IMG/VR virus record: IMGVR_UViG_3300048691_000224
Reading direction: 5' to 3' (one strand)
DNA length: 64,000 nucleotides
Source of the DNA: a virus
Taxonomy: Duplodnaviria > Caudoviricetes
The position numbers were made by a program, and so were the translations under genes. Of this stretch, positions 1 to 64,000 are shown piece after piece. Each line of letters opens with the position of its first letter. Positions within the stretch are counted from its first letter, which is position 1. The notes beneath the pieces were generated by a model. The model saw only the letters and a list, made by a program, of their open reading frames with translations, was not told the origin of the DNA and made no database searches.

Positions 1-240
1 GATTTCGTCAGATTGTGTGTACCCAACGCATGCCTGAGTATTCTCGACAAGATACTTTGTAGTATCGATCATCAGTTGAGACATACGTTCATCGTACGGC
101 CTCTTTAATCCCTTTGTGAACTTAGAGAAACCTCGACCATCAAGCCTAGCCATTAGTGGCAGACCTTTCATGGCTTTTCTTGAGGTTTCTGCTTGCTCTA
201 GGTCCTTGAGCTTGTCGCCAAGATTATCTTTTGAACACAT
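1..240 (-). CDS. thg1: tRNA-His guanylyltransferase Thg1-like protein (N-terminal part; runs off the window edge)
   Basis: Not in the ORF track. Manual translation from ATG at 240 gives MCSKDNLGDKLKDLE...MARLDGRGFSKFTKGLKRPYDERM...VGYTQSDEI, with the Thg1 RLDG and YTQSDEI motifs. Confidence 0.9.
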   Translation of the reverse strand, partial: MCSKDNLGDKLKDLEQAETSRKAMKGLPLMARLDGRGFSKFTKGLKRPYDERMSQLMIDTTKYLVENTQACVGYTQSDEI

Positions 241-242
241 AC

Positions 243-800
243 TTAAATCTCGTGTGTTGTTGTTTGAGGTTCTTCTAACCAACGAATAAATGATTTGATT
301 ATAATGGGAATTTCTTCCTGTGGAGTTTCCCAGTGTGACGACCAGATATTGATTAATACTGCATCATCTGAGTCACGCTGTAGGAATTTACGTGTTGTTA
401 CTGAAAGAACTTTCAGTACTTTCTTATATCGCCACATGAGCCCGCGGTTGAAGTGTTGGAGATATGTGATAACTTTTTGATCTAAGCCAAGTGACTGATC
501 TGATAAGAAATCTGGTGTGAAGTATGATTGTTTATTGACTGGATTCGACGTCGATGAACACTCAATCGGAGTTTCTGAATAGATTGCAGCAATTACTTCA
601 GCTTTTGTTAGTGATGATTGCTCAGGTTCCTTGTATTCTCTATATATCACACTTGGATTCGAACATTGGCTGTCTGAATAGCCTTTATCATCAGTTGGAA
701 ATGTACAACATGAACCGGTAAAGGCACAACCACCACACCAGCCATCTGGACTAGCAATTTTAATATATTTTTTATCACCGATAATGGCAAAATCTGTCAT
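243..800 (-). CDS. Hypothetical protein with Cys-rich CxGCAF N-terminal motif
   Basis: ORF-track start is 830; SD-like AAGGA favours the ATG at 800. GWCGGCAF motif is shared with the ORFs at 5331 and 46726. Confidence 0.6.
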   Translation of the reverse strand: MTDFAIIGDKKYIKIASPDGWCGGCAFTGSCCTFPTDDKGYSDSQCSNPSVIYREYKEPEQSSLTKAEVIAAIYSETPIECSSTSNPVNKQSYFTPDFLSDQSLGLDQKVITYLQHFNRGLMWRYKKVLKVLSVTTRKFLQRDSDDAVLINIWSSHWETPQEEIPIIIKSFIRWLEEPQTTTHEI

Positions 801-1021
801 TTTAATTTCCTTAAAAGTTTTGATAATCAAAATTAACGCAATAAATCAAATAAGATATTAATCATAAATGATGCAAATATACACCAAAAAGCAAAATTTG
901 TTGATGATAACTCTGATTTTAGATCAGCTATGGTTGTTTCCATCTCATCAATAATGGACTGATATTGTTCTTCTTTATTTTGAATTTTTTTCTTTATCAT
1001 AATGTTTCCTACACTGTTACT

Positions 1022-1637
1022 TTATTTTTCAGAGGCGTCAACAAACAGTTGAATCAACTCATATTGATTTTTGAGCATGGTTTCAGCATTGTAGTATGCA
1101 TCCATCTGTCGTGGGAACAATTTGCGTGCCCTTTTAGCCATAACCAAAAAATACTTTTTAACTTCATCAGCATATTTTTTCTGCTTTTCGATAGTAAATT
1201 TGCCACGGTTCATACTTTGAAAATTATTGATGCGGTCACATAATTTAACTAAGGAGCCATTCACATCTGTGGTAAGGTTAGCAAAATACACATCATAATT
1301 TTCCCAACGATTTTTATCGAGGTAGTGTAAAGATTGCAATACGTCTTGACCAAATTGTTTGAGGATCCAAGCTTCACTCACTGCTGAGGGGTAATCTTCA
1401 AGTGTGTCATGTAAAAGAGCACATATAATGGCACCCTCCAAGTCTTGGACATCTTTCAATGTCAGAATGAACAGTGCAATCTCAAGTTGGTGTTGATACT
1501 CTGGGGTTTTACCGTCTTTTCGAAAGCCGCTATGGATATCACGGCCTTTTTCCAAGGCAATCAGAGCCTTAAAAAAATCCCATACCATGAAGGCGAAATT
1601 TGAGTGCGATGTAGAGTTTAGAAAATCTATCTACCAT
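1022..1637 (-). CDS. HD-domain (p)ppGpp hydrolase-like protein (SpoT/Mesh1 small alarmone hydrolase type), interrupted by a +1 frameshift at a T7 run
   Basis: Motifs RKDG..P(Y)..H, ALLHDTLED and VKLCDRINN match the SpoT-type HD domain. A GGAG-preceded ATG at 1637 encodes MVDRFSKLYIALKFRLHGMGFF then TAA (1569-1571), one base out of frame with the rest. Confidence 0.75.
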
Positions 1638-1672
1638 TTTTGCTCCAATTTGAGGTTTTGTGCTTATAGGGT

Positions 1673-2697
1673 CTATGCGGTAGTTGGCGATGGCTTGATG
1701 CGCCAATCTAAATTTTCGAAGTGGCGGGTGAGTGAGTGGTAGTCACGCTCTCGAATTTCTGCACTCGTGCCACTCAAATCAGTCCAGCAATCGAATGTGG
1801 TGGTGTAAAATTGTACGGCGACGTAGTTACGAATTGCAGTGAGGATGTAATTAAATCCAACAACAATAGGTTCATCTTCGGCGGTAGGTGCTACCTTCTC
1901 CCCTACCGGATACAAACCTTGCAGTTGTTCGGTGCACCGACGTAGGTAGCCTTGCCAAACACATTCAATGTAATTGTTTGAGTAGTACCCTGTTGGATCT
2001 CTTTTTAATTCCGCAGTTGCAAGTTCAGTTTTTTCAAACTCCTTGCGCCACTCTGCTATCTGTGCGTTTGTCTGTATCATTCTCGTGGTTCCTGGATTGT
2101 TATTTGCTCTTAGGGTCTATTATCCACCAACTTTTGCATTAGGTCAACCCTTATTTTCAGGAATATCAACTAACAAACTGGTATGCTTCAGGCCGCCACC
2201 CTTCTCAAATTAACGTACGTTCGTGGGTTCATCCAAATTTTGTTGCTCACCTCGCTCACTATGGTATTTCCGTCGGTGATGAAATTCGTCGTTCCGAAAA
2301 ACGAAAGCAGCCATTCATCAATTTCTTGACGAAAGGCTGGTGTAACATAGTCGCCTTGAGCCAGCTTCATCTTCGGCAAATCAGGTGTGACAATAACATC
2401 AAATCCAGTAATCATGATTACCTTCTGCGTATAGTGAGCACTTGGCGCGACGTTTGAATCATACAACATCAACCCAAGAATGGATATTCATTTTCTGACT
2501 TTCTTAATTAGATCTAGGATTTTATATTTTTGTACTGTACCGTCTCTATGTGTCACTTCAACTGGAATAACACCAATCGCGAATAACATAAACAGTACCC
2601 CGATGGTGATCAATATGTAGAACATAAAAAACCAGAGTAGGATTGTCGAGCCAACAACAATCGCTATCAATAATAAAATTTCAATAAGGTTTTTCAT
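1673..2697 (-). other. Three small hypothetical ORFs (1673-2080, 2188-2472, 2488-2697 membrane protein)
   Basis: ORF track; co-oriented with neighbours and downstream of early promoters. Confidence 0.6.
2106..2147 (-). promoter_or_regulatory. Early sigma70-type promoter cassette (first copy of a repeated family)
   Basis: Minus strand reads TTGACC-17 bp-GATAAT followed by AGACCCTAAGAGC. Confidence 0.8.
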
Positions 2698-2821
2698 TTT
2701 CTATTTTACCAAGCAGTACATGGCTCCTGTCATCTAAAACTTTAAATTGTTCCATAAATTTCGTCATTGTGTAAGGCGATAACCTTACAGATAGTTGGGA
2801 TAATTGCCTTCAATTTAATAA

Positions 2822-4048
2822 TCATGTTGTTTTATAAAAATCTATAAAACTAACTAAACGCTTCAACGAAGATGCCTTTGGTATTTCTACCGAAGGTCTT
2901 AATTCCTCTCGACGTTTGTAATCGGTCAATTCTTCCGATGAAAACCCATAAAGATCGTCAAGACCTTTATTTAAAATATTAACCGCAGCGTTTAAGTCTC
3001 TATCATGATTTGTTCCACAAGAACTACAAACCCAATCTCTTATGTGTAAACCCATATCAGTTTCTTTATGACCGCAATTAGAACACGTCTTTGAAGATGG
3101 ATACCAACGATCAATTTTCTGAAAGGACCTACCATACCAGTTCGACTTATATGCAATCATAGAAACTAGAGTCGACCAAGAAGCGTCAGAAATTGACTTC
3201 GCTAATTTTCGATTCTTAACCATCCCTTTGATATTCAAATCTTCCATGCATATGGTGTCATAATTATTAACTAACCACGTGGATAAGTTTTGATAAACCC
3301 AGTTTCTTTGATTAGATAATTTAAGATAAGACCTTGCAACTTTTAATCGTTGCTTCTCATACCTAGAACTGCCATTCACCTTTCGACTTAAATGCTGCTG
3401 TTCTCGTTTTAGTTTAGATTGGTTTTCTCTAAACCATCTTGGATTTTCAATCTTCATACCATTACTCATGATGCAAAGATGTGTAAGGCCCAAGTCAATA
3501 CCGATTGAGCGACCGGTATTTTGTTTCAACTCTATAGTTTCTTCAACTAGAATTGAAGCAAAATATTGGTTTGCTTTATTTTTAGAAATTGTTACATTCT
3601 TTACAGCGCCGGAAAACTTCCTATCTATAGACATTTTGATTGGCGTCATCTTAGGAATTTTAATCCTTGAAGTCTCAAAATTTACTTGAGAATTTGAAAA
3701 TTTCTGACCCGGAATACGAAAAGAGTCTATAGAAACTCCACGTTTCTTAAACTTCATTCTGCCCAGTTTAGACTTACGAGTTTTGGAAAAGAATTGACTT
3801 TTAGTTTCTTCAAAATCCATACGTTTTTGTTGGAGTGCGTATGAAATCGAATCGTTTAACCAACTAAACTCAGGTGTATCTTTTAAGGTTTTCTCACTCA
3901 TGGGTCGGTTAGGCCCTTCTTTTGAGAATGAGTTGAAGTTTGCAACTAACTGGTTCCACACAAAACGCACAGAACCGAAGACTTCAGAAAGATACTTTTC
4001 TTGAGTCTTAGTTGGATAAATTCTGTACTTATACGATTTTAGTTGCAT
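2822..4048 (-). mobile_element. tnpB: IS200/IS605-family TnpB RNA-guided endonuclease, no adjacent tnpA
   Basis: N-terminal YKYRIYPT HTH; RuvC motifs IGIDLG, MEDL and DRDLNAA with all three acidic residues present; CSNCG/CSSCG zinc ribbon. Confidence 0.92.
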
Positions 4049-4106
4049 TTTTTAAAAGTTTACTGGCCTATACATCTAGTTATTGTTAGTTGGTGAACAT
4101 ATTTGA

Positions 4107-4556
4107 TCATGAATTTCCTGCGTATTGTGTGAGTTTGATATAATTCCCGTACAGAGAATTTGTTTCGTCGAATGAGCGATGTTTTGAATTATAAACTATT
4201 TCTTTGATACCACATTGAATTAACAGTGATGTACATTTTGTGCATGGTGAGTGTGTCAGAACGACCGTACCACCATCAATTGAAATTCCTCTACGAGCGG
4301 CATGGGCAATCAAATTTTGTTCTGCATGGATAGTGATTGCTTCATTGGTGACCAGAATTGGGCCAATCGCATGATCTGAATATTGCTCAAACTCACAGTC
4401 ATTCGTATGAAATCCACGCACAGTACCGTTATAACCACTCGCCACAATGTTTAAACTGGAATCAGTTACTACTGCACCAACTTGCAACCTTCTTGCAGAG
4501 GAACGGGTTGCTGCAAGCTCAGCCACACCCATCAGGAAATCAATTTCGTTCGACAT
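4107..4556 (-). CDS. dCMP deaminase family protein
   Basis: QVGAVV, GYNG, HAEQN and SPCTKC zinc-deaminase motifs. Confidence 0.9.
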   Translation of the reverse strand: MSNEIDFLMGVAELAATRSSARRLQVGAVVTDSSLNIVASGYNGTVRGFHTNDCEFEQYSDHAIGPILVTNEAITIHAEQNLIAHAARRGISIDGGTVVLTHSPCTKCTSLLIQCGIKEIVYNSKHRSFDETNSLYGNYIKLTQYAGNS

Positions 4557-4568
4557 TCGATTGATATC

Positions 4569-7500
4569 TTACTGCATTGCAAATTTGTTTGCAAAGACAC
4601 CAACTGCTCTCTGTGAATTACGGCGTACAAATTCAGCATCAATTTCGTCCAGAACTGCACTTGCGTCTGCGATGGTTTGTAGTGCTTCATCGCGTTCTGT
4701 TGTGTACATTGCCACTGCATCATGCAGTGTTGAGTCTGCGAGTGTTGTTAGGTCTACGTGGTTCATTTTAATTAACTTTCTTGATGTGGCTTGCAGTTTC
4801 TACAATTGATTTTAACGTTGGGGCATCGGCCCAGCATCGTCCGCGTACCTCTGCAGCATTCACGTGAAGATCATACCCAACCCCACAATCCGCGAATACT
4901 TTAACCACTTTACCACACAGTCTTGTGGGTGGTAATGAGTACGGTGCACGAAGAAATTTTCTAGGCAGTTCATATTCAATTTCATCCCCAAAACAGATTC
5001 CTGTTCCGTCTGAATAATGATATCCAGTCAGTTCACGCTCATCATATTCTGACTCCGGTGGTGATTGATGTTCTGTTGCACCTTCAAACTTTTCTTTCAG
5101 GCGAATATATGTAGAATATTCATCTTCCGTATCGAGGAGATAATGTGTAACTTTATCAATTTCAGAATGATGTGTGGAATTCAAGCCATTAACGCTCGCA
5201 TATGCGTCCAAAACTTCTTTGACAGAAAACTTTGTTGGTTCTTGTTCAACAGGAGTTGACTCAGTATACATTGGTTGTTCCGCTGGACTCTTATAATATA
5301 CTCTCTTATATTTCGCTTGTGAAAACATAATTATTTTACCTTGAGTGTGATGAAAGTGTTAGTGAGTTTGTTAGTGACTGCCTCTGCTTCTTTACGTGTA
5401 GCGAATGTTTGATAACAAATCACCACACCATTAAGATGAATTCTAACAATACACTGTTCCTGAATTACATCTGGCTCCACAAACTCAGCAATTTTCTGGC
5501 CATTCATGTACCAGAACTTTTTCGGTTCTGGTTTGATGCGATACTCGAAATCAACATTCCAAGAAGTATTGGCGCTAGCATTAATCCAAAAATCAAGAAC
5601 TGAAGCTCGATATTCTAATTGTTTTGGCTTGCCGGCTAATAGCGACTCAGTGTATTCGCGCCATACAGCATGATGCGGGTGGGTTGATTCGTAAATTTCA
5701 GGAGTTTTCATAGTTTCTTGTTTTGGTTTGCGTATGAAGATATAATCTCCACCTTCACATTCCGTATTGCATCCGTTGATAAATGCACACCCAACACAAC
5801 TACCAACTTTTGCGGTTTTAATATATCCATCAACATTTCTCATTTTATTCTCCAATTTCCACAGTCACAGTTTCACCAATCCACTTAACAAAATCTGGGT
5901 ATTCTTCACATTCTTTCTGAAGAGCAATACTTGCAGAACTACATACAGAAACATCGAATGTACCGGCTAAGTTGGTATACAAAAAGCAACGATACGAAAT
6001 AGTACGTACTTCTGGTTTCAACCTAAACACAACATCACAGTGTGCGTAATAAATTGCTTTGAGTTTTACAATTAAAATGTATGGTCTTCCTGCGAAAGAA
6101 TTTATCCAATTAATCTGATCGGTACTGTTTTGAATTGGTACACCATCGATGACGGCTTTCATTGCTTCTGCTCTAGTGATAATCATAATTTAAATTCCTA
6201 TGTTTAGTGTAACGTATGTGTGATCGACAAAACTATCATCCATCTTGATTTCACGCTTTTCGACGGGTTCAAATGTTTGGATATATTTGTTCGTACCTGG
6301 CATTTGAACAATCGCAGCATCAGGCAAATCTTTAATGAATTCCTTGAGATCTTTCACAGTCAGATAGTTCATTAATAATCTCCGTAAAGTTCATCATAAA
6401 TTTTGTCGGAATTCTCGTACCCGGTTCTCCATGAAATAAAGCATAACTGAGTCACCAATTCTGAATATTCAGTTTTATTTCTAGTAAAGTTTAGGTATTT
6501 TGAATCAATATTTTTCTCAAAAATATTCATTAAATCCAGTGTCATCATTTCAATGAGTCGCTCTACACCTGGAAACATACCACACTTGTCACCATCGCCA
6601 TATTTGCAACCGTATTTGTATTCACCTTGATAGCAGTGTGTTGAGCAAGCCATATCAAGTACCCTCTTTCAAGATATAGAGTTGTTTAAGTAACTTAGCT
6701 GCATCAATAACAGTGATATATTCTGTAACATATCTTTTTGGGCCATCAAACGAATATTGCTCGGTCTCTCCAGTTTGAAATTCAATCTTAACCTTTGAAT
6801 ATTCAATTAGTTCAATGAGAAGTTCTAGTGTGATGTTCATTATAGCGCACTCATATTACAACCCAACACCATTACATGGGACATTGGTAATCATTTGGTT
6901 GATTGCAGTATGCAAGTTAGAATCAATCCGACTTACTGTGACAACACCAAAGCACAAACCATTTTCGGCTTTGGCATAAGTTATGCCGTCAACCAAACTT
7001 TGAGCATCTTGTGGTTTCGTCTCTTCAACAGCAGGTGTACGCGCAATTAGTGTTACCGTAACACTAATTGCGGCAATTAGTGTTACCAAAATTAGCAAAA
7101 ATAAAAATTTATATAGTTTCATACTATCCTTTATAATAACCTTCAATATCAAATTCTTCAATCAGTGAATCTAACCAACGATGTCGAAATTGTTGTACAT
7201 TTTTATATGTAAGCTGGGAGCGAGGCACTTTAACAACTTCACGTAGATAAGTTTCTACAGAATGTGGAAATGCTTTATCTGGTCGCTTGGGGAATCGTGA
7301 CATAATGATGCTTCTACAAATAGCATTAACGTCACGTTGATAATCACAATAAGAAAAAGCCATAACATCAACAATAGCATTACAAATATGCATTTGTGTT
7401 GTTGATCGACTATATGAAGTAGACCCATCACACAGTCTGGATTTAGCTGATTTAAAATAATCAGAAATATTTTTATTTGATATTTTCATATAATTCCAAT

Positions 7501-10500
7501 CACCAAGATATGTGCACAACTGGGGTAGTAGAAGGAACTTTGTTATCTTCTGAATCAAAAACGAATATATCAAGGTCAATAATTTTAACCTGATATCCAA
7601 GTTCTTTTAATTTCTTCACAACAGCGTATTGCTTCAGTGTAAATTCTGGTGAACGGAATGGGACTTTTTCTACCTTGAAGAACTCATTGGCAAGATATGC
7701 ACGAGAACCTGAGTACAATTCAATTGCTTTCTTACCAGTCTCAGCAATGCGGCGTACTTCATCCGAGATGCTAACCAAGACTGCATCATGAGTTGCATCA
7801 GATTGTTCGGTTATCTCTCGCGCTTGTTTAGCAGTTAAAAACATAATAATTCCTTAATAAACTTCACCACAAGCAACCCACCACAATTCATACCGTTGAA
7901 GTCACCACATCCATTTTCTTCGATGTGGGTAATGGCTTCATCTTCTGCGTTAAATGACTTCATTCATGTATTTCCTTTGTTTAACTTGCTCTTAGGGTCT
8001 ATTATACCCTAATTTCACATCAAGTCAACACTTTATTTCAAATTTCTTCAATTGTTCGAATGGTTTGAGCCGCAAATGTTGTATTTGCTGCAGTACGAAG
8101 CTCGCTGAGCAATTTTTTATTACTGTCTGTATCGTAGATACTTGCAACACCTTCAGTAATCTGTTGATTAACAGAACCCGTCGGATACACATTGTAGAAA
8201 GTTGGGTATGGTAGGTGTGCGTGTTTGTATTTGACAATAACAAAGTTTACTAGTTTAGTTTCAAGTACCATCAGTATTCTCCAAATTCTGCTCTGCTGCA
8301 GTTACAAACTCGTCGAGTGTTCCTGAAATTACCCTAATGTGCCCCGAATAATCGGATATGGCTATCACATTACCAATTGAAATTTGTGTGGTATAACCCT
8401 CATCCATTATCGCCAGTACAACGTCACCCAATTGGTACTTCTCGACTGTCCACATTCCACCAATTGTCTGGTAATCTCGTGGCACATAATTGGTCGGTTG
8501 TTTGACCAGTGCTCTCAGGTCACTGAATGCCTGCGTTAATTGGATTTGGTTCATTCTTGTGGTTCTTTTGGTGTGAAGAAACTGTTCAACACATCCTCTG
8601 CTTTTTGTAGAGCATTACATTCACGATGATAATAGTCAGAAAAGTAGTACCCATCGAAACCCTCCCTACATTCATCAACAATACGCTTTGTTCTTAAATA
8701 TTCATCCAATGCTTCTGTGAACTTCATGATAAATTTCCTTCACCCGATTTTAAAGTTGGCCGTAGCCATCTGGATTATCTCCAAATTTCTTCTTCAGTGA
8801 TTCAAATGTTTCTCGCTCTTGTTCTAAGCGACGGGCATCCCGAGTTTCTTCCCCAACTGTTCGCATATGATATTCTTCATCAGTTTCTTCACGTTTGGCA
8901 AAAATTGCAACATAAGAATCATCTGAGTACATGTGAGTCTCTTTGCTGAGTGTTACATTACCTTTACCGTGAATTTCAATAAAATGATTCAGTTGATCGA
9001 TTACCGATTCAGCTGAATTGTAATCGTAATCTAGTGTTCCGACTTCAACTTTGATAATTTTCTTCATTTTTAAATTCCTTATGTTGTTTCGCTCTTAGGG
9101 TCTATTATACCCTAATTTTGAGTAGAGTCAACACTTATTTTACAAACCCAACAACTTTAATTCTTCTGGTGTCATGAGCGAACGAGCCTTATCCTTTGCA
9201 GCAGAAATCCTAGCTAGTCGCTCTTGTTCCCTGGTGCGCCTTTCCACAAGGTCATCAATTTGATTTTGAAGTGTAGAAAAATCATCCTCTAAATTTCGTA
9301 AATTATGACCAATAACGGAATGAGGAAGCGTGATTTTAGAGTAGTTAGTGAACACATTCGCATCTGTATCAAATACAAACCCATCTGGTAAAATTTTCAC
9401 AGAATTTACTCCGTGTGTTGGTACGACATTTATTTCAAAGTCAAACGCAAGTTTGAACAACTTCTCAGTGTATGTTGAAATGAACAGGTTTTCTTTAATA
9501 ATCTGCTCTTGCTCAAGGCGAATAATTTCTTCGATCTTAGTTTGTTTAGCTTTTGAAATTGGTTTAGTGGTCATTTTGAATTTCCATTTCGTTAATTGCT
9601 TACTCTTAGGGTCTATTATCCCCTAAACTTAAGCAAAGTCAACAGGTTAATTTGCGTTTGGTATAACAGCTACAGCTGATTCTAGATCAGCAAAGTGATG
9701 ATAACTTGTCAACTCGGTGATGTGAATAAACGTGCTGGTGGCGATGTCATACCCCTGCAATAGCAGTGGTTGACCATCTGGTGTTGGATCGGTCCGAAGC
9801 ACCGTAACGTCTGTGGGGGTAACTATGAACGTGTAGACTTGATCACTCGCTGTGTCCATATACTCATATACTGCTGATTTCACTGTCAATTCGAAACCAC
9901 TAACATTCATGGCACTTCTCCTGCTATGGCTGCGTCGATAGCAGCGTCAAGGGTTTCAACGTCACCGACCTTACTGATTCTGTGATGCGCTGCACCAATT
10001 GCAGTGTTGATGTTGTGCATGCCAATCTCAAACCAATCACCACGCAGCCACCGATACCGCCCTGCATCCATACGCAGCGCTTTTAATTCCTCGTTGATGA
10101 TGCGGTCAACTTCACGCGCCTCTGCTGTTGCAGCAATGCTAGAGTGATACAATTCAGTCTTAAGCGCTTCTACTTCGGCTTGCAGCTTTAAAATAATTTC
10201 AAGTAGCGTTACTCTTGGGGTAGCTAGCAGTGTTTGAGCTAATTCAATTTGTCCTGTTGTGTAGTTCATGTCTTTGCTTTCAGGTAAGCGTTGACAATTC
10301 TCAGAACAGCTTCCTTGCTGCTGGACGTTGTGGTGTGATACGCGGCTACCATCTCATCGGTGATGTCGGCGGTTGTAATAGGTTGCAGTGCTTTCTCAAC
10401 CATCCACCGCTCACGTTTCAATAACTGAGCCATACTAAGCGCAGTCTGCATATCTGTTTTATCAGGTCTTGCACCTCCTAAAACACGGCAAATGAACTGG

Positions 10501-12504
10501 AGCTTGTAAAACCAGTCTGAGCCGTCATCCTCTGCAATTGGTGCGATAACGGCTGGTGACGTAGGCAATAACTTGGCACTCTTTTGAAACAATGCAGGAA
10601 CGTGTTCACCGTACTGGTAAATAATTTCGCCGTCTTTCAATGCTTTCCATTGCCACATTTGGTTAAAAAATTTAAATTCTTCTACTGGCTCCTGTTGATC
10701 AGACTGTGCTAGTAGCCCTTCTAGCATGTCAGTTACCTGCAATGCGTAGCTCGAAGACATTACAGAGATAACGTCAATAACTTGCTCAATCTGAGCCTTT
10801 GATATTGTGTAGTTCATGTTAGTCTTTTGCCTTGCGAAAACCAAACGACAAGCACCCGAAACGATAATCGTCGTCAGTCACGCCAGCTTTGAACGGCTCG
10901 GTTTCACCGTTGATGTCAACCACTGGCAAACCATCAGGTATGAATGCATACCATTCTTTTGGAAAAAGCCAGATAGTTCCGTTGTCGTCACTACCCCAAA
11001 CACCACAACCCAACGCTATTAATTCAGCATCATCTTTTAGGCTAAGATTTGCATAATCAATCTGTGGGTCAACAGCATCTACTTTAATAGTATCAATGCG
11101 CTCAAATTGCGGTGTTGCAACTTCTAAGGCTTGATCATCTTGCAATCCAATTGCAGCTTTGAAATCATCTACAAAAGAGGGTGAGTCCATGTAGATAACT
11201 GGTGTATTTGCTGGTAATTTAATACTCATTTTCATCCTTCAATAGTTGGTCGATGGTGGCTTCTATACTTGGTGTGTAGCTGACTTGCCCGTCAGTATCT
11301 ACAGCGCACCCGCTGTCAATTAGAGCGTGTGTTAAGTCCTCTGCGTCTATAAAATCGCCATCAGAGTGTGACTTGGCCACCATCGCACCAAACCACGCCA
11401 GTGGAACTAGACTATTCACGTGCATCTGAGTATTTGCACCCTGCGAGTTGAGTGCTGCTGTCTCGGTACGAGCACGTAGATAGCCTCTAAATTGCAGGTC
11501 GTGGCCGTAGTGGAGGTAGTTACCAAAACTATCAATTGGCAGATACGCATCGAACGAAGCCTCAAACTCTTCGCGCCATGCGGATATTTGTTCTGGTGAT
11601 GGGTTCATTTCCTCACCTCCAAGTTCATTTTCATTGTGCAAACTTTTTTCAGATTCATGTGTTTGTATTTTTCAACTAACGAGAATAGTCGCAGTGTGCC
11701 GTAGGGCATTACTACGCGCCAAACTTTACAGACTTTTATTTGGGGTTTCATTTGGTTTCCTTTAGTTTGGTAATGGTGGTTTAGTGTTTTCCCATAGACC
11801 AGCAGTGCTATCTCTAGGGTCATAACGAACTAGGTATTTGCCATCTCCCATTGCAAAAAACCAATTCCCTGTTCGACTTCCTACCATATGGATTTGGTCC
11901 GGAGCTAGATATGGTGCTAAATCAATAATCAAGGTTTGATAGTTTGCGACCATCTTTCTATAGTCTTCGCGGGATTCTGCCAGCTTTGCTTTTAGCTCTG
12001 CTATCTCGGCAGATTGTTCAGTGTATGCGTCTAACCCAAGCTGTTTCGCCAGCAAATCCGTGTCTTCTTTCGCAGACTTGATCCGCAAAGATTCAGACTC
12101 GCCGTAGCACCAGCAACCGCCTTCACTGACTTCAGCAAAACCAGCTGAAATTACGTCACCTGAGTGGTCAAATACTTGTCCGATGTGTGAGTGGTAAACA
12201 TCATCAGTCATAGGCCAAATGATGAAGCCTAGTTTTGTTCTTACATATTTGTGTATCATTTCAAAGCTCCTTCGGCCGCTGCATGTTGGACAACAGCGTG
12301 TGCCATATCCTGCGTCCAGCTTTTTTGTTTAATAAAACCATTGGCGACATCTTCAATCGCTTGCTTGCGTCCGTAGGCTACCCCCTTAGTAAAGTAGGTA
12401 TATGCATCTTGGCTCACCCGAGAGTGGTACTTACCATCTACGCCTAGCCGGTGGTCATATTGAGGGTATGCAGCCTCAAAAACCTTTTGTGATTCGGTAG
12501 TCAT
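4569..12504 (-). other. Block of about 22 small, tightly packed hypothetical early-gene ORFs (e.g. 4569-4766, 4768-5328, 5331-5855, 5845-6186, 6372-6653, 7500-7844, 8261-8554, 8750-9067, 9140-9574, 9647-9910, 9907-10269, 10266-10844, 10819-11235, 11219-11641, 11762-12259, 12256-12504)
   Basis: ORF track; abutting or overlapping starts and stops, AAGGA RBS motifs, interspersed early promoters. Confidence 0.7.
7988..8028 (-). promoter_or_regulatory. Early promoter cassette, canonical copy
   Basis: TTGACT-17 bp-TATAAT with TTAGGG/CCCTAA inverted repeat around the -10 box. Further copies near 9091, 9602, 12522, 26496, 42974, 46010, 46667, 47126, 54049, 55210, 56320, 59220, 59487, 62735, 63288, 63637. 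Confidence 0.85.
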
Positions 12505-12607
12505 TTGGAATTTCCTTTGTTACTCTTAGTGGTCTATTATCCCCCAAAAATGAACAAAGTCAACAGGCGCGTATTCAGCGAATACCTTTCGATACCTTAC
12601 CAAATTG

Positions 12608-13960
12608 TTAGTTATCCAATACCCATCTTGGAATATTTGCATCTAATTCAGGGCGACGTACGCACAACTGCTTAATAAATTCTACTTGGTCTTCTTTACC
12701 AGCTGTATCACGTGGAACCTCGAGTGCCCATGTCATCATGCGCTCCCAAGCTTCACTCTCTTGGCTAGTTAGTGCAGCGTGACCATACAATGATTTGTTA
12801 CTCAGAGACTCCAGCGCGCGTCTCCAATGTACGAAGCACTGTTCTAGTGCAGCTTTAGACATTGTTGGGAGTGCTAAGAATGCTGGATACCTGAGGTAAT
12901 TAAAGCTAAGATTTATTTTATGAATATCATCACTCACATAGGCTGCACGCTGCTCAACTACCCTAGTAGCAAGGTGATGGAGTGTTTTAAGACTAAACAC
13001 ATTGACGGTTGTCATGTATGCTAGTCGGATATTGGGGCACTGGTCAAGTAGTAATTCAACATTCCGCCAAAAACGATCGACGTCCATACCATCTCTGACG
13101 AATTCTTGTTCTGGACCATCACCCTCAATTGAGGTAAAAATAGTGATCCGAGCGACTTTGTTGTCGAGGCTATTAAGTTTGGATATTAACCGTGTGATCA
13201 ATTCATCTGGTACACATAAGTTTGTATTAATCGCAAAATCTAACGTTGGTTGGGGCGATGTAATCAGATCCTCGATCAACTTCCATGTATTTTTACTGAG
13301 TAGAGGTTCGCCTCCTGTGATTCTAAAGTGAGTCAGCTTTTGTTTAAGTTCTGGCCACCAATTCCAAAATGCATCGACATATGGGTTCACTTCTTTGGAT
13401 TGGTACGGCATTTTATCTGTAGACTTGAGATATTCAATATCATTGAATGTTGTGTGTGGTAATTTGTATGGTCCATGACGCTGGGAATCTTCCATCCACC
13501 TGGAACTCACATCAGGAGAACAATACAGACACCGAAAGTTACAAGTATTATCAAAATTCACCTCAATGTATGATGGGAAGAACTCCGAACCTTGGCCCGA
13601 TTGAATCACTTCTTCAAAACGTGGGTATGACCACGATGTCCTACTTTTAAATGTTCGATCACTGTCGTGATCACCCGTCGTCAAATTTTCAATTTTCCAG
13701 CAATATTCACACTCAGGAGTCTGAATTCCATTAAGCATATCTTGCCGAGCTTTTTGCTTGTGTGTAGTATTATGCAAGGCAGACAAGTTTGTTTCTAATT
13801 CACTCAGTGGTATTTTGTGAGTAGCCGGGTGATGACACGAGTGGGTATGTCCAGTATTCAAGTGAATCGTTCCCTGTGTCCATTTCGCCAGGCACATTGT
13901 CGGACTGACTTCACTCAATTCGTCGCGAATTTGTTTGATTGGAATAATTTTAAAGTTCAT
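12608..13960 (-). CDS. Radical SAM protein with N-terminal twitch/SPASM-like Cys/His domain
   Basis: CNFRCLYC (CxxxCxxC) and TGGEPLL; N-terminal CLAKW..HSCHHP..CEYCW. Likely start MNFK at 13960. Confidence 0.88.
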   Translation of the reverse strand: MNFKIIPIKQIRDELSEVSPTMCLAKWTQGTIHLNTGHTHSCHHPATHKIPLSELETNLSALHNTTHKQKARQDMLNGIQTPECEYCWKIENLTTGDHDSDRTFKSRTSWSYPRFEEVIQSGQGSEFFPSYIEVNFDNTCNFRCLYCSPDVSSRWMEDSQRHGPYKLPHTTFNDIEYLKSTDKMPYQSKEVNPYVDAFWNWWPELKQKLTHFRITGGEPLLSKNTWKLIEDLITSPQPTLDFAINTNLCVPDELITRLISKLNSLDNKVARITIFTSIEGDGPEQEFVRDGMDVDRFWRNVELLLDQCPNIRLAYMTTVNVFSLKTLHHLATRVVEQRAAYVSDDIHKINLSFNYLRYPAFLALPTMSKAALEQCFVHWRRALESLSNKSLYGHAALTSQESEAWERMMTWALEVPRDTAGKEDQVEFIKQLCVRRPELDANIPRWVLDN

Positions 13961-13993
13961 GTGTATACGGATATAACTGGTGATGGTTAAGAG

Positions 13994-14025
13994 ACAGTGA
14001 AGAGCACTCGAGTGCTCTTCACTGT
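13994..14025. repeat. Perfect 32-bp palindrome
   Basis: ACAGTGAAGAGCACTC|GAGTGCTCTTCACTGT, read directly. Confidence 0.95.
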
Positions 14026-14103
14026 AACCATTGGGTTTACACCATGGCGCTAATGAACTACACGGCGTTGCGAATTGTAACAATATTACTGTGTGAGATA
14101 CTG

Positions 14104-15228
14104 TTAAGGAACAGTGTTTGTCCGCCCGACAGTGACTGTAATCTTGTATGTGATTGTCCACACTCGATCCATACTCTTTAGCAGTGGGTGAAAAATGATG
14201 TGAGACAATAACCGCTCACGTTCACTACTCGGGTTAGATGGGCTATTGGCAATACCTTGAGCCTGTCCTGGCAACGCGTTAGCAATATTGGTAAATCCTG
14301 TCAGATTCGAGAATAACCAGTTTGTTGGGTATGGTAGAGGTGGGATAACAATAGAGACTGTTGAAGTGCTTCCGGCGGTGATTGATACGAACCGCAGTGC
14401 ACCGTAAGTCACTACACCTGGTTCACTTACTTGAGAATTGCAGCCAGCAGTCGCAGTAGCCAGTGCTGAATTCAAAAGCGTGTTCAGATCCTCATATGTA
14501 ATTGCCCCACCAACTCCTGAACCAGCGGTTGGGGTTGTGAGAGAGATATTCTTTGTTATTCCATCGACAGTGATGTCAAATATGTACACTGTATTAGGCA
14601 CCAATCCAGTCAGCGAATCAAATGCCTTTGTCCCAACCAAAACGTCTTGGTACCCCTGTGTTGCAATTCTAGGCAAACCAGCAGAGAACAAACCAATTTC
14701 ATCAAATACAAAATCTGTACGATCGGAGGTTGGGGATAGTGAACTCTGAACTTGTCCGACAGGCTCAAACCTATTGAGTACGCAGGTCACTATGACTTGA
14801 GATTTCAGCGTTGGCAATTCAATGCTGTGGACTCCCGTTGGTGCAATTGCAGCGTCACCACCTGGTACTGCTCCTGGACCAGTTCCTAGTAAAGGATTTG
14901 ATTCCTCGACGACTTCAGAATACACTTCGTAGTGGAGTCTGGATTCCCAGTTAGAGGGATCGGGCAGTGCGCCATCATTTACAGTTCGGAATGATACTGT
15001 ACCAGTTGCGTCGACGAATGTTCCACCACTACCAAATCCAATTCTGTAAATTCCAGCATTAGGTTCATTTGCAAGTGCTCGAGCAATAATTCTACTCATA
15101 TTTTGTGGATGAATAGCATTCGTTTTCTCGAGAATTGTGTTTCCGAGGTCGTCCGTGATGGCAACTTCACCAATCATGCCTAATTTGACATCAATTGTCG
15201 GATCTTTTTGTATAATTTCGTGGGTCAT
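14104..15228 (-). CDS. Putative virion structural (baseplate/tail) protein
   Basis: Gly/Thr/Pro-rich beta-type composition, FDEIGLF motif, TAAATA late promoter upstream near 15257. Confidence 0.5.
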   Translation of the reverse strand: MTHEIIQKDPTIDVKLGMIGEVAITDDLGNTILEKTNAIHPQNMSRIIARALANEPNAGIYRIGFGSGGTFVDATGTVSFRTVNDGALPDPSNWESRLHYEVYSEVVEESNPLLGTGPGAVPGGDAAIAPTGVHSIELPTLKSQVIVTCVLNRFEPVGQVQSSLSPTSDRTDFVFDEIGLFSAGLPRIATQGYQDVLVGTKAFDSLTGLVPNTVYIFDITVDGITKNISLTTPTAGSGVGGAITYEDLNTLLNSALATATAGCNSQVSEPGVVTYGALRFVSITAGSTSTVSIVIPPLPYPTNWLFSNLTGFTNIANALPGQAQGIANSPSNPSSERERLLSHIIFHPLLKSMDRVWTITYKITVTVGRTNTVP

Positions 15229-15644
15229 TTGTGGGAGTTTCGTCTATTTCAGTGGATTATTTATCAGATCCGCGAGGATGGTAGATGTGCCGTCTAATAT
15301 GAACACAGTGGTATTAGGGTTTGTGCGTAACTCAAGCAATACCGTTTCTTGATAGTATCACGGTATTGAATAGTACTCAACTGATGGACAGATCTAGTGG
15401 ATATTTTTCGTATCGTACTAGTCCGTTTTATCAAAACTGGTCACAATACTTGCAATGCCAGCTATGACTGCTACAATAACTAACAACATAATAATACCAT
15501 AAACATTAAACATACTTTATTTCCTTATATCATACCACATACATTAATTCATTTGCGAGACTGTAGTCAACTCACAAGTACCATTGCAATAAAAATAGGG
15601 CAGATTAGGTGCCCTATTTTATCTTGTATTAGAATTGCAAATTC

Positions 15645-16037
15645 TTATCGCGCTGGTGGTGAGTAGCTTTGCAATTGGGCAGCAGTGCCGCCAATCTGTC
15701 CGAGGCGAGGTTGTAAAATCTGCCCATTAGGAGTCAAGATTTTTGCAAGCTGGTGGTAGTACTCCAATGAATTCACACCATTGCCCAGTGTCTTCTGAGC
15801 CATCAACTCGTACAATGGAAACAATGTTGCTTGGCGGCCAGAGATGATATCAACAAGGCGGCGTTTGTCGATCGAATCCAAGCTGCTCAACGGAACAAAG
15901 TGAACATTTCCATTTGCATCGACATTCAAGATTGCGACCTCTTCCCATACACCAGTTCCGGTAGGGTCAATCCATCCGATGTGTGGATATTTGCTTGGAC
16001 GAATCTCGATAGGGGTTTGATTTTTGTATTGAAACAT
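15645..16037 (-). CDS. Hypothetical protein
   Basis: ORF track; downstream of a late-promoter-like TAAATA. Confidence 0.6.
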   Translation of the reverse strand: MFQYKNQTPIEIRPSKYPHIGWIDPTGTGVWEEVAILNVDANGNVHFVPLSSLDSIDKRRLVDIISGRQATLFPLYELMAQKTLGNGVNSLEYYHQLAKILTPNGQILQPRLGQIGGTAAQLQSYSPPAR

Positions 16038-16150
16038 GATTTTATAGTAACTTTCTAGTAAAAACTCCCTGGTATTATGCAGAAGAGCGCTGGTAACGTC
16101 ACTATTTAGTATGCAAAAAACTGGGGTATTTTGACTCTAAGATGTATAGG

Positions 16151-16180
16151 CAAAAAAAGAGGCCCTTGTGAGGCCTCTTT
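16151..16180 (-). terminator. Rho-independent terminator ending the tmRNA transcript
   Basis: AAAGAGGCC/GGCCTCTTT stem followed by a T7 tract on the minus strand. Confidence 0.8.
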
Positions 16181-16505
16181 CTAGTTGTTGGGTGATAAGG
16201 TAACCAGCCTCAGCGTGTTGTCGGTGTTTAGGCGACTAACGCAAATAATTCATCGTTGTGAGTTATTATTTGTTTGCCAGATTTAACGACGTTCGTGCGT
16301 GTCGGATTGTAATTAAATTCTATTCTCTGTCAGTCGATTCTAGATCGCCCCCATCAAAAACACTATACTCGCACTGGACATAATGTTTTTGGTGGAGGCG
16401 TCGGGATTTGCACCCGATTGTTGCCAGTTTTACCAATTTAGGTTTCCAGAGTTTCTAGCCCGAGGCGGATTAGAGTACCGCACCCTTCGGAAGCTCATCA
16501 CAATC
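16181..16505 (-). ncRNA. ssrA: Circularly permuted (two-piece) tmRNA
   Basis: T-arm plus CGCCTCC-A-CCA (ends 16390) lies upstream of the 5' strand GGGGGCGATCTAGAATCGAC (starts 16352). The strands form a 7-bp acceptor stem with G3.U70. Tag frame ends ...HNDELFALVA* at 16228. Confidence 0.9.
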
Positions 16506-16519
16506 ATTTCTTTTACTTA

Positions 16520-17137
16520 TTATAGTTGAGACAGAACTTGGTCACACCGGTCATTGATATCGAGGCAATTAACGATGATCTGTCGAGAGGTAGGAACCAT
16601 CACATCAAAGTATTTGCGCATTGTGTCATCAACAAGGCTTGTGTAGTGTTTGTTTACAGATGCTCGTTGCGCCTCGACTTGAGGTGCAAAGTGCCCACCT
16701 TCGATGAACACGACCTTGTTATATCCTGCTAGTGCGGATACACACTGGTGATAGTAATTATCCAACCAGTCAGAGCGGCTCTGAACTCCACCAAGAGCCA
16801 TCAGCGCGTATACAAATAAATCCACTGGACTACGTTCCGTGAATATGATTGGATGTTGTAGTGGTGTGTGTCTACGTTGAACTTCAAGATATGTGGATGT
16901 ATCGTCAGCGAGTTTTCTGGTGAGGATCTCATTCTGGAATTTTATTGTCAGTTCTGGATCGGAATTAATCTGATCCAGAGTGACGCCCCAATCCGTTTGT
17001 ATCGATCGTGATGATTTTCTTGCGACCACATAGTGCCCATGGCACTCACTTAGTCGAGTAATTAGGGTAGTCTTACCAGCTGATTGAGCTGCGGTTATTG
17101 CGATGATTGATGGTGTTGACATGTGGAGGTTTACCAA
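16520..17137 (-). CDS. P-loop nucleoside/nucleotide kinase-like protein (AAA_28/NadR-like)
   Basis: IIAITAAQSAGKTTLI Walker A variant; TERSPVD motif. Confidence 0.7.
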   Translation of the reverse strand: MVNLHMSTPSIIAITAAQSAGKTTLITRLSECHGHYVVARKSSRSIQTDWGVTLDQINSDPELTIKFQNEILTRKLADDTSTYLEVQRRHTPLQHPIIFTERSPVDLFVYALMALGGVQSRSDWLDNYYHQCVSALAGYNKVVFIEGGHFAPQVEAQRASVNKHYTSLVDDTMRKYFDVMVPTSRQIIVNCLDINDRCDQVLSQL

Positions 17138-17340
17138 TTATCGTACTCAGTGAGATCTAGGACCTCATTGGTTACCAGATTTGTTACTGTTGTTATTAGA
17201 CCGAGTCCTGTTGGGGTGAAGGAGAATGTGTACTGGGTACCGAGCGCATCTCGCGATGCTGTGTGGTCTTTTACCCAAGTATCAAACTTCTCCTTGTCAT
17301 ATGTCGACAACACAAACATTGTTTGTGGCTCTATCGGCAT
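17131..17340 (-). CDS. Hypothetical protein
   Basis: ORF track; FSFTPTGLG motif; operonic. Confidence 0.55.
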   Translation of the reverse strand: MPIEPQTMFVLSTYDKEKFDTWVKDHTASRDALGTQYTFSFTPTGLGLITTVTNLVTNEVLDLTEYDNW

Positions 17341-17341
17341 A

Positions 17342-17566
17342 TCAGAATGTAGTTGGTTGTGCTACACTACGAACCAGTGCCATAAGACCTGTCTGGAGAT
17401 CAGTAGTACCAATACTTACCCAACGCTGATCGATGTCAGGATTTCCTCGAAGGCGTAAACACAGAGCCTCCAACACAACACCCTGTTGTTTGATCTCATT
17501 CATAAGATCAATTTCTACCTGAGAGAGGTCCCGATAGCCTTTGATGATTTTATGTTGGTTGTCCAT
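17342..17566 (-). CDS. acb2: Anti-CBASS protein Acb2 (T4 Vs.4-like cyclic oligonucleotide sponge)
   Basis: MDNQHKIIKGYRDLSQVEIDLMN...RWVSIGTTDLQTGLMALVRSVAQP closely resembles the Acb2 N- and C-terminal signatures as I recall them. Confidence 0.9.
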   Translation of the reverse strand: MDNQHKIIKGYRDLSQVEIDLMNEIKQQGVVLEALCLRLRGNPDIDQRWVSIGTTDLQTGLMALVRSVAQPTTF

Positions 17567-18061
17567 TTGATCCCTGTGTGAATAGTTGTTGGTTTTGAGT
17601 TGCGACTACCGCATTGTGGTCTCGCAGTTTGTCGGCAATTTTAGTTGATGTGATGGTGCTCAGTGTTGCTTGTGCTTCCTGATTTGCTGCTTGTGCAGTA
17701 GCGCTGTCACCTGCCGCCGAGGCTACATTACTAGCTTGAAGTGAGCCCAGCATTGACGTATATTGTTGCATGAGAATTGGATTCATAGTTTACCTGTATG
17801 TTAATTATTATCGAGACAAAATATCCGATATTTTAGATTTCGCTGTTTAGCAGCGAGCCCTAGCTCATAACCAAATGCTGAAATTTCCCGCACCTGGCAA
17901 TTTGTTGATTCGGCGATCAGTGTTGCTACATGGCGAGCAAACTCCAGTTCCTCCGTAACCAATTCACTCTCGATTACTAGCGTGTCACATCCACCAGCCA
18001 GGCGGATTAGTTGAGCATTGATGGAGGTAACATCACCACCCTTGACTTTGAATACATTCAT
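17550..18061 (-). other. Two small hypothetical ORFs (17550-17786, 17801-18061)
   Basis: ORF track. Confidence 0.55.
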
Positions 18062-18077
18062 ATATTACATAAGCCTC

Positions 18078-18356
18078 TCAGTGTTCACCGAACAGAGTCG
18101 TATACAACTCTCTCGTTGCTTCTTGCTTTGTCTCGACCTTTGTGAATGTCTGCTTGTGTCGCATCGAGATTACTTGATTGAGAATACCTGTGTCGATTTT
18201 AAATTGTTCTTTAATCGCTGTCAACACTTCTTTTTTGTGAGTTCGTTCACCGTCTGCCCGCATCATACACGCACACGCTTCATCGATCATAATCGATAAT
18301 TGTTTGCGTTCTGCGTCACTTGTCGGGATAATAAAATCGAAACCTTCTGTTGCCAT
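18078..18356 (-). CDS. T4 DsbA-like dsDNA-binding protein
   Basis: 92-aa helical protein; length and C-terminal ELYTTLF resemble T4 DsbA. Confidence 0.6.
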   Translation of the reverse strand: MATEGFDFIIPTSDAERKQLSIMIDEACACMMRADGERTHKKEVLTAIKEQFKIDTGILNQVISMRHKQTFTKVETKQEATRELYTTLFGEH

Positions 18357-18373
18357 GATGGAAATACCTTTTT

Positions 18374-19006
18374 TTAAAAATTTGTCTTGAGCCAGTCTAC
18401 GTACGTTCCTGGGAAATCCGATGGTTGAAACAATAGACCAGATTTGAACGATACGAATGTTTTGGTGGCGTATAGGTCTCCAACTTCAACTTGTGAGAAT
18501 ACATGAGTGAAGTGAGGGTCGCTAGGGTACACAACCATTGTACCTCGTTGGGGGTTAAAGCCAAACCCCCAAGTCGGGAATTCCATCTTACCGCCGTATA
18601 CTTCAAAATCACCATCGAATGGTGGAGTTTCGTTGTAGTCTGATAAAAACACTACGGCTGTGATATCCCTATTGTGGATTCGTAACCACTTTCCCTTGAT
18701 TCTCGAAGAATTATCACAAACTGGATTTGGGGCAACACTAGAGTCAGACCACAGTACCCTGGTTGGTTCATAATCAACTATCTCATTTTGATAGTGAGCT
18801 TCAATTTCAGCCGCTTTAGAATCCAAGAATTGTGTGATCAGTGTGTGAGCTAGTTCTGTGTGTTTTACAGATACTACTGGCACATTGTGTTTATCAACAT
18901 CTGGAAACAAAAAGTTTGCATTTTGTATAATCTCCTCACACTGCATGGGTGAGAGAGCTTCTTCGAATATCAGAAATGGTGATCGAGTTTGTTTAGTTGT
19001 TGACAT
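18374..19006 (-). CDS. 2OG-Fe(II) oxygenase-fold protein (possibly degenerate)
   Basis: ITAVVFL, YGGKMEFP, PQRGTMVVYPS and FTH motifs of the prolyl-hydroxylase-like fold. Confidence 0.75.
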   Translation of the reverse strand: MSTTKQTRSPFLIFEEALSPMQCEEIIQNANFLFPDVDKHNVPVVSVKHTELAHTLITQFLDSKAAEIEAHYQNEIVDYEPTRVLWSDSSVAPNPVCDNSSRIKGKWLRIHNRDITAVVFLSDYNETPPFDGDFEVYGGKMEFPTWGFGFNPQRGTMVVYPSDPHFTHVFSQVEVGDLYATKTFVSFKSGLLFQPSDFPGTYVDWLKTNF

Positions 19007-19697
19007 GTTGAGCTTTAGATTCGTGAAATAGTGTAAAAATGTTTTGCACTATTTTTATATATGGATGAATCTTACGCTCAAATACTTGTGGTTTAAACGA
19101 GTTTTGGTTACCTATAATAATAACAATATCTTCGACTAATATACCAGTCATTTCATACCAGCACAGTGCATACACCGTTGCCTGGAGGAAGTAGTCTCTA
19201 ATATCATCTTCACTCTTAACCTTATTGGCTGTCTTGAAGTCGATGAATGCTGGTTTGTTTTTCCAGATGCCAAGTAAGTCGGTCCGACCCGCAGTTTTCA
19301 GAGTATGGGAAACCAAGCAGTTCTCTTTGAGGATAATTTCTGATAGGTGTGCTTTGAGTAGTGCCCGAATCTGACGAACTGGGACAGCAATCTCTTTTGG
19401 TTGGTCTCCCAACTCAATCTCAATGTCGGTATTATCCAACCACACATCAAGAGTGTCATGAACCGCCGTACCTCTATCACACGCTGCCTCCGTTACTTGA
19501 GCTGCGTGCTTTTTACCAACTGCAGCTCTCCACCTCTCCAACCCTGCTTGCTTTTCGACATTTGCAGTGCCGAGGACGGTTGTTACACTTGGATACAGCA
19601 CCCCCGGCGAAACCTCATACACCCGCTTTCCATTGGGGGAGGTCTTGCTGGAAAAGTTGTACTGTTCTAGATTGAGTGGAGTATTGATTGGAATCAC
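18993..19697 (-). CDS. PD-(D/E)XK exonuclease (Cas4-like phage family)
   Basis: YPSVTTVL, RGTAVH, AGRTD, IDFKT and LQATVYA motifs. Confidence 0.88.
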   Translation of the reverse strand: MIPINTPLNLEQYNFSSKTSPNGKRVYEVSPGVLYPSVTTVLGTANVEKQAGLERWRAAVGKKHAAQVTEAACDRGTAVHDTLDVWLDNTDIEIELGDQPKEIAVPVRQIRALLKAHLSEIILKENCLVSHTLKTAGRTDLLGIWKNKPAFIDFKTANKVKSEDDIRDYFLQATVYALCWYEMTGILVEDIVIIIGNQNSFKPQVFERKIHPYIKIVQNIFTLFHESKAQHVNN

Positions 19698-20665
19698 TGA
19701 GGAATCTCATCCTGATTGTTTGCTGCTCTAAATTTTGCTAATCGGGCAACGAGGCGTGCGTTTTTTTGTTCTTCACGGGCTTCGTCTTCCTCTTGCTCCA
19801 TGGCAGCGATTTCTTGGTGTTGGCTGATTTCTTGGTTGAGCTTGTCGTGTTCGACAGAAGCTAGTGTGGCGGCTGTTTTAGCTTTGTCTACCTCAACAGC
19901 TGCTGCTCGAGCTTCTGTCTCTTGTTTCAGTAGGTTGATTACTGATTGCAGTAAATCGACTGTCGAAGCAGTATCCTCAACACTTGGTTCACTTAGCGCA
20001 TCAGCTGCTGGTTCTTCGAGTTCTGGAGCCGCTGCATCATCCGCCAAATCTAGTGGTGGAGTGTCAGTCAATTCTGGATCTTCTGTGGGTTCAGTGTCAG
20101 CAGGCTCGTCTTCATCAGCCTCTGTGAGCTCTTCATCACCCTCAATATCCTCATTCCACTCTACATCTAAGATTTCAAAATCTTGACGTAAAATATGGAT
20201 AATTTCAGCAACTTCTTTGCCAGAAGCGTTATCTTCAAGCAAATCTGCTAACTGAGTTTCAAACTCCGCCGCATCTTCTCTTGGTACAGTAACCTTGATT
20301 ATGTGTCCGTCTGCATCTTGAAGGCCAAACACAGATACAGCGGTGGGGGATGATGTTTCGGACTGTCGGACAGCACTATCAACACGGGAATTGGTATCAT
20401 CCACCGTGCGTTTAACACGCTCAGTAGCCTCAGCACTAATATCATCTTCCTCCGCCTCAATTAACAGGTTGCTTTTAGGTGTAGCATCAAACATCAGTGC
20501 AGTCGATAAATCAAACTGAACTAGGGTAGATTCACCCATTGTGATTGGGCGCCGGATCATTTTGCGGCGCTTGGCTTTTGGTACCAGCGCTGGGGTTGTT
20601 GCAATTGAGGTAGAAGATGTGCAACTTGCAGCATCTACCGCTTCTAGGATTTGAGTGAGTTTCAT
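19694..20665 (-). CDS. Highly acidic protein with C-terminal coiled coil; candidate prohead scaffolding protein
   Basis: Asp/Glu-rich low-complexity middle, LTQILEA N-terminus, late promoter upstream. Confidence 0.4.
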   Translation of the reverse strand: MKLTQILEAVDAASCTSSTSIATTPALVPKAKRRKMIRRPITMGESTLVQFDLSTALMFDATPKSNLLIEAEEDDISAEATERVKRTVDDTNSRVDSAVRQSETSSPTAVSVFGLQDADGHIIKVTVPREDAAEFETQLADLLEDNASGKEVAEIIHILRQDFEILDVEWNEDIEGDEELTEADEDEPADTEPTEDPELTDTPPLDLADDAAAPELEEPAADALSEPSVEDTASTVDLLQSVINLLKQETEARAAAVEVDKAKTAATLASVEHDKLNQEISQHQEIAAMEQEEDEAREEQKNARLVARLAKFRAANNQDEIPQ

Positions 20666-20697
20666 ATAGTACAGGACTTTTCGTATGTGGTATTGGA

Positions 20698-22101
20698 TTA
20701 CTTATTGGTCAAATATGATTTGTATATGATGCCGATCACACCCGAAGTGGTTTGTTGGCTGCTAACTTTAGCGATCATTGATTGAATATCTGTTATTATT
20801 TCAGCCGACATCGTTAGTGTCCGATTAATAATTTCAGGTGAATATTTGAATTCTCGTGAATCCGCGAGTTGCAATCTAAGAGTTGCTACGTGCTGCTTGA
20901 AGTTAGTGTTCAGTACCTTTGCTGATCGTAGAGCGTGCTCGAGGGCGGACACAACATCACTGCGGACTGAACTTACGTCGAGGGATGAGAAGTCAGGTGT
21001 AGTTGCCAGAAATTTTCTAATCATTGTTGGCCGAGCAAGTTGATCATACTCAAATATCTCCGATAGAGTTTTCAACAAGTCAGTATAAACTGATCCTGTT
21101 CTCGTATCGATCAATCGGAGTTCATCCGCCACCTGCTTTGGCATTGAGCTCTTTAGTTGCCCACGAATTGCAAAGTTGAAATTATTGAATGCTGTAAACA
21201 CATCCTTATCAACAATTTTAACTTGTGTATTAGTTGCAGGGTCAAACAATACTACCCCCTCGACACCCGGATCGATGCTTTTATCAACACCACCAACATC
21301 TCTCAGGGATGGAGTGAGGGTTCTGACAAATTTAATCAATAGTTCTTGTTTGATTGGGAGCTTGAAGTTGTGTAGGATTACATCACCTATCTGCTTCTTC
21401 AATGCAACAATTTCAGGTGCCCTCGATTGTAGAGCTATCAATTCTCTGATTGTTGGTGAACTCCCTGATGCTAAATCAACCGTACCGTCGAGGTATTGAT
21501 TCAGTTGAGAGATTTGCTCACTAAAGTCTACTGCAGATAATTGTTGAGTATCTAATTGTTGAGGAGTGACGAACCTCCAGGTAACTGGCTCATTTGAGTT
21601 AATTACTGTCTCTCCGTCTGTCGAAGTGTATAATTTAGTATCAATTGTCACTGTCGGAAACTTAATTCCTTTGAGAGAGGCAATGATGGAGTCAGAGTCA
21701 GGTGATAATGCCCGCAAAAATGCGATACACGACGATCCATATATAATTGCATTTGGTTGTGCGCCAAACAGTACTTCAACTTCAACTAAGGTATTTGCTG
21801 GTAATACAGGCTTCAGTAGTGGAGCGATTTGGCGCAGGGCTTGGTGTGCAGACTTAAACCCAGTCATTGCTGCGGAGTCTCCCCACTCTTCGGGGTCATA
21901 TCGCCTCGTCGCTGACCCTTTCTGTTGCCGAGAACAGAAAAGCTCCCCACCATCATCAATTCCAAATGTGAGTGCAGCACCATCTAGCTTTTCAGTAGCT
22001 ATAAATTTGGATAATCTGGTGATGACACCAATAAAAGAATCTAAATCGAGATCTTCTATGTGAGTGATTCCTTCTGAAAGATATTGCTTGAAAGATCGCA
22101 T
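20698..22101 (-). CDS. Ligase/nucleotidyltransferase-fold protein with a head-protein-like N-terminus
   Basis: ATEKLDG (motif I lysine), VEGVVL (motif IV), VKIVDK (motif V); begins MRSFKQYLSEG. Confidence 0.55.
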   Translation of the reverse strand: MRSFKQYLSEGITHIEDLDLDSFIGVITRLSKFIATEKLDGAALTFGIDDGGELFCSRQQKGSATRRYDPEEWGDSAAMTGFKSAHQALRQIAPLLKPVLPANTLVEVEVLFGAQPNAIIYGSSCIAFLRALSPDSDSIIASLKGIKFPTVTIDTKLYTSTDGETVINSNEPVTWRFVTPQQLDTQQLSAVDFSEQISQLNQYLDGTVDLASGSSPTIRELIALQSRAPEIVALKKQIGDVILHNFKLPIKQELLIKFVRTLTPSLRDVGGVDKSIDPGVEGVVLFDPATNTQVKIVDKDVFTAFNNFNFAIRGQLKSSMPKQVADELRLIDTRTGSVYTDLLKTLSEIFEYDQLARPTMIRKFLATTPDFSSLDVSSVRSDVVSALEHALRSAKVLNTNFKQHVATLRLQLADSREFKYSPEIINRTLTMSAEIITDIQSMIAKVSSQQTTSGVIGIIYKSYLTNK

Positions 22102-22146
22102 TAAATTCTAGCCTGAGTGTTAGTGGGTTATTTATTATTTTACAAA

Positions 22147-23442
22147 TTATGTCAAGTCAAATATGCCTGTTATAGACTTGCGCTTTGGAAGTGGTGATTT
22201 TTCACCGTACTGTTTTTCTCGGGGATTGAAAATCTTCAATGATTTGGGTTTCCACCCTAGATTGACAATACTCCCGACACCATCAGAACTACGTGTTTTC
22301 AGAAACTGAAAACCGATCTGGCCAGCCGCCCGCATTGCGTCTGTCAAGTGGATAGCTAGACACCAATCTGAACTGCGGATCTTTTCCGCTCCACCAGCCT
22401 GATGACTCTGATCATATACCTCAACGTTCGCTGCACCTTTCGTAAGCTGAGAAGCTGTCAAGCCAATCATGTCATACTCCACAAGCAGATCAATAAATTC
22501 TTCAGTGATAAACTTATCACGAGTGCCGATGTTCTCAGTTGATACCGCCTGAATTGGGTAACACTTGTCGAGGTAGTCTAACACAATAACATCTGGTACC
22601 CACCCACGTTCGATTTCAATCTCTTTGATTAGCGCTCGAATATCATTGGCAGTTGTACCCAACCTCATCTTCTTGATTACTAAATCTCCATGAAATTCTG
22701 ATTGTGCATTCACAATTGCTTGCACATCCTCTACATTTTTATTGACATCTATTGAGCTTTTGTCGGAGATAATCATTTGGGTTCGTTTATCGAACATCTT
22801 CTCAGATAGCTCCAACGAGACACACAAACAATTCAAATACTTGCCATTCTCTTTCTGCTTGATCAAATTTAAACCAAAATTTAAAATCGACACACTCTTG
22901 CCACCGCCAGATATTGCCAATACCAACATCATCTCCGTTCTTGCGATACCACCATCCATCTTCTGATCGAGATCAGCATACCCTGTAGAAAAACGAGTCA
23001 CCTGAGCGTCTTGCCCTGCACGTTCTTCAATTTTATCAAAAAACGATATGCCGGTATCCTTATCAACACGAATAGAGATGGCGGTGCGGATTAGTGATTC
23101 TAACTCACCCAGTTTATTATTGATAATCAGTTCAGGTGATTTATCTACAATGATTAACCTGAGTGCTGATTGTTTACAGAACAGCTCCAGCCGCTCGGTA
23201 CTAAATTTAATTTGATCTCTAGATAGCTCTACAGTAGGGACATCAACGGTAGTCTCTGTACGGATCATTGTAGAAGAGGGTATACCATTGTAAGATACGT
23301 AATACTCTTGAATGAAGGAAATTACTTTGCGATATTCTGGATTGAAGTATTGTGGCTTTACGATTGTGGATGTTCGTGCAAATAGATTAGGGTCTGAAAT
23401 CCAATGGGATATTAGTTGTAGCTGTTGTTCAGAGTTTAACAT
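22147..23442 (-). CDS. DnaB-like replicative helicase (T4 gp41-like)
   Basis: AISGGGKS Walker A, SLELSE, VLDYLD Walker B, TASQL, KTRSS. Confidence 0.9.
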   Translation of the reverse strand: MLNSEQQLQLISHWISDPNLFARTSTIVKPQYFNPEYRKVISFIQEYYVSYNGIPSSTMIRTETTVDVPTVELSRDQIKFSTERLELFCKQSALRLIIVDKSPELIINNKLGELESLIRTAISIRVDKDTGISFFDKIEERAGQDAQVTRFSTGYADLDQKMDGGIARTEMMLVLAISGGGKSVSILNFGLNLIKQKENGKYLNCLCVSLELSEKMFDKRTQMIISDKSSIDVNKNVEDVQAIVNAQSEFHGDLVIKKMRLGTTANDIRALIKEIEIERGWVPDVIVLDYLDKCYPIQAVSTENIGTRDKFITEEFIDLLVEYDMIGLTASQLTKGAANVEVYDQSHQAGGAEKIRSSDWCLAIHLTDAMRAAGQIGFQFLKTRSSDGVGSIVNLGWKPKSLKIFNPREKQYGEKSPLPKRKSITGIFDLT

Positions 23443-23566
23443 TAGTTGTTCGTAGTGGTAATGGTAAAAAGCACCAATAAAGCTCGCGTGTCACGAGCAT
23501 AGTGCTTTTTCATAAAGTTGCCAACAGACTATCTGTTGGTTACCAACAGATGTATCTGAGTCAGGT

Positions 23567-25248
23567 TTAAGGAGTGTAGTATGGAACCAAGACTGTCGCA
23601 CCATTTACAGTCGTCTCAGCCCAACCGGTTGGAGTTCCCAGTGCTGACGTGTTTCCGCCATAAAAAGTTGATGTAACTGAACTGTCATCAACAGTTACAG
23701 TAGGTGCAACGCCGGGTGCTAGTGGAGCTGATGCGTCTGGAATTACCACAGTCTCAAATCTACGTGAAGCTGTGTTGAAGGTTTTTAGAGTAGTGGCCAT
23801 ATGTATATGTGATAGGTTTAAGTATATTTACTACACAAGAATGTATTGCTTCGGGATTGTTGTCATGGACGCTGGGTTAGATAGGATAAGTTGATATGAT
23901 TCTGCGACAAGACTACCGAACTCCGAATCTGTACCTTTCCAATAAACATTTTTTACAATATCCGCCGCGGTGATACTGGGAGCAGTAGTCAGTGGAATTA
24001 ACCAATCCCCATCTACCATGAGTTGCAGCGTCGATCCACGAGCAAGTAGCGATTGTGGTAACGTTGCTGAGTATAAAAAATATGGCTTCTCTAATGCAAT
24101 GTAACTATATTGATTCCACGGAGACTGAGAGATAACTCTATTGGTACTGTGTGCGTGGCCTTCAAACACTAGTGTAGTAGTGGTATAGTTAGTGCTACTC
24201 AACAACTTGACACGAATTGGTATTTCAATAGTAGGCAAATTCCTATCAACCGCGATGGTGAGCCTGTTGTTAAACAGAAGCGGTGGTGAAGTTACTACAG
24301 TCGGAGGCAAGTGTTTGACTGGTGTTCTGTATTGATTATCAGTAACCACAATTGTACCAGTCCGTGTGTAACCCAAATCGATTGTGATACTATATGCTGT
24401 CTGCGCTACAATTGTGAATGCCATCTGCTTGATTGTAGTGACAGATGTGCCGTTCGACACAGAAACAAATGGTTCAATTATTACAGAACCAAGGTGCCCG
24501 AACTGGTGAGGAATTTCGACAATTTGTTTATCGACGAAAGAGTGTTTGAACACTCGCGTTTTTTCACGCCAAGTCAATTCTGATCGCGGCGATTGTTGTT
24601 GGTTGGCGTCCCGTACCATCCTGCCGCTACAATTTTCAGTCAGAGTGCAATTATCCAAAAAGGAAATAGTACCGCCAGTAATGCGCTTGTATGCAGCTTT
24701 TTTGCAAGTCAAGCAAACGAGCATTTTGTTCACTACTCGCTTCGTTGTGATATTTTCTAATGGTATCATGTTGTGTAAATCAATTGAAGTAGTTCCCTAT
24801 AAGAGGGGGCAACTGATTGAGATACCAGGACCACCTTGCGCATTCCGTATATTTCGAGTTCTGTGCCTTCCATAATCGCATCAGTCAACTCTCCTGTCGA
24901 ACTGTATCTGTCTCGGAGCGTATATTCCAACAGCTCGAGTGATAGTATATCAACATCAGAATCCTGCTTGAATACGACTGGGCGCCAGCTAAATTCTCCT
25001 ACTGGGAACGCATAGCAGGTCGAGTCGACATTTGTCGTCAGACACCTGACAGATGCTTTCGGATAATTGCTGAGTTGGTCCTGAATAAGGTGGTGTCTCC
25101 CCAAGTCAAATGAGGAGTGTCGAACTTTGCAGATACTAAACAAGCTGGTGGAGTTACCGCTCTTTAGACCGACGGTTGTTAACCGATCCAGCGCTTGCTT
25201 GCAATTATTTCTGATATATCTACACTGATCTGTGGATAATTCAATCAT
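23567..25248 (-). other. Three hypothetical late ORFs (23567-23800; 23831-24769 with N-terminal CxxC; 24766-25248)
   Basis: ORF track; TAAATA late-promoter-like motifs near 23825 and 25285. Confidence 0.6.
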
Positions 25249-25313
25249 CGTAGGTGTGCGTCGAGTATTGGGGGTAGTGTGCAGTATTTAGCCTCACTAC
25301 CCCCAATAACTTA

Positions 25314-26456
25314 TTATTCGACTGAATCCTCAATAGTCTCAGTTGCCCATGCTGGTTTATATTCAGAATACCGCTTGATTAAAAATTGTGGATAGTCCAC
25401 AATCCGTCCCAAGTAGGTATTCATCATCAATTGCATCAGGTCAGGATGTTCGCACTGTGCCTTGATTGCATAGTCCTTGCGCTCTAGTAGCTTGTTTTCA
25501 GCATAAAATTTACTGACTTGAGACTCAATCGAATTAAGAATTGGGAACACGTGATTCTCCATTGCTGTGATTCGATCTTGGACGTACTTGTCATCACCGA
25601 AGATACTGCGAATATCGTCCGTCCCCTGGACCGCGGCTAGTTCAAATAGTGCGCGGGGGCTGTTGACATTATCCTTCTGCTTATGCAACAGAACGTATTT
25701 GTCAGCCTTACACTTCACTAGGTACCGTACCCCTGTCGTAGGGTTGTGCATCTCGACTACACAACCTTCACCTTCTTGCAATTGCTTGCAATACTCATTG
25801 AATTCTGATGGGATCATTTCTGGAAACCCGTGAGAGACTAGGTACTCACTCGGGACAGTAACACCAGTAACTTGTGCTATTTGTGCTGGGAGAATATACT
25901 CCCCTGTTGCCAAACTCCGGATGCCCAAAATTCGCAATTGTGGGATTTGATATCCCACAACGATTCGATTGTGTGGTGCGGTGTACTCCAGACTGACTGT
26001 GTAACCAGATAACTCCAGCATTTTTAGCGCGATCCGCAGTTCTTCGTGGTATGAGATGTAATATGCTGCGTCGCCTGACTGATCAGAATACACCGAACCC
26101 TTAGACTTAACATGTAGATTGCCGTTGACCAACATTGTGCTAATTAGTGATCCATCTAGTTTTTCCATTGCACTCGAAATAACACACTCATCGTGGTCCA
26201 CCCCACCTTCGGCAAAATTAAAGAATTTTTGAGGTGGGAGAGAAATCAACTGAGGGTTGCCTGTGATGTCATATGTCGTGCCACGACAGTCAAGTGCACC
26301 TGGCTTCTGGAATTCTGTCCACGACGCGAGGCGGTAGTTGAAAATTCGAAGGACTCTCCCCAGATATTCAAAATCTTTGAAGTAAAAAGTATCACCTTCA
26401 CTGCATAGAGCCATAAGGTCTGTATACAATGTATTAGCATTGAACTTAGTTGACAT
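25314..26456 (-). CDS. rnlA: RNA ligase 1 (T4 RnlA/gp63 family)
   Basis: PPQKFFN, MEKLDGSLI, VKSKGS, EGCVV and LVKCK motifs. Confidence 0.9.
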   Translation of the reverse strand: MSTKFNANTLYTDLMALCSEGDTFYFKDFEYLGRVLRIFNYRLASWTEFQKPGALDCRGTTYDITGNPQLISLPPQKFFNFAEGGVDHDECVISSAMEKLDGSLISTMLVNGNLHVKSKGSVYSDQSGDAAYYISYHEELRIALKMLELSGYTVSLEYTAPHNRIVVGYQIPQLRILGIRSLATGEYILPAQIAQVTGVTVPSEYLVSHGFPEMIPSEFNEYCKQLQEGEGCVVEMHNPTTGVRYLVKCKADKYVLLHKQKDNVNSPRALFELAAVQGTDDIRSIFGDDKYVQDRITAMENHVFPILNSIESQVSKFYAENKLLERKDYAIKAQCEHPDLMQLMMNTYLGRIVDYPQFLIKRYSEYKPAWATETIEDSVE

Positions 26457-26548
26457 GTTTAAATATTTCCTTGATTCGGGGATTGTTCAGATGAGTTTAT
26501 TATACCCTAATTCCAGATTAAGGCAACAGAGGTTCTGGATAAAATTAT

Positions 26549-27607
26549 TCAGAGTACTACAGAAAGTCCAAGCAACCCGACTGCAATTACCGCCAATACC
26601 GAGTTCACACCTGGAATCAACATCAAGATTATGAGAGTGGGTAGGTGCCAGTCGAGCCAATTACCAAACATCGGAACATTTTCTTCTTCCACGAGAACTT
26701 CCACTCCATCAACTTGAGTACTTTGGAGTCGGTTACCAAACCGATCGACTCTCGCACTCAGTAATCGTTCTTTATTGTAGGCTTCGAACATAATGAATCC
26801 GAGAGCCCCACAGAGTAACATGCTGACTACATACAATAAACCACTTGCCATATAATTCTCCAGTTAAAATAATTTAGTGTCCAAGAAATTTCTCTTGTGG
26901 GAATCACGGTCTCTCGATGATCGATTGAATATATTATCGATGGAGACGAGGATAACCCACACACTGGTACCAAATACAATCATCACAGGAATTATCATGT
27001 TGACCCCGGGAATGAGCGAGGTGACAATTGTGACTAATAGTGTCCCGATTGTGACAGCTCTGAAGTGCAATTTGATCGCAATTACCATCACAACGAAGCA
27101 AATTGCAATAGACGTGAGATATAACTGAGTTTCCATATTAAGGGGTCTCCGGTGTGGTTTTAGAGGGTGATGAAACGGACTTCATTAGCTCTTCGAGCAT
27201 TCTACGCTGGGATTCGAGTGTAGAGATTCGATCACTAAGTTTTTGAACTGCCGTCATGAGGCGAGGTTCCAAAAGTGAATTCTGTGGGTCTTGTTCTGTC
27301 ATGTGTGCGTTTAGTCCATACAATAATCAATGAATCGGCCGGCTAAGTTCCGCGCGCACGCATACCCAAGAGCGTCGATTAGGATAGCCATGTCGCTACC
27401 AGGATGAATATCTGCATGGTTAATATTTAAATTAGCGAGGTTCACAAGTTTGGATGCATGATATAACACCAACTCAGCATCAGCGTGTGGATGTTCCCTA
27501 TAGGCGTCATATGAGATCAAAATATCTGCAACCTCAGCCTTTGTTCGGATGGAGTTTACGTAATCTGTCACATAACGAGTCAGAGATAGCATTTTGTAGG
27601 TTCTCAA
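26549..27607 (-). other. Four small ORFs, two predicted membrane proteins (26549-26851, 26864-27136, 27138-27323, 27311-27607)
   Basis: ORF track; hydrophobic stretches; early promoter at about 27625-27657. Confidence 0.6.
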
Positions 27608-27675
27608 ATAAGTTGTGGTATAGATCCAATTGTACTCAAATAAACACGAAAGGTCAACACATCACACATACACCA

Positions 27676-27683
27676 CATAAATA
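27676..27683 (+). promoter_or_regulatory. T4-type late promoter (CATAAATA) for the N-half of the split ATPase
   Basis: Matches (T/C)ATAAATA 14 nt upstream of the ATG; followed by an ATAGTG/CACTAT hairpin covering the start codon. Confidence 0.7.
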
Positions 27684-27696
27684 GTGCATCTACACT

Positions 27697-28689
27697 ATGA
27701 GAACATTTATGAACTTCCTGAAATACTTATCTGAAGGCATCCGAACTGCAGATTTTGCGCGTTCTATTCAACTTATCAAGCAATATCTTGAAAAATCAAC
27801 AGGCACCCTATATGCACTCCCTGAGATGGAGCACTACAAAGGCGCCGCCGGCACCGGAATTGGCTTGAGATATTTTACCGAATCAGGTAAGAGTGTTCGG
27901 TTCAACTGGACTCGCAGTGACTCAGCGTCTGTACTCGAATCCATATCTGTTTGGGATGGCTCTACCAAGCACCCCAACTTTCAGATCACAGCTATTGATG
28001 GAGCACCACTCGGGACACTATCACTGGCAACCATTCTCCCTACACTCAGTGCTGTGATCGTATCACCAAGAGTTGGTGTGGTTGAATTGTCGACTGAAGA
28101 GTCGCGTGCTCAAATCGCACTAGATGTAAAAGTACTCCGCGAATCAGAAAGTGTTTACTATGTGAATACACTATCGAAGTCCCCTGTAATATTAACTGAG
28201 GATGCGTATAGTGACGTTATTGATGCACTGAGTGCTGGTCCTGTGTCTAAGTTCAACATTTCCAAGATGGGCCGCAACCAAGAACGAATTTTCGGTGAGA
28301 TTACTCAGAAGTACAAAGATGCGTTTGATATTAAGACAGATGGTGCTGGTAGGCAGAGATTTACACTAATCGGCTCTAGTGCCGACTTTGATCGCGATGA
28401 AATTGTACAAAGTGTTCTAGATTCGGCACCCAAGAAAGGAAGAGCAGCTTTGGAGGTTCGGAGTGGTGGTGATGAATCAACGAGTACTGATTCAGAAGAT
28501 CGTGCAGCACGTGCTTACCCTGAGGCCACACAGAGTCGTATTCCTTATGAAGAGCAATTAGATGATATGAAAACCATCATCACGGCGGTAGCAAAGGGCG
28601 CAAGTAACTTCGCGATTGTATTGGGCGCTGGGGGGTTGGGAAAATGTTTGGACCCTAATTCGGAATTGGCTGGGGTATTTGGCGAGTAA
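27697..28689 (+). CDS. AAA ATPase N-extein (316 aa) fused to a 14-aa split-intein N-fragment
   Basis: Ends ...GAGGLGK-CLDPNSELAGVFGE*. Walker A is cut after Lys; intein block A (CL..) begins at 28645. Confidence 0.88.
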   Translation: MRTFMNFLKYLSEGIRTADFARSIQLIKQYLEKSTGTLYALPEMEHYKGAAGTGIGLRYFTESGKSVRFNWTRSDSASVLESISVWDGSTKHPNFQITAIDGAPLGTLSLATILPTLSAVIVSPRVGVVELSTEESRAQIALDVKVLRESESVYYVNTLSKSPVILTEDAYSDVIDALSAGPVSKFNISKMGRNQERIFGEITQKYKDAFDIKTDGAGRQRFTLIGSSADFDRDEIVQSVLDSAPKKGRAALEVRSGGDESTSTDSEDRAARAYPEATQSRIPYEEQLDDMKTIITAVAKGASNFAIVLGAGGLGKCLDPNSELAGVFGE

Positions 28690-28755
28690 CTCCTCAAATA
28701 TCACTACCCCTTCCTGATCCACCAGGTCCGAGTAGCACACAACTATGGAATGTTG

Positions 28756-28787
28756 TATAAATATAGGGTTAGCAATCAACCCTATAT
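28756..28787 (+). promoter_or_regulatory. Late promoter overlapping a 10-bp hairpin upstream of the homing endonuclease
   Basis: TATAAATA at 28756-28763; ATATAGGGTT/AACCCTATAT stem at 28761-28787. Confidence 0.75.
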
Positions 28788-28792
28788 TTTAT

Positions 28793-30052
28793 ATGACAAC
28801 AATAACCAAAGTAACCCGTGTAGCAAACACACCCAACACTATTATCGAACTTTCCACTCCCGACGAAGTACTAGAATATTGTTTCATTCGAGAACTTTTG
28901 TATCGACACGAATGGAGGGGCTGGTTTCCTGAAACTCTACACAACGTGCAAGTGTTCTTGGATACAACTCCAACAATATCCCAAACTAAGGGGGATCTTG
29001 CATTGAGGTTTGGGGTAATTAACCCCAACAAAACAGCAAAACCCAACAATGTAGAACACTGGATTCGCCGAGGATGGAGCGAAGATGATGCAAAGCACTA
29101 CATATCTGAGCAACAAAAATCTCGCAATGCTATTAAGCAACTGGAACTAAATTTAGATCACTGGATTGGATTAGGACATTCTATAGAAGAAGCGCGTGTG
29201 TTGGTTGATGATAAGCGGTATGGATTTACAGCAAGGCGCCCAGAGTATTGGGTAAAGCGAGGATACTCATACGAAGAGGCAGTTGAACAAGTCACGGCAC
29301 ATCAGGGAGCACATTCTCCTAAAACTATTGGATATTGGGAACAGCAAGGTTGCTCTCGAGAGCAGGCCACGAAGGAGGTTCAAAAAGTTCAACAACATGC
29401 AGCAGACGGCGCCAAAGCGGCTTGGAAGGCAGGACTGATTGATAAAAGTACACGCAACACAAACTTACAATATTGGGTCAACAAGTGCAATGGCAATGTT
29501 GAACAAGCGGAAGTTTTATTGTCTAATAGACAACGAACCTTTTCACTGGACATCTGCATCGAAAAGTATGGGGAAGTCGACGGGTTGATTAGGTTCAAGG
29601 AACGTCAAGCACTATGGCACAAAAACTTTAAGAAACAAAATTATAGTAAGATATCACAGGTGCTGTTTGATGGGGTTTGCCAAATGCTGCCTGATACGAT
29701 CAAGGAATTACCGATATATTATGCAACCAGGGTAATTGGTAACGATACAGATATCAAGAATAACGAATTTACTCTAGAACTCCAAGAAACATTTTGTAAG
29801 CCTGATTTCTATATTCCAGATTTGGAATTAATCATTGAGTTTGATGGGCAATATTACCATCGGACTGACGATTACACATATTACACAGCTGATAAAAAGC
29901 GTAGGGATGACAAAATATTAGAAATGTATCCTAACATGTTAATCAGTCATATTACAGAGACGGAGTTTAATGCGGATGCGATGGCGGTTATTAAGCGTGT
30001 TGTTGATACAATTCAAACCCGTCACAAAGCTTTTAGTACTCAGTTCCAGTGA
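28793..30052 (+). CDS. Free-standing Vsr-like (PD-(D/E)XK) homing endonuclease with W..RG.S.EEA repeats
   Basis: C-terminal KPDFYIPDLELIIEFDGQYYH; repeated helical motifs; lies between the split-intein halves. Likely start at 28793. Confidence 0.8.
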   Translation: MTTITKVTRVANTPNTIIELSTPDEVLEYCFIRELLYRHEWRGWFPETLHNVQVFLDTTPTISQTKGDLALRFGVINPNKTAKPNNVEHWIRRGWSEDDAKHYISEQQKSRNAIKQLELNLDHWIGLGHSIEEARVLVDDKRYGFTARRPEYWVKRGYSYEEAVEQVTAHQGAHSPKTIGYWEQQGCSREQATKEVQKVQQHAADGAKAAWKAGLIDKSTRNTNLQYWVNKCNGNVEQAEVLLSNRQRTFSLDICIEKYGEVDGLIRFKERQALWHKNFKKQNYSKISQVLFDGVCQMLPDTIKELPIYYATRVIGNDTDIKNNEFTLELQETFCKPDFYIPDLELIIEFDGQYYHRTDDYTYYTADKKRRDDKILEMYPNMLISHITETEFNADAMAVIKRVVDTIQTRHKAFSTQFQ

Positions 30053-30054
30053 AC

Positions 30055-30083
30055 AAAAAAAAAGCGCCTCAGGCGCTTTTTTT
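30055..30083. terminator. Bidirectional intrinsic terminator
   Basis: A9-GCGCC-TCA-GGCGC-T7 between convergent genes. Confidence 0.85.
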
Positions 30084-30107
30084 ATAACACTCTGTGATTT
30101 ATTTAAA

Positions 30108-30710
30108 TCAGAGCTTACCGTTTGGTGTAAATGTCCCCGTCATCGCACCGTGAACATATTCCAGATACTGTTCACCATCTCTCGTTACAGGATTCCCTTC
30201 CAGACCTGGTATGGAGCCAACCTTGGCAATCATTCCAGCTTCACAAACCTTACCCACGACAGTGTTACCGATAATCTGGCCAGTGATTGATACACCTGCG
30301 GGTGATGCCATTCCGATTTTACCGTCAGGCATCACGCCACCCGTAACCGGAAAGTGTTCATCACTAAACACTGTGATCCAAGATTTATCTGTCTTCTGCC
30401 CATTTGCATCGATTTCAAATGCATAGTGTCCACTCAACCAAATTCCGCCGTCAGGTGAACCTCCGCCAAGCACAGCATTATCAATTGAGTCGTCTCCTGT
30501 CACAGTGTGCCCGTGATTAACGAGACTTGTGTTGCGTGCAGCAATGCGAGCTTCGTGTGAAGGCATCGTGAATGACCCCACAAGTGTTCCTGGATAATAT
30601 TTAACGGGCTCGGGAGCGGCGGGGGTTTGAACTTTAGGGCTGAAGTAGCCTAATTTGTACCCACGATATCCCAAGTACCCTAATACGATGAATAAGAATG
30701 CGAAAAACAT
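30108..30710 (-). CDS. Membrane-anchored Gly-rich beta protein (paralog of 30723-31271)
   Basis: N-terminal hydrophobic segment; GGIWLSGHYAFEID and GAMTGTF. Confidence 0.6.
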   Translation of the reverse strand: MFFAFLFIVLGYLGYRGYKLGYFSPKVQTPAAPEPVKYYPGTLVGSFTMPSHEARIAARNTSLVNHGHTVTGDDSIDNAVLGGGSPDGGIWLSGHYAFEIDANGQKTDKSWITVFSDEHFPVTGGVMPDGKIGMASPAGVSITGQIIGNTVVGKVCEAGMIAKVGSIPGLEGNPVTRDGEQYLEYVHGAMTGTFTPNGKL

Positions 30711-30722
30711 ATTAAAATTCCT

Positions 30723-31271
30723 TTAGTTAATGATGGCTTCGTCACACGGAGGGCGGAGCTCACCTGTCATATTACCTGCAATCAGTTGGTGTGCTCCACA
30801 GGCTACACCTGTTAATTTACCATACTTGATTATACCCTCACACGATAACCCATACGATCCATACGCCAGATGGAATGTTCCGTCATAATTAACCTTGCCG
30901 CTGATTATGGTTTCCTTGCGGGTGGTGTGTTGTGTTTTTACCCAACCAGATGTAATTGCTCCAGTGTGGTCGATTGTGAAGCTGAACTCACCAATCAAGA
31001 ATACACCTCCGTGCTCCCCCGCGAGACCTGTTGCTGTATTATCAGTGACGTTGCTAATTTTTGGAAATGATGGAACGTAGAGGCGCTCACCAAGGTATGC
31101 GTCCCTCAGCGATAACAGATAGTACTCATCACTACTTGGTGGACATATCGTACCTTCGACGACTCCTTGGTGGGGGTTAGTATACTGTGGGATGTGGGTA
31201 GGCTCTGGTGGTTGGTTACCTACCCAGAGTGCAGACCAAATACGGCGGGCGATGGAAATAATTGAATTCAT
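30723..31271 (-). CDS. Gly-rich beta protein (paralog of 30108-30710)
   Basis: GGVFLIGEFSFTID and GNMTGEL. Confidence 0.6.
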   Translation of the reverse strand: MNSIISIARRIWSALWVGNQPPEPTHIPQYTNPHQGVVEGTICPPSSDEYYLLSLRDAYLGERLYVPSFPKISNVTDNTATGLAGEHGGVFLIGEFSFTIDHTGAITSGWVKTQHTTRKETIISGKVNYDGTFHLAYGSYGLSCEGIIKYGKLTGVACGAHQLIAGNMTGELRPPCDEAIIN

Positions 31272-31317
31272 GAGGAGGGATTTTTAATGGCTTCTTATTT
31301 AGTAAGCACTGCTGTGG

Positions 31318-31325
31318 TATAAATA
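31318..31325 (+). promoter_or_regulatory. T4-type late promoter for the C-half of the split ATPase
   Basis: TATAAATA 23 nt upstream of the ATG at 31348. Confidence 0.75.
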
Positions 31326-31347
31326 GTGATTTACAGCAGGTACACTT

Positions 31348-32418
31348 ATGCACAATCTCGAAATTCGTTCCTTCCTTCAATTGGCGGAACACGTAAAACA
31401 AAATTTATCAATTGATGAATTAGAATTAAACAAACTATATGACACTCGAGAATTCGATTGGTTGATTCGCGATCAAGAGAATTGCCTAATTCCTGTGATT
31501 GGTCTGATTCGCAAGCAAGCCAAATTAATTGAATTTGAATTTTCTACCGGTGAGACTGTAGTGTGTGCAGATCATCACATGTTTGCTACTAATGCACGGA
31601 ATGATGTCATCGTCGCAAGTGAAATGAAGGTTGGTGATCTATTAGCCAAGACATCTGGTGACATCGCCGTGGTAGTTTCTAAAATTTCCACAGGTGTTGT
31701 TAGTGATGTCTATGATATCCAAGTGCAATCTGAGAAGATGTTGTATAGCGACGCCGCAGGTTTTGTTCACCACAATACTCACACTGTTGAGGAAACTCTT
31801 CAAAATCTAGGCTTATCAGACGGCGATGGTTATTTTAAGAACACTTCATCAGGATCTGCTGCTGGTCTATACAAGACACTCTTTATGAATCGTACTGGAA
31901 TTGTGGTTCTTGATGATTGTGACACGATCGTATCTACCCAAGAAGGTCGCAACTTACTGAAAGCTGCACTGGATACTAAGAAGAAGCGTAAATTAGTTTG
32001 GGCGAAGGCTGCGTCGTGGTTGTTCGATCCAGCTGACGAAGCCCTCATGGGTGATGCACTGGATGCTGTTGATTCTGGAATGGAGCCTGAGAAGTTTCCA
32101 CGATATTTCGACTTCGAGGGTCGTGTAATATTGATCAGTAACTTATCACCTGACGTGCTCGATCCCGATGGTGCACTCGCCACACGAGGATTTATCATAA
32201 CACTAGACCCCACAAAGGCTGAGGTGTTTGCATTCATGCGTAAGATTGCTCCCAACATTCCAATCGAGGGTACTCTCACACTCGAAGAGCGAATGGCAGT
32301 AGTCGACTTGATAGAGAAACAGACAGGTGCTGTTAATATCAGAAAATTGGTACGCGGGATGAACCTGGCGGCTTCGGGGGTTCCAAATTGGGCTCGATTG
32401 GTTGAGCGCTACTGCTAA
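31348..32418 (+). CDS. Split-intein C-fragment (143 aa) fused to AAA ATPase C-extein
   Basis: Hint block B VVCADHH, block F VYDIQV, block G FVHHN|T (Thr at 31777). Extein THTVEETL...IVVLDDCD (Walker B)...LISN. Confidence 0.9.
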   Translation: MHNLEIRSFLQLAEHVKQNLSIDELELNKLYDTREFDWLIRDQENCLIPVIGLIRKQAKLIEFEFSTGETVVCADHHMFATNARNDVIVASEMKVGDLLAKTSGDIAVVVSKISTGVVSDVYDIQVQSEKMLYSDAAGFVHHNTHTVEETLQNLGLSDGDGYFKNTSSGSAAGLYKTLFMNRTGIVVLDDCDTIVSTQEGRNLLKAALDTKKKRKLVWAKAASWLFDPADEALMGDALDAVDSGMEPEKFPRYFDFEGRVILISNLSPDVLDPDGALATRGFIITLDPTKAEVFAFMRKIAPNIPIEGTLTLEERMAVVDLIEKQTGAVNIRKLVRGMNLAASGVPNWARLVERYC

Positions 32419-32562
32419 AAGCTAAAGTGTTTATTGAGCGGGGAACTACACTAAGGTTAACCCTGCTCTATTCTATTGCACATATCATAATTACAATACC
32501 ACCATTATAAATAGTACACATATGTGCACTGAAATGAAAATTAGTATGAAAGATACCACCAA

Positions 32563-33087
32563 ATGAAATTATATGGTTATACCCGAGCAACAGCGTTACC
32601 TACCTCTCCTGATGTGGGTCAGATTGTATTTTTATCAGTCGATGGTTTGACAGGGACACTACAACACTGGGACGGTAGTGCCTGGGTGCTCGTTGGTGGT
32701 ACTCCACAATTATTGAGTATTGTTGGTGATCAATTGACATTATCTGGCGGAGGTGGGTCTGTTACACTGCCAACGTTCTCATGGCGTGAAGTCGTGAATA
32801 GTACAATTGTTGCCCCTATGGACGTCGCAAATGGAATTGCTGTGAGCAATTCCAGCGCCACTACAGTCACGATACCTCTCAATTCTGCTGTACCAATTGC
32901 AGTAGGATCATCTGTGTTGGTAGCTGCTGATGATGTTGGTACAGTGACACTGGTACCGGCTAGTGGTGTTACGCTACACGTCGGAAATGGTCTGTCCACT
33001 ACTCTGTTGGGACAGTACTCTGTAGTAACACTTATCAAGCGATCACCTGATGTTTGGTATGCGGCTGGAGACTTCGCTACACCATGA
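32563..33087 (+). CDS. Putative tail fibre-associated protein
   Basis: Late promoter TATAAATA at about 32506; beta-rich; VTLIKRSPDVWYAAGD C-terminus typical of fibre domains. Confidence 0.55.
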   Translation: MKLYGYTRATALPTSPDVGQIVFLSVDGLTGTLQHWDGSAWVLVGGTPQLLSIVGDQLTLSGGGGSVTLPTFSWREVVNSTIVAPMDVANGIAVSNSSATTVTIPLNSAVPIAVGSSVLVAADDVGTVTLVPASGVTLHVGNGLSTTLLGQYSVVTLIKRSPDVWYAAGDFATP

Positions 33088-33518
33088 AGACTTCTCTCCA
33101 TGGAATCTTAGCCGATAGGCGAGAACTCACAGTAAGTGAATTCTTCACCAGTTCACTCTATGGATTTGAGATTAGTGATACTGCGTCTATAGGGCTACCT
33201 GGAGTGATATCTGGAAGTCTACCACCTTATGGGCTGGCTGAAGACACAGGTAGTATTGGACTACCATCTATCGCATCAGGATCACTGGTTGATCTAATTA
33301 TCAATACAAATATTGAAGACACAGGTAGTATTGGACTACCATCTATCGCATCAGGATCACTGGTTGATCTAATTATCAATACAAATATTGAAGACACAGG
33401 TAGTATTGGACTACCATCTATCGCATCAGGATCACTGGTTGATCTAATTATCAATACAAATATTGAAGACACAGGTAGTATTGGACTACCATCTATTATT
33501 TCTGGAACATTAATTTAA
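33084..33518 (+). CDS. Tail-associated protein with 25-aa tandem repeats
   Basis: Likely start MKTSLHGIL overlapping the upstream stop; EDTGSIGLPSIASGSLVDLIINTNI x3.4. Confidence 0.65.
   Translation: MKTSLHGILADRRELTVSEFFTSSLYGFEISDTASIGLPGVISGSLPPYGLAEDTGSIGLPSIASGSLVDLIINTNIEDTGSIGLPSIASGSLVDLIINTNIEDTGSIGLPSIASGSLVDLIINTNIEDTGSIGLPSIISGTLI
33240..33496 (+). repeat. Perfect 75-bp tandem repeat, about 3.4 copies, in frame
   Basis: Unit starts at 33240, 33315, 33390 and 33465. Confidence 0.95.
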
Positions 33519-33519
33519 T

Positions 33520-34452
33520 ATGGAAACTACTATGCAACAAGAGCAAACAAATATTACAGCAGCAATGCACATGAGAGTATCAGGTGAATACAGCGCAGAA
33601 GTGCGGCACGCAGATGGTACAATAACAGAGATCCCATGGTTCAAGAATCTGATCCTAAATTCAGGACTTGATGATTTAGGAACAATGGGTGGTTTGCGTA
33701 ATTACTGTCATGTTGGTACTGGGACATCAACGCCCGCCGTGACACAAGTTGCATTAGATGCTAAGATTGGTACATATGGATCATATGCGTCGGCGACGAC
33801 TACTCAGATTGGTGCACCATCATATGCATGGGCTACTACACTCCCATACACATTCGCTATCGGAGCAATTGTGGGTAACATTACTGAGGTAGGTGTCGGG
33901 GCGACAACTTCAGGAACTCGGTTATACAGTCGGGCACGATTTACTGATGGTGGTGGCAATCCAATTGCTATAACTGTGACAGCATCAGATCAACTAGTTG
34001 TGTATCACAAAGTAACAGTCACGCCCCCAATTACCGATGGGACTGGATCAGTTGTGATATCAGGCACCACTTATAATTATACTACCAGGCTATTATCAGC
34101 TGGTCAGAATGTTAGTAGGTTCGAAGACCTTGGGGTGGCGGTATTCCTGCCAACTTCGGCGAGCGCTTTTGGATCTAACGCAGCTCTCTCAGCAATCACC
34201 GCATCTGTGCCGACTGGTACCAATCTTGGTAATTCTAATACGGGTACGTATTTGCCGTATGTTCCTGGAACATACTACCGCGACACCTCACTCGTTTGGT
34301 CACCTGAATATGCGAATGCTGTTGGTGGTATCAAAGGGTTTAGAGCAACGGGGAGTGATTCAACTGTGTTCCAAATTATCCTAGACACACCAATAATGAA
34401 GACCAACCTCCAGCAATTGACGATGGTGTTCAGAAGAAGTTGGGGTAGATAA
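33520..34452 (+). CDS. Putative tail protein
   Basis: NLILNSGLD and CHVGTGTSTP motifs seen in phage tail modules; Thr/Gly-rich. Confidence 0.6.
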   Translation: METTMQQEQTNITAAMHMRVSGEYSAEVRHADGTITEIPWFKNLILNSGLDDLGTMGGLRNYCHVGTGTSTPAVTQVALDAKIGTYGSYASATTTQIGAPSYAWATTLPYTFAIGAIVGNITEVGVGATTSGTRLYSRARFTDGGGNPIAITVTASDQLVVYHKVTVTPPITDGTGSVVISGTTYNYTTRLLSAGQNVSRFEDLGVAVFLPTSASAFGSNAALSAITASVPTGTNLGNSNTGTYLPYVPGTYYRDTSLVWSPEYANAVGGIKGFRATGSDSTVFQIILDTPIMKTNLQQLTMVFRRSWGR

Positions 34453-34453
34453 T

Positions 34454-35029
34454 ATGATCCCAGGTAACACAATCATCACAACTGCTCAGGTTGGAGAATT
34501 TACGTATCCAACTAATCTACCATACGCAAAACAGTCCCAGACTGTGATGGGTGGAGTAGCACTAGGCGATCCGAGCCAAGGTAGGCTGTATCAGACTTGG
34601 GTAATTGCGCTATCTGGAACTACTATTACAGTTGCACCAACCGCAACTGGTGTGACTGCACTCACTCACACCGCAACGGGTGCAGACATCAACAGTACCG
34701 TTGCTCTGGCTTTCGATTCCAATATGGCTCCAACCATCTGCTGGACAACGCCGGCTGGATGTAGTCTGTATTGGTACGACTCGAGTCTAGGTGCTTATAC
34801 CACAACAAACTATCCTGGAGTCACAAGCTGCAGGGTAGCAGTGGACGATGCTCGTCCATTCTACTCGAGTGGATCAGATGTGATATTTGCTTATACTCTT
34901 GGTGGTACACTGTATTGGAGACAACAGCGCGATCGATACGCAGTCGAACGTACGGTAGGTGCAACTACAAAGAAATTGGTGCGTGTAGGCTTATCAGACA
35001 AAAATCGTCTGCAATTTGAACTGAGATAA
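34454..35029 (+). CDS. Putative tail assembly/tail-tip protein
   Basis: GGVALGDPSQG, LAFDSNM, LYWYD and DVIFAY...LYWRQQRDRY pattern; operonic. Confidence 0.55.
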   Translation: MIPGNTIITTAQVGEFTYPTNLPYAKQSQTVMGGVALGDPSQGRLYQTWVIALSGTTITVAPTATGVTALTHTATGADINSTVALAFDSNMAPTICWTTPAGCSLYWYDSSLGAYTTTNYPGVTSCRVAVDDARPFYSSGSDVIFAYTLGGTLYWRQQRDRYAVERTVGATTKKLVRVGLSDKNRLQFELR

Positions 35030-35033
35030 TAAT

Positions 35034-37058
35034 ATGAAAACATCCCTTGCTGGTATTTTGAACAGACGTAGAGTAGTTTCGGGTGTAGTGAATAATCTAT
35101 TATTTGGACTTGGAGCTAACTGGTTTAACAATATATCAACATCCAACACTCAATTTTATACCACTCCGTACCAAGTTGATAATTCAGAGTGGATTTCAGT
35201 TAGCAATGGTATACATTCAGCCTACGGAGTTAGATCTGACGGGACGCTATGGGCTTGGGGACAGAATTCAGGTGATGATTTTTTAGCAGTAGGCAACATC
35301 AATCCTACTCACCCACTACAAGTCGGTTCAGATACTGATTGGGCGAAAGTGGTTGGCTCTCAGTATGGTGCTTACGCCATCAAACAAGATGGGGCGCTGT
35401 ATGCGTGGGGAGAGGATTCGCAAGTACTAGGTTTCGGCAATACACAAATCAATGTAATGACTCCGTCACTCCTACCAGGAACCTGGTCGCATATCGCCGC
35501 AGCACAAGTTGTCACACTAGGTATCAAAACAGACAATACCCTGTGGGCTTGGGGATCTGATTCGTATGGAGTGTTAGGGACAGGTGTAGAAGATGTTGGA
35601 TTGTGGTCCCCAACACAGGTAGGGACCTCCACATGGAATACCGTCGACATGGTTAAAGATATGAGTATCGGGATTCAGTCAGATGGAACCATGTGGTCGT
35701 GGGGTAGGTGGAATAATGGTGCAACTGGGAATGGTGGTACTACTGACATCACGGAATCACTACCAGTCCACATTGGTGTTGGGTATACGTGGTCACGTGT
35801 AGCTTGTGGAATCCAACACAAGCTGGCTATTAGATCTGACGGAACCCTGTGGTCGTGGGGGTCAGGTGATTTGGGAGTACTAGGGTTGGGAGACCTCATC
35901 AATCGATATGAACCAACCCAAGTGGGTACAGACTCTGATTGGGTCTTTATTAAAGCAGGGTGGTACTTCTCTAGTGCACTAAAGGCTGATGGGTCGCTGT
36001 GGGTTTGGGGCGAAAATGTTCAAGTTATGTCCGATGGTTCAGATTATGCTGCGGTCTTAATACCAACTAAGATATCAAAAGGACCATACAAATTTATATC
36101 TCACAGTATATCGATTGAACCTGAGACATTTTTGCTTACAGGGACTAACACACTGCCGGTAGCAATTGCGTTCAATGCAATTGCTACTTTTTCGTTGGGT
36201 TACGATATTAGCAATTACACAACCATTGAGTTCAACGGATTATTCAATGTGGTGCAGACCACTGTTGTTAACATAACCGCCAATGTTGCAGAACTGAATT
36301 TTTTAAACTCTAATGCGATAACTTATGGTAGTGGGTCTGGTGCGCCATTAGTTGAGTTAACACTAACTGAAGCTCAGGTTACCCAACCATCAGCTTTTAA
36401 TGGTATTCCTACGCTACAGAAGTTCACGTGCAATACAATGTCTACAATCGCAGCGAGCACCTTTCAACAGTGTGCCAGCTTACAGACAGTCATTCTTCCA
36501 GCAGTGAGTACAATTGGCACTCAAGCATTTGTTGGTTGTACGGCATTAGATCTAGATCTTAGTGATTTTTCATCGTGCGTTGTCATCGAGGCTCAAGCAT
36601 TTAGTGGATGCACTGCACTCACACCACACATCACCACCCAACACTTTCCAAGTTTAACTCATCTCGGTAAAGGTGTGTTTAGTGCATCTAGTGTAGGTAG
36701 AATTGAGTTGCCTACAGTGACGAGTGTTGACACCGATGGGCCAATATTCACTTCTGTTGGGCACATCCAGCTCAACGGACTTAGCTCAATACAAGGAACC
36801 TCTTTTGTGTACTGCACATCTTATATACTGGAGTTTGCGGGCTGTGTGAGTGTTGGGGATTATGCATTTGCAAACTGGAGTCCTGTCGGTGCTGCATTGT
36901 CGTGGTTATATCTACCGGTCGTAACCACTTGGGGCAATGATGTATTTCATGGAGTCTCCGGATTGTCAGTTACTCTCACTATCCGCACAGATCAACAGAG
37001 TAATCCAAATGTATTATATCTTCAGGCGAATAATGATGTTACCTTGGTGTTAGTGTGA
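35034..37058 (+). CDS. RCC1/BLIP-II beta-propeller repeats fused to BspA-type leucine-rich repeats; candidate receptor-binding protein
   Basis: About six (S/Q)DG(T/A)LW(A/S)WG repeats, then LP(A/S)V..IG..AF..C..L repeats. Confidence 0.85.
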   Translation: MKTSLAGILNRRRVVSGVVNNLLFGLGANWFNNISTSNTQFYTTPYQVDNSEWISVSNGIHSAYGVRSDGTLWAWGQNSGDDFLAVGNINPTHPLQVGSDTDWAKVVGSQYGAYAIKQDGALYAWGEDSQVLGFGNTQINVMTPSLLPGTWSHIAAAQVVTLGIKTDNTLWAWGSDSYGVLGTGVEDVGLWSPTQVGTSTWNTVDMVKDMSIGIQSDGTMWSWGRWNNGATGNGGTTDITESLPVHIGVGYTWSRVACGIQHKLAIRSDGTLWSWGSGDLGVLGLGDLINRYEPTQVGTDSDWVFIKAGWYFSSALKADGSLWVWGENVQVMSDGSDYAAVLIPTKISKGPYKFISHSISIEPETFLLTGTNTLPVAIAFNAIATFSLGYDISNYTTIEFNGLFNVVQTTVVNITANVAELNFLNSNAITYGSGSGAPLVELTLTEAQVTQPSAFNGIPTLQKFTCNTMSTIAASTFQQCASLQTVILPAVSTIGTQAFVGCTALDLDLSDFSSCVVIEAQAFSGCTALTPHITTQHFPSLTHLGKGVFSASSVGRIELPTVTSVDTDGPIFTSVGHIQLNGLSSIQGTSFVYCTSYILEFAGCVSVGDYAFANWSPVGAALSWLYLPVVTTWGNDVFHGVSGLSVTLTIRTDQQSNPNVLYLQANNDVTLVLV

Positions 37059-37150
37059 TCAGGTACCAATATGGGTCATGGCGGTGGTGGGTGACCCACT
37101 GCTGTTACTCAGCGCTAAGGATCTTTCTAACATTATAAACGTACCGAATG

Positions 37151-37215
37151 TATAAATAAGAATGTGAGCCACGATGAACCAACATCTGCTCACTCTAACG
37201 CTTACAAGGAGCATC
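37151..37215 (+). promoter_or_regulatory. Late promoter, hairpin and SD with no following gene (orphan leader or sRNA)
   Basis: TATAAATA at 37151, GTGAGC/GCTCAC stem, AAGGAG at 37206 without an ATG. Confidence 0.5.
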
Positions 37216-37290
37216 AGCAACTGTACGATACAGAGCATTGAGTTTGTATTTTAGCGATTGGCAGTACATTTAACTACCAATGCCCAAACA

Positions 37291-37860
37291 TTAAGCGCCC
37301 TTGGCTCGCTGCGCTCTTACTATTTTCAAGCAATTATAAACGTATGTGGCGGCACCATTTGCGGTTAGTGCTAGTTGATCTCGAAATATCGCCTGCAATT
37401 CTTTATTACTCAACTCAGGGTGAGCTCGCACGATCTCAACTGCTCGGTCTTGTTTAGACGCCGGTCGTGAGTGTGTTCGGGTCAGGTCTTCAATCTTCGC
37501 GCGGTGTTCATCATCTGATGCTCGGATCCATACCAATCGCTTCTTCGTTGGATTCTTAGAAGTAAACACATCAAAATATTTCTCTGCAGCTCGTTGCGCG
37601 CGGTTTAGTGAGCGGGCGATGTTAACTTCGTCATTGATGCTGTACTGTTCAACAATATCATCAACCAAATTTATATAGAACATTCGTGCCTGTTCCATAA
37701 AAGCTGTCTTGTAATAGACCCCTGTAGCTTTGAACACTCGCATCTCAAAGTCTTGTTGTGTTCCTTCAACATCTTGTGCCAGTGAGACAGCAGTCACCTG
37801 ATTGTGGATTGTGATTCCTGAGTCACGAAGAGAAGCAATAGGGTCAAAGTTGAACGTCAT
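37291..37860 (-). CDS. Hypothetical protein, possible C-terminal HTH
   Basis: ORF track; early promoter upstream. Confidence 0.6.
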   Translation of the reverse strand: MTFNFDPIASLRDSGITIHNQVTAVSLAQDVEGTQQDFEMRVFKATGVYYKTAFMEQARMFYINLVDDIVEQYSINDEVNIARSLNRAQRAAEKYFDVFTSKNPTKKRLVWIRASDDEHRAKIEDLTRTHSRPASKQDRAVEIVRAHPELSNKELQAIFRDQLALTANGAATYVYNCLKIVRAQRAKGA

Positions 37861-37976
37861 TTAAGATATTAGCCTTGTAAAAAGATGTTGGGGATGGAAT
37901 TGAGACACACCAGGACAAATTGCCTGATATGTCTCTATTATACACTAAATTTTGAGAATTGCTACCTAAAAATAAA

Positions 37977-38657
37977 TTATTTTTGTGTTAATTTCACACC
38001 AGCAGCGAATTCAATCAGGGGGATTGCTGTACGATAGTTAGTGAATTTGTCACCTGGTTGATATTCTCGATTTTCCATCAAGTATCCTTCCGATGATCCA
38101 GATTCTGGTACAATAATCTTCCAGAAGTGAGTCGGCACTACTACCCCACGTACACCAAGCTTAGCATCACCTGATTTTGGAAATACGACACCTGTATACA
38201 CTACAGCTGTAGGGTGTGTCACCTGAACATACTTCTCAAGAGATCGCCACTGCCCTCGATTGAAGTTTGGAACCTGTGGGGCTGCGTTTGTGTACAAAAA
38301 CGTATCATTATACGCCACCTTGTCACACGAGTGATTTGATGCTGCTGCAAGGTGACCGATATCATAGGCCGACTGTCGATATGCGCTCTTATTTGCTTGT
38401 TTTGTAGATTGGATAGCAGAATCTGCGCCGAATTGTTTGGTGCGTACGATAGTGCACACCGATACTCGAGGTTCTACGACGAAGTGCGGAATTTTGTGTG
38501 TAGTATTATATGCTATTTCATATCCTGATTTACACAATGTCACACTAGGATCACTAGACTCTAATTTGGACGTGAGTTGGGAGGTTAGGCTGGGGCAGGT
38601 TGCCCCTGCAGATGTGGTCAGAATTAAAATTGAGGCGAGTCCGAGCATTTTAAACAT
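37977..38657 (-). CDS. DNA/RNA non-specific endonuclease (NucA/EndoG family) with signal peptide
   Basis: YDIGHL, TNAAPQ..NFNRGQWRSLE and PTHFWK motifs; hydrophobic N-terminus ending AGA. Confidence 0.9.
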   Translation of the reverse strand: MFKMLGLASILILTTSAGATCPSLTSQLTSKLESSDPSVTLCKSGYEIAYNTTHKIPHFVVEPRVSVCTIVRTKQFGADSAIQSTKQANKSAYRQSAYDIGHLAAASNHSCDKVAYNDTFLYTNAAPQVPNFNRGQWRSLEKYVQVTHPTAVVYTGVVFPKSGDAKLGVRGVVVPTHFWKIIVPESGSSEGYLMENREYQPGDKFTNYRTAIPLIEFAAGVKLTQK

Positions 38658-38660
38658 ATA

Positions 38661-39719
38661 TCAAACCTCCACATCTTCAAATCTCAACAATTCAACTTCT
38701 ACATCCGATGTAGAGAATTTTGAAATAATCTTTCTGACTCCATCAAACTTCGATCGCACGTGGTCAATTACCTTGGCATTTGGCCAAGGATTGGGCGATT
38801 GGGTGAGTAGGTTATTATAGATCTTCGTCAGTTGAGAGTTAGTCAATTTGAGTAAACGATCGACAAGCTCAGTTTCTTGTAGTGTAGATTGCTCAGCAGG
38901 CGCGGGAGATGCAGGAATCGGCGGCGTAAACACCACAGGAGTTGCAGTAGCAGATAGGGTTGGCTTTGAATAGTCTACCAGGTGATCAACTACGGTGTAT
39001 TCGCAGCATCGGCCTTTTGTGTCGTTGTAATCAGTTGGAATTGCTACGACGTCACGTGGATTGATCTTCAGAATGACCACTGTATGTGAGCTTTGAATGC
39101 CATAACTGCTCAAATAATCATATGAACAAAAATGGAGACCAGCCTCACAAGTTTTATTGTCGTCGTCATTGATCAGGGATCGAGGCATTGTACACACTGC
39201 GCCTACTGAGTTGTCGATGGTGTTTGTGTAGATGTCTTTGAAGCCGGCTGTGACTTTCTTATATGCAAGAAAGCAGCCATCTTCTGTGGTTGGCATATTG
39301 CCGTGTTCCAAAAATTGGTACAACCGGTTGACGACCGAGGAGCTCGGATTTTGATACAAATTTTCCAAAAACTTCAGGAAATACTGAAGTGGCTGAGTAA
39401 GACCACTTTTGTACAGATTCAGTGCGCGTGTGAGAAAAATGCTGGCTACTGGATAACCCTGATAGGTCATCTGCCCTGTCACACCCGAAAATTGTAACCC
39501 CGAGTTGGAGGACTGTGTCGGGGGCGGCAATAGTGCTTGGACAATATCTACCAACTGTTCAATTTTGTGGAAATCCGACTCACTCAGCGCATATAAGATA
39601 TCCTGAAAATTCAAGTGATCGCGTGTAATCACACGAGGGCGACCACTCAAGAACAGTGTGAGTTCGATTGGTTGTGAAGATAATGGATCTTGTTTAATTA
39701 GATATGGGATTGGTTTCAT
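38661..39719 (-). CDS. rIIB: rIIB-like protein
   Basis: DGCFLAYKKV, CEAGLHFCS, INPRDVVAIPTDY and KGRCCEY motifs. Confidence 0.9.
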   Translation of the reverse strand: MKPIPYLIKQDPLSSQPIELTLFLSGRPRVITRDHLNFQDILYALSESDFHKIEQLVDIVQALLPPPTQSSNSGLQFSGVTGQMTYQGYPVASIFLTRALNLYKSGLTQPLQYFLKFLENLYQNPSSSVVNRLYQFLEHGNMPTTEDGCFLAYKKVTAGFKDIYTNTIDNSVGAVCTMPRSLINDDDNKTCEAGLHFCSYDYLSSYGIQSSHTVVILKINPRDVVAIPTDYNDTKGRCCEYTVVDHLVDYSKPTLSATATPVVFTPPIPASPAPAEQSTLQETELVDRLLKLTNSQLTKIYNNLLTQSPNPWPNAKVIDHVRSKFDGVRKIISKFSTSDVEVELLRFEDVEV

Positions 39720-39720
39720 T

Positions 39721-42078
39721 TTAAGCGCTTTCTGGTGTTGATTGTACTAAATTGTCTACCATATTGATGTAAGTTGTCAACATATGGTAGTGTGATCGGT
39801 CTGAGTCTACAATCTTCAACATTGGGTATCGGTCCGCGAGTGTTTTTTCACTCGCCCTAAGGGCTTCTAGTTGTTGAGAACAATTAGATGTTTTGGTAGG
39901 ACGTACGTCAAAGCAACCACCCAATTCACGTAGTTGATGGGGCTCTCTATCTCCGACCGCTCTTTGTGCAGCTTTTCCTAATTCAACGCAGTGCTTGTAT
40001 TGCTCGATAATAGGTAAGAAGCCTGTTGGGACACCATCAAGCTGAGTAGTGTAATACTCTACTAACCGGGTTATTGTGGATAGATTATACCGATGAGAGT
40101 GTGATTTTGATCTGTGTAGGTAAAATGCTGCAAGTTCTGTCTCGGCTAATTTTTCATCTATCACCAAGGCCAGCACACGCTTGATATAAGCATAGACGTT
40201 CTCCCACGAGTCAGGGACCGACTTGATGTGCTTGGGTTGAACACCAATCACGACTACATCACTACCAAATAAGCCGAGTTGACACAAAGCAGCAAAGTAA
40301 TTACCAAACAATTTAGTCTGATGCGAAGTTTCTCCAGATGCTGAATCAACAACGGAGTGACCTTTGCGAGGAATATACAGTACTTTTTTTGATCCTGAAT
40401 TATCTAATTGGTCAGTGAGTTGTACCCACGACGTGGGCATATACGGAGTTGCTGGTGTTTTGGTTCCATAACGTCTGCGTGTGTCAGCGACTTTACCTGT
40501 CCACACCAAGTGCTCGAAGGAGTTTTTTACCTTCGTTGCACGTGCTGGGGATGGTCTCAATGATGAGCTCAACACTACTGAAGATGCTGGGAATCCACCT
40601 AGTGCAGTCAGATACTTAGTGAGTGCAGCATCAAACTCTTGTTGAGTGACTTTTGAGTGCTTTTTTTCAATTAATACAATTTGTCTAGCAGAATCGTATA
40701 ATGGGCTGGTGGTGCGCAAATAATTATACTTAATTTTATCGAGAGCGCTAGTACCATCATCTTTGACAACGGCAGTAAAACTAACTATCCGTGATGGGAA
40801 GGTGTATATTGTGTGCTCACGATCAAATCTAGCTTTGTCATTCGCGTTGTATGGAGGCATTGTTCCCAGCACATTCAACCGAATCTTTAGCACGGCATCC
40901 AATTCGACGAGTACACTACGTGGAACCTCAATGTGGTTAGCAGGACTAAATGGTACCCCATCGATCAAGTACGGGCTAAGCTTTAGTAGACCCTCACGGA
41001 TTGGCTCAGCTAATCCCATACCCGATTGCCACCGGGTTTTACCATACGTCAGTGCAGTTAAAAATTTACTTCCACCGCCCTGAACAAGTTGCTTATGAAG
41101 TAGATCTGTGAGCTCTCGAATAACAGTAGTACACATCAGTGCCAACTGCTCTTTGGTGTGATTAGTATACTGCAGTTCTTCACGAGATGGTGCAAAATCT
41201 AACGTACCGATGGGGGCAGTTATAATGAGGCGGTGCATTGGGGTGCGATTATCTGCAGTAAGTGTATCAACGAACAACTGCAACTCAGGAGAAATGGGTG
41301 TACCCTGTATAACAGGAAATGCGGACGTGACATCAATCGGGTACGGAACATTACCTTGAACAACAATGAGAGTATTTTTGAACTGGGTGTTACGTTTTGG
41401 TGTAATGGTCCAATTACTTCCTACTATAGCACCAGCTATTGTAACATCTACTGGCTCAAAGCGATTGGTCAGCGTTCCTCCAGTGATGTTAGGAAATGTT
41501 GTAGTCCACGTGCTAAAGAACAAGCTGGCTTCATCTACAAATGTATTGAAATCTCGAGCCTTGACCTCAAACAAAACTTCAAACCCGGATCGTTCAGCAG
41601 AAGGTTCGGATCCAACGTGTGACAGAGATGGTGCTCCACTCGAGTCAATGAACGCAATGTAAAGAGATTTAGTTCCTTCAGACCAACTAGTCACCGTGAA
41701 AGTTTCGGTGTATGAGAATGGGCTTTTGCTGCCCAACCCGAGTGCTCCAACTTGCGTGTTAGAATTGGTCTTGGTGCTTCGAAAGTAGGTTGTGTAGATT
41801 GCTTGGATATCATCTGCAGCAATTCCTGTCCCAAAGTCTCTGATTGAGAACCAGCTTTCCAGTGCATTAGGTAAATGGATATCAAAAGGATCTATACTGC
41901 CAGACATTGTGTGAGAGTCGAGTGCATTACAAGAGAGTTCTCGAATAATCGCTCGAATTGGATTCTTGTAGATGGAGTTCGACAAAATTTGAAAGGCTTT
42001 GGCTGAGCTTTCAATTGTAAATGCTTGGCTAGTCGCGCCGACTAGCGTCATTGGTTTGTGTGGGGTTGTTAAAATCAT
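39721..42078 (-). CDS. rIIA: rIIA-like protein (GHKL ATPase N-terminus)
   Basis: IRELSCNALDSH, IRDFGTG, STK, GALGLGSKSPFSY and SREELQY motifs; adjacent to rIIB. Confidence 0.92.
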   Translation of the reverse strand: MILTTPHKPMTLVGATSQAFTIESSAKAFQILSNSIYKNPIRAIIRELSCNALDSHTMSGSIDPFDIHLPNALESWFSIRDFGTGIAADDIQAIYTTYFRSTKTNSNTQVGALGLGSKSPFSYTETFTVTSWSEGTKSLYIAFIDSSGAPSLSHVGSEPSAERSGFEVLFEVKARDFNTFVDEASLFFSTWTTTFPNITGGTLTNRFEPVDVTIAGAIVGSNWTITPKRNTQFKNTLIVVQGNVPYPIDVTSAFPVIQGTPISPELQLFVDTLTADNRTPMHRLIITAPIGTLDFAPSREELQYTNHTKEQLALMCTTVIRELTDLLHKQLVQGGGSKFLTALTYGKTRWQSGMGLAEPIREGLLKLSPYLIDGVPFSPANHIEVPRSVLVELDAVLKIRLNVLGTMPPYNANDKARFDREHTIYTFPSRIVSFTAVVKDDGTSALDKIKYNYLRTTSPLYDSARQIVLIEKKHSKVTQQEFDAALTKYLTALGGFPASSVVLSSSLRPSPARATKVKNSFEHLVWTGKVADTRRRYGTKTPATPYMPTSWVQLTDQLDNSGSKKVLYIPRKGHSVVDSASGETSHQTKLFGNYFAALCQLGLFGSDVVVIGVQPKHIKSVPDSWENVYAYIKRVLALVIDEKLAETELAAFYLHRSKSHSHRYNLSTITRLVEYYTTQLDGVPTGFLPIIEQYKHCVELGKAAQRAVGDREPHQLRELGGCFDVRPTKTSNCSQQLEALRASEKTLADRYPMLKIVDSDRSHYHMLTTYINMVDNLVQSTPESA

Positions 42079-42084
42079 ATTGGG

Positions 42085-45000
42085 TCACTCATCAGTATAT
42101 TCACAGGGAGCCATTGGATATGGTTCGTATATAAAGCTCGGAGGGAGTTGCAGTTCTTTCAGATCACTAAGTGCTAAATTTCTTCGGTGACCATCTTTGC
42201 TTACTTGGTATCCTGGAGGGACACACGTGTAGGAACTCTTCCATCCTTTGCGAGGTTTCATTGGACGCAGTACCCCCGAGACTTTAAGTGTGTAGAGTTG
42301 TTGCTCGGTGACTGACCAGAAATATCCTGGATAGTTCTTGATGCTGACAAAATCTTCACGTAAGTGAATCATGTAGTGCTCCACGAGCAGTACTCACCAA
42401 CCCGTTCCGGATACAGGTGCGTATTACCATTGATAGGACTCAGCACATCTTCAATCCAGCGAACTCCTAAACCCATACGAGGGGCGGCGAATTTAACAAC
42501 ATCTTCATCATGTACCGCGAAGAATAAGTCATTGCGGTCACCAGTACCTGGTACAGGATATCCACTGGTATCCAAATCAGCGCGTGTGTTGATTTGTTCG
42601 AGGTACTGCACACGAGTACCGAACTCTTTTTGGAAGAAGTCCACAAAATCACCAAAGTCATCTGGACTGAGCACTGTGCCAGGCCACACACAAACTTGGG
42701 TAAATGAAGGGTTTAATTTGATGTTTGACATTTTTGTATTACCTTTAACCATCTAATCCATTAAACGCCATAACTGTTTCTGTACAATCATCCCGAACAT
42801 AATCTACTAGTTTATTCATATGAGATACAAATTCGTTTTTGGTCATCTGGCCAGTCTTCGCCCACATGAATACGTTCTCGTGTGGAACCGTCAGTGCTGT
42901 GAATATAGTAGAATTTGTTACAAATTCACCGGTATTCATGTTGTATTTCATTTTGGATTTCCTATATTCGCTTGCTCTTAGGGTCTATTATACCCTAAAT
43001 TTACGTAAGGTCAACAGTTATTTTTCAACAACCTGCCTGGCGAACAAGCGCTATTGGCAATTGGTAACACATCACGTCCAGAGATGGTCTCTATATTTCA
43101 CAATGTTAGTACAATGTTTCGTGACTTCATCATCAAATGTTTTCTCCAACTCTGCAATTTTCTTATATGCTTCAGACTTTTCAGGCGTAGTCTCAAATGG
43201 TTTACTTGACTCGAAATCATAATCCACGAGTTTCCAAGCATCGAAATTAAAATATTCATATTTTGCAAAATAATATGCAGCCATAAGTTTCTGGTATGGG
43301 TGCCTATCAATATCACGTTTATTTTTCGCAAATGCTCTGATTTGATAATTCAACCACTGCACACCATATTCACAACGAACAGCTGAATCGATTTTCATTG
43401 GAAACAGTTTACGCTTCAAATACGACTGGTTGTTGTATGCGATAATTACTGGATCAGTGGTATCCGAATCGTAACAAACCATCATGTGGAAGGCTTCTAC
43501 CTCAACAAAGTCGATAATCGATAACATTAGTGCGTCTGGAATTTTTGTGACCAGGTCAGACCACGTACCGGGTTTGGTTTGCGTTTTCAACACGTGGGTC
43601 TGATTCTGTCTATTGGAAACGTAATATACCAGACTTCTAATTTTGTCAGGGACGTACATAACAATATTCTGAACCGTGTTTAATTTTTCTACAAGAAAAT
43701 ACCCAAACTTTGATTTCTGTTTTGATTCACTTCTATAAGTTTTCCACCCGTCGAATGATGCCGCTGCTGGTAGGGTGGTGATACCGAACAAGACTCGAAT
43801 CTTATCAGCAAATTTAGAATTTGACCAGTATGAACTTCTCATTTTAATACACCAATCAATTTATTAAGTTCCGCAATAGGGTCCCCAAAATGTGGACTTA
43901 GTGAAGCAGCAGCAATCAATTTATTTGAAGCAACAATATGATTACTTCGTTCGAGATTTACTCTATTGTGTGCCTCGAGGTTTTCTGTGATATTCGAAAC
44001 ATATGAATCAAACTTAGCATCTAATGATGTTGTGTGTGTCATAACACTATTGATGTGATCAACCGAAATCTTATTGCAAGTCTCAATACAACCATCGACA
44101 TAGGTTTTAAGTTCATTCGTATAGTTCTTAAACTCACTCTTCAGTTCATTAGCGATCCTAATGAATTCGACCAGTGTTTCTTCATTTGTCATGTAATTCT
44201 TTCCAGTTTTGATTTGTAAACTACCTACAAGGCACCGAGCCACAGAAATAGAGGAACGATAATAACATATACTAGATATGCAATAATTGCGGCGGCGCCT
44301 ACCAGTGCTGCAATGATTGTTCCGGTGCTTTCTTTCGCATAGAACCCCCAGTACACTAGAGCGAATGCGGGGATTAGGATTAGTAAATGTTGATATAGAT
44401 TCATCATTGTGTTCCTGTTGCCTTTAAAATAACTGCATCCAACTTTTCCAGCGCTTCATAGAACCTAGTAGGGCTAAACCTCGCGCTCGCTTGGTGTTGT
44501 CCACTTTTCATGATTTGTCGGACTTCGTTGGAAGCCTTTAATAGCTCGGGTGCTACTGCGATAAGTCGGGCATTGGCTAACATTTCATCACATGAAATCA
44601 CAACCTCACCAGTATTAGCATCTTGTCGGTCGAGTGAGCAAGTTAGGTTATATTGAACACCCAAGTTGACATCACAGCATTGGTTATTTTCATCACCCAA
44701 GGTCCACGGGCCAGGTGTATGGTGAAATGTAGTCATGATTGTGTTCCTGTTGCTTTAGCAATTGCAATTTCAGCATTGTGAATAGATTCATCCATTGATG
44801 GACTAATGGCGTAAACCCCAAAACCTTCTTTAGCCTGCAGCACTTGACCATATAAATTTTGTAGAGCATCTAGTAGATCCGGTGCCGCTGTTATAAGTCG
44901 GGCATTGGCAGCAAACATCTCTCCGCAGTGCGTACCCTTACGCACTGCGGGAACCGTGCAAATACCTTGGTAACCCCTACCATCCCAATTTACAGGGTCT

Positions 45001-45086
45001 TGTTTGATGTGCCAGTTTCCAAACGACATGTTGCAAGCCCAAGGTCCCGGCGTGTGAGTTCCCTGTACTTTAGTTTGGTTACTCAT
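42085..45086 (-). other. Hypothetical early ORFs (42085-42384, 42369-42752, 42745-42951, 43072-43842, 43839-44243, 44225-44407, and tandem HTPGPW-family paralogs 44404-44736 and 44733-45086)
   Basis: ORF track; HTPGPW...ANARLI.AP.LL motif in the last two. Confidence 0.7.
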
Positions 45087-45594
45087 GTAGTTCCTTTGTC
45101 AATTCGACTTTGATTAATTCTTGTACGATTTTTGGATCCGCCTTGATTATCTTCAGTACACTCCCAACTAGTGCACCAATAGCTTTAGTATTACCGGACC
45201 GATATTGATCAGCCGCCCTCTCATTCTTTGCAATGACGTCACGCACTACAACTAAAATATCGGTAGAGCTTGCTTCGTTCATCAATCGTGAAGAACGCAA
45301 ATAGTCGATGATGTTGTACCCACAGTAATTATACCAACAATCATCGATAATTTTTTTCGCGTGAGAATATGATATAGTTTTGTGGTGTAGGCAACAAGCG
45401 ACATCTGCTGTCAGTTGAGTGAATCCATAATGATAGTACTCAATATCACCAATATCGGTGTCTTCCTTTTCCAATTTGGGTAGAATTTCATTTATCATTA
45501 GCTTAGCTAGATATGGGCCCGCCTCATTGGGATGGGCGCTAGTCAAACACGACATCATGATCGCACCCAATTTATCTTTTTCAGTTTCAGTCAT
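45079..45594 (-). CDS. Standalone GatB C-terminal/YqeY-like tRNA-binding domain protein
   Basis: VVRDVIAKNE...QYRSGNTKAIGALVGSVLK..KADPKIV resembles the GatB C-terminus. Confidence 0.8.
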   Translation of the reverse strand: MTETEKDKLGAIMMSCLTSAHPNEAGPYLAKLMINEILPKLEKEDTDIGDIEYYHYGFTQLTADVACCLHHKTISYSHAKKIIDDCWYNYCGYNIIDYLRSSRLMNEASSTDILVVVRDVIAKNERAADQYRSGNTKAIGALVGSVLKIIKADPKIVQELIKVELTKELHE

Positions 45595-45606
45595 TGTTAA
45601 AGTAGT

Positions 45607-47181
45607 TTAATCTACATCCAACACGATGTCCATCAATCGGATAGGTTCTTCGCGATCACCACAAGAACCTTTGTGTGCAATGTAAACATCCACACCCCCA
45701 TACATGGTATATTCGCCACCTTTGTAACCGAAGAATTTCTTATCGAGCGCTTCATTCACCAACATTGACAAAAACTCACCAGCTGTAAATTTGTCGTTGG
45801 CCGGTTCGATAGCCAACTCACAATAGTATCCGCGATAGCTGTGCGGATTTACAAATTTCTTTACTGGTTCATCAGACGGCATCGACCTCAAATGTTTGAT
45901 TAACTCACTGAGAGTCAAACATTTTTCGAATGTTTCTTGCAAGTTTTTGAGTGCTTGGTATTGTGTATTGAGATGCATTTTTGTATTTCCTTGTGTTTTG
46001 TTAGCAGATGAGTCAATTATACCCTAATTCGACACCAAGTCAACAATTATTTTCTAAAATTGTTTAATTCTTCTTCAATCTGCCACTCAAATTCATTTAG
46101 CTTGCGGCTGAGGGCATCCAGTCTGGAAGAGGAAACCACCTCTTTGGCTCGTTCCAGCACTGCTCGCTCACTCGCAACATCAAACTGCATCAATATATCA
46201 TGCAGTGCATCCAAGAAGTCTACACTCTCACCGTTGATTGTTAGTTCAACATCAACTGTGGTATTACCAACACCCAATCCAAATTTGTTGAACATTTCGG
46301 CGCCATATTTTTTTTGCGAGAGTGTTGATTATGAAAACTGATGGAGTGTCGTGACCACCTAATTCGATCTTAGCCATTTTGAATTTCCTTAAAGGTACGT
46401 TACCTGCGCTCAGCTTGTCAAAACAATACAGTGATATTAGGCATTTTGCCAGTAACTTCTAAAATATCAAGCGCTCGCGATCCTGCGTAAATTGCTTCAT
46501 CTTCATTCTCAAACAATGGAGCCGACTCGACGGTATTGAGGATATATTCATCCCCAGGAGTACCACCGTAAGTAACAAAACTGATGCTGAACTTGTCAGA
46601 TGTGCTGTGATAGTTAACAATGTCGAGTTGAGTGCGCATTTTCAAGATCCTTATTTAAATTTGATTGATGAGTCAATTATACCCTAATTTCACATTAGGT
46701 CAACAGAGATCGCCGAATTATTACTTCACAAGGAGGTGTCAGTGAGACGAAATTTTTCTTTGAGCTCGAGGTATAATTTATACTCTGGATCACTCTGTAG
46801 CTTCAGGTATTGTGCAATTTCACCAACTTGTGTGGGTGTTTCTGGTGTAGTTCCCAATACAGAATACCGGGCTCTCAGAACTTCACCAACGGTATACTTT
46901 GGTTCGCCCAGCACTTTAGTTGAGTCGTCAACTAATTTTATTTCTCTCCATACAATATCATGTATGGCGCAACGATGATCACCGGATTTATCAGTATTTG
47001 GGCAAACGTTATCTGATATAAATGCACACCCGACACAGCTTTGCTGGCTGGACTGGACTGGCTCTGATTCGTATTTCTTGCCTTTTAATTCCAAAATCAT
47101 TTTGAAGTTCCTAGTATTCTGATTGCTCTTGGGGTCTATTATACCTAGTTTTCTGATAAGGTCAACAAAATAAGTGTACAA
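45607..47181 (-). other. Four hypothetical ORFs (45607-45978, 46047-46295, 46418-46645, 46726-47181)
   Basis: ORF track; early promoters at about 46010, 46667 and 47126. Confidence 0.6.
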
Positions 47182-47186
47182 TTATT

Positions 47187-47263
47187 TGGCAGGGGCGGAA
47201 GGACTCGAACCTTCGCATGCTGGAATCAAAATCCAGTGCCTTAACCAACTTGGCGACGCCCCT
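47187..47263 (-). tRNA. tRNA-Gln(TTG)
   Basis: Cloverleaf; CTGGA-TTTTGAT-TCCAG; CCA encoded. Confidence 0.92.
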
Positions 47264-47426
47264 ATAAAAAGATACTGGTTTCTTTCCCACCAGCAAAGTC
47301 ACGGTTCAGCAGTCAGCGCCGTTGTAACGCTAGAGCAGTGTGCCTTGGTCGATTATACCTAGAATCATCGACCTTCCGAAGTCGTTGGAATTGCTGCAGA
47401 CAACTCTCAACGACTCTATATCCAGA

Positions 47427-47981
47427 CTAAATCAACAGTCCAAGAGCATTTAAACCTTGTGTATGATAGTCGGCTGTAGATTCGAGTGCTTGTGGTGTAG
47501 ACATGTGAGCAAATGCGGCCGTGTGAAAGATTTCATCAGGTAAGATCTTCTGGAATACACTGCGAATGTCAGAGTCAATTTCATTGTCACTACACAGGGC
47601 ACGAATCCGAATCAATCGCATCTTCTCAGCGTGGTGACCCGCGCCAGCGAGCTCTTCAAAGTTTGTGAGATTTTTGAGGATTGGTTCCCAGTAACGATCA
47701 CCATCATAGGTAATCGCAGGTAGATGGATTCCCCTGGTGGTGAGTAGTTCACCGATCCAATCTCGATGAGTAGCTTCATCAACTGCAATGCGTCCTAGAA
47801 TCCTAGCCTTACCTGTTGCATCATCTGCAAATTTAAGTAGGGGAGACTCCATCAAACTATCCAATCGAGAGGCTGCAAGCGCCTCGCCGATGTACTGTCG
47901 GGTCAGCCAGTGGGTCAACTTGGCGCTACTCTGTTTAATTTCGACTAACCATTGTTCAGTTGTTTTCATGGAACTACTCAC
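47427..47981 (-). CDS. Ferritin-like di-iron carboxylate protein
   Basis: Paired E...DExxH motifs (GE..DEATH; AE..DEIFH). Confidence 0.8.
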   Translation of the reverse strand: MSSSMKTTEQWLVEIKQSSAKLTHWLTRQYIGEALAASRLDSLMESPLLKFADDATGKARILGRIAVDEATHRDWIGELLTTRGIHLPAITYDGDRYWEPILKNLTNFEELAGAGHHAEKMRLIRIRALCSDNEIDSDIRSVFQKILPDEIFHTAAFAHMSTPQALESTADYHTQGLNALGLLI

Positions 47982-47991
47982 TAAAATAATA

Positions 47992-48066
47992 TGGTACCCT
48001 CTACTAGATTCGAACTAGTGACCTGCGCCTTATCGGGGCGTTGCTCTACCACTGCGCTAAGAGGGT
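47992..48066 (-). tRNA. tRNA-Ile(GAT)
   Basis: Cloverleaf, GAT anticodon, CCA. Confidence 0.9.
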
Positions 48067-48075
48067 GTATGTTTG

Positions 48076-48165
48076 TGGTGGGCTTGGGGAGAGTCGAACT
48101 CCCATGTCCTTTTACAGACGGTAGGACCTAAACCTACTGCGTTTCCTGAGTTTCACCACAAGCCC
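48076..48165 (-). tRNA. tRNA-Leu(TAG)
   Basis: Long variable arm, TAG anticodon, CCA. Confidence 0.9.
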
Positions 48166-48175
48166 GATTTGTCTA

Positions 48176-48421
48176 TTATCTATCAGAAAGCATTTGTGCA
48201 ATCTTTAAATTTAATACGAAATTTTCTACGGTTAATTTGACGGCCGTCGCCAATAGTACCATGTCTCTGCAATCGCGTTCTGTAGCCAGGTATGTGTCTA
48301 ACACACCACCAGCTATCAATCGATACGCATCACACTCAGAGATCTCCAACATCCCCCAATCAATTGGGTCACCACACTCTATTTGTTGAGCGAGTTCGAC
48401 GAGTTGTTCTGTTAGGTTCAT
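48176..48421 (-). CDS. Hypothetical protein
   Basis: MVLLATAVKLTVENFVLNL motif resembles a small family in T4-like phages. Confidence 0.65.
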   Translation of the reverse strand: MNLTEQLVELAQQIECGDPIDWGMLEISECDAYRLIAGGVLDTYLATERDCRDMVLLATAVKLTVENFVLNLKIAQMLSDR

Positions 48422-48432
48422 ATTTTATTCTA

Positions 48433-48576
48433 CTACAATATGTATCGAGTGAGAATTAGTTCAATTACCAAGTACCACGCCCAAAATGGGAGGCAGAACG
48501 CAATAAGTGTTGACCAGAAACCTTTGGCAATTACGATACCAGCTACCCAAAATACAAGCACAGCCAATCTAAACAT
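48433..48576 (-). CDS. 47-aa membrane protein
   Basis: Manual translation MFRLAVLVFWVAGIVIAKGFWSTLIAFCLPFWAWYLVIELILTRYIL; AAGGA upstream. Confidence 0.6.
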   Translation of the reverse strand: MFRLAVLVFWVAGIVIAKGFWSTLIAFCLPFWAWYLVIELILTRYIL

Positions 48577-48731
48577 TGTCGCAGTTCCTTCATTAATGAT
48601 ATTGATTACTTTTAAGTAGGTGGGGTAGCCTAAGGCATAACTACCATGAGTGAGAGTCCGCTCAGAGGGTCGTGTTTCCGATTACCTCATTATTTGCCTC
48701 ACCTTTTGCGCTGATCAGACGCCTCTATTAC

Positions 48732-48806
48732 TGGTGCTCCCACAAGGACTTGAACCCTGCTTTCCGGATTACAAAACCGGTACATCGCCGTCTATGTTTT
48801 GAGAGC
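48732..48806 (-). tRNA. tRNA-Thr(TGT)
   Basis: Cloverleaf, TGT anticodon, CCA. Confidence 0.85.
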
Positions 48807-48818
48807 TTTTTTCTTTAC

Positions 48819-48911
48819 TGGCGGAAACGAAGGGATTCGAACTCACGATGAGGCTCAACACCCCATACTCCCTTAGCAGGGGAGCACCTTCGGCCACTCG
48901 GTCACGTTTCC
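48819..48911 (-). tRNA. tRNA-Ser(GCT)
   Basis: Long variable arm, GCT anticodon, G73, CCA. Confidence 0.88.
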
Positions 48912-48914
48912 TGC

Positions 48915-49121
48915 TTAACTATAAAATTTCACAACAGATGTTACGAATGTAAAACCCCCATCCACTGCAGCTACTGATGCTAGTGCAATGATGTACCGTG
49001 CATCCCAAGATGCTACCATGGTGGCCGGCAACTCGGCATATAATATCGAAGCAAAATATCGATAGATGATTACGATCGCGACGATTGCAATAATTGCGGA
49101 GAGGATCAAAGAACTGTGCAT
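48915..49121 (-). CDS. Small membrane protein
   Basis: Two hydrophobic segments. Confidence 0.45.
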   Translation of the reverse strand: MHSSLILSAIIAIVAIVIIYRYFASILYAELPATMVASWDARYIIALASVAAVDGGFTFVTSVVKFYS

Positions 49122-49149
49122 ATTGTTGTGTATAGTATTTGAGGTAAGG

Positions 49150-49224
49150 TGGAGCTGGGTATAGGAGTTGAACCTATATTTTCCGACTGGAGGTCGGACG
49201 TATTATCATTTATACGAACCCTGC
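49150..49224 (-). tRNA. tRNA-Gly(TCC)
   Basis: Cloverleaf, U73, CCA. Confidence 0.88.
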
Positions 49225-49242
49225 GTGATTGCGCTAAGAAGT

Positions 49243-49329
49243 TGGTGGAGGTGGTAAGATTCGAACTTACAGCGCCGTTAAGCACCGGGATTACAATCCG
49301 GCGGGGAAACCAGTCTCCCCAACACCTCC
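49243..49329 (-). tRNA. tRNA-Tyr(GTA)
   Basis: Long variable arm, GTA anticodon, CCA. Confidence 0.88.
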
Positions 49330-49356
49330 ATAGAATAGGTGTGAAATAATGAATAT

Positions 49357-49433
49357 TGGCGGACTGTGTGGGGAACACGATCCCACGACTTCTTGCTCGA
49401 CAGGCAAGCGCTCTACCACTGAGCTAACAATCC
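49357..49433 (-). tRNA. tRNA-Asp(GTC), atypical T-loop
   Basis: GTC anticodon, G73, CCA; T-loop reads ATCGTGT-like rather than TTCGANT. Confidence 0.8.
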
Positions 49434-49444
49434 TTATGTGTTTA

Positions 49445-49533
49445 TGGACCAAGCACTCAGATTTGAACTGAGGTGTGTATGTGATACATGCGGATTTGCA
49501 ATCCGCCCCCTTCGACCACTTGGGTATGCTTGG
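49445..49533 (-). tRNA. tRNA-Cys(GCA) with a long variable arm
   Basis: GCGGA-TTGCAAA-TCCGC; 17-nt variable region with TGTAT/ATACA stem; U73; CCA. Confidence 0.85.
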
Positions 49534-49541
49534 TTGTGTGA

Positions 49542-49617
49542 TGGCTGACCAGGTTGGTTTCGAACCAACAACCTTCGGTTTTGGAGACCGACGCTCTGCC
49601 AATTGAGCTACTGATCA
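49542..49617 (-). tRNA. tRNA-Trp(CCA)
   Basis: Cloverleaf, CCA anticodon, G73. Confidence 0.92.
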
Positions 49618-49626
49618 AAAAATTAC

Positions 49627-49703
49627 TGGTGGCATCACGTGAGGACTCTTACCCCAGAGTGTGTTATGAAGAACACACCAACAAACGATACACCATGCCA
49701 CCA
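49627..49703 (-). ncRNA. tRNA-like RNA, family copy 1
   Basis: 8-bp closing stem, 6-bp anticodon-like stem, T-arm-like TGGGG-TAAGAGT-CCTCA, 3' CCA. Confidence 0.6.
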
Positions 49704-49747
49704 CGATGCATTCTGTTTACTATTTCGGTTAATTACGCCGACTAATT

Positions 49748-49823
49748 TGGTTGCGGATGGAACGATTTGAACGCCTCCTTGAGGTTATGAGCCTCATGTG
49801 CTGCCGGATTACACTACACCGCG
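49748..49823 (-). tRNA. tRNA-Met(CAT), fMet-like (C1:A72) with an imperfect acceptor stem
   Basis: CGCGGTG 5' end; TGAGG-CTCATAA-CCTCA; CCA; its 5' end overlaps the HNH stop codon. Confidence 0.75.
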
Positions 49824-50632
49824 ATAACTTTTAATTTACTTACAGATTTCCGTAGAAAATAACCCGTTGGTGGTTTTGTTAATTCCCACTTTTTTACCCA
49901 ACGATTCACGCCATTGTCTGACATATTATACTTTTTACCAATTTTTGTTAACGGTATCTTCCACAATAATTCTTGCAATTCCTCTTTTGTAAAGTTTGCT
50001 TTTATAGGTTGTGGAATATATGGCGGCTTCTTTGCAACTGGTGAGTTCAATTGGGTTTTATTTCTACCAGCAAATGTGGTGGTTTGACTATGACAATTCG
50101 GACATAAGAAGCACAAATTTTCTAATCTGTGATCAGTTCGTACTCCATTCTTGTGTTCTAGTTGTAAAGTAATGGGAGTACCTTGCCAAATTGGCCCCAT
50201 ATCACAATTTACACATTTGTATTGTAGAACACCTTCCTTAATCAAACGCTTTTTCAAAGACGAACGGTCATAATTCGTGGATTCTATTAATATTTCTGAC
50301 AGTGGGCGGCCGGTAGATCCATTTCTTGTCTGAGGTCTATTTAAGTGAGGATCGAAATGTGAAATATCTATCCCATACTTCGCAACATATTTCCTAAATG
50401 TAACAGCATTTGATGCAGGAGTAAGCCCCAGCTGTCTTAATACTTCACTCATTGAGACCGATTTTTTAATCAACTCCTCCAACATTTGGCGATTATGCCA
50501 ATCTACTTTAAAACTACCTCTTTTTATATTGACCATACTATAGATTTGTCATCTGCTTGTCTATTTATGATGGCCAGCGAGATGGTTAGTTGGTGGGCTC
50601 ATGTGCTGCCGGATTACACTACACCGCGATAA
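49793..50632. repeat. 35-bp perfect direct repeat (49793-49827 and 50598-50632) matching the 5' half of tRNA-Met
   Basis: ctcatgtgctgccggattacactacaccgcgataa occurs twice. Confidence 0.95.
49814..50536 (-). CDS. HNH homing endonuclease
   Basis: YKCVNC...LQLEHKNG..DHRLENLCFLCPNCHSQT; flanked by a 35-bp direct repeat. Confidence 0.92.
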   Translation of the reverse strand: MVNIKRGSFKVDWHNRQMLEELIKKSVSMSEVLRQLGLTPASNAVTFRKYVAKYGIDISHFDPHLNRPQTRNGSTGRPLSEILIESTNYDRSSLKKRLIKEGVLQYKCVNCDMGPIWQGTPITLQLEHKNGVRTDHRLENLCFLCPNCHSQTTTFAGRNKTQLNSPVAKKPPYIPQPIKANFTKEELQELLWKIPLTKIGKKYNMSDNGVNRWVKKWELTKPPTGYFLRKSVSKLKVIAV

Positions 50633-50637
50633 ATTTC

Positions 50638-50727
50638 TGGGTCCATTCTGTGAGGACTCTTACCTCAGATTTTCTTCTACCCTTTCGAGGCAGACACTGT
50701 ATACACAGTAAGAATGACCATAGACCC
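50638..50727 (-). ncRNA. tRNA-like RNA, family copy 2
   Basis: GGGTCTAT/ATGGACCC stem; TCTGCC-TCGAAAG-GGTAGA arm; TGAGG-TAAGAGT-CCTCA arm. Confidence 0.6.
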
Positions 50728-50934
50728 GAGATCATTTCTGTTTACTTCTACACCACGTCTGATGTACTAATTTTGGTTTTAGTTGCTACTGAGCTATATG
50801 CCAATAATATTTGTGAGGCTGTGCGAGCTCATCTGCACACTTGGGCTTTTTGTCTTCTCGTTCCAGCTGGCTCTTACGACTGTAGCGTCACCTCAAAAAA
50901 TGGTGCTCCCTCACTCAATCAGGAATACACAAAG

Positions 50935-51020
50935 TGCTGGACACAGGATTCGAACCTGCGATGGATAATAAAATCAATAGCTTACAAAACTATTCCCGTC
51001 AACCGCTTGGGTAATCCAGC
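50935..51020 (-). tRNA. tRNA with TGT (Thr) anticodon on a class II (Leu/Tyr-like) body
   Basis: D-loop CCCAAGCGGTTGACGGG; ATAGT-TTTGTAA-GCTAT; 17-nt variable region; A73; no encoded CCA. Confidence 0.75.
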
Positions 51021-51066
51021 ACTTTGTATACTCACTATGAGTGGTGGGTGCACGTTGTATATCTTC

Positions 51067-51137
51067 AGCGGAATGTCAGAATCGAACTGACAACCACAGT
51101 TTGGAAAACTGTCGTTTTACCATTAAACTAATCCCGC
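51067..51137 (-). tRNA. tRNA-Gly(TCC), second copy, no encoded CCA
   Basis: GCGGGAT/ATTCCGC acceptor, TCC anticodon, U73. Confidence 0.85.
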
Positions 51138-51235
51138 ATAAGTTGGACGTGTGTCGATGAAGCCCCACGATTATCCAATACGTGGTATTTTTCAGACTTG
51201 GCTTTCCAGTATTTACTGACTGGATACATTTGAAA

Positions 51236-51325
51236 TGGTGGAAGTAGTGAGATTCGAACTCACGGACGGATTGCTCCGCCGGCAGTTTTCAAGACTGCTC
51301 CATTAAACCACTTTGGTACACTTCC
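51236..51325 (-). tRNA. tRNA-Ser(TGA)
   Basis: Long variable arm, TGA anticodon, CCA. Confidence 0.9.
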
Positions 51326-51346
51326 TTAAAATATTCGCATAATTTT

Positions 51347-51422
51347 TGGCAGGCCGGGCAGGGTTCGAACCTGCGACACTTCGCGTCAAAGGCGAATGCT
51401 CTACCAGCTGAGCTACCGACCG
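51347..51422 (-). tRNA. tRNA-Gln(TTG), second copy
   Basis: TTCGC-CTTTGAC-GCGAA; unpaired 1:72; G73; CCA. Confidence 0.8.
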
Positions 51423-51431
51423 ACAAAAATA

Positions 51432-51505
51432 TGGTGGACCGTCCCAGAATCGAACTGGGACTATAGCTTGCAAAGCTATCGTGTTACCATCTATACCAAC
51501 AGCCC
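51432..51505 (-). tRNA. tRNA-Ala(TGC)
   Basis: G3.U70 pair, TGC anticodon, CCA. Confidence 0.9.
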
Positions 51506-51522
51506 TTTTGTTTACGCGTGTG

Positions 51523-51597
51523 TGGGTCAAATAATGGGGATCGAACCCATGCTAACAGAATCACAATCTGTGTTGCTACCATTACAACATATTTGAC
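51523..51597 (-). tRNA. tRNA-His(GTG) with genomically encoded G-1
   Basis: GTG anticodon; G-1:C73; CCA. Confidence 0.9.
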
Positions 51598-51600
51598 ATA

Positions 51601-52218
51601 CTATAACTCACCAAGTTGTTGTGCGCTAATCACGATCCTACGTGCTTGGTGTTTATTGTCGATTCCCCAAATTTCCTTGTTTCGAACAAGCGCCCGATAC
51701 TCAACGTCACTGTTAATTTGGGTAATTTCTCGAGGTGGTATCAGACTTACGTAGTATACCCACAAATCAATACGTAACGCATCCAGAATCCTATTGTCCC
51801 AGAATCGTTGCCCATCTTCCGTTTGTTGCGAGTCGGTAATGATTGATCTATACTTCGGCAACAAGCACTCGAAGAATACAAATTCGGTGAGCCCCCTTGT
51901 CTGAAATACCTGGGAGTCTCTCCACACCATTACTTGCTGTGCACAAGTTGTTCTGAGGTATGAGTTCGAGCCAACAGTAAATTGCATTGCGTATGCCGCT
52001 CTCTGAGTATCATGTTCGATCAGTGCGTATGCTCTCGTCGACTCGTAAAGAGTATAGTCGCCTATTTGTTTGATCGCTATTGGTCGCTTTGTTTCGAAAA
52101 ACTTGTGAGTAAATGCGGCATTCTTAATGTCATCCATCAGATGAAAATCTGTCGGAAACACAGACTGAGGCAGTTCAAACAGCTCCTGCGGCTTGACCTG
52201 TGATTGTATAAATTTCAT
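51601..52218 (-). CDS. Hypothetical protein, possibly GNAT-like
   Basis: TRGL...TDSQQTEDGQRFW is reminiscent of an acetyltransferase fold. Confidence 0.4.
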   Translation of the reverse strand: MKFIQSQVKPQELFELPQSVFPTDFHLMDDIKNAAFTHKFFETKRPIAIKQIGDYTLYESTRAYALIEHDTQRAAYAMQFTVGSNSYLRTTCAQQVMVWRDSQVFQTRGLTEFVFFECLLPKYRSIITDSQQTEDGQRFWDNRILDALRIDLWVYYVSLIPPREITQINSDVEYRALVRNKEIWGIDNKHQARRIVISAQQLGEL

Positions 52219-52233
52219 TGTGTATCCTAATTT

Positions 52234-52307
52234 TACAGCTACAGAGAATTGAACTCTGATTACTGGTGATGAGAACCCCAGCGTCCTAGACGTTAGACGA
52301 TAGCTGC
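52234..52307 (-). tRNA. tRNA-Glu(CTC)-like, slightly atypical, no encoded CCA
   Basis: GCAGCTA/TAGCTGT acceptor; CTGGGG-TTCTCAT-CACCAG; CAGAG-TTCAATT-CTCTG. Confidence 0.7.
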
Positions 52308-52344
52308 ATTTATTTTTCGGCTCTTGCTAACCGATCGATTCATC

Positions 52345-52490
52345 AATATGATGGTCAGGATTTTAACCTGACGTTTCCACGGGCACGAGTATCCTTATTT
52401 AGACGACTACAGTTAACCCGTAGATGAGTTTCAAAACTCACGTCTCTCGCTGTTGAGGTATCCTAATCTCTAGATGACATCATATAATTA
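52345..52490 (-). pseudogene. Two tandem degenerate Glu/Asp-type tRNA relics
   Basis: Each has a GTCT/ATCT..AGGAT D-arm and a T-arm-like hairpin, but broken anticodon and acceptor stems. Confidence 0.5.
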
Positions 52491-52497
52491 AAAATTT

Positions 52498-52571
52498 TGG
52501 TACAGATACGGGGAGTCGAACCCCGCTTAGTAGAGAGAAAATCTACTGTCCTACCGATAGACGATATCTGC
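52498..52571 (-). tRNA. tRNA-Glu(TTC)
   Basis: Cloverleaf, TTC anticodon, CCA. Confidence 0.9.
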
Positions 52572-52623
52572 ATTTATTTTTGTGGCTCCTTAGACAGGCA
52601 TCTCGAACCTGTATATTACGGCT

Positions 52624-52697
52624 TGGTCAGGGTAGAAGGAATCGAACCTTCACCACGACGTCCCAAACGTCGCATGATACCATTTCACCACACCCTG
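52624..52697 (-). tRNA. tRNA-Pro(TGG)
   Basis: Cloverleaf, TGG anticodon, CCA. Confidence 0.92.
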
Positions 52698-52699
52698 AT

Positions 52700-53530
52700 A
52701 ACTAATTAGATCTAAGTGTGCTCCTGTTACAAACTGCCGGTGAGGCCTGGCGTAGTGCACACTTAGATCTAATTACTCAGGGTTGAGAGACACAAATTGT
52801 ATTAACGGGAGGAATGAGGCATCAGCGACCACTCATATTACCAACTCACAAATTAATACAAAGCATTTCACGCCCTGAGTAATAAGATATTATTTCACAC
52901 CTATTTGTTAATGATCATTTTTGCTACAGAATTCGATGATTCTGAGTGCACATATAATTGAAAAGAGCCTTGTAAATTACTTGGCTCTTTTTGTGTTTGT
53001 TATAATTCTTATTATTCTGAGGGATCAAATTCTTTTTCGATCTCCATAATTTCGATTATCACATACACAGGGAGCTTTACAATCCGCCGGCGTCCAATAA
53101 TTGGCTTCCGTCTGGCAATGTTCACTTCCTGTATTATACGAATTCAAAATCATTTCTTGATCTCTTTATTTGCTATCTGTCTATTATATATGCTTTATTT
53201 ATATAAGTCAACAATTATTTTACCAAAATTTTAAAAATATTTTCAAATCAAAGTTTAGAAAGGACTTGAACCTCCCATCCAATAGGATAGCAATTGAACG
53301 CCGCCCCGACTGCTCTACCAATGAGCTATAAAATTTGATTTGAAAATATTTTAGATTTTCTAACTACTTAGACCCCATTATCAACATTTATTTGAACAGG
53401 TCAACAATTATTTTTCAACTTGAAAAATAAATTTAGAAAGAGCGGGTAAAGGGAGATCGAACCCTAACAACTTAGTGGATTTCTCGATAGGTAATATTAC
53501 CTCCTATCGCGGCACAGATCCTCAATACTA
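52700..53530 (-). ncRNA. ORF-free island of structured ncRNA candidates with internal early promoters
   Basis: Two 19-bp perfect inverted repeats, tRNA-derived D/T arms, promoters at about 53180-53210 and 53370-53403. Confidence 0.55.
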
Positions 53531-53531
53531 A

Positions 53532-55187
53532 TTAGGAGTCTACTAATCTATGCCCGCACGAAGTTGGCTGCCTTGCAACCACTCTTTCTGAATTTATTTT
53601 ATACAAGAATTGCACTAAAAACTGAACACAGTACTCGGTTGGATTTGCACCAACTACCACCTGATGGTTACAGGTCGTACTATTCTCATGGGCTTTATAG
53701 CTAATATTTCCCACTACCTTTGTACTAGCTCTACTATTTAAGCTATCGTTACACTGTTCAGATTTTAATGTAATCCTCACTTGATATCCATTATCAATGA
53801 AGTTTCAAACAAGTCAACAATTATTTAATTTACTTTCTGGCCGGTGCTGGAATTGATGCACAAAAATCGGCTGGTATTAGAGTCTCCAATTTTACTAGCC
53901 ACAAGCAATGTGGTGCTTGCATTTTTGCAAGCAAGTTCTGATGCATAATTACCTAACACAGCTGGTGCAGCTAATGGATTGTGGAATGATGCTGCAATGT
54001 AAATTAGTGTGTATACGGTCGCCATTTTGAATTTCCTTTATTAAACTTGCTCTTAGGGTCTATTATACCCCAAATCGGAGTAAGGTCAACAAGTAATTCA
54101 AGTTTTTATGGTTTTAATCAAAAAAAGTTCAGATATCGTGGTAATCCCAGTTTTCAATACATGAACCATATGATTCGATAAAATTATTGTAGGCAGCTTC
54201 CGTCGAGGCTTCTACCAACGATTCTAAATCTCCAACCACTTTACCGTACACTAGGTGTGATGCTTCAAAGTGGTTCACCCACTTGTAATAGTCTTCATGA
54301 ACTTCCGCGACCACTGTCCATCCAGACACTTCATCATATCCAATACAAACTGGATTAAGCGTAATTGCTTCTGTTCTTCTTTGCACACACGAGTTAACTT
54401 TAAATGGTAACTCGTCAACGGTAGGGACAATTGGTCTGTTCAAAAACTCGGTTAATGCTTGATTATTCATCATTGATTCCTTCGGAGTACAATCTATCTG
54501 CCTCATCGCACGGGTCTTCGTCGAGTGGATTAGTATCAATCATGATGTGCCCGATGTGAATTTTACCATCTTCAGTTGCACAGCACGGGTCACCAATGAA
54601 GTGTTGGCCAGCGAGTAGCGTTACTTTATTTTTCATGTCAAACTTTCAGTTACAAAACCGTTGATGCGTCGATACAATTGTTGTCTGATTCCAAAAACCA
54701 GTGTGCGTCAATTAGTACCCCATTCACAGGAACTCGACTAAGTTTTGTTGAGCTATACAGATTGATATTAATATAATGTCTCCAGAAGTCACCACAATCG
54801 AGGTATGCTTGTGGTGACCTTGTTATCTCACAAGCATACCGATATGCTGCACCGACAATAGGTGGTGAACGGTGTACAATATTCCGATACTTGCGCAGTA
54901 CGTCTGGGTGAGCAGTGTATTTAAACATTATTTTGATCTACTCACATCCAATGGTCATCTACCGACCCAAACGCCAGACTGTCGGTTTGCTGAAGTTCGA
55001 CGAGTGCACACTTAACCACATATCGACCGTGTTGTTCGTCTTGTGTTAGATCAGGGTCTTTCAAGAAATATTCTACGGCGGCACCTTCTATGAAATCCTG
55101 CAACTCTCCATCCAGAACATATCGTTCCTGTAGATGTGGCATCACATATTTCATCGATGTTACTAATAGTTTCTTTGAATATTTCAT
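53532..55187 (-). other. Small hypothetical ORFs (53825-54025, 54129-54539, 54650-54928, 54942-55187; 53532-53780 doubtful)
   Basis: ORF track; early promoters. Confidence 0.5.
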
Positions 55188-55254
55188 TATAGGCTTTCTA
55201 TCGTATATTGCTCTTAGGGTCTATTATACCCTAATTCACATCAATGGGCAACAG

Positions 55255-55896
55255 TTATTTTGAACTTATTTTTCCGTTTGGACTAGCATTTTTGAGCCAG
55301 TGTTGATCTGTCTGCACGTGTCCAGCCCTGACGTACTTTGTGACACAAGAGCTGAAGTTCTCGTAATTGAATGCGCGTGTCGCCCTCACAACAAAACCTT
55401 CCTCAATCGCAGTATCAAGATTTGCCGCGAGTTCCTTGAGTGCACTCTCATCATATACACCTCTATACAGTTGTTTTGGTGTTGGGAGGGAAAATAGTTC
55501 AGCATACATCAGCGTGTCGTCGTATGACAGGCAAGTGTCATCATTCCACACAGACAGCAAATATAGGTACCCCTCCAGGTAACCATCTGGATAGTGGATC
55601 GAATGTTTGGCATATACATTCTCACAACACAGCCTGTGACCGGTTGGTATATCGTGTGCAATTTGTGAGTGAATTTTCTTAGCAATGTCACGAGTCCAAT
55701 TAGACACCGAGTCGATCGAACGTGCGTGGAGATACCCATCTGGGTACAGCGTGGTGTTTTCACCATCCATTTTCAGCGTCACGACAACTTCAGATCCGAT
55801 CAGATCCTCCATAGATTGGATGACCTTGTCGTCTGATTGGAGGCCTGGGGAGAATGGTAGGTGGTACGTTCGAGGGTATTTTGTTCTAGAGGTCAT
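55255..55896 (-). CDS. RNA ligase family protein (KYPRT type)
   Basis: KYPRTYHLP, KMDGEN, HARS, EEGFVVR and KYVR motifs. Confidence 0.88.
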   Translation of the reverse strand: MTSRTKYPRTYHLPFSPGLQSDDKVIQSMEDLIGSEVVVTLKMDGENTTLYPDGYLHARSIDSVSNWTRDIAKKIHSQIAHDIPTGHRLCCENVYAKHSIHYPDGYLEGYLYLLSVWNDDTCLSYDDTLMYAELFSLPTPKQLYRGVYDESALKELAANLDTAIEEGFVVRATRAFNYENFSSCVTKYVRAGHVQTDQHWLKNASPNGKISSK

Positions 55897-55910
55897 ATAA
55901 TGGACGGTAA

Positions 55911-56303
55911 TCAGAATGAGTGCGCGGCAATTTTGTACTTTGCAGCGATCTCGATTTTCTTGGCATCAGCTCTCGCCAAATCTACCATTTGGGCGGCATA
56001 GAATTCCCGTCCACTCTTCACGCCTGAGTTATTAAGCTCCCGTAACTTATTACAGTGCATTAGGTACTCAGTGCTATTGGTGTATTCCAATTTCGCTGCG
56101 GTTTTGATCGCCTCACGAGCGCATGTGATGTTCTGCTTAATTTGAGTGTAGCCTAAGCCTGTATGTTTAGTTGCGCATACACGACCGTAATTGAACACTT
56201 CACCAGTTCGCTCAACTAGGATCGTGAATTTCAAGCCAGATTTCCCACAGCAACCACAGGTAGTGATCGAGTCGTCTATTCCTAGTATGTTCATGAATCC
56301 CAC
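55911..56303 (-). CDS. Zn-finger hypothetical protein
   Basis: TCGCCGKSGLK...YGRVCA. Confidence 0.6.
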   Translation of the reverse strand: MGFMNILGIDDSITTCGCCGKSGLKFTILVERTGEVFNYGRVCATKHTGLGYTQIKQNITCAREAIKTAAKLEYTNSTEYLMHCNKLRELNNSGVKSGREFYAAQMVDLARADAKKIEIAAKYKIAAHSF

Positions 56304-56384
56304 CTTATTTTGTTAGATGATTCAATTATACCCCAATTTCAGATCAGGTCAACGCACACCGTGCTTCGTGGCTGACACCACAAT

Positions 56385-56747
56385 CTACGTATAAAATGCG
56401 TAATACAACAACCCAATATACGTCAGCGAGTGTAGGAACTGATCTAGTCCAAGCAACCACCAGAATTCTCCGTGAGTATTTGGTCCAAATCCATAGTGCG
56501 CATTAATATTCATCTTCGCCCAATCAATATGGTAGTGAACAACAAAATCAACCAGAGCAGCAATCATTGCGGTACTGAGTGATAGTAGTGAGAAGCAGGC
56601 GAGTGTAGTAATACCGTGTAGTCCAGCGTGCAATAATCCACCTGGGTGGAAATATGTACCTTTGTTACTCCACTGATACTTTGTTTGTATTAGGAAATCA
56701 ACAACGAAATGTTTAATTACCAGGAGTGTGAGAACTATTAGTATCAT
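56385..56747 (-). CDS. DUF3307-like membrane protein
   Basis: KHFVVDF..Q, HAGLHG, HYHIDWAK and DQFLH motifs. Confidence 0.8.
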   Translation of the reverse strand: MILIVLTLLVIKHFVVDFLIQTKYQWSNKGTYFHPGGLLHAGLHGITTLACFSLLSLSTAMIAALVDFVVHYHIDWAKMNINAHYGFGPNTHGEFWWLLGLDQFLHSLTYIGLLYYAFYT

Positions 56748-56756
56748 ATCAATTCC

Positions 56757-58529
56757 TTATAACATAGATGTTGCCTCTTTGATTAGTGCTGGCAAGTATG
56801 ACCGCTTAATAGCGTCAAATACTTGTTCTGCATCATCTATATCAACATCAAAAGGCATCGAGCGTTTTAATAATACAGTCCCACCAAGTTCAATGAAAAC
56901 ATCCACTAATCCTACCGAGCGCACGTCGCCATCGGACAGGAATAGTACCTTGTTGTAATCAGTAATGTGTGCTGTAATATTGAAGAAATCATGGTCGAAT
57001 TGTTTAATCATTTTGGCTCTTAATATTATTCACCTACATCAATATAGAATGGTACATTTACTGTGAGATTATTGACACGCTGTTGAATCAATTCCTTCGC
57101 CTCAATGTGATTACCAGCAACTAACAAATCATATACATCTTCGATTAGTTTTACACAACGCTGCTTATCAGCCATCACAATTTCCCAATCAGATCGAGGG
57201 AGATAATCAGCGGGCACATTGACGTGTTCTGAGAAGTTCATTTTGAATTTCCTTATGAATGGGATGGTTCAAAAAACATTTCGATACTATCTGCAATAAA
57301 CCAGTTGTTAACCAACAAATCAAAAATAATCATAGTTTATTCTCCAGAATATATAACATTGCTATAGCTTCATTTTCATCACGGATAGTTGTGTATAGTG
57401 TAGCCAATGCGAGAAGTCTATTAGAGTTGATAATATTATCAGCACGTGTTTGATTAGCTAATTCAGTTGATTTTACTTGAGCAGTCACGTCATCACAATA
57501 CTTCTGAACATTAATTTCTACTTGTTTGGTATGTTCAAACAAGTCAGATATGTACTTCTCAACTTTATCAGTACGATATTGATCGCTAGCAGCGGAAATT
57601 TCTTGTATTTCATCCAATGCAGTTTTAAAAGATGATTTGAGTTCATCCACCATTTCTGTCATCGCATTAGTGATATTGGTATTTTCCATTTTGAATTTCC
57701 TCAAAGTTTGTTGGTTACAACAATCATACACATATTTGGGTATTTGCTACAACATTGATGGTTGAGATTTTATACAATAGTTGCATATCTAATCAGTTGA
57801 GTTCTATTTTTAGTAAGCATGAGGGTATCCGGGTCCCTCATATGGTGACTATACCCACACCACAAGAGATACCACTTTCCAGGAATAGTAAATACTTCAT
57901 CAACAGACAAAAGTTTCCTAGTATAGGCTAATATGGCCCTAACACCCACAGAATCTGTGGGTGTTGTCATATAACCAGCCGGTTGGCTCGCACTCAATTT
58001 GAGTGCGAGCTTTATATCTAGATTATAATACTGGGAGTTCCTCACAATACGACACCAGTCATCAAAATTATGCAATATCATTTTATTTTCTCTTTCCTTA
58101 TAGATGGGATGGTTCAAAAAACATTTCGATAATATCTGCAATGTCACTAAACGTAAACTTGCCAGAATCATTGATTGACGCTAATTGCTGATTCCCAATC
58201 CTATATCCAGTTTTATCCTGCATCTTTTTGACAAACTCTAGTTGTTCATCAGATGTAACAATAACTAATGGATTTTCTGTTTTCTCATCTAGCGTTGGAA
58301 ATTTATGCGATGATCTACGACCAGTAACTTCATCAAAGTAATACCCACACGTATCATCAAATTTAAACCCAGAAACCTCACACAGTACACCAAGGCAACA
58401 GTGAGAACACGTACCTACTTCTTTATCCTCAGTTCTAAGAAGTACTCTACCTTGATTATATTCGCCAGAGCGCAGAGCAATCAACCAGTTGGTAAACTGT
58501 TCTTGTGATAAAAATAGTTGCTGTTTCAT
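56757..58529 (-). other. Hypothetical ORFs (56757-57011, 57026-57241, 57330-57731, 57770-58080 region, 58098-58529 with W..ALRSG.Y.Q/CCLGVLC motif)
   Basis: ORF track. Confidence 0.6.
57259..58142. repeat. 39-bp direct repeat, one mismatch (57259-57297 and 58104-58142)
   Basis: atgggatggttcaaaaaacatttcgata(c/a)tatctgcaat. Confidence 0.9.
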
Positions 58530-58559
58530 TTTTGAATTTCCTTCATGATAAATTATTAC

Positions 58560-58634
58560 TGGTGAAACGGGTGGGAGTTGAACCCACTTCCCCCATCTTA
58601 TGAGGATGGCGCTCGACCGTTGAGCTTCCGTTTC
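58560..58634 (-). tRNA. tRNA with CAT anticodon (elongator Met or lysidine-Ile)
   Basis: Cloverleaf; CCATC-CTCATAA-GATGG; CCA. Confidence 0.88.
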
Positions 58635-58645
58635 AATATATTAGT

Positions 58646-58720
58646 TGGTCCGGCGTAACGGAATCGAACCGCTATTTGAAGAGTAGAAATCTCCAGTATT
58701 ATCCATTATACGAACGCCAG
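58646..58720 (-). tRNA. tRNA-Arg(TCT)
   Basis: Cloverleaf, TCT anticodon, CCA. Confidence 0.88.
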
Positions 58721-58724
58721 ATTA

Positions 58725-61165
58725 TTAAAGATGTTTTAATTTGTATTCTATAGTACCGCTGCACCACTCACGAAACCCCACCATACCCTCCACATTGGCG
58801 TTGTGGTGAATAATTTTCAATAATCGTTCCATTGATGTAACTCGCTCCTGAAGAACTTCAATTACATCTGCTGCTGTATCCATTACGGTATCGCAACTAA
58901 TCGCTCGACCAGTTTCATAGTCACACACCTGCCCATCACGCAACGATTTTTTGAGGGCTGTCAAGTATTCAGGGCTTGTGATTATGGATTTATATTCAAT
59001 AGTCATTATCAGTTCGCTCCATTGGAAGAAATTTCCTGTACTTCTGCCAGTGCAGTCACATCGAAAGAGTCAGCACCGATGCTGAGATACCCTGTAGACA
59101 TGTTTCCATAACGATCAGCAATTGCTAGCGCCTCGTCGCGGTCCGCGACTGTCACTCGGATAGTTACTGTGATATCAAATTGCATATGTGTACCTTAGTT
59201 GAATTGTTTGTCGATACGGTAATTATCTACCCTAATTTGCAAAAGGTCAACGGTTAATTTTTGTTAATTTTCCCCGTTGGTACGCATATATAAGCGGCGG
59301 GAATATATGTAGGTAGGACGCCCATCATGCGTCCTACAGTAATGTGATTCAAGATTTGCGCTTTAGCTTGTTCACATGCAGTCGGAGATGCGTATTCACC
59401 AAGTAGTGTAGGAGGGCTTGAAGCTGATGCGGCAAAAAGCAAGATTGTCAAAATTGTTGTGGTCATGGTATCCTTAGATTGGTTGCGCTTTGGGTCTATT
59501 ATCCCCTAATTTACAAAAGGTTAACTACTATTATCTCAAAATTAATTTCACATCACCAACGGAGATCCAATGGGTAATATATCCATAACAATCAGTGTCT
59601 CCTTCATTAGCGACAAAGCCATATTCACTAAAGTAATAGTCTGCCACAAATCTACCCCTACCAATGGGTCTGAGGTCGTGAATAGCAAACACCCGTTCGC
59701 CATATTTTGGAGTGCGGGCGATGACATCTACCCACTCAGACATTCTTGATATCAGCGACTCATGTTTCTGCCAGCGTTCAGCGTATTCAGCATTAGTCAA
59801 CTTTGGTTTCGGTACATATCCAGTAGTAAGTGGATCATACTCTGGTGTTGTAGAATATGAATCAATTTCCCCTAAAATTAGGTCTGCAATGTCATCACAA
59901 TCGATGAGTAGATTACTACCCGCGAAGGATATTTTAGGACCAAATGCTTGAGGCAGGGCGACATAATCTGAATCAGGGTGATCTTCATCCCACCTTTTCA
60001 GCAGTTCAGCCATGCGTACAATTTCTGCGACTAGTGTATCGGACGAGTCGTCGTGGCGTACGTTGATAGTTTTATCATTCATGTGGACTCCTCAAGTTGT
60101 CTAAGTTCATACTCTTGTAGTTCTAACCAACAAATTTTAGGTTCGTTGAGATTTGCAAACTGATAGAACCAACCAAGCGGGTGGCGCTGTGCACCCAAAT
60201 ATACCAGGACTACAGTACTGTTTATATATTTGTAGTTTTTTCCAACTGACATTTGAGATAGGTACATTTCTACTCCAATACACTCAAATACAGATCAACA
60301 TCCCAATAGTGCTCATTAGCCTCATGCACCAAAATTTCAGCATGCAGCTCATCTACCATTGCCACAAATTTCTTTACATCGGTAAGCTCATCAGTGATTA
60401 ACCTGGTTGCACGTTTGGAAAGCGCCCATCGGTCAAATGTTTCATTGCTTTCCGACAATTCAAATTCATTATCACAATTGATCCGCCAATGCCTGTTCTT
60501 ACCAATACCGACATAATCACCATCTCGAATTGGTTCATTATTGTACCGACGTAGATTAGCTGCTTTAAGGAATGACCCTTTGATTTTCTTAATCATTTTG
60601 AACTCCAGTGTACGTGTGTTGCCCAGTCTGGTTTGTTGTGCAGCATAGCAATATTAAATTCTGTAGAGGAATCATCCTGCATTACACTAGAACAAACAAT
60701 TGTAGATGGGTCATAGTAAAAATCACCCTCATGTTTGCATGCATAGTGCGGGTCAAGGTCTTCATCCTGATATTCTTCACACTCAAGATCTAAAAGAAAA
60801 ACTGGAATTGGCTCCACCCAACTCGACTCACTCCACTTTGTCAGTGATGCAATGTGATTATCTGGTGCTATTTCGATCATAATTTACTCTCAGATTAATT
60901 GTTGTATGTTGACGACACATCTATGCGAAACCCAGTCATTATATTGGCTGGCTTCTATCACGCCAGATACATGTTGCCCGTCGGGTGTAACATAAACAAT
61001 CTTTACACCGTATGCTGAAAAACTAACACTAACTAATTCATTAGATAACCCACATTGTTTAGCAAAGCCGCCAGTAAACTCAAACATGAATGAATTTTCA
61101 TTTGCAAAGATGAATTCTTCGGCGGTTGACAAATAATCTAAAAATTCACCACGTAAACTAGCCAT
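58725..61165 (-). other. Hypothetical early ORFs (58725-59006, 59254-59466, 59531-60082, 60079-60267, 60270-60596, 60593-60880, 60890-61165)
   Basis: ORF track. Confidence 0.6.
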
Positions 61166-61184
61166 AATTTAAATCTCCTAATTG

Positions 61185-61285
61185 TAGTCTCTATAGGGCT
61201 CGAACCTATTTCATTACCAAGTCAGCGACGCCTGTTTTCTGACTAATCGAAGGGTAATGGTCTTACCGTGTTAAACGAAGAAACC
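61185..61285 (-). tRNA. tRNA-Arg(TCG)-like gene with a 27-nt hairpin insertion in the anticodon loop
   Basis: GGTTTCT/AGAGACT acceptor, D-arm, CATTACC/GGTAATG stem, ATAGG-TTCGAGC-CCTAT T-arm; insert at 61219-61245. Confidence 0.7.
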
Positions 61286-61298
61286 TTAAATTCACATA

Positions 61299-63616
61299 TT
61301 ATTTTACTACGATTTCATGAGAACATGAAGGGCACTTAATGTAATTAAAATAATCTCGATCGCCAGTATAATCTGTTGAATATGATTGTTGTACATCAGA
61401 AGGTGTATATTCCAATGTCGAACCGCAGTTCTTACAAACAACTTCTTTAACTACACTTTTATGTGGTTTTGTATCAATAATTCTAATCATAATTCACCAA
61501 TCAATATTAATTGCGTACTCACCTGCAGGCAGTAGACCTTTGGCATGTAGATCATTGATAACCATATCAACACTAGGATAAAAATTTCGAGCCCAGAATA
61601 AATCGATATACCACTGAGTATTTTGATCTGGGATACCGTACCATTCTTTTGGGTCACGAGCGAGCCAGGCGCTGAAACTCACACCCCGCTCTTCACCATT
61701 AACTTCATCTGGAATTGTGTCGTTATCATAATCCCCAAGATACCCATCTGATGGAACTGTGATATATTCCAACCCACGAGATTTACAACTATCTTGTTGT
61801 TGGAAATTGTAGATGCGTCCATATGTATCCATGACTAATTGGTCAAAATCATCTACATTGATTGTGTGTAGTGTTTTAATTCTAATCATACATATTCCTT
61901 GGTTTGTGTTTCTTCTATCCAGCGGGCCCAGTAGCCATGTGCATTTATGGTTTCGTCTTGCGTCAATGAGCCAGTAGACACCCAGTGAAAGATGCCACCT
62001 TCATTATCAATGTACGCGCGGGACTGATAGGTCTTCACCTTGGGTCGAATACGAAACTCTGCGAGCTCATATCGGCCTTCGTAGTTACTGATGTATGCTC
62101 GCAAAGTTCGTTCGACTGGCGTGGCTGCACTATTGAAACAGTCCCACTGCTCCCCTAGGAACTTAATGTCTAAGACATCACCAGCGAGGATGGCTTTGAT
62201 GATTTCTACTTGGTTCATTTGAAAAATCCACCAAAGTATACACACGCCCAAGCTGGGCTAGCGCACACGACACTAACCCAAAAGTTGTAATTTCCGACTT
62301 GCGGCTTACCATGCATGTGTGCTAAAAATAAAGCACCCACAATCTGCAGGCAAATATAAGCTATTGCATAATTACTCACAATCTAATTCCTCTATGTTTT
62401 TAGTATACTCGAACAATCGCTACAACTTCATTCAAATCGAGCGTTTCCAACTCAATTAAGTTGCGTGCACTACCAGATTGTACGAAATTGCTGATCGATC
62501 GATTGCACAGAGACTGAGGGCTTATGGGGCTGTACGAAGAATATGCCTGATTTGGGTATGCCGTGAGGTTCTCGGTGTTAAAATCGATGTCACAAGACTC
62601 AACTTTGTCAAGCTCGATAATCGCACCAGACTTCATGTAAATTTTTAATGAATATGTCATATTATGATCTCCATTAGTTGTGGGTTCGTTGGATGGGGTT
62701 TCACATCTCACATACATGAGTCTAGTGAGTTGATGTAGGGTCTATTATATACTAAAATTGGAATAAGGTCAACAGATCGAAATCGTGCGTGTCCAAACAA
62801 ACCTAGTAGACGCTGGTACCCACTTGACTTCACACCGCTTGTGTTGAGGTTTATGGAAGTCAACACAAATGCAAAACCAACCGCGCTCTGGAGCAAAAGC
62901 AACAGTGTCTACAAATTTCATGATTTGAACAATTGTCCCGTCGATAGTTTTTGCAATTTGCATAATTATTTTCTCCCAGGTTCGAATTCTATCGCATGCG
63001 GACATTACACGATTATTCGTGCTAAGCTCTCACACCTGATCTCTCTAGCAATTTCATCAATAACATCTAGCACACCGAATTTCCACAGTTTGTTGAAAGA
63101 AATCATACGACACCGATTCGACGATAGTATCGCACAACTGTCGCAACTGTCCTGGTCCTTTTTTGCGCATCGCCACAGTTTCACCAACACGTGGGATTGG
63201 AACGGCTGTCCCTGTTTCACCACTAATCACTTCACAACCTTCAGCGCTAATATAAAAGTTCATCTTGGTTTTCCTTGTTTGTTTGATCTTAGGGTCAATT
63301 ATACCCTAATTCTACATCATGTCAACACTTATTTGAGAAATGAGATTTTTACTCACAAAAGTCCACAGTATTGTTAAATTGCGTTTCAATAAAATAGTGT
63401 GTATGTTGGGTTTGAATACGTGATCGCTTCAATTTGCAAGAGCTCAATGGATTGGACCAACAATCTGGTCTTTGCTTGAGTGCTTTGAGCAAGTTTAAAT
63501 GACGAAATCACACTATTCGTATAGTCCACAGTTATTTCCTTGACCCGATCGAGTACCAGTGAGTTTCCAGATTTCATAAAAATCTCAACAGTGTGAATTT
63601 TTGTAATTTTAATCAT
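61299..63616 (-). other. Hypothetical ORFs (61299-61490 Zn ribbon, 61494-61889, 61886-62218, 62400-62717, 62769-63005, 63057-63263, 63386-63616)
   Basis: ORF track; early promoters at about 62735, 63288 and 63637. Confidence 0.6.
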
Positions 63617-63688
63617 TTTGAACTTCCTTGTTTGATCTTAGGTTCAATTATACCCTAATTCAACATCAAGTCAACACTTATTTTGGAT

Positions 63689-64000
63689 TTATGATGCCCA
63701 ATGTCCCAGTTTCATTTGTGCACTAAATTCACTATCAACAATTCCTTGTGTAATTGCACTTTCGAGGTACATACTCCCATATTTGCGCAGGGCTTCGTTA
63801 AGATCGCTGCAAGATCCAATGTCGGGGAAACTCAGTGAGAACCCAACACTAAGGGCTTGCTTAGCCATCACAGCGCCATTTGCATCTTTATTTGGTACGA
63901 TGATTTTTCTACCACGCGCTTGCGTCAATTTGTGAACGTGATACTTAGAGAAAGTGCTCCCCAGTATTGCAACACCATTAGACACCGATAGAGCATCCAA
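63689..64000 (-). CDS. C-terminal TOPRIM part of a DNA primase-like protein (starts beyond the window edge)
   Basis: DALSV..GVAILGS, IIVPNKDANG and SDLNE resemble the TOPRIM C-terminal region. Confidence 0.7.
   Translation of the reverse strand: MDALSVSNGVAILGSTFSKYHVHKLTQARGRKIIVPNKDANGAVMAKQALSVGFSLSFPDIGSCSDLNEALRKYGSMYLESAITQGIVDSEFSAQMKLGHWAS

Follow-up and report, generated by a model that had tools for sequence, protein, structure and literature searches.

A probable circularly permuted tmRNA gene in a large T4-like freshwater phage

The viral record IMGVR_UViG_3300048691_000224 was analysed over a stretch of 64,000 nt (the window). Between positions 16505 and 16181, on the minus strand, it contains a candidate tmRNA gene in which the two ends of the tRNA-like domain stand in reversed order. 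The locus raised two questions: whether it is a real, expressed tmRNA gene, and whether its permuted form tells anything about the host of the phage. We conclude that it is very probably a true tmRNA (ssrA) gene, circularly permuted and transcribed, which is carried by a large T4-like freshwater phage and belongs to a widespread phage-borne family.

The window (42% G+C) contained T4-type early genes: rIIA, rIIB, RNA ligase 1, a DnaB-like helicase, a dCMP deaminase, T4 DsbA, an Acb2/Tad1-like protein, an exonuclease and an array of about 22 tRNA genes (21 by ARAGORN). The Acb2/Tad1 hairpin domain (E = 1e-15) was found in a 74-aa ORF (17342–17566, minus strand) about 0.8 kb upstream of the tmRNA gene; its product probably acts as a sponge that soaks up cyclic-nucleotide defence signals. 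Next to the tRNA array lay another translation-related accessory gene, a 171-aa ORF (45079–45594, minus strand) in which a GatB/YqeY domain was recognised (E = 2.5e-17). A mobile element within the early region was represented by a 408-aa ORF of the phage transposase family phrog_506 (2822–4048, minus strand; E = 5e-120).

Layout and base pairing of the two pieces

In minus-strand order, CGCCUCC (the 3' strand of the acceptor stem), A73 and the CCA (16400–16390) came first, followed by a 37-nt spacer and then by GGGGGCG from 16352 (Table 1). This order, with the CCA ahead of GGGGGCG, was as described in the sequence-only reading. The 7-bp acceptor stem GGGGGCG/CGCCUCC included the G3·U70 pair (16350 with 16396), which was intact as had been claimed. 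With discriminator A73, the encoded CCA and a T stem UCGGG/CCCGA closed by a 7-nt loop, the tRNA-like domain was complete.

The general permuted-tmRNA model of Rfam, RF04321, matched 16448–16228 (model positions 1–213) with 73.3 bits against a gathering threshold of 47 (E = 4e-12). The betaproteobacterial two-piece model, RF01850, scored 76.9 bits, below its curated gathering threshold of 84; with permissive filters it gave an end-to-end alignment over 16471–16153. In this alignment the phage codons CAC AAC GAU GAA ... GCC UAA lay opposite the consensus tag ANDE.FA.AA, and the tail loop CCUUGuuACcaAA and the terminal hairpin were also matched. These two scores, the second over the whole length, placed the match far beyond chance. 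ARAGORN called 21 tRNAs and no tmRNA in the window. The check suggested at the outset, ARAGORN and the Rfam permuted models, gave RF04321 above threshold, RF01850 below it and no call by ARAGORN. The RF04321 score supported the original assignment as a permuted, two-piece-type phage tmRNA gene.

The analysis showed a single minus-strand transcription unit (about 16512–16152), in which the acceptor piece is followed by a hairpin spacer and the coding piece. It also showed that the 7-bp acceptor stem, together with three P2 helices, allows the two pieces to pair.

Table 1. Features of the tmRNA gene in the window, with the piece they belong to or the basis of their assignment
Feature	Position	Strand	Piece or basis
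Putative promoter: -35-like GTGTGA (16547–16542), 17-nt spacer, -10 TATAAT (16524–16519)	16519–16547	-	Read from sequence
Acceptor piece	16390–16505	-	Rfam alignments, L034 covariation, shuffles, 59 relatives
Outer P2, 5' strand GAUUGUGAU	16505–16497	-	Acceptor piece
Lineage-specific stem-loop insertion	16496–16446	-	Acceptor piece
P2b AAAUU	16439–16435	-	Acceptor piece
P2a CUG	16427–16425	-	Acceptor piece
T arm UCGGG-UGCAAAU-CCCGA, loop UGCAAAU	16417–16401	-	Acceptor piece
Acceptor 3' strand CGCCUCC	16400–16394	-	Followed by A73
Encoded CCA	16392–16390	-	End of acceptor piece
Intervening spacer, 37 nt	16353–16389	-	Hairpin fold and relatives
Coding piece, 5' part	16287–16352	-	Rfam alignments, L034 covariation, shuffles, pair 6-67
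Acceptor 5' strand GGGGGCG, G3 = 16350	16352–16346	-	Coding piece
D-loop analogue AUCUAGAAUCGA, UAG instead of UGG	16345–16334	-	Coding piece
P2 3' strands	16333–16327, 16319–16315, 16313–16305	-	Coding piece
PK1 hairpin CGAC/GUCG	16304–16287	-	Coding piece
Tag reading frame CAC AAC GAU GAA UUA UUU GCG UUA GUC GCC UAA	16228–16260	-	RF01850 alignment, L034, relatives
3' tail hairpin, stem CUGGUU/AACUAG around conserved loop A-CCUUAUCACCCAA-C	16181–16207	-	Family comparison, L034
Intrinsic terminator: 9-bp stem (16180–16156), 7-nt loop, run of 7 U	16152–16180	-	Terminator scan, RF01850 terminal hairpin

Covariation was followed in L034, a syntenic locus, and in 59 unique full-length family members. 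L034 was the nearest relative, with 81% identity over the gene and the flanking ORFs in the same order. Across the permuted junction, acceptor pair 6-67 was U-A in 45 of the 59 relatives, C-G in 13 and A-U in one. At the T-stem pairs 49-65 and 50-64, 117 of 118 cells held canonical combinations, each of the two pairs being represented by four types. Compared with L034, P2a (CUG/CAG) and P2b (AAAUU/AAUUU) contained four double compensatory changes and no broken pair. Further compensatory pairs were found in the terminator (one, A-U to G-C), the spacer hairpin (one) and the tail hairpin (two). Both halves, on whose pairing in covariance models the sequence-only reading had staked its case, thus aligned and paired, with covariation.

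The outer P2 (P2c) was formed by 9 bp between GAUUGUGAU (16505–16497) and AUUACAAUC (16313–16305), directly 5' of the PK1 hairpin. Such a helix was reached by just 6 of 2000 shuffles, and AUGAUUGU was common to the leaders of the window gene and L034. Because GAUUGUGAU/AUUACAAUC occupies the place of the outermost P2 of Rfam, we interpreted 16496–16446 as a lineage-specific stem-loop insertion. L034 had a different, perfect hairpin at the equivalent position. No second stem of the PK1 pseudoknot was identified.

The spacer, together with C75 and A76, folded into a 12-bp hairpin CAAAAACAUUAU/AUAGUGUUUUUG (16391–16355) that ended 3 nt before G1, confirming what had been noticed in the 37-nt spacer. 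Its energy was -12.6 kcal/mol (z = -3.5), and one of 200 shuffles was as good. The same terminal helix was present in 50 of the 54 relatives with spacers of at least 20 nt, in 34 different sequences. Spacer length in the family ranged from 5 to more than 150 nt. In L002 (1780–2214) and L211 (860–1020), the segment from CCA to G1 was 150 nt or more and opened with an RBS-like AAAGGAG followed by ATG or GTG. These spacers look as if a small ORF had become lodged in the intervening segment of the tmRNA gene.

At the 3' end, the tail loop CCUUAUCACCCAA was kept in five members on five different complementary closing stems of 3–9 bp. The loop agreed with the RF01850 consensus CCUUGuuACcaAA and was followed by the terminator, so that the subtype-specific 3' tail of RF01850 was present. 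Cofolding suggested a helix between leader and tail (16485–16460 with 16213–16190), which was rejected. Its z was about -1.6, with 28–35 of 500 shuffles as good, and the equivalent region of L034 was a self-contained hairpin. In a crude family-level duplex test, which was uninformative for P2 as well (P2 was judged by column-wise pair counts), its own partners were no better than cross partners or shuffles. It was also incompatible with the covarying tail hairpin (16207–16181).

The outer limits first assigned to the gene, 16505 and 16181, proved to be real helix ends: 16505 is the first base of the 9-bp outer P2, and 16181 the last of the covarying tail hairpin. The terminator noted after the tag frame was confirmed (9-bp stem and seven U at 16180–16152) and carried the gene beyond 16181, to about 16152. 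At the other end, a promoter may lie at 16519–16547, overlapping the stop codon of the upstream ORF. A consensus promoter scan did not flag it, because the -35 element matches three of six positions. L034 had the identical layout, GTGTGA-N17-TAAGAT. With 4 matches in the window where 2.2 were expected, the motif GGTGTGANCAAGTTCT showed no enrichment and was rejected as a repeated phage promoter motif; it may be conserved in L034 merely because the upstream ORF ends there.

Tag frame and RNA

On the minus strand, the reading frame of the coding piece spelled GKQIITHNDELFALVA up to a stop codon. The tag HNDELFALVA with its stop occupied 16260–16228, preceded by the resume context AUAACU at 16266–16261. 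All three differences from L034 within NDELFALVA were synonymous, and the two codons preceding it differed non-synonymously (ACU CAC in the window vs AAU CAA in L034). Judged from these substitutions, the tag frame is under purifying selection.

A GCN codon, itself preceded by UAAAY, stood immediately before N-D in 42 of 56 relatives. Since this codon aligns with CAC in the window, CAC is read as the resume codon and (A)HNDELFALVA as the tag. Two tags had been offered before; (A)HNDELFALVA stood, and the longer (A)GKQIITHNDELFALVA was rejected, because the relatives put the resume codon directly before N-D, after UAAAY. A minor alternative is ACU, one codon upstream, which would give ATHNDELFALVA; for this codon, too, the -5/-4 rule is satisfied, by the AUAAUA repeat. 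The resume contexts were AUAACU-CAC in the window, AUAAAU-CAA in L034 and AAUAACU-CUG in L062 and L113, and thus the non-Ala resume codons were His, Gln and Leu, respectively.

The E. coli adaptor SspB reads tag positions 1–4 and 7. For this reason, the changes of A2 to H and of Y7 to F could affect adaptor-assisted delivery, not ClpX recognition itself. LVA endings were present in 4 of the 56 family tags. AANDENYALVA is a standard strong degron, giving LacI a half-life of about 13 min at 37 C, vs about 8 min with LAA (PMC3511798). The earlier suggestion that VA in place of AA may alter ClpXP targeting is therefore unlikely, LVA being a proven degron.

A scan for DELFALVA followed by a stop gave protein C-termini only and no further tmRNAs. 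In IMG/VR contig L135 (10600–10658), and also in L136–L139, a phage protein ORF ended in ASNDELFALVA and a stop, its last nine residues being the NDELFALVA of the window tag. By a rough estimate, about 0.4 matches to DELFALVA plus stop were expected by chance; the preceding N is extra. The shared end may be fortuitous, or it may act as a built-in ssrA-like degron.

The stretch was partly present in six freshwater metatranscriptome runs, and window DNA was present in many freshwater metagenomes. Contigs of four runs were aligned to 15600–17200. Run X19 gave a 151-nt contig (16193–16343) with no differences. In X22, a contig covered 16198–16344 and passed directly into the Illumina adapter, and the rest of the 1.6 kb was uncovered. 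The X20 contig, of the highest depth, covered 16198–16458, spanning the spacer, with adapter after 16458. RNA from the tmRNA locus was thus present in environmental metatranscriptomes.

The two contigs that contained only the coding piece (X19 and X22) were 100% identical to the window, and their upper ends lay 8–9 nt inside G1. The lower ends of the contigs, 16198 and 16193, fell within the loop of the tail hairpin. The coding piece was thus preferentially represented, which is consistent with two-piece maturation, assembled contigs by their nature proving neither ends nor strand. Unprocessed precursor or DNA was also present, as indicated by the X20 contig that spans the spacer. Beyond 16198, this contig continued for 28 nt (CAACAGAGGACGCGGGTCTCGATCGTTG) without match in the window, a tail that may be chimeric, belong to a strain variant or result from ligation.

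Known systems, relatives and the tRNA-like domain variant

A census of 402 phages with tmRNA gave 133 distinct forms, of which 53, mostly marine or aquatic, were two-piece by ARAGORN (PMC9004378, 2022). The 2025 tmRNA database, the source of RF04321, holds 79 bacteriophage sequences and 11,946 permuted ones (PMC11915505). The view that phage tmRNAs are mostly one-piece, held in the sequence-only reading, is outdated by this census and by the T-arm of the window gene, which occurred in more than 116 IMG/VR contigs. Because two-piece tmRNAs are already known to be common in phages, the gene is not of a new kind; it is a well-documented new example of a phage two-piece tmRNA. It had minor variant features, namely the His resume codon, a stem-loop insertion within the acceptor piece and a tRNA-like domain with G55/A18.

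Known phage two-piece tmRNAs include those of Methylophilales phage Melnitz and of pelagimyophages such as Mosig (PMC9004378). Like these, the window gene is a permuted ssrA in a large T4-like aquatic myovirus with tRNAs, with a promoter (here putative) and terminator of its own and a proteobacterial-style AND...A tag. The Melnitz gene is alpha-type and has a glutamine riboswitch in its 3' domain, whereas the best model for the window gene was beta-type. A search for a glnA-type glutamine riboswitch found no riboswitch family at E <= 1 in 15600–17200; a Thr-leader match (26 bits vs a threshold of 55) was the terminator and was dismissed as spurious. No DNA similarity was found among 50,697 deposited phage genomes (megablast of 5 kb; blastn of the gene), and metagenome contigs scanned with subclade patterns gave no match. 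ARAGORN, the tool of the PMC9004378 census, misses the window gene.

The gene shared with the betaproteobacterial tmRNA of RF01850 the gene order, the tag core NDE.FA..A, and the tail loop CCUU..ACC.AA with the terminator hairpin. It differed from this type in shortened outer P2 helices, the insertion of about 50 nt in the acceptor piece, the T-loop UGCAAAU and D-loop UAG (consensus UUCGAUU and UGG), the resume codon CAC in place of GCC, and in being phage-borne. To characterise the beta lineage, we relied on the RF01850 model and, as far as quoted in PMC9004378, on Sharkady and Williams (2004).

The T-arm and acceptor end were searched for as GGGUGCAAAUCCC, four variable bases and CCUCCACCA. 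In 60 of 117 matches (including that of the window), the CCA was followed by a spacer and then by GGGG...UAG...UCGAC within 110 nt. The remaining matches included longer spacers and tiny one-piece molecules consisting of the tRNA-like domain only. ARAGORN called a permuted tmRNA in 22 of 33 relatives tested, with AND..ALAA tags such as ANDEQFALAA; it missed 10 of the 33 loci as it did the window gene. The best clan model in Rfam varied among 13 loci, being beta for some (L059, 147.6 bits) and alpha for others (L002, 123.3 bits). The RF01850 threshold of 84 was exceeded by L059, L031 (127.1 bits) and L017 (104.4 bits).

The tiny one-piece genes were about 70 nt long (L003:995–1064; also in L018, L022, L027, L038, L056, L076, L081, L084 and L100). 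They consisted of GGGGG...UAGAUUCGAC, a short hairpin, the UGCAAAU T-arm and CCA, with no tag frame, and L003 scored 47.5 bits as tmRNA in Rfam. They resemble the tRNA-like-domain-only molecule of mycobacteriophage DS6A, which inhibits tmRNA.

RF04321 also scored above threshold in the jumbo phages XacN1 (L130:1471–1891), RsoM2USA (L132:1501–1696), Xoo-sp13 (L133:1501–1844) and Phosso (L131:1501–2103), each of which, like the window phage, carries a permuted tmRNA; with the same model, RAS14 gave none. The XacN1 gene is a single gene inside the long terminal repeat, and hence has two copies in the record. At the positions of the permuted tmRNAs, the GenBank records of XacN1 and RsoM2USA bear no annotation, and the paper on XacN1 is silent about a tmRNA. 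The RsoM2USA gene is apparently without a fully encoded CCA. A likeness to jumbo phages was also found in the 374-aa neighbour protein, which was 35–41% identical to proteins of XacN1, Xoo-sp13 and RsoM2USA; for XacN1, Xoo-sp13, CM1 and RAS14 the range was 37–41%. The jumbo-phage tmRNAs differed from that of the window in their T-loops (canonical except in Phosso, vs UGCAAAU), in their tags (ANANTFDYALAA in XacN1) and in their spacers (about 13 to about 410 nt, the latter in Phosso, vs 37 nt).

In the window gene, position 55 of the T-loop UGCAAAU is occupied by G instead of U, and UAG replaces the consensus UGG in the D-loop analogue. The identical T-arm was found in 69 of 185,579 species genomes, mostly of Elusimicrobiota, Acidobacteriota, Desulfosporosinus and Sumerlaeota, and in no alpha-, beta- or cyanobacterial genome among them. 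In the cellular genomes with this T-arm (L142–L210, including Vicinamibacterales of the Acidobacteriota), the tmRNA was one-piece where resolvable (36 cases) and the D-loop was xAG (UAG in 26 cases, UGG in none). By this comparison, G55/xAG is a natural covarying variant, consistent with the 18-55 tertiary pair, and not a defect. The native occurrence of UGCAAAU with xAG in one-piece tmRNAs of Elusimicrobiota, Acidobacteriota and others argues that the domain is functional.

A second T-arm with the identical loop UGCAAAU and the stem GUUGG/CCAAC was seen in the tRNA array of the window (53638–53654, minus strand). The tRNA-like element around it (53620–53760) received no call from ARAGORN or Rfam.

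Proposed function, origin and alternatives

In Caulobacter, tRNA-processing enzymes split a single precursor into two RNAs that base pairing holds together (Keiler, Shapiro and Williams 2000, as cited in PMC9004378 and PMC11915505). This tmRNA was taken as the maturation model for the window gene. It is chromosomal and alpha-type, and its processing and tagging were demonstrated experimentally, whereas those of the window gene are predicted. By this paradigm, as outlined in PMC11915505, RNase P would cut at G1 (16352), 3' trimming would expose the encoded CCA (16390), and the spacer hairpin would present both processing sites. Host AlaRS would then charge the RNA by means of G3·U70 and A73, and host SmpB and EF-Tu would bring it to ribosomes stalled on broken mRNAs. 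Translation would resume at CAC and append AHNDELFALVA, a ClpXP-type degron, and the tagged product would be degraded.

No SmpB domain was found in the 39 window ORFs of 120–200 aa or in the ORFs around the tmRNA gene, so the RNA must use host SmpB unless a gene lies elsewhere in the phage genome. The likely benefit is that ribosomes would be kept free during degradation of host mRNA by the phage. This would fit the translation-support genes of the phage, the approximately 22 tRNAs and the RNA ligase.

The RNA might instead serve as a decoy or competitor that titrates host SmpB or stalled ribosomes, or re-tags host proteins, the tag being secondary. Such a role is known from the DS6A molecule, which inhibits tmRNA in E. 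coli (PMC4131195, PMC11915505), and would agree with the tiny tRNA-like-domain-only versions among the IMG/VR contigs that share the T-arm (such as L003) and with SmpB not being found among the window ORFs. We consider it quite improbable, since the tag frame is intact, differs from L034 within NDELFALVA by synonymous changes only and closes with a degron of proven activity. This pattern indicates selection on the peptide, for which an RNA acting purely as a decoy would have no use. Still less likely, and largely refuted, is a non-functional remnant, either an ssrA fragment left by integration or a decaying pseudogene. In its favour, ssrA fragments are frequent in phages, where they serve as attachment sites (PMC9004378), ARAGORN made no call and the resume codon is not Ala. 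However, both pieces were complete, all helices paired and covaried, the gene had its own terminator and was conserved in synteny, and its RNA was present in metatranscriptomes preferentially over that of the flanking genes. The reading as a functional tmRNA gene was thus retained.

The permutation had also been taken as a possible clue to the host lineage. A recent capture, by which the beta-like form would mark a betaproteobacterial host with two-piece tmRNA, would account for RF01850 being the best clan model, with a full-length alignment including tail loop and terminator, and for the higher RF01850 scores of L059, L031 and L017. We regard it as distinctly unlikely. None of the 69 species genomes with the T-arm variant came from the alpha-, beta- or cyanobacterial two-piece lineages, and the relatives that share this T-arm fitted either the alpha or the beta model best. 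Xanthomonas phages had permuted tmRNAs, although one-piece tmRNA is ascribed to the class of their host (PMC9004378), and the Melnitz gene is alpha-type although its host is not an alphaproteobacterium (PMC9004378). The gene was, moreover, syntenic in L034, which points to vertical inheritance within phages. The clue to the host therefore fails, permuted tmRNAs being present in jumbo phages of Xanthomonas (XacN1 and Xoo-sp13), Ralstonia and Sinorhizobium, so that permutation says little about the host. From the Xanthomonas phages and Melnitz, it follows that the form of the tmRNA gene goes with the phage lineage and is of little use in inferring the host.

A further reading goes beyond this. 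The UGCAAAU/UAG permuted tmRNAs might be a phage-specific lineage that passes between unrelated phages of water and soil, whatever the tmRNA type of the host. Its origin would be either a separate permutation or an ancient capture followed by long evolution in phages. The variant tRNA-like domain and the non-Ala resume codons would then be adaptations to what the phage requires (e.g. escape from a host adaptor such as SspB), not drift. We hold this to be unlikely, if somewhat less so than the decoy or the recent capture.

With mapped helices, a defined tag and a known environmental distribution, this well-delimited, expressed phage tmRNA is a useful reagent. The frequency of two-piece tmRNAs in phages is underestimated, because ARAGORN misses genes and cultured jumbo phages (the XacN1 and RsoM2USA records) are unannotated; RF04321 recovers such missed genes. 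The form of a phage's tmRNA should not serve to guess its host.

Follow-up and report, generated by a model that had tools for sequence, protein, structure and literature searches.

How could a T4-like phage obtain a whole P-loop ATPase from a gene that is broken inside its ATP-binding loop? The question is raised by the window analysed here (the whole stretch of 64,000 nucleotides of IMG/VR record IMGVR_UViG_3300048691_000224), in which such a gene is fractured and a two-piece intein occupies the break. Gene 1 (27697-28689, plus strand, 330 aa) ends with GAGGLGK, CLDPNSELAGVFGE and TAA. It comprises an N-extein of 316 aa (27697..28644), the C-terminal end of which is the first part of Walker A, and an intein N-fragment (IntN) of 14 aa with block A and strands beta1-beta2 (28645-28686, to 28689 with TAA). 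Gene 2 (31348-32418, plus strand, 356 aa) starts 2658 bp beyond the gene 1 stop with a 143-aa intein C-fragment (IntC; 31348..31776), which carries beta3, a helix and blocks B, F and G, recognised as VVCADHHMF (block B CADH, His77), VYDIQV (block F YD) and FVHHN (block G HHN). The C-extein that follows (31777..32418, 213 aa plus stop) opens with Thr+1 (THTVEETL), completing Walker A, and contains Walker B as VVLDDCD. The initial annotation had described this anatomy, from the GAGGLGK end through the 143-aa remainder with its HHN to THTVEETL, and every element was found where it had been placed. An assembly artefact is excluded, because the same arrangement recurs in different samples, on contigs independent of one another. 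Within the 2.66-kb gap lie a homing endonuclease gene, a bidirectional terminator and two opposite-strand genes.

Uninterrupted orthologs of the host protein, the search for which had been proposed as a check, were found, and they span both halves across GLGK-THTVEE. For twelve such proteins (503-513 aa) the matches to gene 1 range from E 4e-109 to 7e-80 and those to the gene 2 extein lie at E about 1e-100, far more than chance would give. Orthologs without the intein read GAGGLGKTHTVEETL continuously, and all six orthologs placed in alignment A1 have an unbroken GAGGLGK-THTVEETL (variants -SHQVEETL and -THSVEKTL). Over residues 1 to about 300 of the uninterrupted orthologs, identity to the N-extein is 48-58%; over their C-terminal part, identity to the C-extein is 74-80%. 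As in class-1 inteins, the insertion is in frame, at a conserved site and in a protein that also exists intein-free. The earlier label "AAA ATPase" proved too loose: Pfam AAA and AAA_16 matches are sub-threshold, and the intact orthologs reach 22-28 bits with AAA_16 (cut-off 32.6) and 16.5 bits with AAA (cut-off 21.2). With both Walker motifs (A and B) in place and the AAA models below threshold, "P-loop NTPase, NrdC.10-like" is the safer name. The C-extein is a distant match to T4 NrdC.10, and judged from these sequence matches the host protein is a P-loop NTPase and a distant relative of T4 NrdC.10.

The intein itself has the residues of class 1, namely a position-1 nucleophile (Cys), a block B His, a C-terminal His-Asn and Thr at +1. 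Cys1 (Cys317 of gene 1, directly after GLGK) is invariant in 9/9 aligned N-halves; K56, His77 (block B), Asp123, His142, Asn143 and Thr+1 (Thr144) are invariant in 34/34 intein C-parts, which are only 21-57% identical to that of the window. The invariance of the catalytic residues despite this divergence reflects purifying selection on the splicing machinery. It bears equally on the idea that the intein pieces associate without splicing, the ATPase being a non-covalent two-chain complex or its halves having separate roles. HINT fragments alone would indeed hold the halves together, though rebuilding the P-loop needs ligation; without it, a 157-residue domain would interrupt Walker A (GK|T, the bar marking the insertion point). 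Mere association, moreover, does not require Cys1, the block B His, the penultimate His, the terminal Asn or Thr+1, all of which are invariant, and we regard this explanation as unlikely. Counted against the splicing reading were block B, with Cys or Ser where Thr is usual, and Thr+1, which is a less common nucleophile. The Pfam Intein_splicing match is weak (E 9e-4, below the gathering score), and a fragment of 14 residues may bind its partner weakly; the 7/8 promoter box of gene 1 and its lack of an obvious Shine-Dalgarno sequence were counted on the same side.

An AlphaFold2 (AF2) model of the window IntC is a confident HINT domain (pLDDT 92.3), and 50/50 of its best PDB matches in Foldseek are inteins or BIL domains. 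A contiguous relative was modelled at pLDDT 93.9; in that model, residues 12-17 and 20-25 form strands and residues 26-37 a helix. The models, together with intein and BIL matches down to E 1e-9, identify the HINT horseshoe fold. The break of the window intein maps to turn 18-19 of the contiguous relative's model, after beta2 and before the helix, and the 14-aa IntN covers, in the alignment, residues 1-14 of the homologous inteins that are contiguous. A break directly after beta2, with block B in the C-fragment and a very short IntN, corresponds to the S1 split site as defined in PMC13014065.

Contiguous homologous mini-inteins of 147-150 aa occur in the same ATPase (P0129, P0138, P0142 and P0145); the split pieces of the window align with them end to end, and IntC and the P0129 intein share 29% identity (E 5e-12). 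A split intein at the P-loop of this ATPase was found in at least 48 clusters (50% identity), with IntN lengths of 12-20 aa in relatives and about 30 in two. Complementary intein pieces lie on separate ORFs in nine other loci with the N-half read (L001-L005, L007, L008 and L010 plus the P0122-P0126 proteins), of which L003-L005, L007, L008 and L010 are more distant. Across the other split loci the junction is the same and the gap contents differ: L001 has two minus-strand genes and lacks the endonuclease, and L002 has the endonuclease alone. The intein belongs to a large, previously undescribed family of a known kind, the atypically split inteins. The initial annotation had also called the site uncommon, which does not hold, the P-loop being typical for inteins: besides the clusters of this ATPase, the native junction of VidaL is P-loop-like (ESG|SGK, as given in the SI of PMC10264447). 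As a separate observation, one intein lineage occupies two insertion points, three residues apart.

The free-standing homing endonuclease gene of the gap (28793..30052, plus strand) encodes 419 aa from the ATG at 28793, with five xW(I/V)xxG(W/Y/H)SxEEA-type repeats and, at the C-terminus, a nuclease core of Vsr/DUF559-like type that reads IIEFDGQYYH. Pfam DUF559 does not match it directly, and its Vsr-like/DUF559 membership runs through homology to the L010 endonuclease (BLASTP 28% identity, E 5e-22, over the (I/V)EFDG-Y-H core), which passes that family with 34.6 bits on PF04480 (cut-off 20.6). Its only family matches, all weak, are to MTES_1575 (E 0.04), PvuRts1I-like and the PHROG 'HNH/homing endonuclease' (4e-5). 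An endonuclease ORF in the gap position is conserved in L002 (42% identity) and L010; L007 has a 419-aa ORF there, in which the nuclease core motif is not evident. An RNA hairpin at 28751..28798 (plus strand; dG -19.6, z -4.8, 0/200 shuffles equally stable) has TATAAATA (28756-28763) in its 5' arm and the endonuclease ATG (28793) in its 3' arm; with this embedded putative late promoter it is probably an I-TevI-style translational switch of the endonuclease. Two minus-strand cargo genes complete the gap, one of 200 aa with a hydrophobic N-terminus (30108..30710; 72% identical to its L001 counterpart) and one of 182 aa (30723..31271; 47% identical to its L001 counterpart), the second being a weak paralogue of the first (E 3e-5). 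Between them and the convergent endonuclease gene lies a strong bidirectional intrinsic terminator (30057..30083; dG -22.8, z -5.3), a 12-bp stem of A-U pairs with a GCGCC core, flanked by an A-run and a T-run.

This gap also bears on whether the halves are joined as RNA, by a group I/II intron or by trans-splicing, so that translation would yield a single polypeptide, its intein contiguous or missing altogether. Group I introns with endonuclease genes occur in T4-like phages, but an Rfam search of 27000-33000 returned no intron or other family at E<0.1; the locus has the free-standing endonuclease gene between halves of a fractured gene, and no intron was detected. Such joining would have to cross the bidirectional terminator and two conserved opposite-strand genes, the position of the gene 1 stop is conserved across relatives with different gaps, and gene 2 has its own ATG exactly where contiguous inteins continue. 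We consider RNA joining extremely unlikely.

Each half appears to have expression signals of its own. A near-consensus T4-type late promoter box, CATAAATA (7/8; 27676..27683, plus strand), lies 13 nt 5' of the gene 1 ATG, where no obvious Shine-Dalgarno sequence was seen, and a second putative late promoter box, TATAAATA (31318..31325, plus strand), lies 22 nt 5' of the gene 2 ATG. The promoter reading rests on consensus and position: ATAAATA occurs at nine sites on both strands of the window, seven of which lie 13-49 nt 5' of an ORF of at least 174 aa. The separate promoters and intervening terminator of the initial annotation were thus recovered, the former as putative boxes, and the halves are probably expressed separately, both from putative late promoters. 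These boxes, and the own start codon of each half, sit poorly with a decaying pseudogene, in which an ATPase destroyed by insertion of the endonuclease or cargo would have left two ORFs as remnants. Decay would be in keeping with the unrelated cargo accumulated in the gap (the two minus-strand genes) and with relatives in which the endonuclease is lost or kept as a 55-aa remnant (L001, L008); yet both ORFs (330 and 356 codons) are intact in the window, as they are in many divergent relatives; identity of the exteins to intact orthologs is still 48-80%, and the catalytic intein residues are invariant. We judge decay very improbable.

In our assessment the gene is truly fractured and its intein naturally split in the atypical manner; it is highly likely that the intein pieces join the exteins by trans-splicing. 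The core reading of the initial annotation, a fractured ATPase with an atypically split Cys1/Thr+1 intein and a 14-aa N-fragment, is thereby borne out. We infer the following course. A contiguous mini-intein would have resided in the P-loop of an ancestral T4-like phage ATPase of about 510 aa, and a homing-endonuclease cassette would have broken it at the S1 site, in the turn after beta2. The 14-residue tail of gene 1 would dock as beta1-beta2 onto the 143-residue HINT remainder of gene 2, and the reconstituted class-1 intein would go through the usual series of an N-S acyl shift at Cys1, a transesterification onto the hydroxyl of Thr+1, Asn143 cyclisation and an O-N shift, releasing the excised intein pieces and an ATPase of 529 aa in which the GAGGLGKT Walker A motif is whole. 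The Vsr/DUF559-type endonuclease would be the mobility engine; with the hairpin over its start codon it is probably silent on read-through transcripts and expressed from the embedded late promoter. The two opposite-strand genes would have lodged in the gap as cargo.

Short N-fragments are prized by protein chemists, since a peptide of 12-14 residues plus cargo is easily synthesised and perturbs the tagged protein little; to our knowledge, a short fragment and fast kinetics are combined in VidaL alone. The dozens of divergent Cys1/Thr+1 S1-split pairs (fragments of 12-20 aa) and their contiguous homologs are a source for consensus design and orthogonal pairs, and the NrdC.10-like ATPase is an addition to the list of intein hosts. 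The gap of a fractured gene appears here as a landing pad for unrelated cargo genes, and the locus offers a clean case for insertion-point drift inside a P-loop. Tentatively, and with a slight lean against it, we propose a large S1-split radiation with the shortest natural IntNs (12-14 aa), the lineage of which moved repeatedly between GG|TGKT and GK|T in the Walker A loop. If true, a mechanism would be needed that moves the junction three codons along in each half of a fractured gene simultaneously, and the intein scaffold would tolerate differing local exteins.

Among known systems, natural atypically split inteins are given N-fragments of 15-37 aa in publications of 2023 and 2026 (PMC10189870, PMC13014065), so that the window IntN, as the initial annotation had rightly estimated, lies one residue below the shortest published natural example, the 15-aa PolB16. 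VidaL (Burton et al. 2020, cited from PMC13014065; sequence in the SI of PMC10264447) is atypically split with an IntN of 16 aa. It shares with the window intein Cys1 of class 1, a natural split just after beta2 (S1 site), a helix opening IntC, block B in the C-fragment, an xHN end and a native junction in a P-loop-like motif, and in Foldseek it heads the PDB matches of the contiguous relative (6VGV, E 1e-9, TM 0.86, 22% identity). The window intein differs in its IntN of 14 aa (12-13 aa in relatives) and in Thr at +1 where VidaL has Ser. The host protein is taken as different from that of VidaL. The IntC sequences were compared by eye; among the matches of the window IntC, VidaL stands 18th, with many inteins scoring similarly. 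The IntC of Cat (the engineered consensus that goes with AceL-TerL and GOS-TerL, PDB 6DSL) is also a good structural match of the window IntC (E 2e-5, TM 0.76).

PolB16 OarG, described as the 'shortest characterized' in PMC10189870 (PDB 8CPN/8CPO), likewise has an S1 split, a very short, synthesisable N-fragment and a metagenomic origin. It is cysteine-less (Ser1) with a PolB polymerase host and a dispensable block B His, whereas in the window intein position 1 is Cys and the block B His is invariant; the structural match of PolB16 to the contiguous relative is weaker than that of VidaL (Foldseek, E 1e-5). Dassa et al. reported in 2009 (PMC2677866) genes that are fractured by split inteins and accompanied by free-standing endonucleases of the Vsr-like or GIY-YIG type. 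They resemble the window locus in their phage or metagenomic source, in spreading one enzyme over two ORFs that have an intein piece at the end or at the start, and in a free-standing Vsr-like endonuclease gene that separates the halves and is preceded by a hairpin control element. In nearly all of them the break is at the canonical point of endonuclease insertion, which gives an IntN of about 100 aa, whereas the window intein breaks after 14 residues and, unlike theirs, its gap has two opposite-strand cargo genes and a terminator; the NrdC.10-like host is absent from the eight host enzyme types given there. The atypically split AceL-TerL and GOS-TerL share with the window intein a natural split near the N-terminus in genes of T4-like phages; according to PMC13014065 they break after helix alpha1 (S2 site) with an IntN of 25-37 aa, whereas the break of the window intein precedes the helix and so comes one element earlier.

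The window carries an ATPase gene fractured by a split intein. Gene 1 (27697-28689, plus strand; 330 aa) reads through GAGGLGK and then CLDPNSELAGVFGE, and ends with TAA; gene 2 (31348-32418, plus strand; 356 aa), separated from it by 2658 bp, encodes 143 intein residues (with VVCADHHMF, VYDIQV and FVHHN inside) followed by THTVEETL. The 14 aa, 143 aa and 2.66 kb reported in the initial annotation were exact when both ORFs were read in the window. Uninterrupted orthologues, which that annotation had named as a check, were obtained by searching a 5.8-billion-protein collection: 12 intact proteins (503-513 aa) span both halves, covering 92-98% of the length of gene 1 at 48-58% identity (E 4e-109 to 7e-80) and aligning with the 213 C-terminal residues of gene 2 at 74-80% identity (E about 1e-100). 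Six of the twelve were placed in an alignment, where they run unbroken through GAGGLGK-THTVEETL or close variants; the split N-halves all switch to a Cys-initiated tail exactly past the Lys. On these alignments, genes 1 and 2 must be a single gene in two pieces. The joined protein would comprise 529 residues (316 + 213), with GAGGLGKT as Walker A and VVLDDCD as Walker B.

The original label "AAA ATPase" is loose: Walker A and Walker B motifs are present, but Pfam AAA-type models matched the intact orthologues below threshold only. The C-extein matched PHROG 1250 and was 33% identical to T4 NrdC.10 over ~100 residues; the host is therefore best called a putative NrdC.10-like P-loop NTPase. The gene 1 protein had no Pfam match at E 0.1 or better, and neither megablast of GenBank phages with the locus nor tblastn of phages with the N-half gave a match. 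A literature search for NrdC.10 together with inteins found nothing.

The Pfam Intein_splicing match of gene 2 was weak (E 9e-4), phmmer of gene 2 against PDB sequences gave nothing meaningful, and intein relatives in the PDB were found by structure comparison only. The window IntC (143 residues) was modelled by AF2 with an alignment of 34 homologues (pLDDT 92.3), and all of its best 50 Foldseek PDB matches were inteins or bacterial intein-like domains, gp41-1, RadA, Cat and VidaL among them. K56, His77 (block B), Asp123 (block F), His142, Asn143 and Thr+1 were invariant in 34/34 IntC sequences despite an identity to the window IntC of only 21-57%, and Cys1 was invariant in 9/9 N-halves. The HINT-type fold and these invariant catalytic residues support the split-intein identity first proposed for the two pieces. 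Purifying selection acting on the chemistry of splicing would predict such a pattern; association of the halves alone, or decay, would not. That the halves merely associate, without splicing, has a low probability since it leaves the conservation of all the splicing chemistry unexplained, and a pseudogene conflicts with the evidence, both ORFs being intact and the catalytic residues invariant. Complex prediction for IntC (residues 1-165) and the 35 C-terminal residues of gene 1 scored 0.44, against 0.64 for one unrelated-peptide control, and carries no weight for or against splicing.

The endonuclease ORF (28745-30052, plus strand) is best read from ATG 28793, giving 419 aa. TATAAATA (28756-28763) lies within the longer frame of this ORF and, together with ATG 28793, is held in a stable hairpin (28751-28798; dG -19.6, z -4.8). 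This placing of a candidate promoter box and the start codon in one hairpin is an I-TevI-style arrangement; hairpins upstream of such endonuclease genes were described by Dassa et al. (PMC2677866). ATAAATA occurs only nine times in the 128 kb of both strands of the window; seven of the copies precede the start of an ORF of at least 174 aa by 13-49 nt, and four cluster at 27677, 28757, 31319 and 32507. The leaders of genes 1 and 2 have the pattern ATAAATAGTG...TACACT(T)ATG in common. Five xWxxxGxSxEEA-type repeats and a C-terminal IIEFDGQYYH core were read in the translated endonuclease, for which no Pfam match at E 0.1 or better and, by phmmer, nothing meaningful among PDB sequences was obtained. 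The protein shares 42% identity with the ORF that occupies this place in the related locus L002 and 28% (E 5e-22) with that of L010, which passes Pfam DUF559 (Vsr-like nuclease model); the window protein had no direct match to DUF559, so its family membership is by transitive homology via the L010 ORF.

Past the endonuclease gene, a 12-bp bidirectional terminator (30057-30083, both strands) was recognised by eye and by folding, and was missed by a simple terminator scan; the terminator that had been placed between the halves is thus present. Joining of the halves at the RNA level is very unlikely, given this terminator, the opposite-strand genes in the gap, the start codon of gene 2's own and the lack of any intron model match: a permissive Rfam scan of 27000-33000 returned no intron and only three chance-level sRNA/snoRNA matches.

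The opposite-strand genes are two cargo genes after the terminator (30108..30710 and 30723..31271, minus strand; 200 aa and 182 aa), weak paralogues of one another and without a Pfam match at E 0.1 or better. Both are found at the same place in L001, with 72% (200 aa) and 47% (182 aa) identity. The gap differs among relatives: it holds nothing but a homologous endonuclease in L002 and L010, a 419-aa ORF at the endonuclease position in L007, just the cargo genes in L001, a 12-51-bp spacer and nothing else in L004 and L005, and only a 55-aa C-terminal nuclease remnant in L008 (L008:3841-4008). These variants are expected from the life cycle of a homing-endonuclease cassette; the gap is also a landing pad for other genes. 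A further related contig carries, upstream of the C-half and on the opposite strand, an endonuclease-like gene that has the xW..G.S.EEA repeats too (L009:3-1157, minus strand).

Among the proteins fetched, the junction of the window (site b, GK|C...HHN|T-x-x-V) was found in 25 split clusters, and a second one three residues upstream (site a, GG|C...HHN|TGKT) in 23 split and four contiguous clusters. L003-L005 and L010 use site a; the window, L001, L002, L007 and L008 use site b. The inteins of the two sites are specific homologues (29-34% identity, E 5e-12 to 4e-15). In the maximum-likelihood tree computed for 52 intein sequences, from a short alignment (142 columns) and with some long branches, the two states interleave; at least two site switches are forced by well-supported branches, and the best tree needs four. 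A single a/b switch (one site-b clade) was rejected (AU test, p 0.0007). One intein lineage appears to use two positions in Walker A, three residues from each other, and a/b switching would amount to a three-codon junction shift on both halves. Two orthologues of intact length, P0128 (773 aa) and P0159 (834 aa), carry a different, large Ala1 intein at site b (GLGK|ALPN...HN|TH), which presumably contains an endonuclease domain and could be of class 2/3 type or inactive. With sites a and b and these Ala1 inteins in the same P-loop, the ATPase P-loop is an intein hot spot, and the view of the site as uncommon was therefore not borne out.

Because the window genes include T4 Rnl1 and a DnaB/gp41-like helicase, neighbouring genes of the relatives include rIIB, gp15 and a neck protein, and the longest contig with the protein measures 221,103 bp, the window is assigned to a T4-like phage no smaller than 221 kb. 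A 408-aa ORF (2822-4048, minus strand) has the full TnpB/IS605 OrfB architecture (HTH_OrfB_IS605, OrfB_IS605 and a Cas12f1-like TNB domain) and is a putative transposon-associated RNA-guided nuclease gene within the phage genome. The early/middle region of the phage encodes a 517-aa radical SAM protein (12608-14161, minus strand), and in an ORF at 33054-33518 (plus strand) a unit of 25 residues (GSIGLPSIASGSLVDLIINTNIEDT) is present in at least three tandem copies that are nearly perfect. The 674-aa protein at 35034-37058 (plus strand), with RCC1 repeats and BspA-type leucine-rich repeats, could serve as a tail fibre or in host recognition; LRR_5 proteins are also nearby in L001 relatives. The UvsX recombinase gene of one related contig (L004:875-3433) also looks fractured: three consecutive ORFs encode RecA_N (346 aa), an I-TevI-like endonuclease (294 aa) and T4_UVSX_C (193 aa), with a gene for a DnaB-like helicase and the split ATPase directly downstream.

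The same ATPase also occurs with contiguous versions of this intein (147-150 aa; P0129, P0138, P0142 and P0145), identified with HMMER among 1.84 billion representatives, and from these the break was located; the split pieces align with them end to end (window IntC and P0129 intein: 29% identity, E 5e-12). In the AF2 model of the P0129 intein (pLDDT 93.9; strands 12-17 and 20-25, then helix 26-37; Cys1 at model residue 6), the window 14-mer corresponds to residues 6-19 and IntC begins at the second strand, so that the break would lie in the hairpin turn after β2, ahead of the helix. This modelled position is known as S1 and is shared with VidaL and PolB16, whereas in AceL-TerL and GOS-TerL the break comes one element further on, at S2 (PMC13014065). 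IntN measures 14 aa in the window, 12 aa in L001 and L005, 13 aa in L004, 14 aa in L008, 15 aa in L010 and 16-20 aa in other family members; tails of 30 and 32 aa in L007 and L003 continue into the endonuclease ORF. For natural atypically split inteins, the N-fragment is given as 15-37 aa long (PMC13014065, 2026), PolB16 (15 aa) being the shortest characterised (PMC10189870, 2023) and VidaL having 16 aa (Supporting Information of PMC10264447). The suggestion of an N-fragment as short as or shorter than those known was right by one to three residues (12-14 versus 15 aa), on sequence alone.

The fractured ATPase gene with its split intein is confirmed as an observation, and the interpretation first given to it is supported, splicing being predicted. 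Practical interest would lie in record-short N-fragments and natural diversity for engineering, should splicing occur as predicted, and biological interest in a gap that carries cargo and a junction that has apparently shifted. The top PDB match of the contiguous P0129 intein is VidaL (6VGV; E 1e-9, TM 0.86); the VidaL sequence was compared with that of the window intein by eye only. The locus is of a known kind, a fractured phage gene that combines an intein split naturally at S1 with a Vsr-like endonuclease, and within this kind the window intein and its relatives are a sizeable new family.

What the first reader, a model, noticed from the sequence alone, without database searches (positions are those of the whole stretch)
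49627..50727. Two-copy family of tRNA-like RNAs with a TAAGAGT T-loop
Seen: 49627-49703 and 50638-50727 share a 20-mer with one mismatch (T-arm TGRGG-TAAGAGT-CCTCA). Both have an 8-bp closing stem ending AT followed by GGT, a 4-nt spacer between T-arm and closing stem, and a 6-bp anticodon-like stem with loops TC-TTCA-TA and TC-GAA-AG. The closing stems differ in sequence but keep pairing. Inference: an undescribed tRNA-mimic family that could act as nuclease decoys, synthetase/T-box ligands or non-canonical decoders. No canonical tRNA-Phe is seen in this window.
Basis: partly seen in the sequence, partly recalled or inferred. Interest (0 to 1): 0.72.

Follow-up and report, generated by a model that had tools for sequence, protein, structure and literature searches.

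The report
Phage tRNA-array pseudoknot RNA with T-loop
The two look-alike elements are real copies of a previously uncatalogued, phage-specific structured RNA that sits among phage tRNA genes and copies only the acceptor/T-arm half of a tRNA, so it is almost certainly not a decoding tRNA.

Summary
Both elements lie on the minus strand, the strand of all 22 tRNA genes of the array, and share the hairpin UGRGG-UAAGAGU-CCUCA inside an 8-bp closing stem. ARAGORN does not call them and Rfam 15 has no match even at E<=10.

They are larger than reported, about 120-135 nt. Each has a 5' hairpin (P1), a purine motif AGUAAACA, an H-type pseudoknot (S1 crossing closing stem S2), 1-2 variable hairpins, the T-loop hairpin, S2's 3' strand and an AAAUUUA tail before the next tRNA.

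The hairpin motif recurs in more than 30 IMG/VR phage contigs and in cultured Pseudomonas phage NoPa. Near tRNAs it is always on their strand and usually 14-31 nt upstream of one. Only one true copy turned up in 185,579 species genomes.

On 12 diverse members 95% of proposed pairs form, against 39-46% in slid controls. Compensatory changes occur in 7/8 S2, 5/7 S1 and 4/4 P1 pairs.

The 'anticodon' hairpins are not conserved. B's GAA lies in a CGAAA loop shared by its subgroup, and the elements lack the CCA that the arrays' real tRNAs encode.

Verdict: a new tRNA-derived, non-decoding RNA family. Its function is unknown. It is probably excised by tRNA-processing RNases.

The parts
49616..49741 (-). 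Element A, whole unit (P1 to AU-rich tail); tRNA-CAT ends a few nt upstream, tRNA-Trp starts at 49617
   Evidence: CM R1 29.2 bits E 2.5e-4; R2 92.9 bits; coordinates
49725..49741 (-). A: P1 hairpin UCGG-9 nt-CCGA
   Evidence: P1 pairs 100% paired, 4/4 with compensatory changes in 12 members
49711..49724 (-). A: J1 purine motif containing AGUAAACA
   Evidence: Exact 11-mer shared with B; consensus AGNARACA across members
49705..49710 (-). A: S1a (UGCAUC), 5' strand of pseudoknot helix S1
   Evidence: Pairs with 49689-49694; S1 90.7% paired, 5/7 pairs compensatory, helix not used to build the CM
49695..49702 (-). A: S2a (GGUGGCAU), 5' strand of closing/acceptor-like stem; preceded by 2-nt L1 (49703-49704)
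   Evidence: S2 97.9% paired, 7/8 pairs compensatory; first base G in all 12
49689..49694 (-). A: S1b (GGUGUA), 3' strand of S1, directly abutting S2a
49658..49679 (-).
   Evidence: not conserved in the family
49640..49656 (-). A: T-loop hairpin UGGGG-UAAGAGU-CCUCA
   Evidence: Family hallmark; loop and two closing G-C pairs invariant
49628..49635 (-). A: S2b (AUGCCACC), after 4-nt spacer CGUG (49636-49639)
49618..49627 (-). A: A/U-rich 3' tail (AGUAAUUUUU) up to tRNA-Trp
   Evidence: Counterpart of the AAAUUUA tail in most members
50629..50766 (-). Element B, whole unit
   Evidence: CM R1 24.5 bits E 3.6e-3; R2 97 bits; coordinates
50749..50766 (-). B: P1 hairpin UACA-10 nt-UGUA
50736..50748 (-). 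B: J1 with AGUAAACA
50730..50735 (-). B: S1a (AUGAUC)
   Evidence: Pairs with 50714-50719; three positions covary with A
50720..50727 (-). B: S2a (GGGUCUAU); L1 = UC (50728-50729)
50714..50719 (-). B: S1b (GGUCAU)
50696..50709 (-). B: hairpin H1, 5 bp with GUAU loop
   Evidence: Same GUAU-loop hairpin with compensatory stem changes in L090, L091, L116, L052
50676..50694 (-).
   Evidence: Same position and GAAA-containing loop in L089, L090, L091; MFE 7 bp + 5-nt loop
50651..50667 (-). B: T-loop hairpin UGAGG-UAAGAGU-CCUCA
   Evidence: third stem pair A-U here, G-U or G-C elsewhere
50639..50646 (-). B: S2b (AUGGACCC), after spacer CAGA (50647-50650)
50629..50638 (-). B: tail AGAAAUUUAU, then a duplicated 5' half of tRNA-CAT

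Best explanation
A and B are two paralogous genes of a phage-specific structured RNA family. They are co-transcribed with the tRNA array on the minus strand.

Shown:
- A conserved fold in this order: P1 hairpin, single-stranded AGUAAACA, H-type pseudoknot, 0-2 variable hairpins, an A-rich linker, an almost invariant T-loop-type hairpin (GG-UAAGAGU-CC), S2's 3' strand, and an AAAUUUA tail just before a tRNA gene.
- The pseudoknot is formed by S1 (4-7 bp), whose loop holds the 5' strand of the 8-bp closing stem S2. L1 is 2-4 nt.

Inferred:
- The RNA derives from a tRNA and keeps only the acceptor/T-arm half.
- It enters the tRNA maturation pathway. RNase P would cut in L1 before the invariant G that opens S2. 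RNase E and exonucleases would trim the AU-rich tail.
- This would yield a stable 75-90-nt (or about 125-nt) RNA that is neither aminoacylated nor used for decoding.
- It would act through its invariant T-loop and J1 surface as a mimic or ligand for a conserved tRNA-handling factor. The partner is not identified.
For: - Strand and context. All 21 ARAGORN tRNAs plus one Rfam-only tRNA are on the minus strand. Strong sigma70-like promoters lie only at 53.2-54.1 kb and 46.0-47.2 kb, so A and B sit inside one long transcript.
- Family. GRGGTAAGAGTCCTC and two composite patterns hit more than 30 IMG/VR contigs. Every hit within 1.5 kb of tRNAs is on the tRNA strand, with none opposite.
- Position. 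13 T hairpins, including A, lie 14-31 nt upstream of a tRNA gene. B sits about 19 nt upstream of a duplicated tRNA 5' half, and six of the later members do the same at 18-23 nt.
- Covariation on 12 diverse members. 95.3% of cells are paired against 39-46% when partners are slid. 61 cells carry double-sided changes against 2-9. 0/500 shuffles reach the observed score. S1 was not part of the CM, yet it is 90.7% paired with 5/7 compensatory pairs.
- Phage-specific. One true copy was found in 185,579 species genomes, on a phage-like contig.
- Not a tRNA. No ARAGORN call, no Rfam hit at E<=10, variable internal hairpins and no encoded CCA, while 18/21 to 35/35 of the array tRNAs have it.
- Literature. 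RNase P can cleave H-type pseudoknots in loop 1 (PMC12710915 abstract).
Against: - There are no expression or end-mapping data. Processing by RNase P or RNase E is inferred only from G+1, the tail motif and tRNA-like geometry.
- A 0-6-nt spacer separates the T stem from S2, and S1 competes for stacking. The acceptor/T coaxial stack that RNase P and other enzymes measure may therefore not form.
- The bias for sitting directly upstream of a tRNA run favours a cis role over a trans mimic.
- A relative of this phage (L005, 60% aa identity in a neighbouring ORF) lacks the element within 10 kb. It is therefore accessory.
- No partner protein was identified.
Confidence: 0.5

Rival explanations
1. It is a cis-acting leader of tRNA runs. 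The folded element would stay part of the precursor and control the expression or maturation of the tRNAs that follow. Possible modes are protecting the 5' side, guiding the order of RNase E/P cleavage, or making RNA polymerase resistant to Rho termination on a long untranslated array (put- or boxA-like).
For: - The T hairpin lies 14-31 nt upstream of a tRNA in most cases. It typically opens a tightly packed run after a 100-700-nt gap.
- The conserved tail AAAUUUA lies between element and tRNA.
- In L003, L027 and L010 a sigma70-like promoter lies 94-122 nt upstream of the T hairpin.
- One subgroup (L003b, L027) carries UGCUCUCUAAUUU after the hairpin. From my memory of the rrn boxA consensus this resembles boxA.
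- A P1/J1-like module also precedes canonical tRNA-Glu(CUC) in this window.
Against: - Most members, including A and B, have no promoter within 400 nt.
- Only 2 of about 8 tRNA runs in this window carry the element.
- There is no terminator or expression platform.
- The boxA likeness is limited to one subgroup.
- Any tRNA would itself provide an RNase P site.
Confidence: 0.27
2. They are non-canonical decoding tRNAs: A as an opal or quadruplet (UUCA) reader and B as a tRNA-Phe substitute.
For: - The loops contain UCA and GAA.
- No tRNA-Phe is called in the window.
- 8-bp acceptor stems occur in tRNA-Sec and allo-tRNAs (PMC5389517).
- ARAGORN draws one family member (L050) as a tRNA with an 8-bp acceptor stem and a long variable arm.
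Against: - The internal hairpins vary in number, stem and loop size across the family.
- B's GAA belongs to a CGAAA loop conserved in its subgroup.
- C rather than U precedes both 'anticodons'.
- The T loop lacks U55-C56, and there is no D loop with GG.
- There is no encoded CCA, unlike the array's real tRNAs.
- The tRNA and tRNA-Sec models give no hit at E<=10.
- Long ORFs with clear family matches read normally under code 11.
Confidence: 0.03
3. They are decaying tRNA pseudogenes or scars of mobile-element activity in the array and have no function of their own.
For: - An HNH homing endonuclease gene (49814-50536) and a duplicated tRNA 5' half lie between B and A.
- tRNA fragments occur nearby.
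- The distribution among related phages is patchy.
Against: - Compensatory changes maintain three helices.
- The 11-nt loop core is invariant across very different phages. That is selection, not decay.
Confidence: 0.04
4. It is a DNA-level site. The invariant 15-18-mer would be a target for a homing endonuclease or recombinase that shuffles tRNA cassettes.
For: - The sequence is exactly conserved where its flanks diverge.
- Homing endonucleases are common in phage tRNA clusters: HNH here, and SegB in T4.
Against: - Strand specificity relative to the tRNAs is strict.
- G-U pairs in the T stem and S2 work only in RNA of the sense strand.
- The surrounding helices covary.
- Most copies have no endonuclease gene beside them.
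Confidence: 0.04

Closest known systems
Phage T4 species 1 and 2 RNAs (rnaC, rnaD)
   Same: Small RNAs annotated 'small, stable RNA' that are not tRNAs, encoded inside a phage tRNA cluster that also holds a homing endonuclease gene. That they are co-transcribed and processed with the tRNAs, and still have no known function, is from my own knowledge.
   Different: No sequence or structure match (R2 finds nothing in the T4 locus). rnaC has a canonical GGUUCGAAUCC T arm. They sit at the 3' end of the cluster, not upstream of tRNA runs.
tRNA-Sec and allo-tRNAs (8/5, 8/4, 9/3 acceptor/T arrangements; PMC5389517)
   Same: 8-bp acceptor-like stem plus a 5-bp T stem. Some members have compact D-like hairpins with 4-nt loops and 6-bp internal stems.
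   Different: There is a spacer between the T stem and the acceptor stem, no conserved anticodon loop, a T loop of UAAGAGU, no CCA, and a 5' leader pseudoknot. No Rfam tRNA or tRNA-Sec hit.
Viral tRNA-like structures with a pseudoknotted acceptor arm (tymovirus TLS, RF00233)
   Same: A pseudoknot takes part in building the acceptor-like helix next to a T-arm-like hairpin, in a viral RNA that mimics part of a tRNA.
   Different: The topology is different: here the 5' strand of the closing stem lies in the loop of an upstream hairpin. There is no 3'-terminal CCA. This is a DNA phage gene inside a tRNA array, not the 3' end of an RNA genome. RF00233 gives no hit on A or B.
Bacterial and phage Y-RNA-like YrlA (RF02553) and other pseudo-tRNAs
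   Same: Non-decoding RNAs with a tRNA-like module. That some are phage-encoded next to tRNAs is from my own knowledge.
   Different: From my own knowledge, YrlA keeps a canonical T loop and a Ro-binding stem. Its only Rfam match here is a sub-threshold one spanning two real tRNAs.
[quoted passage not shown]
   Same: Two conserved purine-rich pentaloop-like motifs. J1 AGUAA fits the AG..A pattern. The hexamer UAAGAG also occurs as a conserved hairpin loop in class A RNase P RNA.
   Different: The second motif must be UG..A, but here it is UAAGA (A at position 2). The RNase P UAAGAG loop is not part of its double T-loop module.

Membership tests
tRNA (RF00005) | Detected by tRNA models (covariance model score at or above 29 bits; ARAGORN cloverleaf) | tested here: not met
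   No ARAGORN call. No RF00005 match on A or B even at E<=10.
tRNA (RF00005) | T loop U54-U55-C56-R57-A58 and a D loop with G18 G19 | tested here: not met
   The loop is UAAGAGU: U54, R57 and A58 are kept, but positions 55-56 are AA. No D loop with GG. A has no D hairpin at all.
tRNA (RF00005) | Conserved 7-nt anticodon loop with U33 | tested here: not met
   Loops of 4-8 nt and 0-2 hairpins across members. A and B have C before the triplet.
tRNA (RF00005) | Acceptor stem closed by the 5' and 3' ends, G1, T stem of 5 bp | tested here: met
   S2 is 8 bp with G first in 12/12 and covaries. The T stem is 5 bp. However, a 0-6-nt spacer separates the two.
tRNA-Sec / allo-tRNA | 13- or 12-bp continuous acceptor+T branch, long variable arm, UCA or another anticodon in a 7-nt loop | tested here: not met
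   8+5 bp, but interrupted by 4 nt in A and B. No long variable arm in A or B. UCA lies in a 6/8-nt loop. No RF01852 hit.
H-type pseudoknot | Hairpin whose loop pairs with a downstream strand; short L1; both helices supported by covariation | tested here: met
   S1 7 pairs (90.7% paired, 5 compensatory) and S2 8 pairs (97.9%, 7 compensatory). L1 is 2-4 nt and L2 is 0-2 nt.
Tymovirus-type TLS (RF00233) | Match to the model; 3' CCA; aminoacylatable end | tested here: not met
   No hit on A or B. No CCA in most members.
T4 rnaC / rnaD | Sequence or structure homology | tested here: not met
   R2 search of the T4 locus L067 found nothing. The sequences were read.
Double T-loop tRNA-elbow docking module | Two T loops with invariant AG..A and UG..A cores | tested here: not met
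   J1 fits AG..A in most members, but the hairpin loop is UA..A.
Any Rfam 15 family | Gathering-score or sub-threshold match | tested here: not met

The most novel reading that the evidence does not exclude
The invariant T loop and AGNARACA strand, held by the pseudoknot, form a compact tertiary core with an activity of its own. Candidates are a new small ribozyme or ligand-sensing RNA, an RNA that binds RNA polymerase or RNase P, or one that docks pre-tRNAs. Any of these would let phages with large arrays control how their tRNA precursors are made. That would be a new class of regulatory RNA dedicated to viral tRNA supply.
Probability: 0.1. Interest if true: 0.85.

Novelty: new variant of a known kind. 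Interest (0 to 1): 0.62.

Why it matters
Large phages carry dozens of tRNA genes, and how these arrays are expressed, processed and defended is poorly understood. This work defines a conserved, covariation-supported RNA that travels with those arrays in many unrelated phages, including contigs of 200-430 kb. It is absent from Rfam and from cellular genomes. It gives a concrete object to test. One cultured carrier exists, Pseudomonas putida phage vB_PpuM-NoPa, which has two copies. The result also warns annotators that these loci are neither suppressor nor missing tRNAs.

Tried and rejected
- megablast and blastn of the region and of single elements against 50,697 phage records gave only tRNA-Trp hits, chance 19-mers, and one useful lead, phage NoPa.
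- A metagenome scan with the 18-mer returned mostly duplicates of the IMG/VR loci and chance hits in coding DNA.
- A relative found through the neighbouring ORF (L005) lacks the element.
- RNAduplex with shuffles, used as an alignment-free test of S2, and a longest-helix test of S1 had low power. Individual p values were 0.004-0.9. I relied on column-wise covariation instead.
- An alternative 9-bp register in which the strand after S2a pairs with S2b is present in A and B but not in other members, so I dropped it.
- I tested whether J1 GU pairs with T-loop AA as a G18G19/U55C56 analogue. J1 position 3 varies (U, A or C) while the loop stays constant, so there is no support.
- RNase P S-domain mimicry and a double T-loop: the defining UG..A is missing.
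- A general promoter-proximal position was seen in 3 loci only.
- CCA reading of A (AUGCC-ACCA) and B (AUGGA-CCCA): this is not shared by other members and is probably a by-product of the GC-rich stem end.
- Literature searches for the motif, for tRNA-like RNAs in phage arrays and for phage NoPa found no description of this family.

Full report
CONTEXT. The window carries a phage-type tRNA array between about 47.2 and 58.7 kb. ARAGORN finds 21 tRNAs, all on the minus strand. Rfam adds a tRNA with a CAT anticodon at 49752-49822 and a permuted tmRNA at 16228-16448. No whole genome is held, and no near relative exists among 50,697 phage records. PHROG matches indicate a T4-like gene set: RIIA, RIIB, an Rnl1-type RNA ligase and a DnaB helicase. 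Strong sigma70-like promoters on the minus strand lie only at 53.2-54.1 kb and 46.0-47.2 kb. The array, including both elements, is therefore probably one long transcript.

THE OBSERVATION.
- The shared 20-mer with one mismatch.
- 8-bp closing stems that differ in sequence yet pair.
- GGU after the 5' strand of each stem.
- 4-nt spacers.
- Internal hairpins.
MFE folding recovers these. ARAGORN does not call the elements, and Rfam gives nothing on that strand even at E<=10. Aligning the two copies shows that the similarity continues upstream, with an exact AGUAAACAGAA, and downstream into an A/U-rich tail.

A WIDER FAMILY. Scanning IMG/VR with the 18-mer gave three loci, all inside phage tRNA arrays. 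Three relaxed patterns gave many more. With ARAGORN run on every locus, each hit within 1.5 kb of tRNA genes lies on the tRNA strand and none lies opposite. Hits with no tRNA nearby sit in what looks like coding DNA and are chance matches. Carriers include contigs of 200-430 kb. They also include the cultured Pseudomonas phage vB_PpuM-NoPa, which has two copies. A scan of one genome for each of 185,579 prokaryotic species with the 17-mer found nine chance hits and one true copy, on a 27.8-kb phage-like contig next to tRNA-Ser. The RNA is thus phage-specific and is not a copy of a host gene. A T hairpin lies 14-31 nt upstream of a tRNA gene in 13 cases, including element A. It usually opens a tightly spaced tRNA run that follows a gap of 100-700 nt (more cases).

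ARCHITECTURE. Comparing members gives this order, 5' to 3':
1. P1 hairpin. Its loop is often AAAGCAAGAG.
2. A single strand with consensus AGNARACA.
3. S1a, then L1 (2-4 nt).
4. S2a, which always starts with G.
5. S1b, abutting S2a.
6. Zero to two variable hairpins.
7. An A-rich linker.
8. The T-loop hairpin.
9. A spacer of 0-6 nt.
10. S2b.
11. Usually A, then AAAUUUA, then the next tRNA.
S1 crosses S2, which makes an H-type pseudoknot. In A, S1 is UGCAUC/GGUGUA. In B it is AUGAUC/GGUCAU.

COVARIATION. A covariance model built from three sequences of other phages, with P1, S2 and the T stem only, found A at 29.2 bits (E 2.5e-4) and B at 24.5 bits. A second model built from seven members recovered further full-length members. 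The 12-member alignment gave these counts:
- 95.3% of cells form standard pairs, against 39-46% when partners are slid by 1-3 columns.
- 16 pairs and 61 cells carry changes on both sides, against 1-6 pairs and 2-9 cells in the slid controls.
- 0 of 500 shuffles reach the covariation score.
- S2 is 97.9% paired with 7/8 pairs compensatory.
- P1 is 100% paired with 4/4 compensatory.
- S1 is 90.7% paired with 5/7 compensatory.
The alignment was fitted to S2, P1 and the T stem, so counts for those helices lean towards them. S1 was never given to the model, which makes its support independent. The T stem hardly varies. Its third pair is G-U, G-C or A-U, and the loop plus two closing G-C pairs are invariant.

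WHY IT IS NOT A DECODER. The internal hairpins differ in number and loop size between subgroups. B belongs to a subgroup (L089, L090, L091, L113, L116) with two hairpins. The first has a GUAU loop. In L089, L090 and L091 the second has a GAAA-containing loop at the position of B's CGAAA loop, so B's GAA is not an anticodon. A's UCA lies in a 6- or 8-nt loop. The T loop lacks U55-C56, and there is no GG D loop. Real tRNAs of these arrays nearly all encode CCA: 18/21 here, 28/29 in L024 and 35/35 in L033. The elements generally do not.

MECHANISM (INFERRED). Several features suggest that the RNA is excised by the enzymes that mature the neighbouring tRNAs.
- S2 begins with an invariant G that pairs with C (G-U in 2 of 12).
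- L1 is short and often ends in U.
- The base after S2b is commonly A.
- The tail fits the RNase E preference RN|WUU.
RNase P is known to cut pseudoknot substrates in loop 1 (PMC12710915). What the mature RNA does is open. Near-invariance of the loop and of J1 across very different phages points to recognition by a conserved factor or to a fixed tertiary core. I favour a processed, non-decoding tRNA mimic. A cis role for the downstream tRNA run is the main rival, because of the positional bias. A P1/J1-like module also precedes canonical tRNA-Glu(CUC) at 52307-52334. That 5' module may therefore be a separable leader signal.

COMPARISON AND NOVELTY. The nearest concept is T4 species 1 and 2 RNAs, but they share no sequence or fold with this family. 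The family also resembles tRNA-Sec and allo-tRNAs in stem lengths, and tymovirus TLS in using a pseudoknot, but it fails their defining features. The double T-loop module of RNase P, L1 stalk and T-box requires UG..A, which is absent here. No paper in the library mentions the motif. I rate it a new variant of a known kind: tRNA-like, non-decoding RNAs.

Noticed in passing
window 49814-50536 (-), 49793-49822 and 50598-50627: An HNH homing endonuclease gene (phrog_10822, E 2.9e-48) lies between B and A. The first 30 nt of the tRNA-CAT gene are duplicated upstream of it, and the ORF's stop overlaps the start of the intact copy. This looks like a homing insertion into the tRNA gene.
   Followed up: partly
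window 49752-49822 (-): The tRNA with a CAT anticodon is found by Rfam only (37 bits). By eye its acceptor stem has about 4 good pairs and its T stem has G-U pairs. It may be a chimera or be decaying after the HNH insertion.
   Followed up: no
window 52307-52334 (-) and 52572-52600 (-): A P1-like hairpin (UCGG-UUAGCAAGAG-CCGA) followed by AAAAAUAAAUG directly precedes tRNA-Glu(CUC), which lacks an encoded CCA. The same AAAAAUAAAUG precedes tRNA-Glu(UUC). The P1 loop matches that of elements in other phages.
   Followed up: partly
window 50768-50934 (-): The gap upstream of B holds a tRNA 5'-half-like fragment (GGCAUAUAGCUCAGU...), a GUAAGAG motif and a GUGAGG/CCUCAC closing pair. It could be a third, degenerate element or a tRNA remnant.
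   Followed up: no
window 16228-16448 (-): A permuted (two-piece) tmRNA gene (RF04321, 73.3 bits) is encoded by the phage. From my own knowledge, this gene arrangement is typical of alphaproteobacteria, cyanobacteria and some betaproteobacteria, so it hints at the host range.
   Followed up: partly
window 46007-46045, 46667-46705, 47138-47168, 53183-53211, 53377-53407, 53790-53817, 54053-54091, 55208-55237, 56316-56354 (-): A repeated promoter family on the minus strand, TTGAC(C/T)-N16/17-(GGG)TATAAT, with conserved flanks. These are probably early phage promoters that bracket the tRNA array.
   Followed up: partly
window 25314-26456 (-) and 55255-55896 (-): An Rnl1-type RNA ligase (phrog_562, E 9e-83) and a second ORF matching the C-terminal part of an RNA ligase family (phrog_24030, E 3.7e-62). 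These are RNA-repair genes in a phage with a large tRNA set.
   Followed up: no
window 2822-4048 (-): A 408-aa ORF matches the transposase family phrog_506 (E 4.9e-120). By size and family it looks like a TnpB/IS605-type gene. I did not look for an associated guide RNA.
   Followed up: no
L050 (reverse strand 1683-1779; IMGVR_UViG_3300031992_000002): ARAGORN draws one family member (T loop UUAGAGU) as a tRNA of unknown identity with an 8-bp acceptor stem, a long variable arm and a 6-nt anticodon loop. This supports descent of the family from class II tRNAs. The same 434-kb contig has four T-hairpin copies.
   Followed up: partly
L033 10341-10487: A member with T loop UACGAGU whose closing stem is followed by ACCA. 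It is the only copy seen with a canonical encoded 3' end.
   Followed up: no

What the first reader, a model, noticed from the sequence alone, without database searches (positions are those of the whole stretch)
53234..53352. tRNA elbow mounted on a 19-bp perfect AT-rich stem with its own promoter
Seen: canonical D-arm (TAGCTCATTGGTAGAGC) and T-arm (GAGG-TTCAAGT-CCTT), an enlarged irregular anticodon arm, and the acceptor extended by a 19-bp inverted repeat with no CCA. A TTGACC/GATAAT promoter lies directly upstream. Inference: a non-chargeable tRNA mimic whose ends are sealed against processing, a plausible early decoy.
Basis: partly seen in the sequence, partly recalled or inferred. Interest (0 to 1): 0.62.

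Follow-up and report, generated by a model that had tools for sequence, protein, structure and literature searches.

The report
Stem-clamped tRNA-shaped RNA gene in phage
An uncultured giant T4-like phage carries a small RNA gene with its own promoter that keeps a tRNA's corner (D and T arms) but has no usable anticodon arm and has both ends zipped into a 24-pair helix; it is a new example of the unexplained tRNA-like RNAs of phages T4 and T5, and the long helix is a general wrapping for small RNAs in this phage lineage, not a special seal.

Summary
On the minus strand, 53352-53234 has 24-nt complementary ends (19 perfect pairs, one mismatch, 4 pairs), a textbook D arm and T arm, a 23-nt irregular middle arm with a 6-nt loop, no CCA, and a TTGACC-16-GATAAT promoter.

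It is not a decoding tRNA. Rfam tRNA scores 20.2 bits against a threshold of 29, and ARAGORN makes no call. 18 of the window's 21 tRNAs encode CCA and have no such helix.

A close variant in one IMG/VR contig has seven point differences. None breaks a pair, and a 1-nt deletion rules out coding. There is no covariation for E3 itself; the sister element E2 shows one compensatory change in its helix.

The "sealed against processing" reading is not supported. In a more distant relative, 24 such helices (0.75 expected) wrap ordinary tRNAs (Trp, Cys, Pro, Met, Asn), tRNA-like RNAs and unrelated hairpin RNAs.

The helix is therefore more likely a lineage-wide processing or stability stem. The decoy role is untested.

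The closest known things are T5 RNA1 and T4 rnaC. It is not YrlA.

The scan already reported the sister elements E1 and E2 on this DNA. This is a new variant of a known kind, of moderate interest.

The parts
53377..53412 (-). Promoter: upstream motif AATAATTGTTGAC, -35 TTGACC (53404-53399), 16-nt spacer, -10 GATAAT (53382-53377)
   Evidence: Consensus scan gives 10 of 12 matches. The motif recurs 19 times in the window against 3.8 expected. Both hexamers are kept in the variant L082.
53353..53376 (-). Inferred 5' leader (GGGGUCUAAGUAGUUAGAAAAUCU) between the promoter and the helix
   Evidence: 22 of 23 bases are identical in L082. The same leader start also precedes E1 in L082. The transcription start is inferred, not measured.
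53329..53352 (-). 5' strand of the 24-level terminal helix ('clamp')
   Evidence: Inverted repeat I1; MFE fold; 97.7% of cells paired in the two variants.
53312..53326 (-). D arm GCUC-AUUGGUA-GAGC, preceded by U8-A9 equivalents at 53328-53327
   Evidence: Aligned to D-arm positions of Rfam tRNA with high posterior probability. Identical in L082.
53285..53307 (-). Middle ('anticodon-position') arm: GGG/UCC, 2x1 internal loop, GGCG/UGCU, 6-nt loop UUCAAU
   Evidence: Folds of both variants. The only change within its pairs is G-U to A-U.
53276..53284 (-). Variable region UAUUGGAUG; carries 3 of the 7 point differences from L082, including a 1-nt deletion
53259..53275 (-). T arm GGAGG-UUCAAGU-CCUUU
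   Evidence: Aligned to T-arm positions of Rfam tRNA. Identical in L082.
53234..53257 (-). 3' strand of the terminal helix; no CCA follows; runs into a U-rich stretch
   Evidence: In L082 an 11-nt deletion shortens the helix by about 5 pairs.
53183..53211 (-). Next promoter (TTGACT-17-TATAAT), starting 23 nt after the helix; it drives a 42-codon ORF (53153-53025)
   Evidence: (11 of 12 matches). It shows that E3 is a unit of its own.
53424..53600 (-). Sister element E2 (22-nt arms, T arm, long middle part)
   Evidence: Its helix shows a compensatory A-U to U-A change between the window and L082.
53617..53766 (-). Sister element E1 (clamped, D and T arms, own promoter at 53817-53790)

Best explanation
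E3 is a real gene for a small, non-decoding RNA derived from a tRNA.

Host RNA polymerase transcribes it from one of the phage's recurrent sigma-70-type promoters (inferred). The RNA folds into a tRNA-like L: an intact D-loop/T-loop elbow, stacked on a T stem and a 24-level helix made by its own 5' and 3' flanks. A longer irregular arm with a 6-nt loop takes the place of the anticodon arm (shown by sequence and folding).

The long terminal helix is not specific to this mimic. It is the standard wrapping of small RNA genes in this phage lineage. It most likely acts as a precursor processing stem, like the RNase III stems that flank rRNAs, and/or as an end-protecting helix that releases and stabilises the cargo (inferred).

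The mature product would then work by presenting a tRNA elbow without an anticodon. It would occupy or recruit a factor that recognises tRNA shape rather than the anticodon (inferred; target unknown).
For: - All parts are present, and the fold is far better than shuffles: z -5.29.
- The promoter belongs to a repeated class: 19 copies against 3.8 expected. A second promoter follows immediately, so E3 is a separate unit.
- It is not a tRNA by Rfam or ARAGORN.
- It is non-coding: a 1-nt deletion in the variant L082 falls inside both small overlapping ORFs.
- The seven point differences from L082 leave 98.7% of cells paired. They fall in the variable region, the junction, the mismatch level, or change G-U to A-U.
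- The E1-E3 block is 94-97% identical between the two phages, against 80-84% for neighbouring coding DNA.
- The sister element E2 shows a compensatory change in its helix.
- The helix is generic. G001 has 24 such helices against 0.75 expected. They surround canonical tRNAs, tRNA-like RNAs and unrelated hairpins, some with their own promoters.
- Annotated precedents exist: T5 RNA1 (D arm, T arm, terminal stem, expanded middle) and T4 rnaC (T arm plus terminal stem), both stable RNAs of unknown function (PMC3014915).
Against: - E3 proper was found in only two closely related contigs. There is no compensatory change in E3 itself.
- The 109 nt downstream of E3 are 100% identical between the two phages. 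High identity may therefore reflect a recent exchange rather than constraint.
- There is no transcript, end-mapping or binding data.
- The G001 elements are analogues by architecture; homology to E3 is weak (25-39 bits).
- No RNase III gene was found in the phage fragments, so processing would depend on the host enzyme.
- The helix is almost pure A-U.
Confidence: 0.5

Rival explanations
1. The helix seals both ends so that the RNA escapes tRNA processing and charging, and it serves early in infection as a decoy for host defences that cleave tRNA.
For: - There is no CCA, while 18 of 21 tRNAs of the window encode it.
- The promoter is of the early type.
- The elbow is intact.
- RNA ligase genes lie nearby: 55255-55896 matches PF09414 at 3.8e-23, and 25314-26456 is Rnl1-like.
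Against: - Helices of the same kind flank normal tRNAs in G001 that must be processed.
- The middle-arm loop has 6 nt and differs from the loops of the G001 analogues (UUCAAU, UCGCCAG, UUAAUU). It does not copy any anticodon loop that known anticodon nucleases read.
- The RNA ligase homologues are near tRNAs in only 17 of 80 phage loci.
Confidence: 0.15
2. A decaying tRNA gene, or a recombination by-product of a fast-changing tRNA array, with no function of its own. The promoter and helix are inherited parts of the array's repeat structure.
For: - E3 proper occurs in only one phage species.
- It has no covariation.
- The region is mosaic between the window and L082.
- The middle arm contains a T-loop-like GUUCAAUU. 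That suggests a fusion of tRNA pieces (inference).
Against: - The damage is confined to the anticodon position. The D arm, the T arm, every tertiary-contact base and 23 helix pairs are intact in both variants.
- The unit keeps its own strong promoter.
- Analogues with the same plan exist in a distant relative.
Confidence: 0.2
3. A Y-RNA-like partner of a Ro60-type protein. The long end-to-end stem would be the protein-binding module and the tRNA-like domain the second module, with the same topology as Deinococcus Yrn1.
For: Yrn1 has a long 5'/3' stem at the acceptor position, D-like and T arms, and an 'anticodon' arm with a 6-nt loop (PMC4201824). There is a weak Rfam YrlA match of 16.8 bits.
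Against: - The YrlA score is far below the threshold of 69.
- There is no GNCGAAN0-1G motif in the 5' strand.
- No TROVE domain was found in the window ORFs tested, nor in G001 or G002.
Confidence: 0.06
4. A working tRNA after removal of a short insert. At lowered thresholds with introns allowed, ARAGORN proposes tRNA-Ser(GCU) with a 12-nt insert at position 31/32.
For.
Against: - The call appears only when the threshold is lowered, and the proposed anticodon stem has a mismatch and a wobble.
- A Ser anticodon sits on a class I body.
- The acceptor is all A-U with a mismatch, and there is no CCA.
- The two bulges lie at the same end of the 4-bp helix, so there is no bulge-helix-bulge motif (reading).
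- No splicing route for such inserts is known in bacteria (established knowledge).
Confidence: 0.04
5. The inverted repeat acts at the DNA level (ends of a miniature mobile element, a cruciform) or only as a transcription terminator, and the tRNA-like cargo is incidental.
For: - Arms in G001 share outer sequences (CATAT...ATATG) and repeated units.
- U-rich runs follow several 3' arms.
Against: - The cargo includes functional-looking tRNAs.
- No terminator was called at E3.
- No target-site duplications were seen.
- All elements lie on the transcribed strand of the array.
Confidence: 0.05

Closest known systems
Phage T5 RNA1 ('tRNA-like stable RNA with unknown functions', AY543070 30501-30644)
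   Same: It is encoded inside the phage tRNA cluster. It has a D-arm-like hairpin, a canonical T arm (GAAGG-UUCAACU-CCUUC), paired 5' and 3' ends, and an expanded region at the anticodon position. Its function is unknown.
   Different: Its terminal stem is short (about 6-7 pairs) and its middle insert is much larger. No dedicated promoter is annotated. No sequence homology to E3 was detected.
Phage T4 rnaC / rnaD (species 1 and 2 RNAs)
   Same: They are small stable RNAs in the tRNA gene cluster of a T4-type phage. rnaC ends in a canonical T arm and an acceptor-like terminal helix. Their roles are unknown (PMC3014915).
   Different: They have no canonical D arm and no long terminal helix, and they are co-transcribed with tRNAs. 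The E3 model does not match them.
Bacterial Y RNAs: Deinococcus Yrn1 and YrlA (Rfam RF02553)
   Same: They combine a long stem made by the two RNA ends with a tRNA-like domain. Yrn1 has the same arm order and a 6-nt loop on its 'anticodon' arm (PMC4201824).
   Different: E3 has no Ro-binding motif, no Ro60 gene nearby, and a YrlA score of 16.8 against 69. YrlA has T before D, with the long stem at the anticodon position.
RNase III processing stems flanking 16S and 23S rRNA
   Same: Leader and trailer pair into a helix of about 20 pairs or more that encloses the mature RNA (PMC6582327 abstract, established knowledge). Here the same design encloses tRNAs and small RNAs.
   Different: This is an analogy of design only. 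Cleavage was not tested, and the cargo is 70-180 nt.

Membership tests
Decoding tRNA | Reaches the Rfam RF00005 gathering score and is called by ARAGORN | tested here: not met
   20.2 bits against 29. ARAGORN makes no call at default settings or with introns allowed.
Decoding tRNA | 5-bp anticodon stem with a 7-nt loop | tested here: not met
   The arm is 23 nt: 3 bp, a 2x1 internal loop, 4 bp and a 6-nt loop.
Decoding tRNA | D arm, T arm and the bases that form the elbow | tested here: met
   U8, A14, G18, G19, A21, G53, U54, U55, C56, A58 and C61 equivalents are all present.
Decoding tRNA | Free 3' end with CCA, as encoded in this phage's tRNAs | tested here: not met
   18 of 21 window tRNAs encode CCA. 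In E3 the position after the seventh helix level is paired and is followed by GAUUUG.
YrlA / Y RNA | Rfam RF02553 gathering score | tested here: not met
   16.8 bits against 69, and the match is partial.
YrlA / Y RNA | GNCGAAN0-1G motif near the 5' end (PMC4201824) | tested here: not met
   The 5' strand is AAAAUAUUUUCAAAUCAAAUUUUA; the motif definition comes.
YrlA / Y RNA | Ro60 (TROVE) gene within about 4 kb on the same strand | tested here: not met
   No TROVE hit in 56 window ORFs or in contigs G001 and G002. The rest of the genome was not available.
Phage stable tRNA-like RNAs (T5 RNA1, T4 rnaC) | Lies in the phage tRNA cluster, with a T arm and paired ends but no normal anticodon arm | tested here: met
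Phage stable tRNA-like RNAs (T5 RNA1, T4 rnaC) | Sequence or structure homology to the T4 RNAs | tested here: not met
   Model R1 finds nothing at rnaC or rnaD. T5 was compared by folding only.
Phage stable tRNA-like RNAs (T5 RNA1, T4 rnaC) | Accumulates as a stable RNA in infected cells | not testable with these tools
   The phage is uncultured and no transcript data are held.
RNase III processing stem | Leader/trailer duplex of about two helical turns enclosing the product | tested here: met
   24 levels in E3. There are 12-14 extra pairs on G001 tRNAs, giving about 20 pairs together with the acceptor stem.
RNase III processing stem | Cleavage by RNase III | not testable with these tools
   Needs an enzyme assay or end mapping.

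The most novel reading that the evidence does not exclude
E1-E3 and their G001 counterparts would be a new class of phage RNA genes. Each is promoter-driven and helix-clamped, and makes an L-shaped RNA with an intact tRNA elbow and a variable middle arm. They would act as sponges or adaptors for host factors that recognise tRNA shape (RNase P, tRNA-sensing defence or repair regulators), and so be RNA-based counter-defence or takeover factors.
Probability: 0.12. Interest if true: 0.8.

Novelty: new variant of a known kind. Interest (0 to 1): 0.45.

Why it matters
Phage-encoded tRNA-like stable RNAs have been known in T4 and T5 for about fifty years, and their function is still unknown.

This locus shows the same idea in giant freshwater phages in a cleaner form: three consecutive self-contained genes, each with a long end-to-end helix. 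The relative G001 shows that this helix is a general format that also wraps true tRNAs.

If the helix is a processing stem, it points to an RNase III-type maturation route for phage tRNA arrays that has not been described. If the cargo is a tRNA-shape mimic with a host target, it would add an RNA class to phage takeover or counter-defence tools.

Either way the elements are small, easy to synthesise, and testable in laboratory strains.

Tried and rejected
**Searches for homologues of E3**
- GenBank phages by blastn: none.
- IMG/VR exact and gapped patterns: only L082. A 15-mer pattern gave only chance matches.
- Metagenome contigs, by pattern and by the neighbouring protein: nothing, or a 2.6-kb contig.
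- GTDB genome contigs: none.
- Model R1 over 81 RNA-ligase loci gave only four weak hits (21-30 bits, E 0.0004-0.09) that were not followed up. Over two other clamp-bearing contigs and a provirus it gave nothing.
- rIIA and the 205-aa neighbour gave one relative each.
- No whole genome is held for the window.

**Ideas rejected**
- Y RNA membership.
- A bulge-helix-bulge intron: both bulges lie at the same end of the 4-bp helix.
- A link to the RNA ligase gene: only 17 of 80 homologous ligase loci have tRNAs nearby.
- An antisense target of the middle-arm loop in the window: none found.
- A phage RNase III: none in G001 or G002.
- A four-sequence alignment with the G001 analogues was not structurally consistent, so it was not used for covariation.

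Full report
**Setting**

The window is part of a large T4-like phage. It carries rIIA/rIIB, an Rnl1-type RNA ligase and a DnaB-type helicase. It has no close relative in GenBank phages, and no whole genome is held for it. It holds 21 tRNA genes called by ARAGORN, all on the minus strand, and a permuted tmRNA. The finding lies in a 1.4-kb stretch (52700-54130) with no sizeable ORF.

**Observation**

Read on the minus strand, 53352-53234 contains the following parts:
- A 5' strand of 24 nt, then UA.
- A D arm: GCUC-AUUGGUA-GAGC.
- A 4-nt linker (AGUC).
- A 23-nt middle arm: GGG, then GC, then GGCG-UUCAAU-UGCU, then A, then UCC.
- A 9-nt variable region.
- A T arm: GGAGG-UUCAAGU-CCUUU.
- One C, then a 3' strand complementary to the 5' strand.

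The helix has 19 perfect pairs, a U.C mismatch at the fifth level from the junction, and 4 more pairs. The fold energy is -37.9 kcal/mol against -21.1 for shuffles, z -5.29.

The promoter TTGACC-16-GATAAT lies at 53404-53377. It sits inside a motif, AATAATTGTTGAC, that occurs 19 times in the window against 3.8 expected. Another promoter of the same class starts 23 nt after the helix and drives a 42-codon ORF. E3 is therefore a unit of its own.

**Not a decoding tRNA**

- Rfam tRNA scores 20.2 bits against a gathering score of 29. It aligns only the acceptor-like levels and the D and T arms, and skips 27 nt at the anticodon position.
- ARAGORN makes no call at default settings or with introns allowed. 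Only at lowered thresholds does it propose a Ser(GCU) tRNA with a 12-nt insert and an imperfect anticodon stem.
- 18 of the window's 21 tRNAs encode CCA and have almost no leader/trailer pairing. E3 has no CCA.
- The seven 'acceptor' levels are all A-U, with one mismatch.

**Conservation**

One IMG/VR contig (L082, in record G002) carries a close variant. The E1-E3 block is 94-97% identical between the two phages. Neighbouring coding DNA is 80-84% identical, and the gene order around the block differs.

Within E3 there are seven point differences and an 11-nt deletion at the outer end of the 3' strand. None breaks a pair of the helix, D, middle or T arms: 98.7% of cells are paired. The differences are:
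- One change converts G-U to A-U in the middle arm.
- Three lie in the variable region. One of them is a 1-nt deletion that would frameshift both small overlapping ORFs, so the stretch is non-coding.
- One lies at the junction.
- Two convert the U.C mismatch into G.A, so the mismatch stays a mismatch.

This is consistent with selection on the fold, but it is weak evidence. With two sequences there is no compensatory change in E3. The 109 nt downstream are 100% identical, so a recent exchange could also explain the similarity. The sister element E2 does show a compensatory A-U to U-A change, and a C.A to C-G repair, in its own helix.

**The helix is a lineage-wide format**

A covariance model of E3 (R1) found three hits in a more distant relative, G001. 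This contig shares a 205-aa protein with the window at 60% identity. No tRNA is called in the stretch with the hits.

Reading that stretch shows an array of small RNAs, each with a long leader/trailer helix. Several have their own TTGAC promoter and a conserved leader. In 23 kb of G001 there are 24 such helices against 0.75 in shuffles. Their cargo is of three kinds:
- Ordinary tRNAs scoring 47-51 bits (Trp, Cys, Pro, Met, Asn), whose acceptor stems are extended by 8-14 pairs. In the folded examples (Trp, Cys, Pro, Asn) the pairing runs straight on from the acceptor, with no CCA.
- tRNA-like RNAs with a T arm and a short middle arm. L200 2787-2922 has a 7-nt loop (UCGCCAG). L200 1505-1610 has a 6-nt loop (UUAAUU).
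- Hairpin RNAs with no tRNA features.

In the window itself, an odd class II-like tRNA-Thr(UGU) at 50934-51020 has 14 extra pairs and no CCA.

A helix that wraps true tRNAs cannot be a device to keep the cargo from being processed. It looks like the processing stems that flank rRNAs, or like the end-to-end closing helices of stable bacterial RNAs. I found no RNase III gene in the phage fragments, so the host enzyme would have to act. This step is inferred.

**What E3 does**

The shown facts are: an intact tRNA elbow, a long coaxial helix, a non-anticodon middle arm whose loop differs between analogues, and a dedicated promoter of the sigma-70 type.

My best reading is a stable tRNA-shape mimic that engages a factor reading tRNA shape rather than the anticodon. 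The target is unknown. A decoy for anticodon nucleases is unlikely, because nothing resembles an anticodon loop.

The other readings I could not exclude are a decaying tRNA remnant, a Y-RNA-like RNA, an insert-bearing tRNA, and a DNA-level element. They are listed as rivals with their evidence.

**Comparison with known RNAs**

- T5 RNA1 is annotated as a 'tRNA-like stable RNA with unknown functions'. It folds with a D-like hairpin, a canonical T arm, paired ends and an expanded middle.
- T4 rnaC ends in a canonical T arm with an acceptor-like terminal helix. The roles of rnaC and rnaD are unknown (PMC3014915).
- R1 does not match the T4 RNAs. E3 is therefore the same kind of thing, not a detectable homologue.
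- Deinococcus Yrn1 shares the topology (PMC4201824). The defining features of YrlA and Y RNAs are not met: the Ro-binding motif, a nearby Ro60 gene and the Rfam score.

From memory, not checked here: T4 species 1 RNA was reported in the 1970s to be cut by E. coli RNase III.

**Verdict**

E3 is a new variant of the known kind 'phage tRNA-like stable RNA'. The added point is that its long helix belongs to a lineage-wide format for small RNA genes.

The scan had already followed up the sister elements E1 and E2 on this same DNA with similar conclusions.

Noticed in passing
L201, L200, L202 (IMGVR_UViG_3300046313_000683, 45000-68000): An array of 24 leader/trailer helices (0.75 expected). They wrap canonical tRNAs, tRNA-like RNAs and unrelated hairpin RNAs. 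Units at L200 2922-2396 each have a TTGAC promoter and a conserved leader hairpin.
   Followed up: partly
window 50934-51020 (-): tRNA-Thr(UGU) on a class II-like body. It has 14 extra leader/trailer pairs and no CCA. A normal tRNA-Thr(UGU) with CCA lies at 48732-48806.
   Followed up: partly
window 16228-16448 (-): A permuted (two-piece type) tmRNA gene in a phage, Rfam RF04321 at 73 bits. It may hint at the host group.
   Followed up: no
window 49445-49533 (-): tRNA-Cys(GCA) of 89 nt with a long variable arm and an encoded CCA. A clamped 85-nt tRNA-Cys lies in G001 (L202 3137-3221).
   Followed up: no
window 52767-52888 and 52701-52777 (-): Another 17-pair leader/trailer helix with 88-nt non-tRNA cargo, overlapping a 23-pair hairpin, just upstream of tRNA-Pro.
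   Followed up: no
L081 5528-5613 (+): A tRNA-Asp(GUC)-like gene with normal acceptor, D and anticodon arms, but with a T loop GGCAGAG instead of UUCGAAU. ARAGORN does not call it.
   Followed up: no
window 51067-51137 and 52233-52308 (-): tRNA-Gly(UCC) and tRNA-Glu(CUC) are the only unclamped tRNAs of the window without an encoded CCA.
   Followed up: no
window 20698-22101 (-): A 467-aa ORF with only a weak N-terminal RNA_ligase (PF09414) match (E 0.0028) and no PHROG family. It may be a third RNA-ligase-like gene in the window.
   Followed up: no

Follow-up and report, generated by a model that had tools for sequence, protein, structure and literature searches.

A tRNA-shaped gene of an uncultured freshwater jumbo phage probably encodes a small RNA that does not read codons, that uses the tRNA fold as a scaffold and whose working part is the loop of a hairpin carried on the anticodon arm. 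The element is a 101-nt cloverleaf on the minus strand, at positions 61185-61285 of the window, by which we mean the whole stretch of 64,000 nucleotides that was analyzed. A tRNA-framed small RNA is likelier than an intron-containing tRNA because the hairpin is the best conserved portion of the gene, while the would-be anticodon is not conserved.

An earlier note on this stretch had described a tRNA-shaped gene with complete acceptor, D and T arms and a hairpin insert, the removal of which leaves a 7-nt loop. Both the gene and its anatomy were confirmed. In a local Rfam search the element was recognized as tRNA (RF00005) over the full model with 38.5 bits (E 1.2e-6, cut-off 29), and the Rfam alignment places a 29-nt insertion in its anticodon loop. 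ARAGORN, run with introns allowed and a threshold of 95% (-i -ps95), reads the same stretch as tRNA-Arg(tcg) with a 27-nt intron at 37/38; in this reading excision of the 27 nt yields the 7-nt loop CUUCGAU with U33 and A37. With its default settings ARAGORN did not call the element, irrespective of intron mode, and an Rfam scan at gathering thresholds over the whole window missed it, such that a local search was needed. Weak points of the window copy concern the D stem, which has a U.C mismatch, the first acceptor pair, G1.U72, and the 3' end, for which CCA is not encoded. Its folding energy resembles that of shuffled sequence (z = -0.22) and is uninformative. Rfam has no model for the present family; a family model, R1, scores the window element with 120 bits. 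The parts of the element are as follows.

61185-61285, minus strand: whole tRNA-shaped RNA gene, with the acceptor strands at 61279-61285 and 61186-61192 and discriminator A at 61185
61279-61285 with 61186-61192, minus strand: acceptor stem of 7 bp (GGUUUCU/AGAGACU), including G1.U72
61259-61276, minus strand: D arm, stem GUUU/GACC with the U.C mismatch and a 10-nt loop, AACACGGUAA
61253-61257, minus strand: 5' strand of the anticodon stem (UUACC), pairing with GGUAA at 61214-61218
61245-61252, minus strand: 5' loop segment, CUUCGAUU, containing the would-be anticodon UCG
61220-61244, minus strand: hairpin module, AGUCAG (61239-61244) and CUGACU (61220-61225) enclosing the loop AAAACAGGCGUCG (61226-61238)
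61214-61219, minus strand: single U (61219) after the hairpin, followed by the 3' strand of the anticodon stem (GGUAA)
61193-61209, minus strand: T arm, stem AUAGG/CCUAU and loop UUCGAGC

The hairpin thus consists of a 6-bp stem and a 13-nt loop, AAAACAGGCGUCG, and is unique in the window, with its one copy at 61220-61244. The arms AGTCAG...CTGACT form one other hairpin, at 5026-5054, whose loop is unrelated; it lies within an ORF and was judged to be due to chance.

The element is embedded in a co-directional run of small genes, an operon, and has no promoter of its own. Its immediate neighbors are the following.

61494-61889, minus strand: conserved phage gene for a 131-aa protein (phrog_27943), which precedes the RNA throughout the family and serves as syntenic anchor
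61299-61490, minus strand: ORF for a 63-aa zinc-ribbon protein (phrog_2834), upstream, stopping 14 nt before the RNA
60890-61165, minus strand: ORF of 91 aa, beginning 20 nt downstream of the RNA

The zinc-ribbon ORF is missing from two of the relatives (L090 and L088) and is mentioned as context only. Ordinary tRNA genes number 21-22 in the window and share the minus strand, and the description of the element as isolated is fair because the nearest tRNA of the array is 2.5 kb away. Two of the array genes have long, class-II-like variable arms, namely tRNA-Cys(GCA) at 49445-49533 (minus strand, 89 nt) and a second tRNA-Thr(UGU) at 50934-51020 (minus strand, 87 nt), where tRNAs for Cys and Thr belong to class I as a rule; a normal tRNA-Thr(UGU) is also encoded at 48732-48806. 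A tRNA match at 49752-49822 (minus strand) was obtained with Rfam only (37 bits) and not with ARAGORN, and Rfam also detected a permuted tmRNA (RF04321, 73 bits) at 16228-16448 (minus strand).

With regard to protein-coding genes, the window encodes two RNA ligases, one Rnl1-like (25314-26456) with a tRNA-specific C-terminal domain and one of family PF09414 (55255-55896). A Thg1-like gene (tRNA-His guanylyltransferase family, PF04446) occupies positions 1-282 on the minus strand, is complete in L084 (8881-9681) and adjoins a gene for an HD-domain protein. Together with a YqeY/GatB-domain protein (45079-45594), the Thg1-like gene and the two ligases provide the window with a rich repertoire of genes acting on tRNA and RNA. 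A TnpB/IS605 OrfB gene with HTH_OrfB_IS605, OrfB_IS605 and Cas12f1-like TNB domains is located at 2822-4048 (minus strand) beside a gene for dCMP deaminase, and a 674-aa protein combining RCC1 repeats with BspA-type leucine-rich repeats, which is unusual for a phage, is encoded at 35034-37058 (plus strand).

Similarity of the window to isolated phages is limited to a weak match of a neighboring gene to the T4-like Aeromonas phage 65, and no relatives of the RNA were found among isolated phages. As the nearest IMG/VR record comprises 38.7 kb and is rated 12% complete, the genome should amount to roughly 300 kb, of which the window represents about one fifth. DNA nearly identical to the window is contained in many freshwater metagenomes.

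Relatives were sought in IMG/VR and in Logan assemblies with the upstream 131-aa gene as anchor. The anchor protein is 88% identical to that of the window in L001 (IMG/VR) and, among Logan contigs, 80% in L087, 88% in L090 and 75% in L088/L089. The resulting family has six members with five distinct sequences (window, L001/L091, L087, L090 and L088/L089). All close relatives carry an insert-bearing tRNA-shaped gene directly downstream of the orthologous 131-aa gene, without any intervening ORF in L090 and L088, and the copy in L001 scores 40.8 bits as tRNA with Rfam. Five other contigs contain the gene too, with covarying stems, and we therefore regard the element, on sequence comparison, as beyond chance. 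It is absent from 80 metagenome loci with anchor proteins of 49-65% identity and likewise from contigs L092, L093 and L095. Scanning IMG/VR for the hairpin pattern returned the L001 contig as the only match, and a pattern for the 3' half of the L088 version had no match there. Among 185,579 species genomes there was no true match to the hairpin pattern; four sequences that matched formally are unrelated, have neither tRNA nor hairpin context and approximate chance expectation. So far, the family appears confined to two sub-lineages of one narrow group of uncultured freshwater phages.

The anchor gene itself is widespread in large phages. In loci lacking the RNA its neighbors often include tRNA arrays, tmRNA or a gene for a PF09414 ligase, and adjacency to one or other of these was noted in L092, L093, L095, L009, L022, L023, L046 and L061, with standard tmRNA genes close by in L023 and L046. 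This repeated vicinity hints at a role of the 131-aa protein in RNA metabolism. ARAGORN also predicted introns in tRNAs of the anchor loci L022, L023/L028, L024 and L072, which were dismissed as they have no backing from Rfam. Another oversized tRNA look-alike may exist on L061, a contig of marine metagenomic origin that also encodes the 131-aa protein: there, a stretch of 125 nt (654-778, plus strand) reaches a tRNA score of 33.8 bits and contains about 44 inserted nucleotides in the region of the anticodon.

The insert is nearly identical in six contigs and several sequencing runs, and homologues without it, for which the earlier note had proposed a search, were found neither among the loci nor among the IMG/VR matches and DNA runs examined. 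This bears on the proposal that the hairpin is a small mobile insertion, either MITE-like or homing, that has settled in the anticodon loops of two tRNA genes which were disabled or tolerate it. Almost the same 25 nt indeed reside in two tRNA bodies that share only about 52-69% identity, the arms form a perfect 6-bp palindrome, and a TnpB gene of the IS200/IS605 family is present in the window. However, a mobile element would hardly be expected as a single copy in 64 kb with no further copy in the loci collected, in IMG/VR or in the 185,579 species genomes, and the DNA runs did not reveal an insert-less allele. Moreover, both carriers occupy the same syntenic spot beside the 131-aa gene, and therefore inheritance is indicated rather than two insertions. 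We consider a mobile origin of this kind highly improbable.

Differences between the window and the copies in L001, L087 and L090 are few and all of them are compatible with the structure: an A-U pair of the hairpin becomes G.U, G1.U72 becomes G1-C72, G57 of the T loop is replaced by A, and an extra A occurs in the variable loop. Variants within populations, as seen in sequencing runs, are equally structure-neutral and correspond to those in L001. They comprise 61201 C>T, which is the T-loop change G57 to A and is carried by a contig from run X18, and 61244 T>C, which is the wobble change in the hairpin. The informative comparison is that with L088/L089.

Acceptor stem: GGUUUCU/AGAGACU in the window, GUUUCCU/AGGAAAC in L088/L089
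Anticodon stem: UUACC/GGUAA in the window, UAGUU/AAUUA in L088/L089
T stem: AUAGG/CCUAU in the window, GUAGG/CCUAC in L088/L089
tRNA body, window vs. L088: 35/68 identical (51.5%)
5' loop segment, window vs. L088: 3/8 identical (alignment A4)
Hairpin, window vs. L088: 24/25 identical
13-nt hairpin loop, window vs. L088: 13/13 identical

Within the hairpin 23 consecutive bases are the same and the sole change converts U-A to U.G, such that the stem changes seen across the family, A-U to G.U and U-A to U.G, are all wobble-compatible. The neighboring 131-aa gene, in which four-fold degenerate sites are 50% and third codon positions 61% identical, served as a neutral yardstick; under this yardstick the probability of at least 24 identities in 25 positions is 8e-7 to 8e-5. 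Structural alignment A4 has 96.3% of its cells paired and seven pairs with changes on both sides, values not reached in any of 500 shuffles, with slid controls giving 0-1 two-sided pair changes, and this covariation stems from a single deep split between the window clade and the L088 clade. In all members the stems of the acceptor, anticodon and T arms are paired. The anticodon stem (helix 3) and the T stem (helix 5) are paired in 100% of cells, with two-sided changes in L088 at three of five pairs in the former and at one pair in the latter, whereas the D stem (helix 2) is paired in 75%. Taken together, strong purifying selection on the hairpin emerges from these comparisons, and the shape of the cloverleaf is kept by compensatory changes with its sequence drifting almost freely. 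Two circumstances weigh against a scaffold interpretation here, the dependence of the covariation on one deep split and the fact that orthology of the window and L088 bodies is argued from synteny, sequence alone being insufficient for this at 51.5% identity. Comparison with other tRNAs did not reveal a clear parent isotype of the body, the best being tRNA-Glu and tRNA-Lys at about 0.67.

These data also bear on the possibility of a decaying tRNA pseudogene with a chance insertion and without function. Rejection of the element by ARAGORN in default mode, the mismatch in the D stem and a folding energy close to that of shuffled sequence would all suit such a relic. Against it, the seven two-sided pair changes keep all stems paired, and the hairpin retains 24 of 25 positions where neutral identity is about 50%. 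In the L088 copy, furthermore, the acceptor, anticodon and T stems are perfectly paired, and folding yields a z-score of -2.98. The homologues, for which the earlier note had considered random decay, instead show selection, and the pseudogene explanation is close to refuted.

A more serious alternative is that the gene specifies a true tRNA-Arg(UCG) with a short protein-spliced intron, cut out on both sides by an endonuclease of phage or host and sealed by a phage ligase, either the Rnl1-like or the PF09414 enzyme. The insert sits at the canonical position 37/38 and its exact removal (27 nt) leaves a textbook 7-nt loop, CUUCGAU with U33 and A37, in the window clade, which would be a coincidence if the RNA were never spliced and thus speaks against the scaffold reading. 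The same applies to codon use: CGA accounts for 104 of the 486 Arg codons of the phage and no other CGN-reading tRNA is present within the window, so that a tRNA-Arg(UCG) would be useful. The two ligases, one of them with its tRNA-specific C-terminal domain, and the Thg1-like gene at the start of the window fit with splicing as well, as does the precedent of tRNA genes in Lak megaphages that contain short, sequence-identical "enigmatic introns" (PMC6784885).

The comparative data nevertheless argue against this alternative on several counts. In the window and in L088 the anticodon loop measures 34 and 32 nt, respectively, in place of the 7 nt of a decoding tRNA. Conservation is much higher in the insert than in the exons, which is the opposite of what applies to protein-spliced tRNA introns, where exons evolve more slowly than the introns themselves. 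The anticodon triplet differs between the clades, with UCG in the window clade and an AGA/AGC context in L088/L089, and so does its distance to the hairpin. The 5' segment reads CUUCGAUU in the former and CUAGAU, two bases shorter, in the latter; neither the UCG triplet nor its spacing to the hairpin is therefore conserved. Because of the different spacing (9-nt vs. 7-nt loop), a cut measured from the hairpin cannot produce a 7-nt loop in both clades, and in L088 position 37 is U after any removal of 25 nt, with the resulting anticodon at odds with the body. With AGA or AGC as triplet, U37, a short variable arm and a U3-A70 pair, the L088 RNA fits neither Ser nor Ala identity, given the last two features and established identity rules, and on its sequence this version matches no amino-acid identity. 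In Escherichia coli the main determinant for arginyl-tRNA synthetase is A20, and C35 is an identity element as well. The window RNA has C35 and lacks A20, since its D loop, AACACGGUAA, continues after G18 G19 with U; the ordinary tRNA-Arg(UCU) of the window contains GGA, i.e., A20.

A bulge-helix-bulge motif is likewise absent. The predicted fold features an asymmetric internal loop of 8 nt and 1 nt below the 6-bp hairpin, and inspection did not reveal a 4-bp helix between loop and insert. A Pfam scan of approximately 50 ORFs from the window, which covers about one fifth of the genome, did not detect EndA/Sen, RtcB or Pnkp. Self-splicing is not indicated either: an insert of 27 nt falls well short of the size of group I introns and has no catalytic core, and it matches no Rfam intron or ribozyme family, tRNA being the only hit at E <= 10 that overlaps it (region 61000-61500). 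The idea put forward in the earlier note, excision by a nuclease followed by sealing through a phage ligase, thus holds as far as the two encoded RNA ligases are concerned, and is opposed by the comparative data where splicing to a working tRNA-Arg is concerned. Its other suggestion, an unspliced decoy, fits better insofar as an RNA that works unspliced is concerned, the role of decoy being a possibility, considering 24/25 identity in the insert vs. 51.5% in the exons, the unconserved anticodon, the missing bulge-helix-bulge and the absence of A20. Overall, a spliced tRNA-Arg is unlikely. A broader variant, rather improbable in our estimation, is a protein-dependent phage pathway that uses the phage RNA ligases and an unrecognized nuclease for excising a sequence-specific hairpin from tRNA-shaped precursors. 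If it existed, the hairpin would be the recognition signal and its excision would serve to expose a tRNA when needed or to free a small hairpin RNA, and this would constitute the first enzyme-mediated splicing of the tRNA type in the bacterial world.

Information on transcription is available from two sources. In L087 the RNA gene is directly followed by an intrinsic terminator and then by a promoter matching the sigma-70 consensus at 12 of 12 positions, from which we conclude that it closes a transcription unit. A 151-nt contig from the freshwater metatranscriptome X18 links the downstream ORF, the 3' exon, the complete insert and 21 nt of the 5' exon without interruption, which is weak evidence for an unspliced RNA because RNA libraries can contain DNA. 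No joint or deletion over the insert was seen in assembled contigs of three metatranscriptomes, one of them without coverage and one ending before the gene; contigs of this type capture mature tRNAs poorly, and they show that the unspliced form is present and say nothing about the spliced form.

The same contig is of relevance for the possibility that the tRNA body is merely a processing handle and that the freed hairpin of 25-27 nt is the actual product. Small RNAs derived from introns occur in archaea and animals, and selection on the sequence of the hairpin but not of the body, which keeps its shape only, would be in line with such a release. On the other hand, we know of no bacterial or phage enzyme that cuts at sites of this kind and, as for splicing, a cutting enzyme was not found here. 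A lone 25-nt hairpin would also be less stable than one held in a tRNA frame, and in the X18 contig the hairpin is still joined to the 3' exon, although this is a weak argument. Release of the hairpin is consequently very unlikely.

Returning to the tRNA-scaffolded small RNA as the preferred interpretation, the frame of acceptor, D and T arms and 5-bp anticodon stem would display the sequence-invariant 25-nt hairpin on the anticodon arm. We envisage that the RNA is co-transcribed with the upstream protein genes and excised by the ordinary tRNA enzymes, with RNase P acting at the 5' end, followed by 3' trimming and addition of CCA. By analogy with the engineered tRNA scaffold, the tRNA fold would stabilize the RNA, and a protein or RNA partner could recognize the 13-nt loop AAAACAGGCGUCG that the 6-bp stem exposes. 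Most likely the RNA stays unspliced and does not read codons. A possible role is that of a decoy or inhibitor of a host enzyme directed at tRNA. What speaks against the scaffold interpretation is that a candidate partner or target for the loop did not emerge: the window contains no site complementary to it at 11/13 or better (two mismatches at most), and no protein gene specifically co-conserved with the RNA was found.

The evolutionary signal is clear, the hairpin being the selected part and the tRNA only its frame, and genes of this kind should accordingly be annotated neither as intron-bearing tRNAs nor as pseudogenes. Large phages have many tRNA genes and a growing list of tRNA look-alikes that annotation pipelines do not report. 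Should the hairpin bind a host or phage factor, e.g., a tRNA-directed defense nuclease, a modification enzyme or an RNA-repair enzyme, the RNA would represent a natural counterpart of the laboratory tRNA scaffold and offer a new handle on the conflict between phage and host over the translation machinery. In practical terms the benefit stays modest as long as neither a partner nor a phenotype has been found.

Among known systems, group I introns in the anticodon loops of bacterial tRNAs are about 200 nt or longer and possess a conserved catalytic core (P3-P9). The present element resembles them in that the anticodon loop of a bacterial-type tRNA gene is interrupted, and differs by its insert of 25-27 nt without any match to an Rfam intron. 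Archaeal and eukaryal tRNA introns at 37/38 are characterized by the bulge-helix-bulge (3-nt bulge, 4-bp helix, 3-nt bulge), the endonuclease EndA/Sen and the ligases RtcB or Trl1. Position (in the window clade only), size and the availability of ligases in the phage are shared with these introns; the missing bulge-helix-bulge, an insert better conserved than the exons, the unconserved anticodon and the endonuclease not found in the window set the element apart. The stable RNA species 1 and 2 of phage T4 (rnaC, rnaD) are small, tRNA-related, of unknown function and encoded together with T4-type tRNA genes. They resemble the present RNA by description only, as small tRNA-related RNAs, and unlike it they are not simple cloverleaves with a hairpin in the anticodon loop.

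The nearest published case is that of the "enigmatic" introns predicted in tRNA genes of Lak megaphages, which are short and sequence-identical across samples (Devoto et al., 2019; PMC6784885). Enzymatic splicing of tRNA in phages or bacteria did not come up in our literature searches. Just as in the phage studied here, short inserts reside in anticodon loops of very large uncultured phages, become apparent only with eukaryote-style intron prediction, have their sequence kept identical across samples and are known from sequence alone (PMC6784885). In Lak phages, however, insert-bearing and insert-less alleles coexist and the tRNAs are otherwise typed as normal (PMC6784885), whereas in the present element the body and the anticodon diverge around a fixed insert; a sequence relation to Lak phages is not apparent. 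In architecture the element corresponds to the engineered tRNA scaffold of Ponchon and Dardel, in which acceptor, D and T arms are retained and a hairpin replaces the anticodon loop, and E. coli processes RNAs with such hairpins on the anticodon arm and accumulates them in stable form (PMC3753655). That scaffold is a laboratory design, and the phage RNA would be its natural counterpart.
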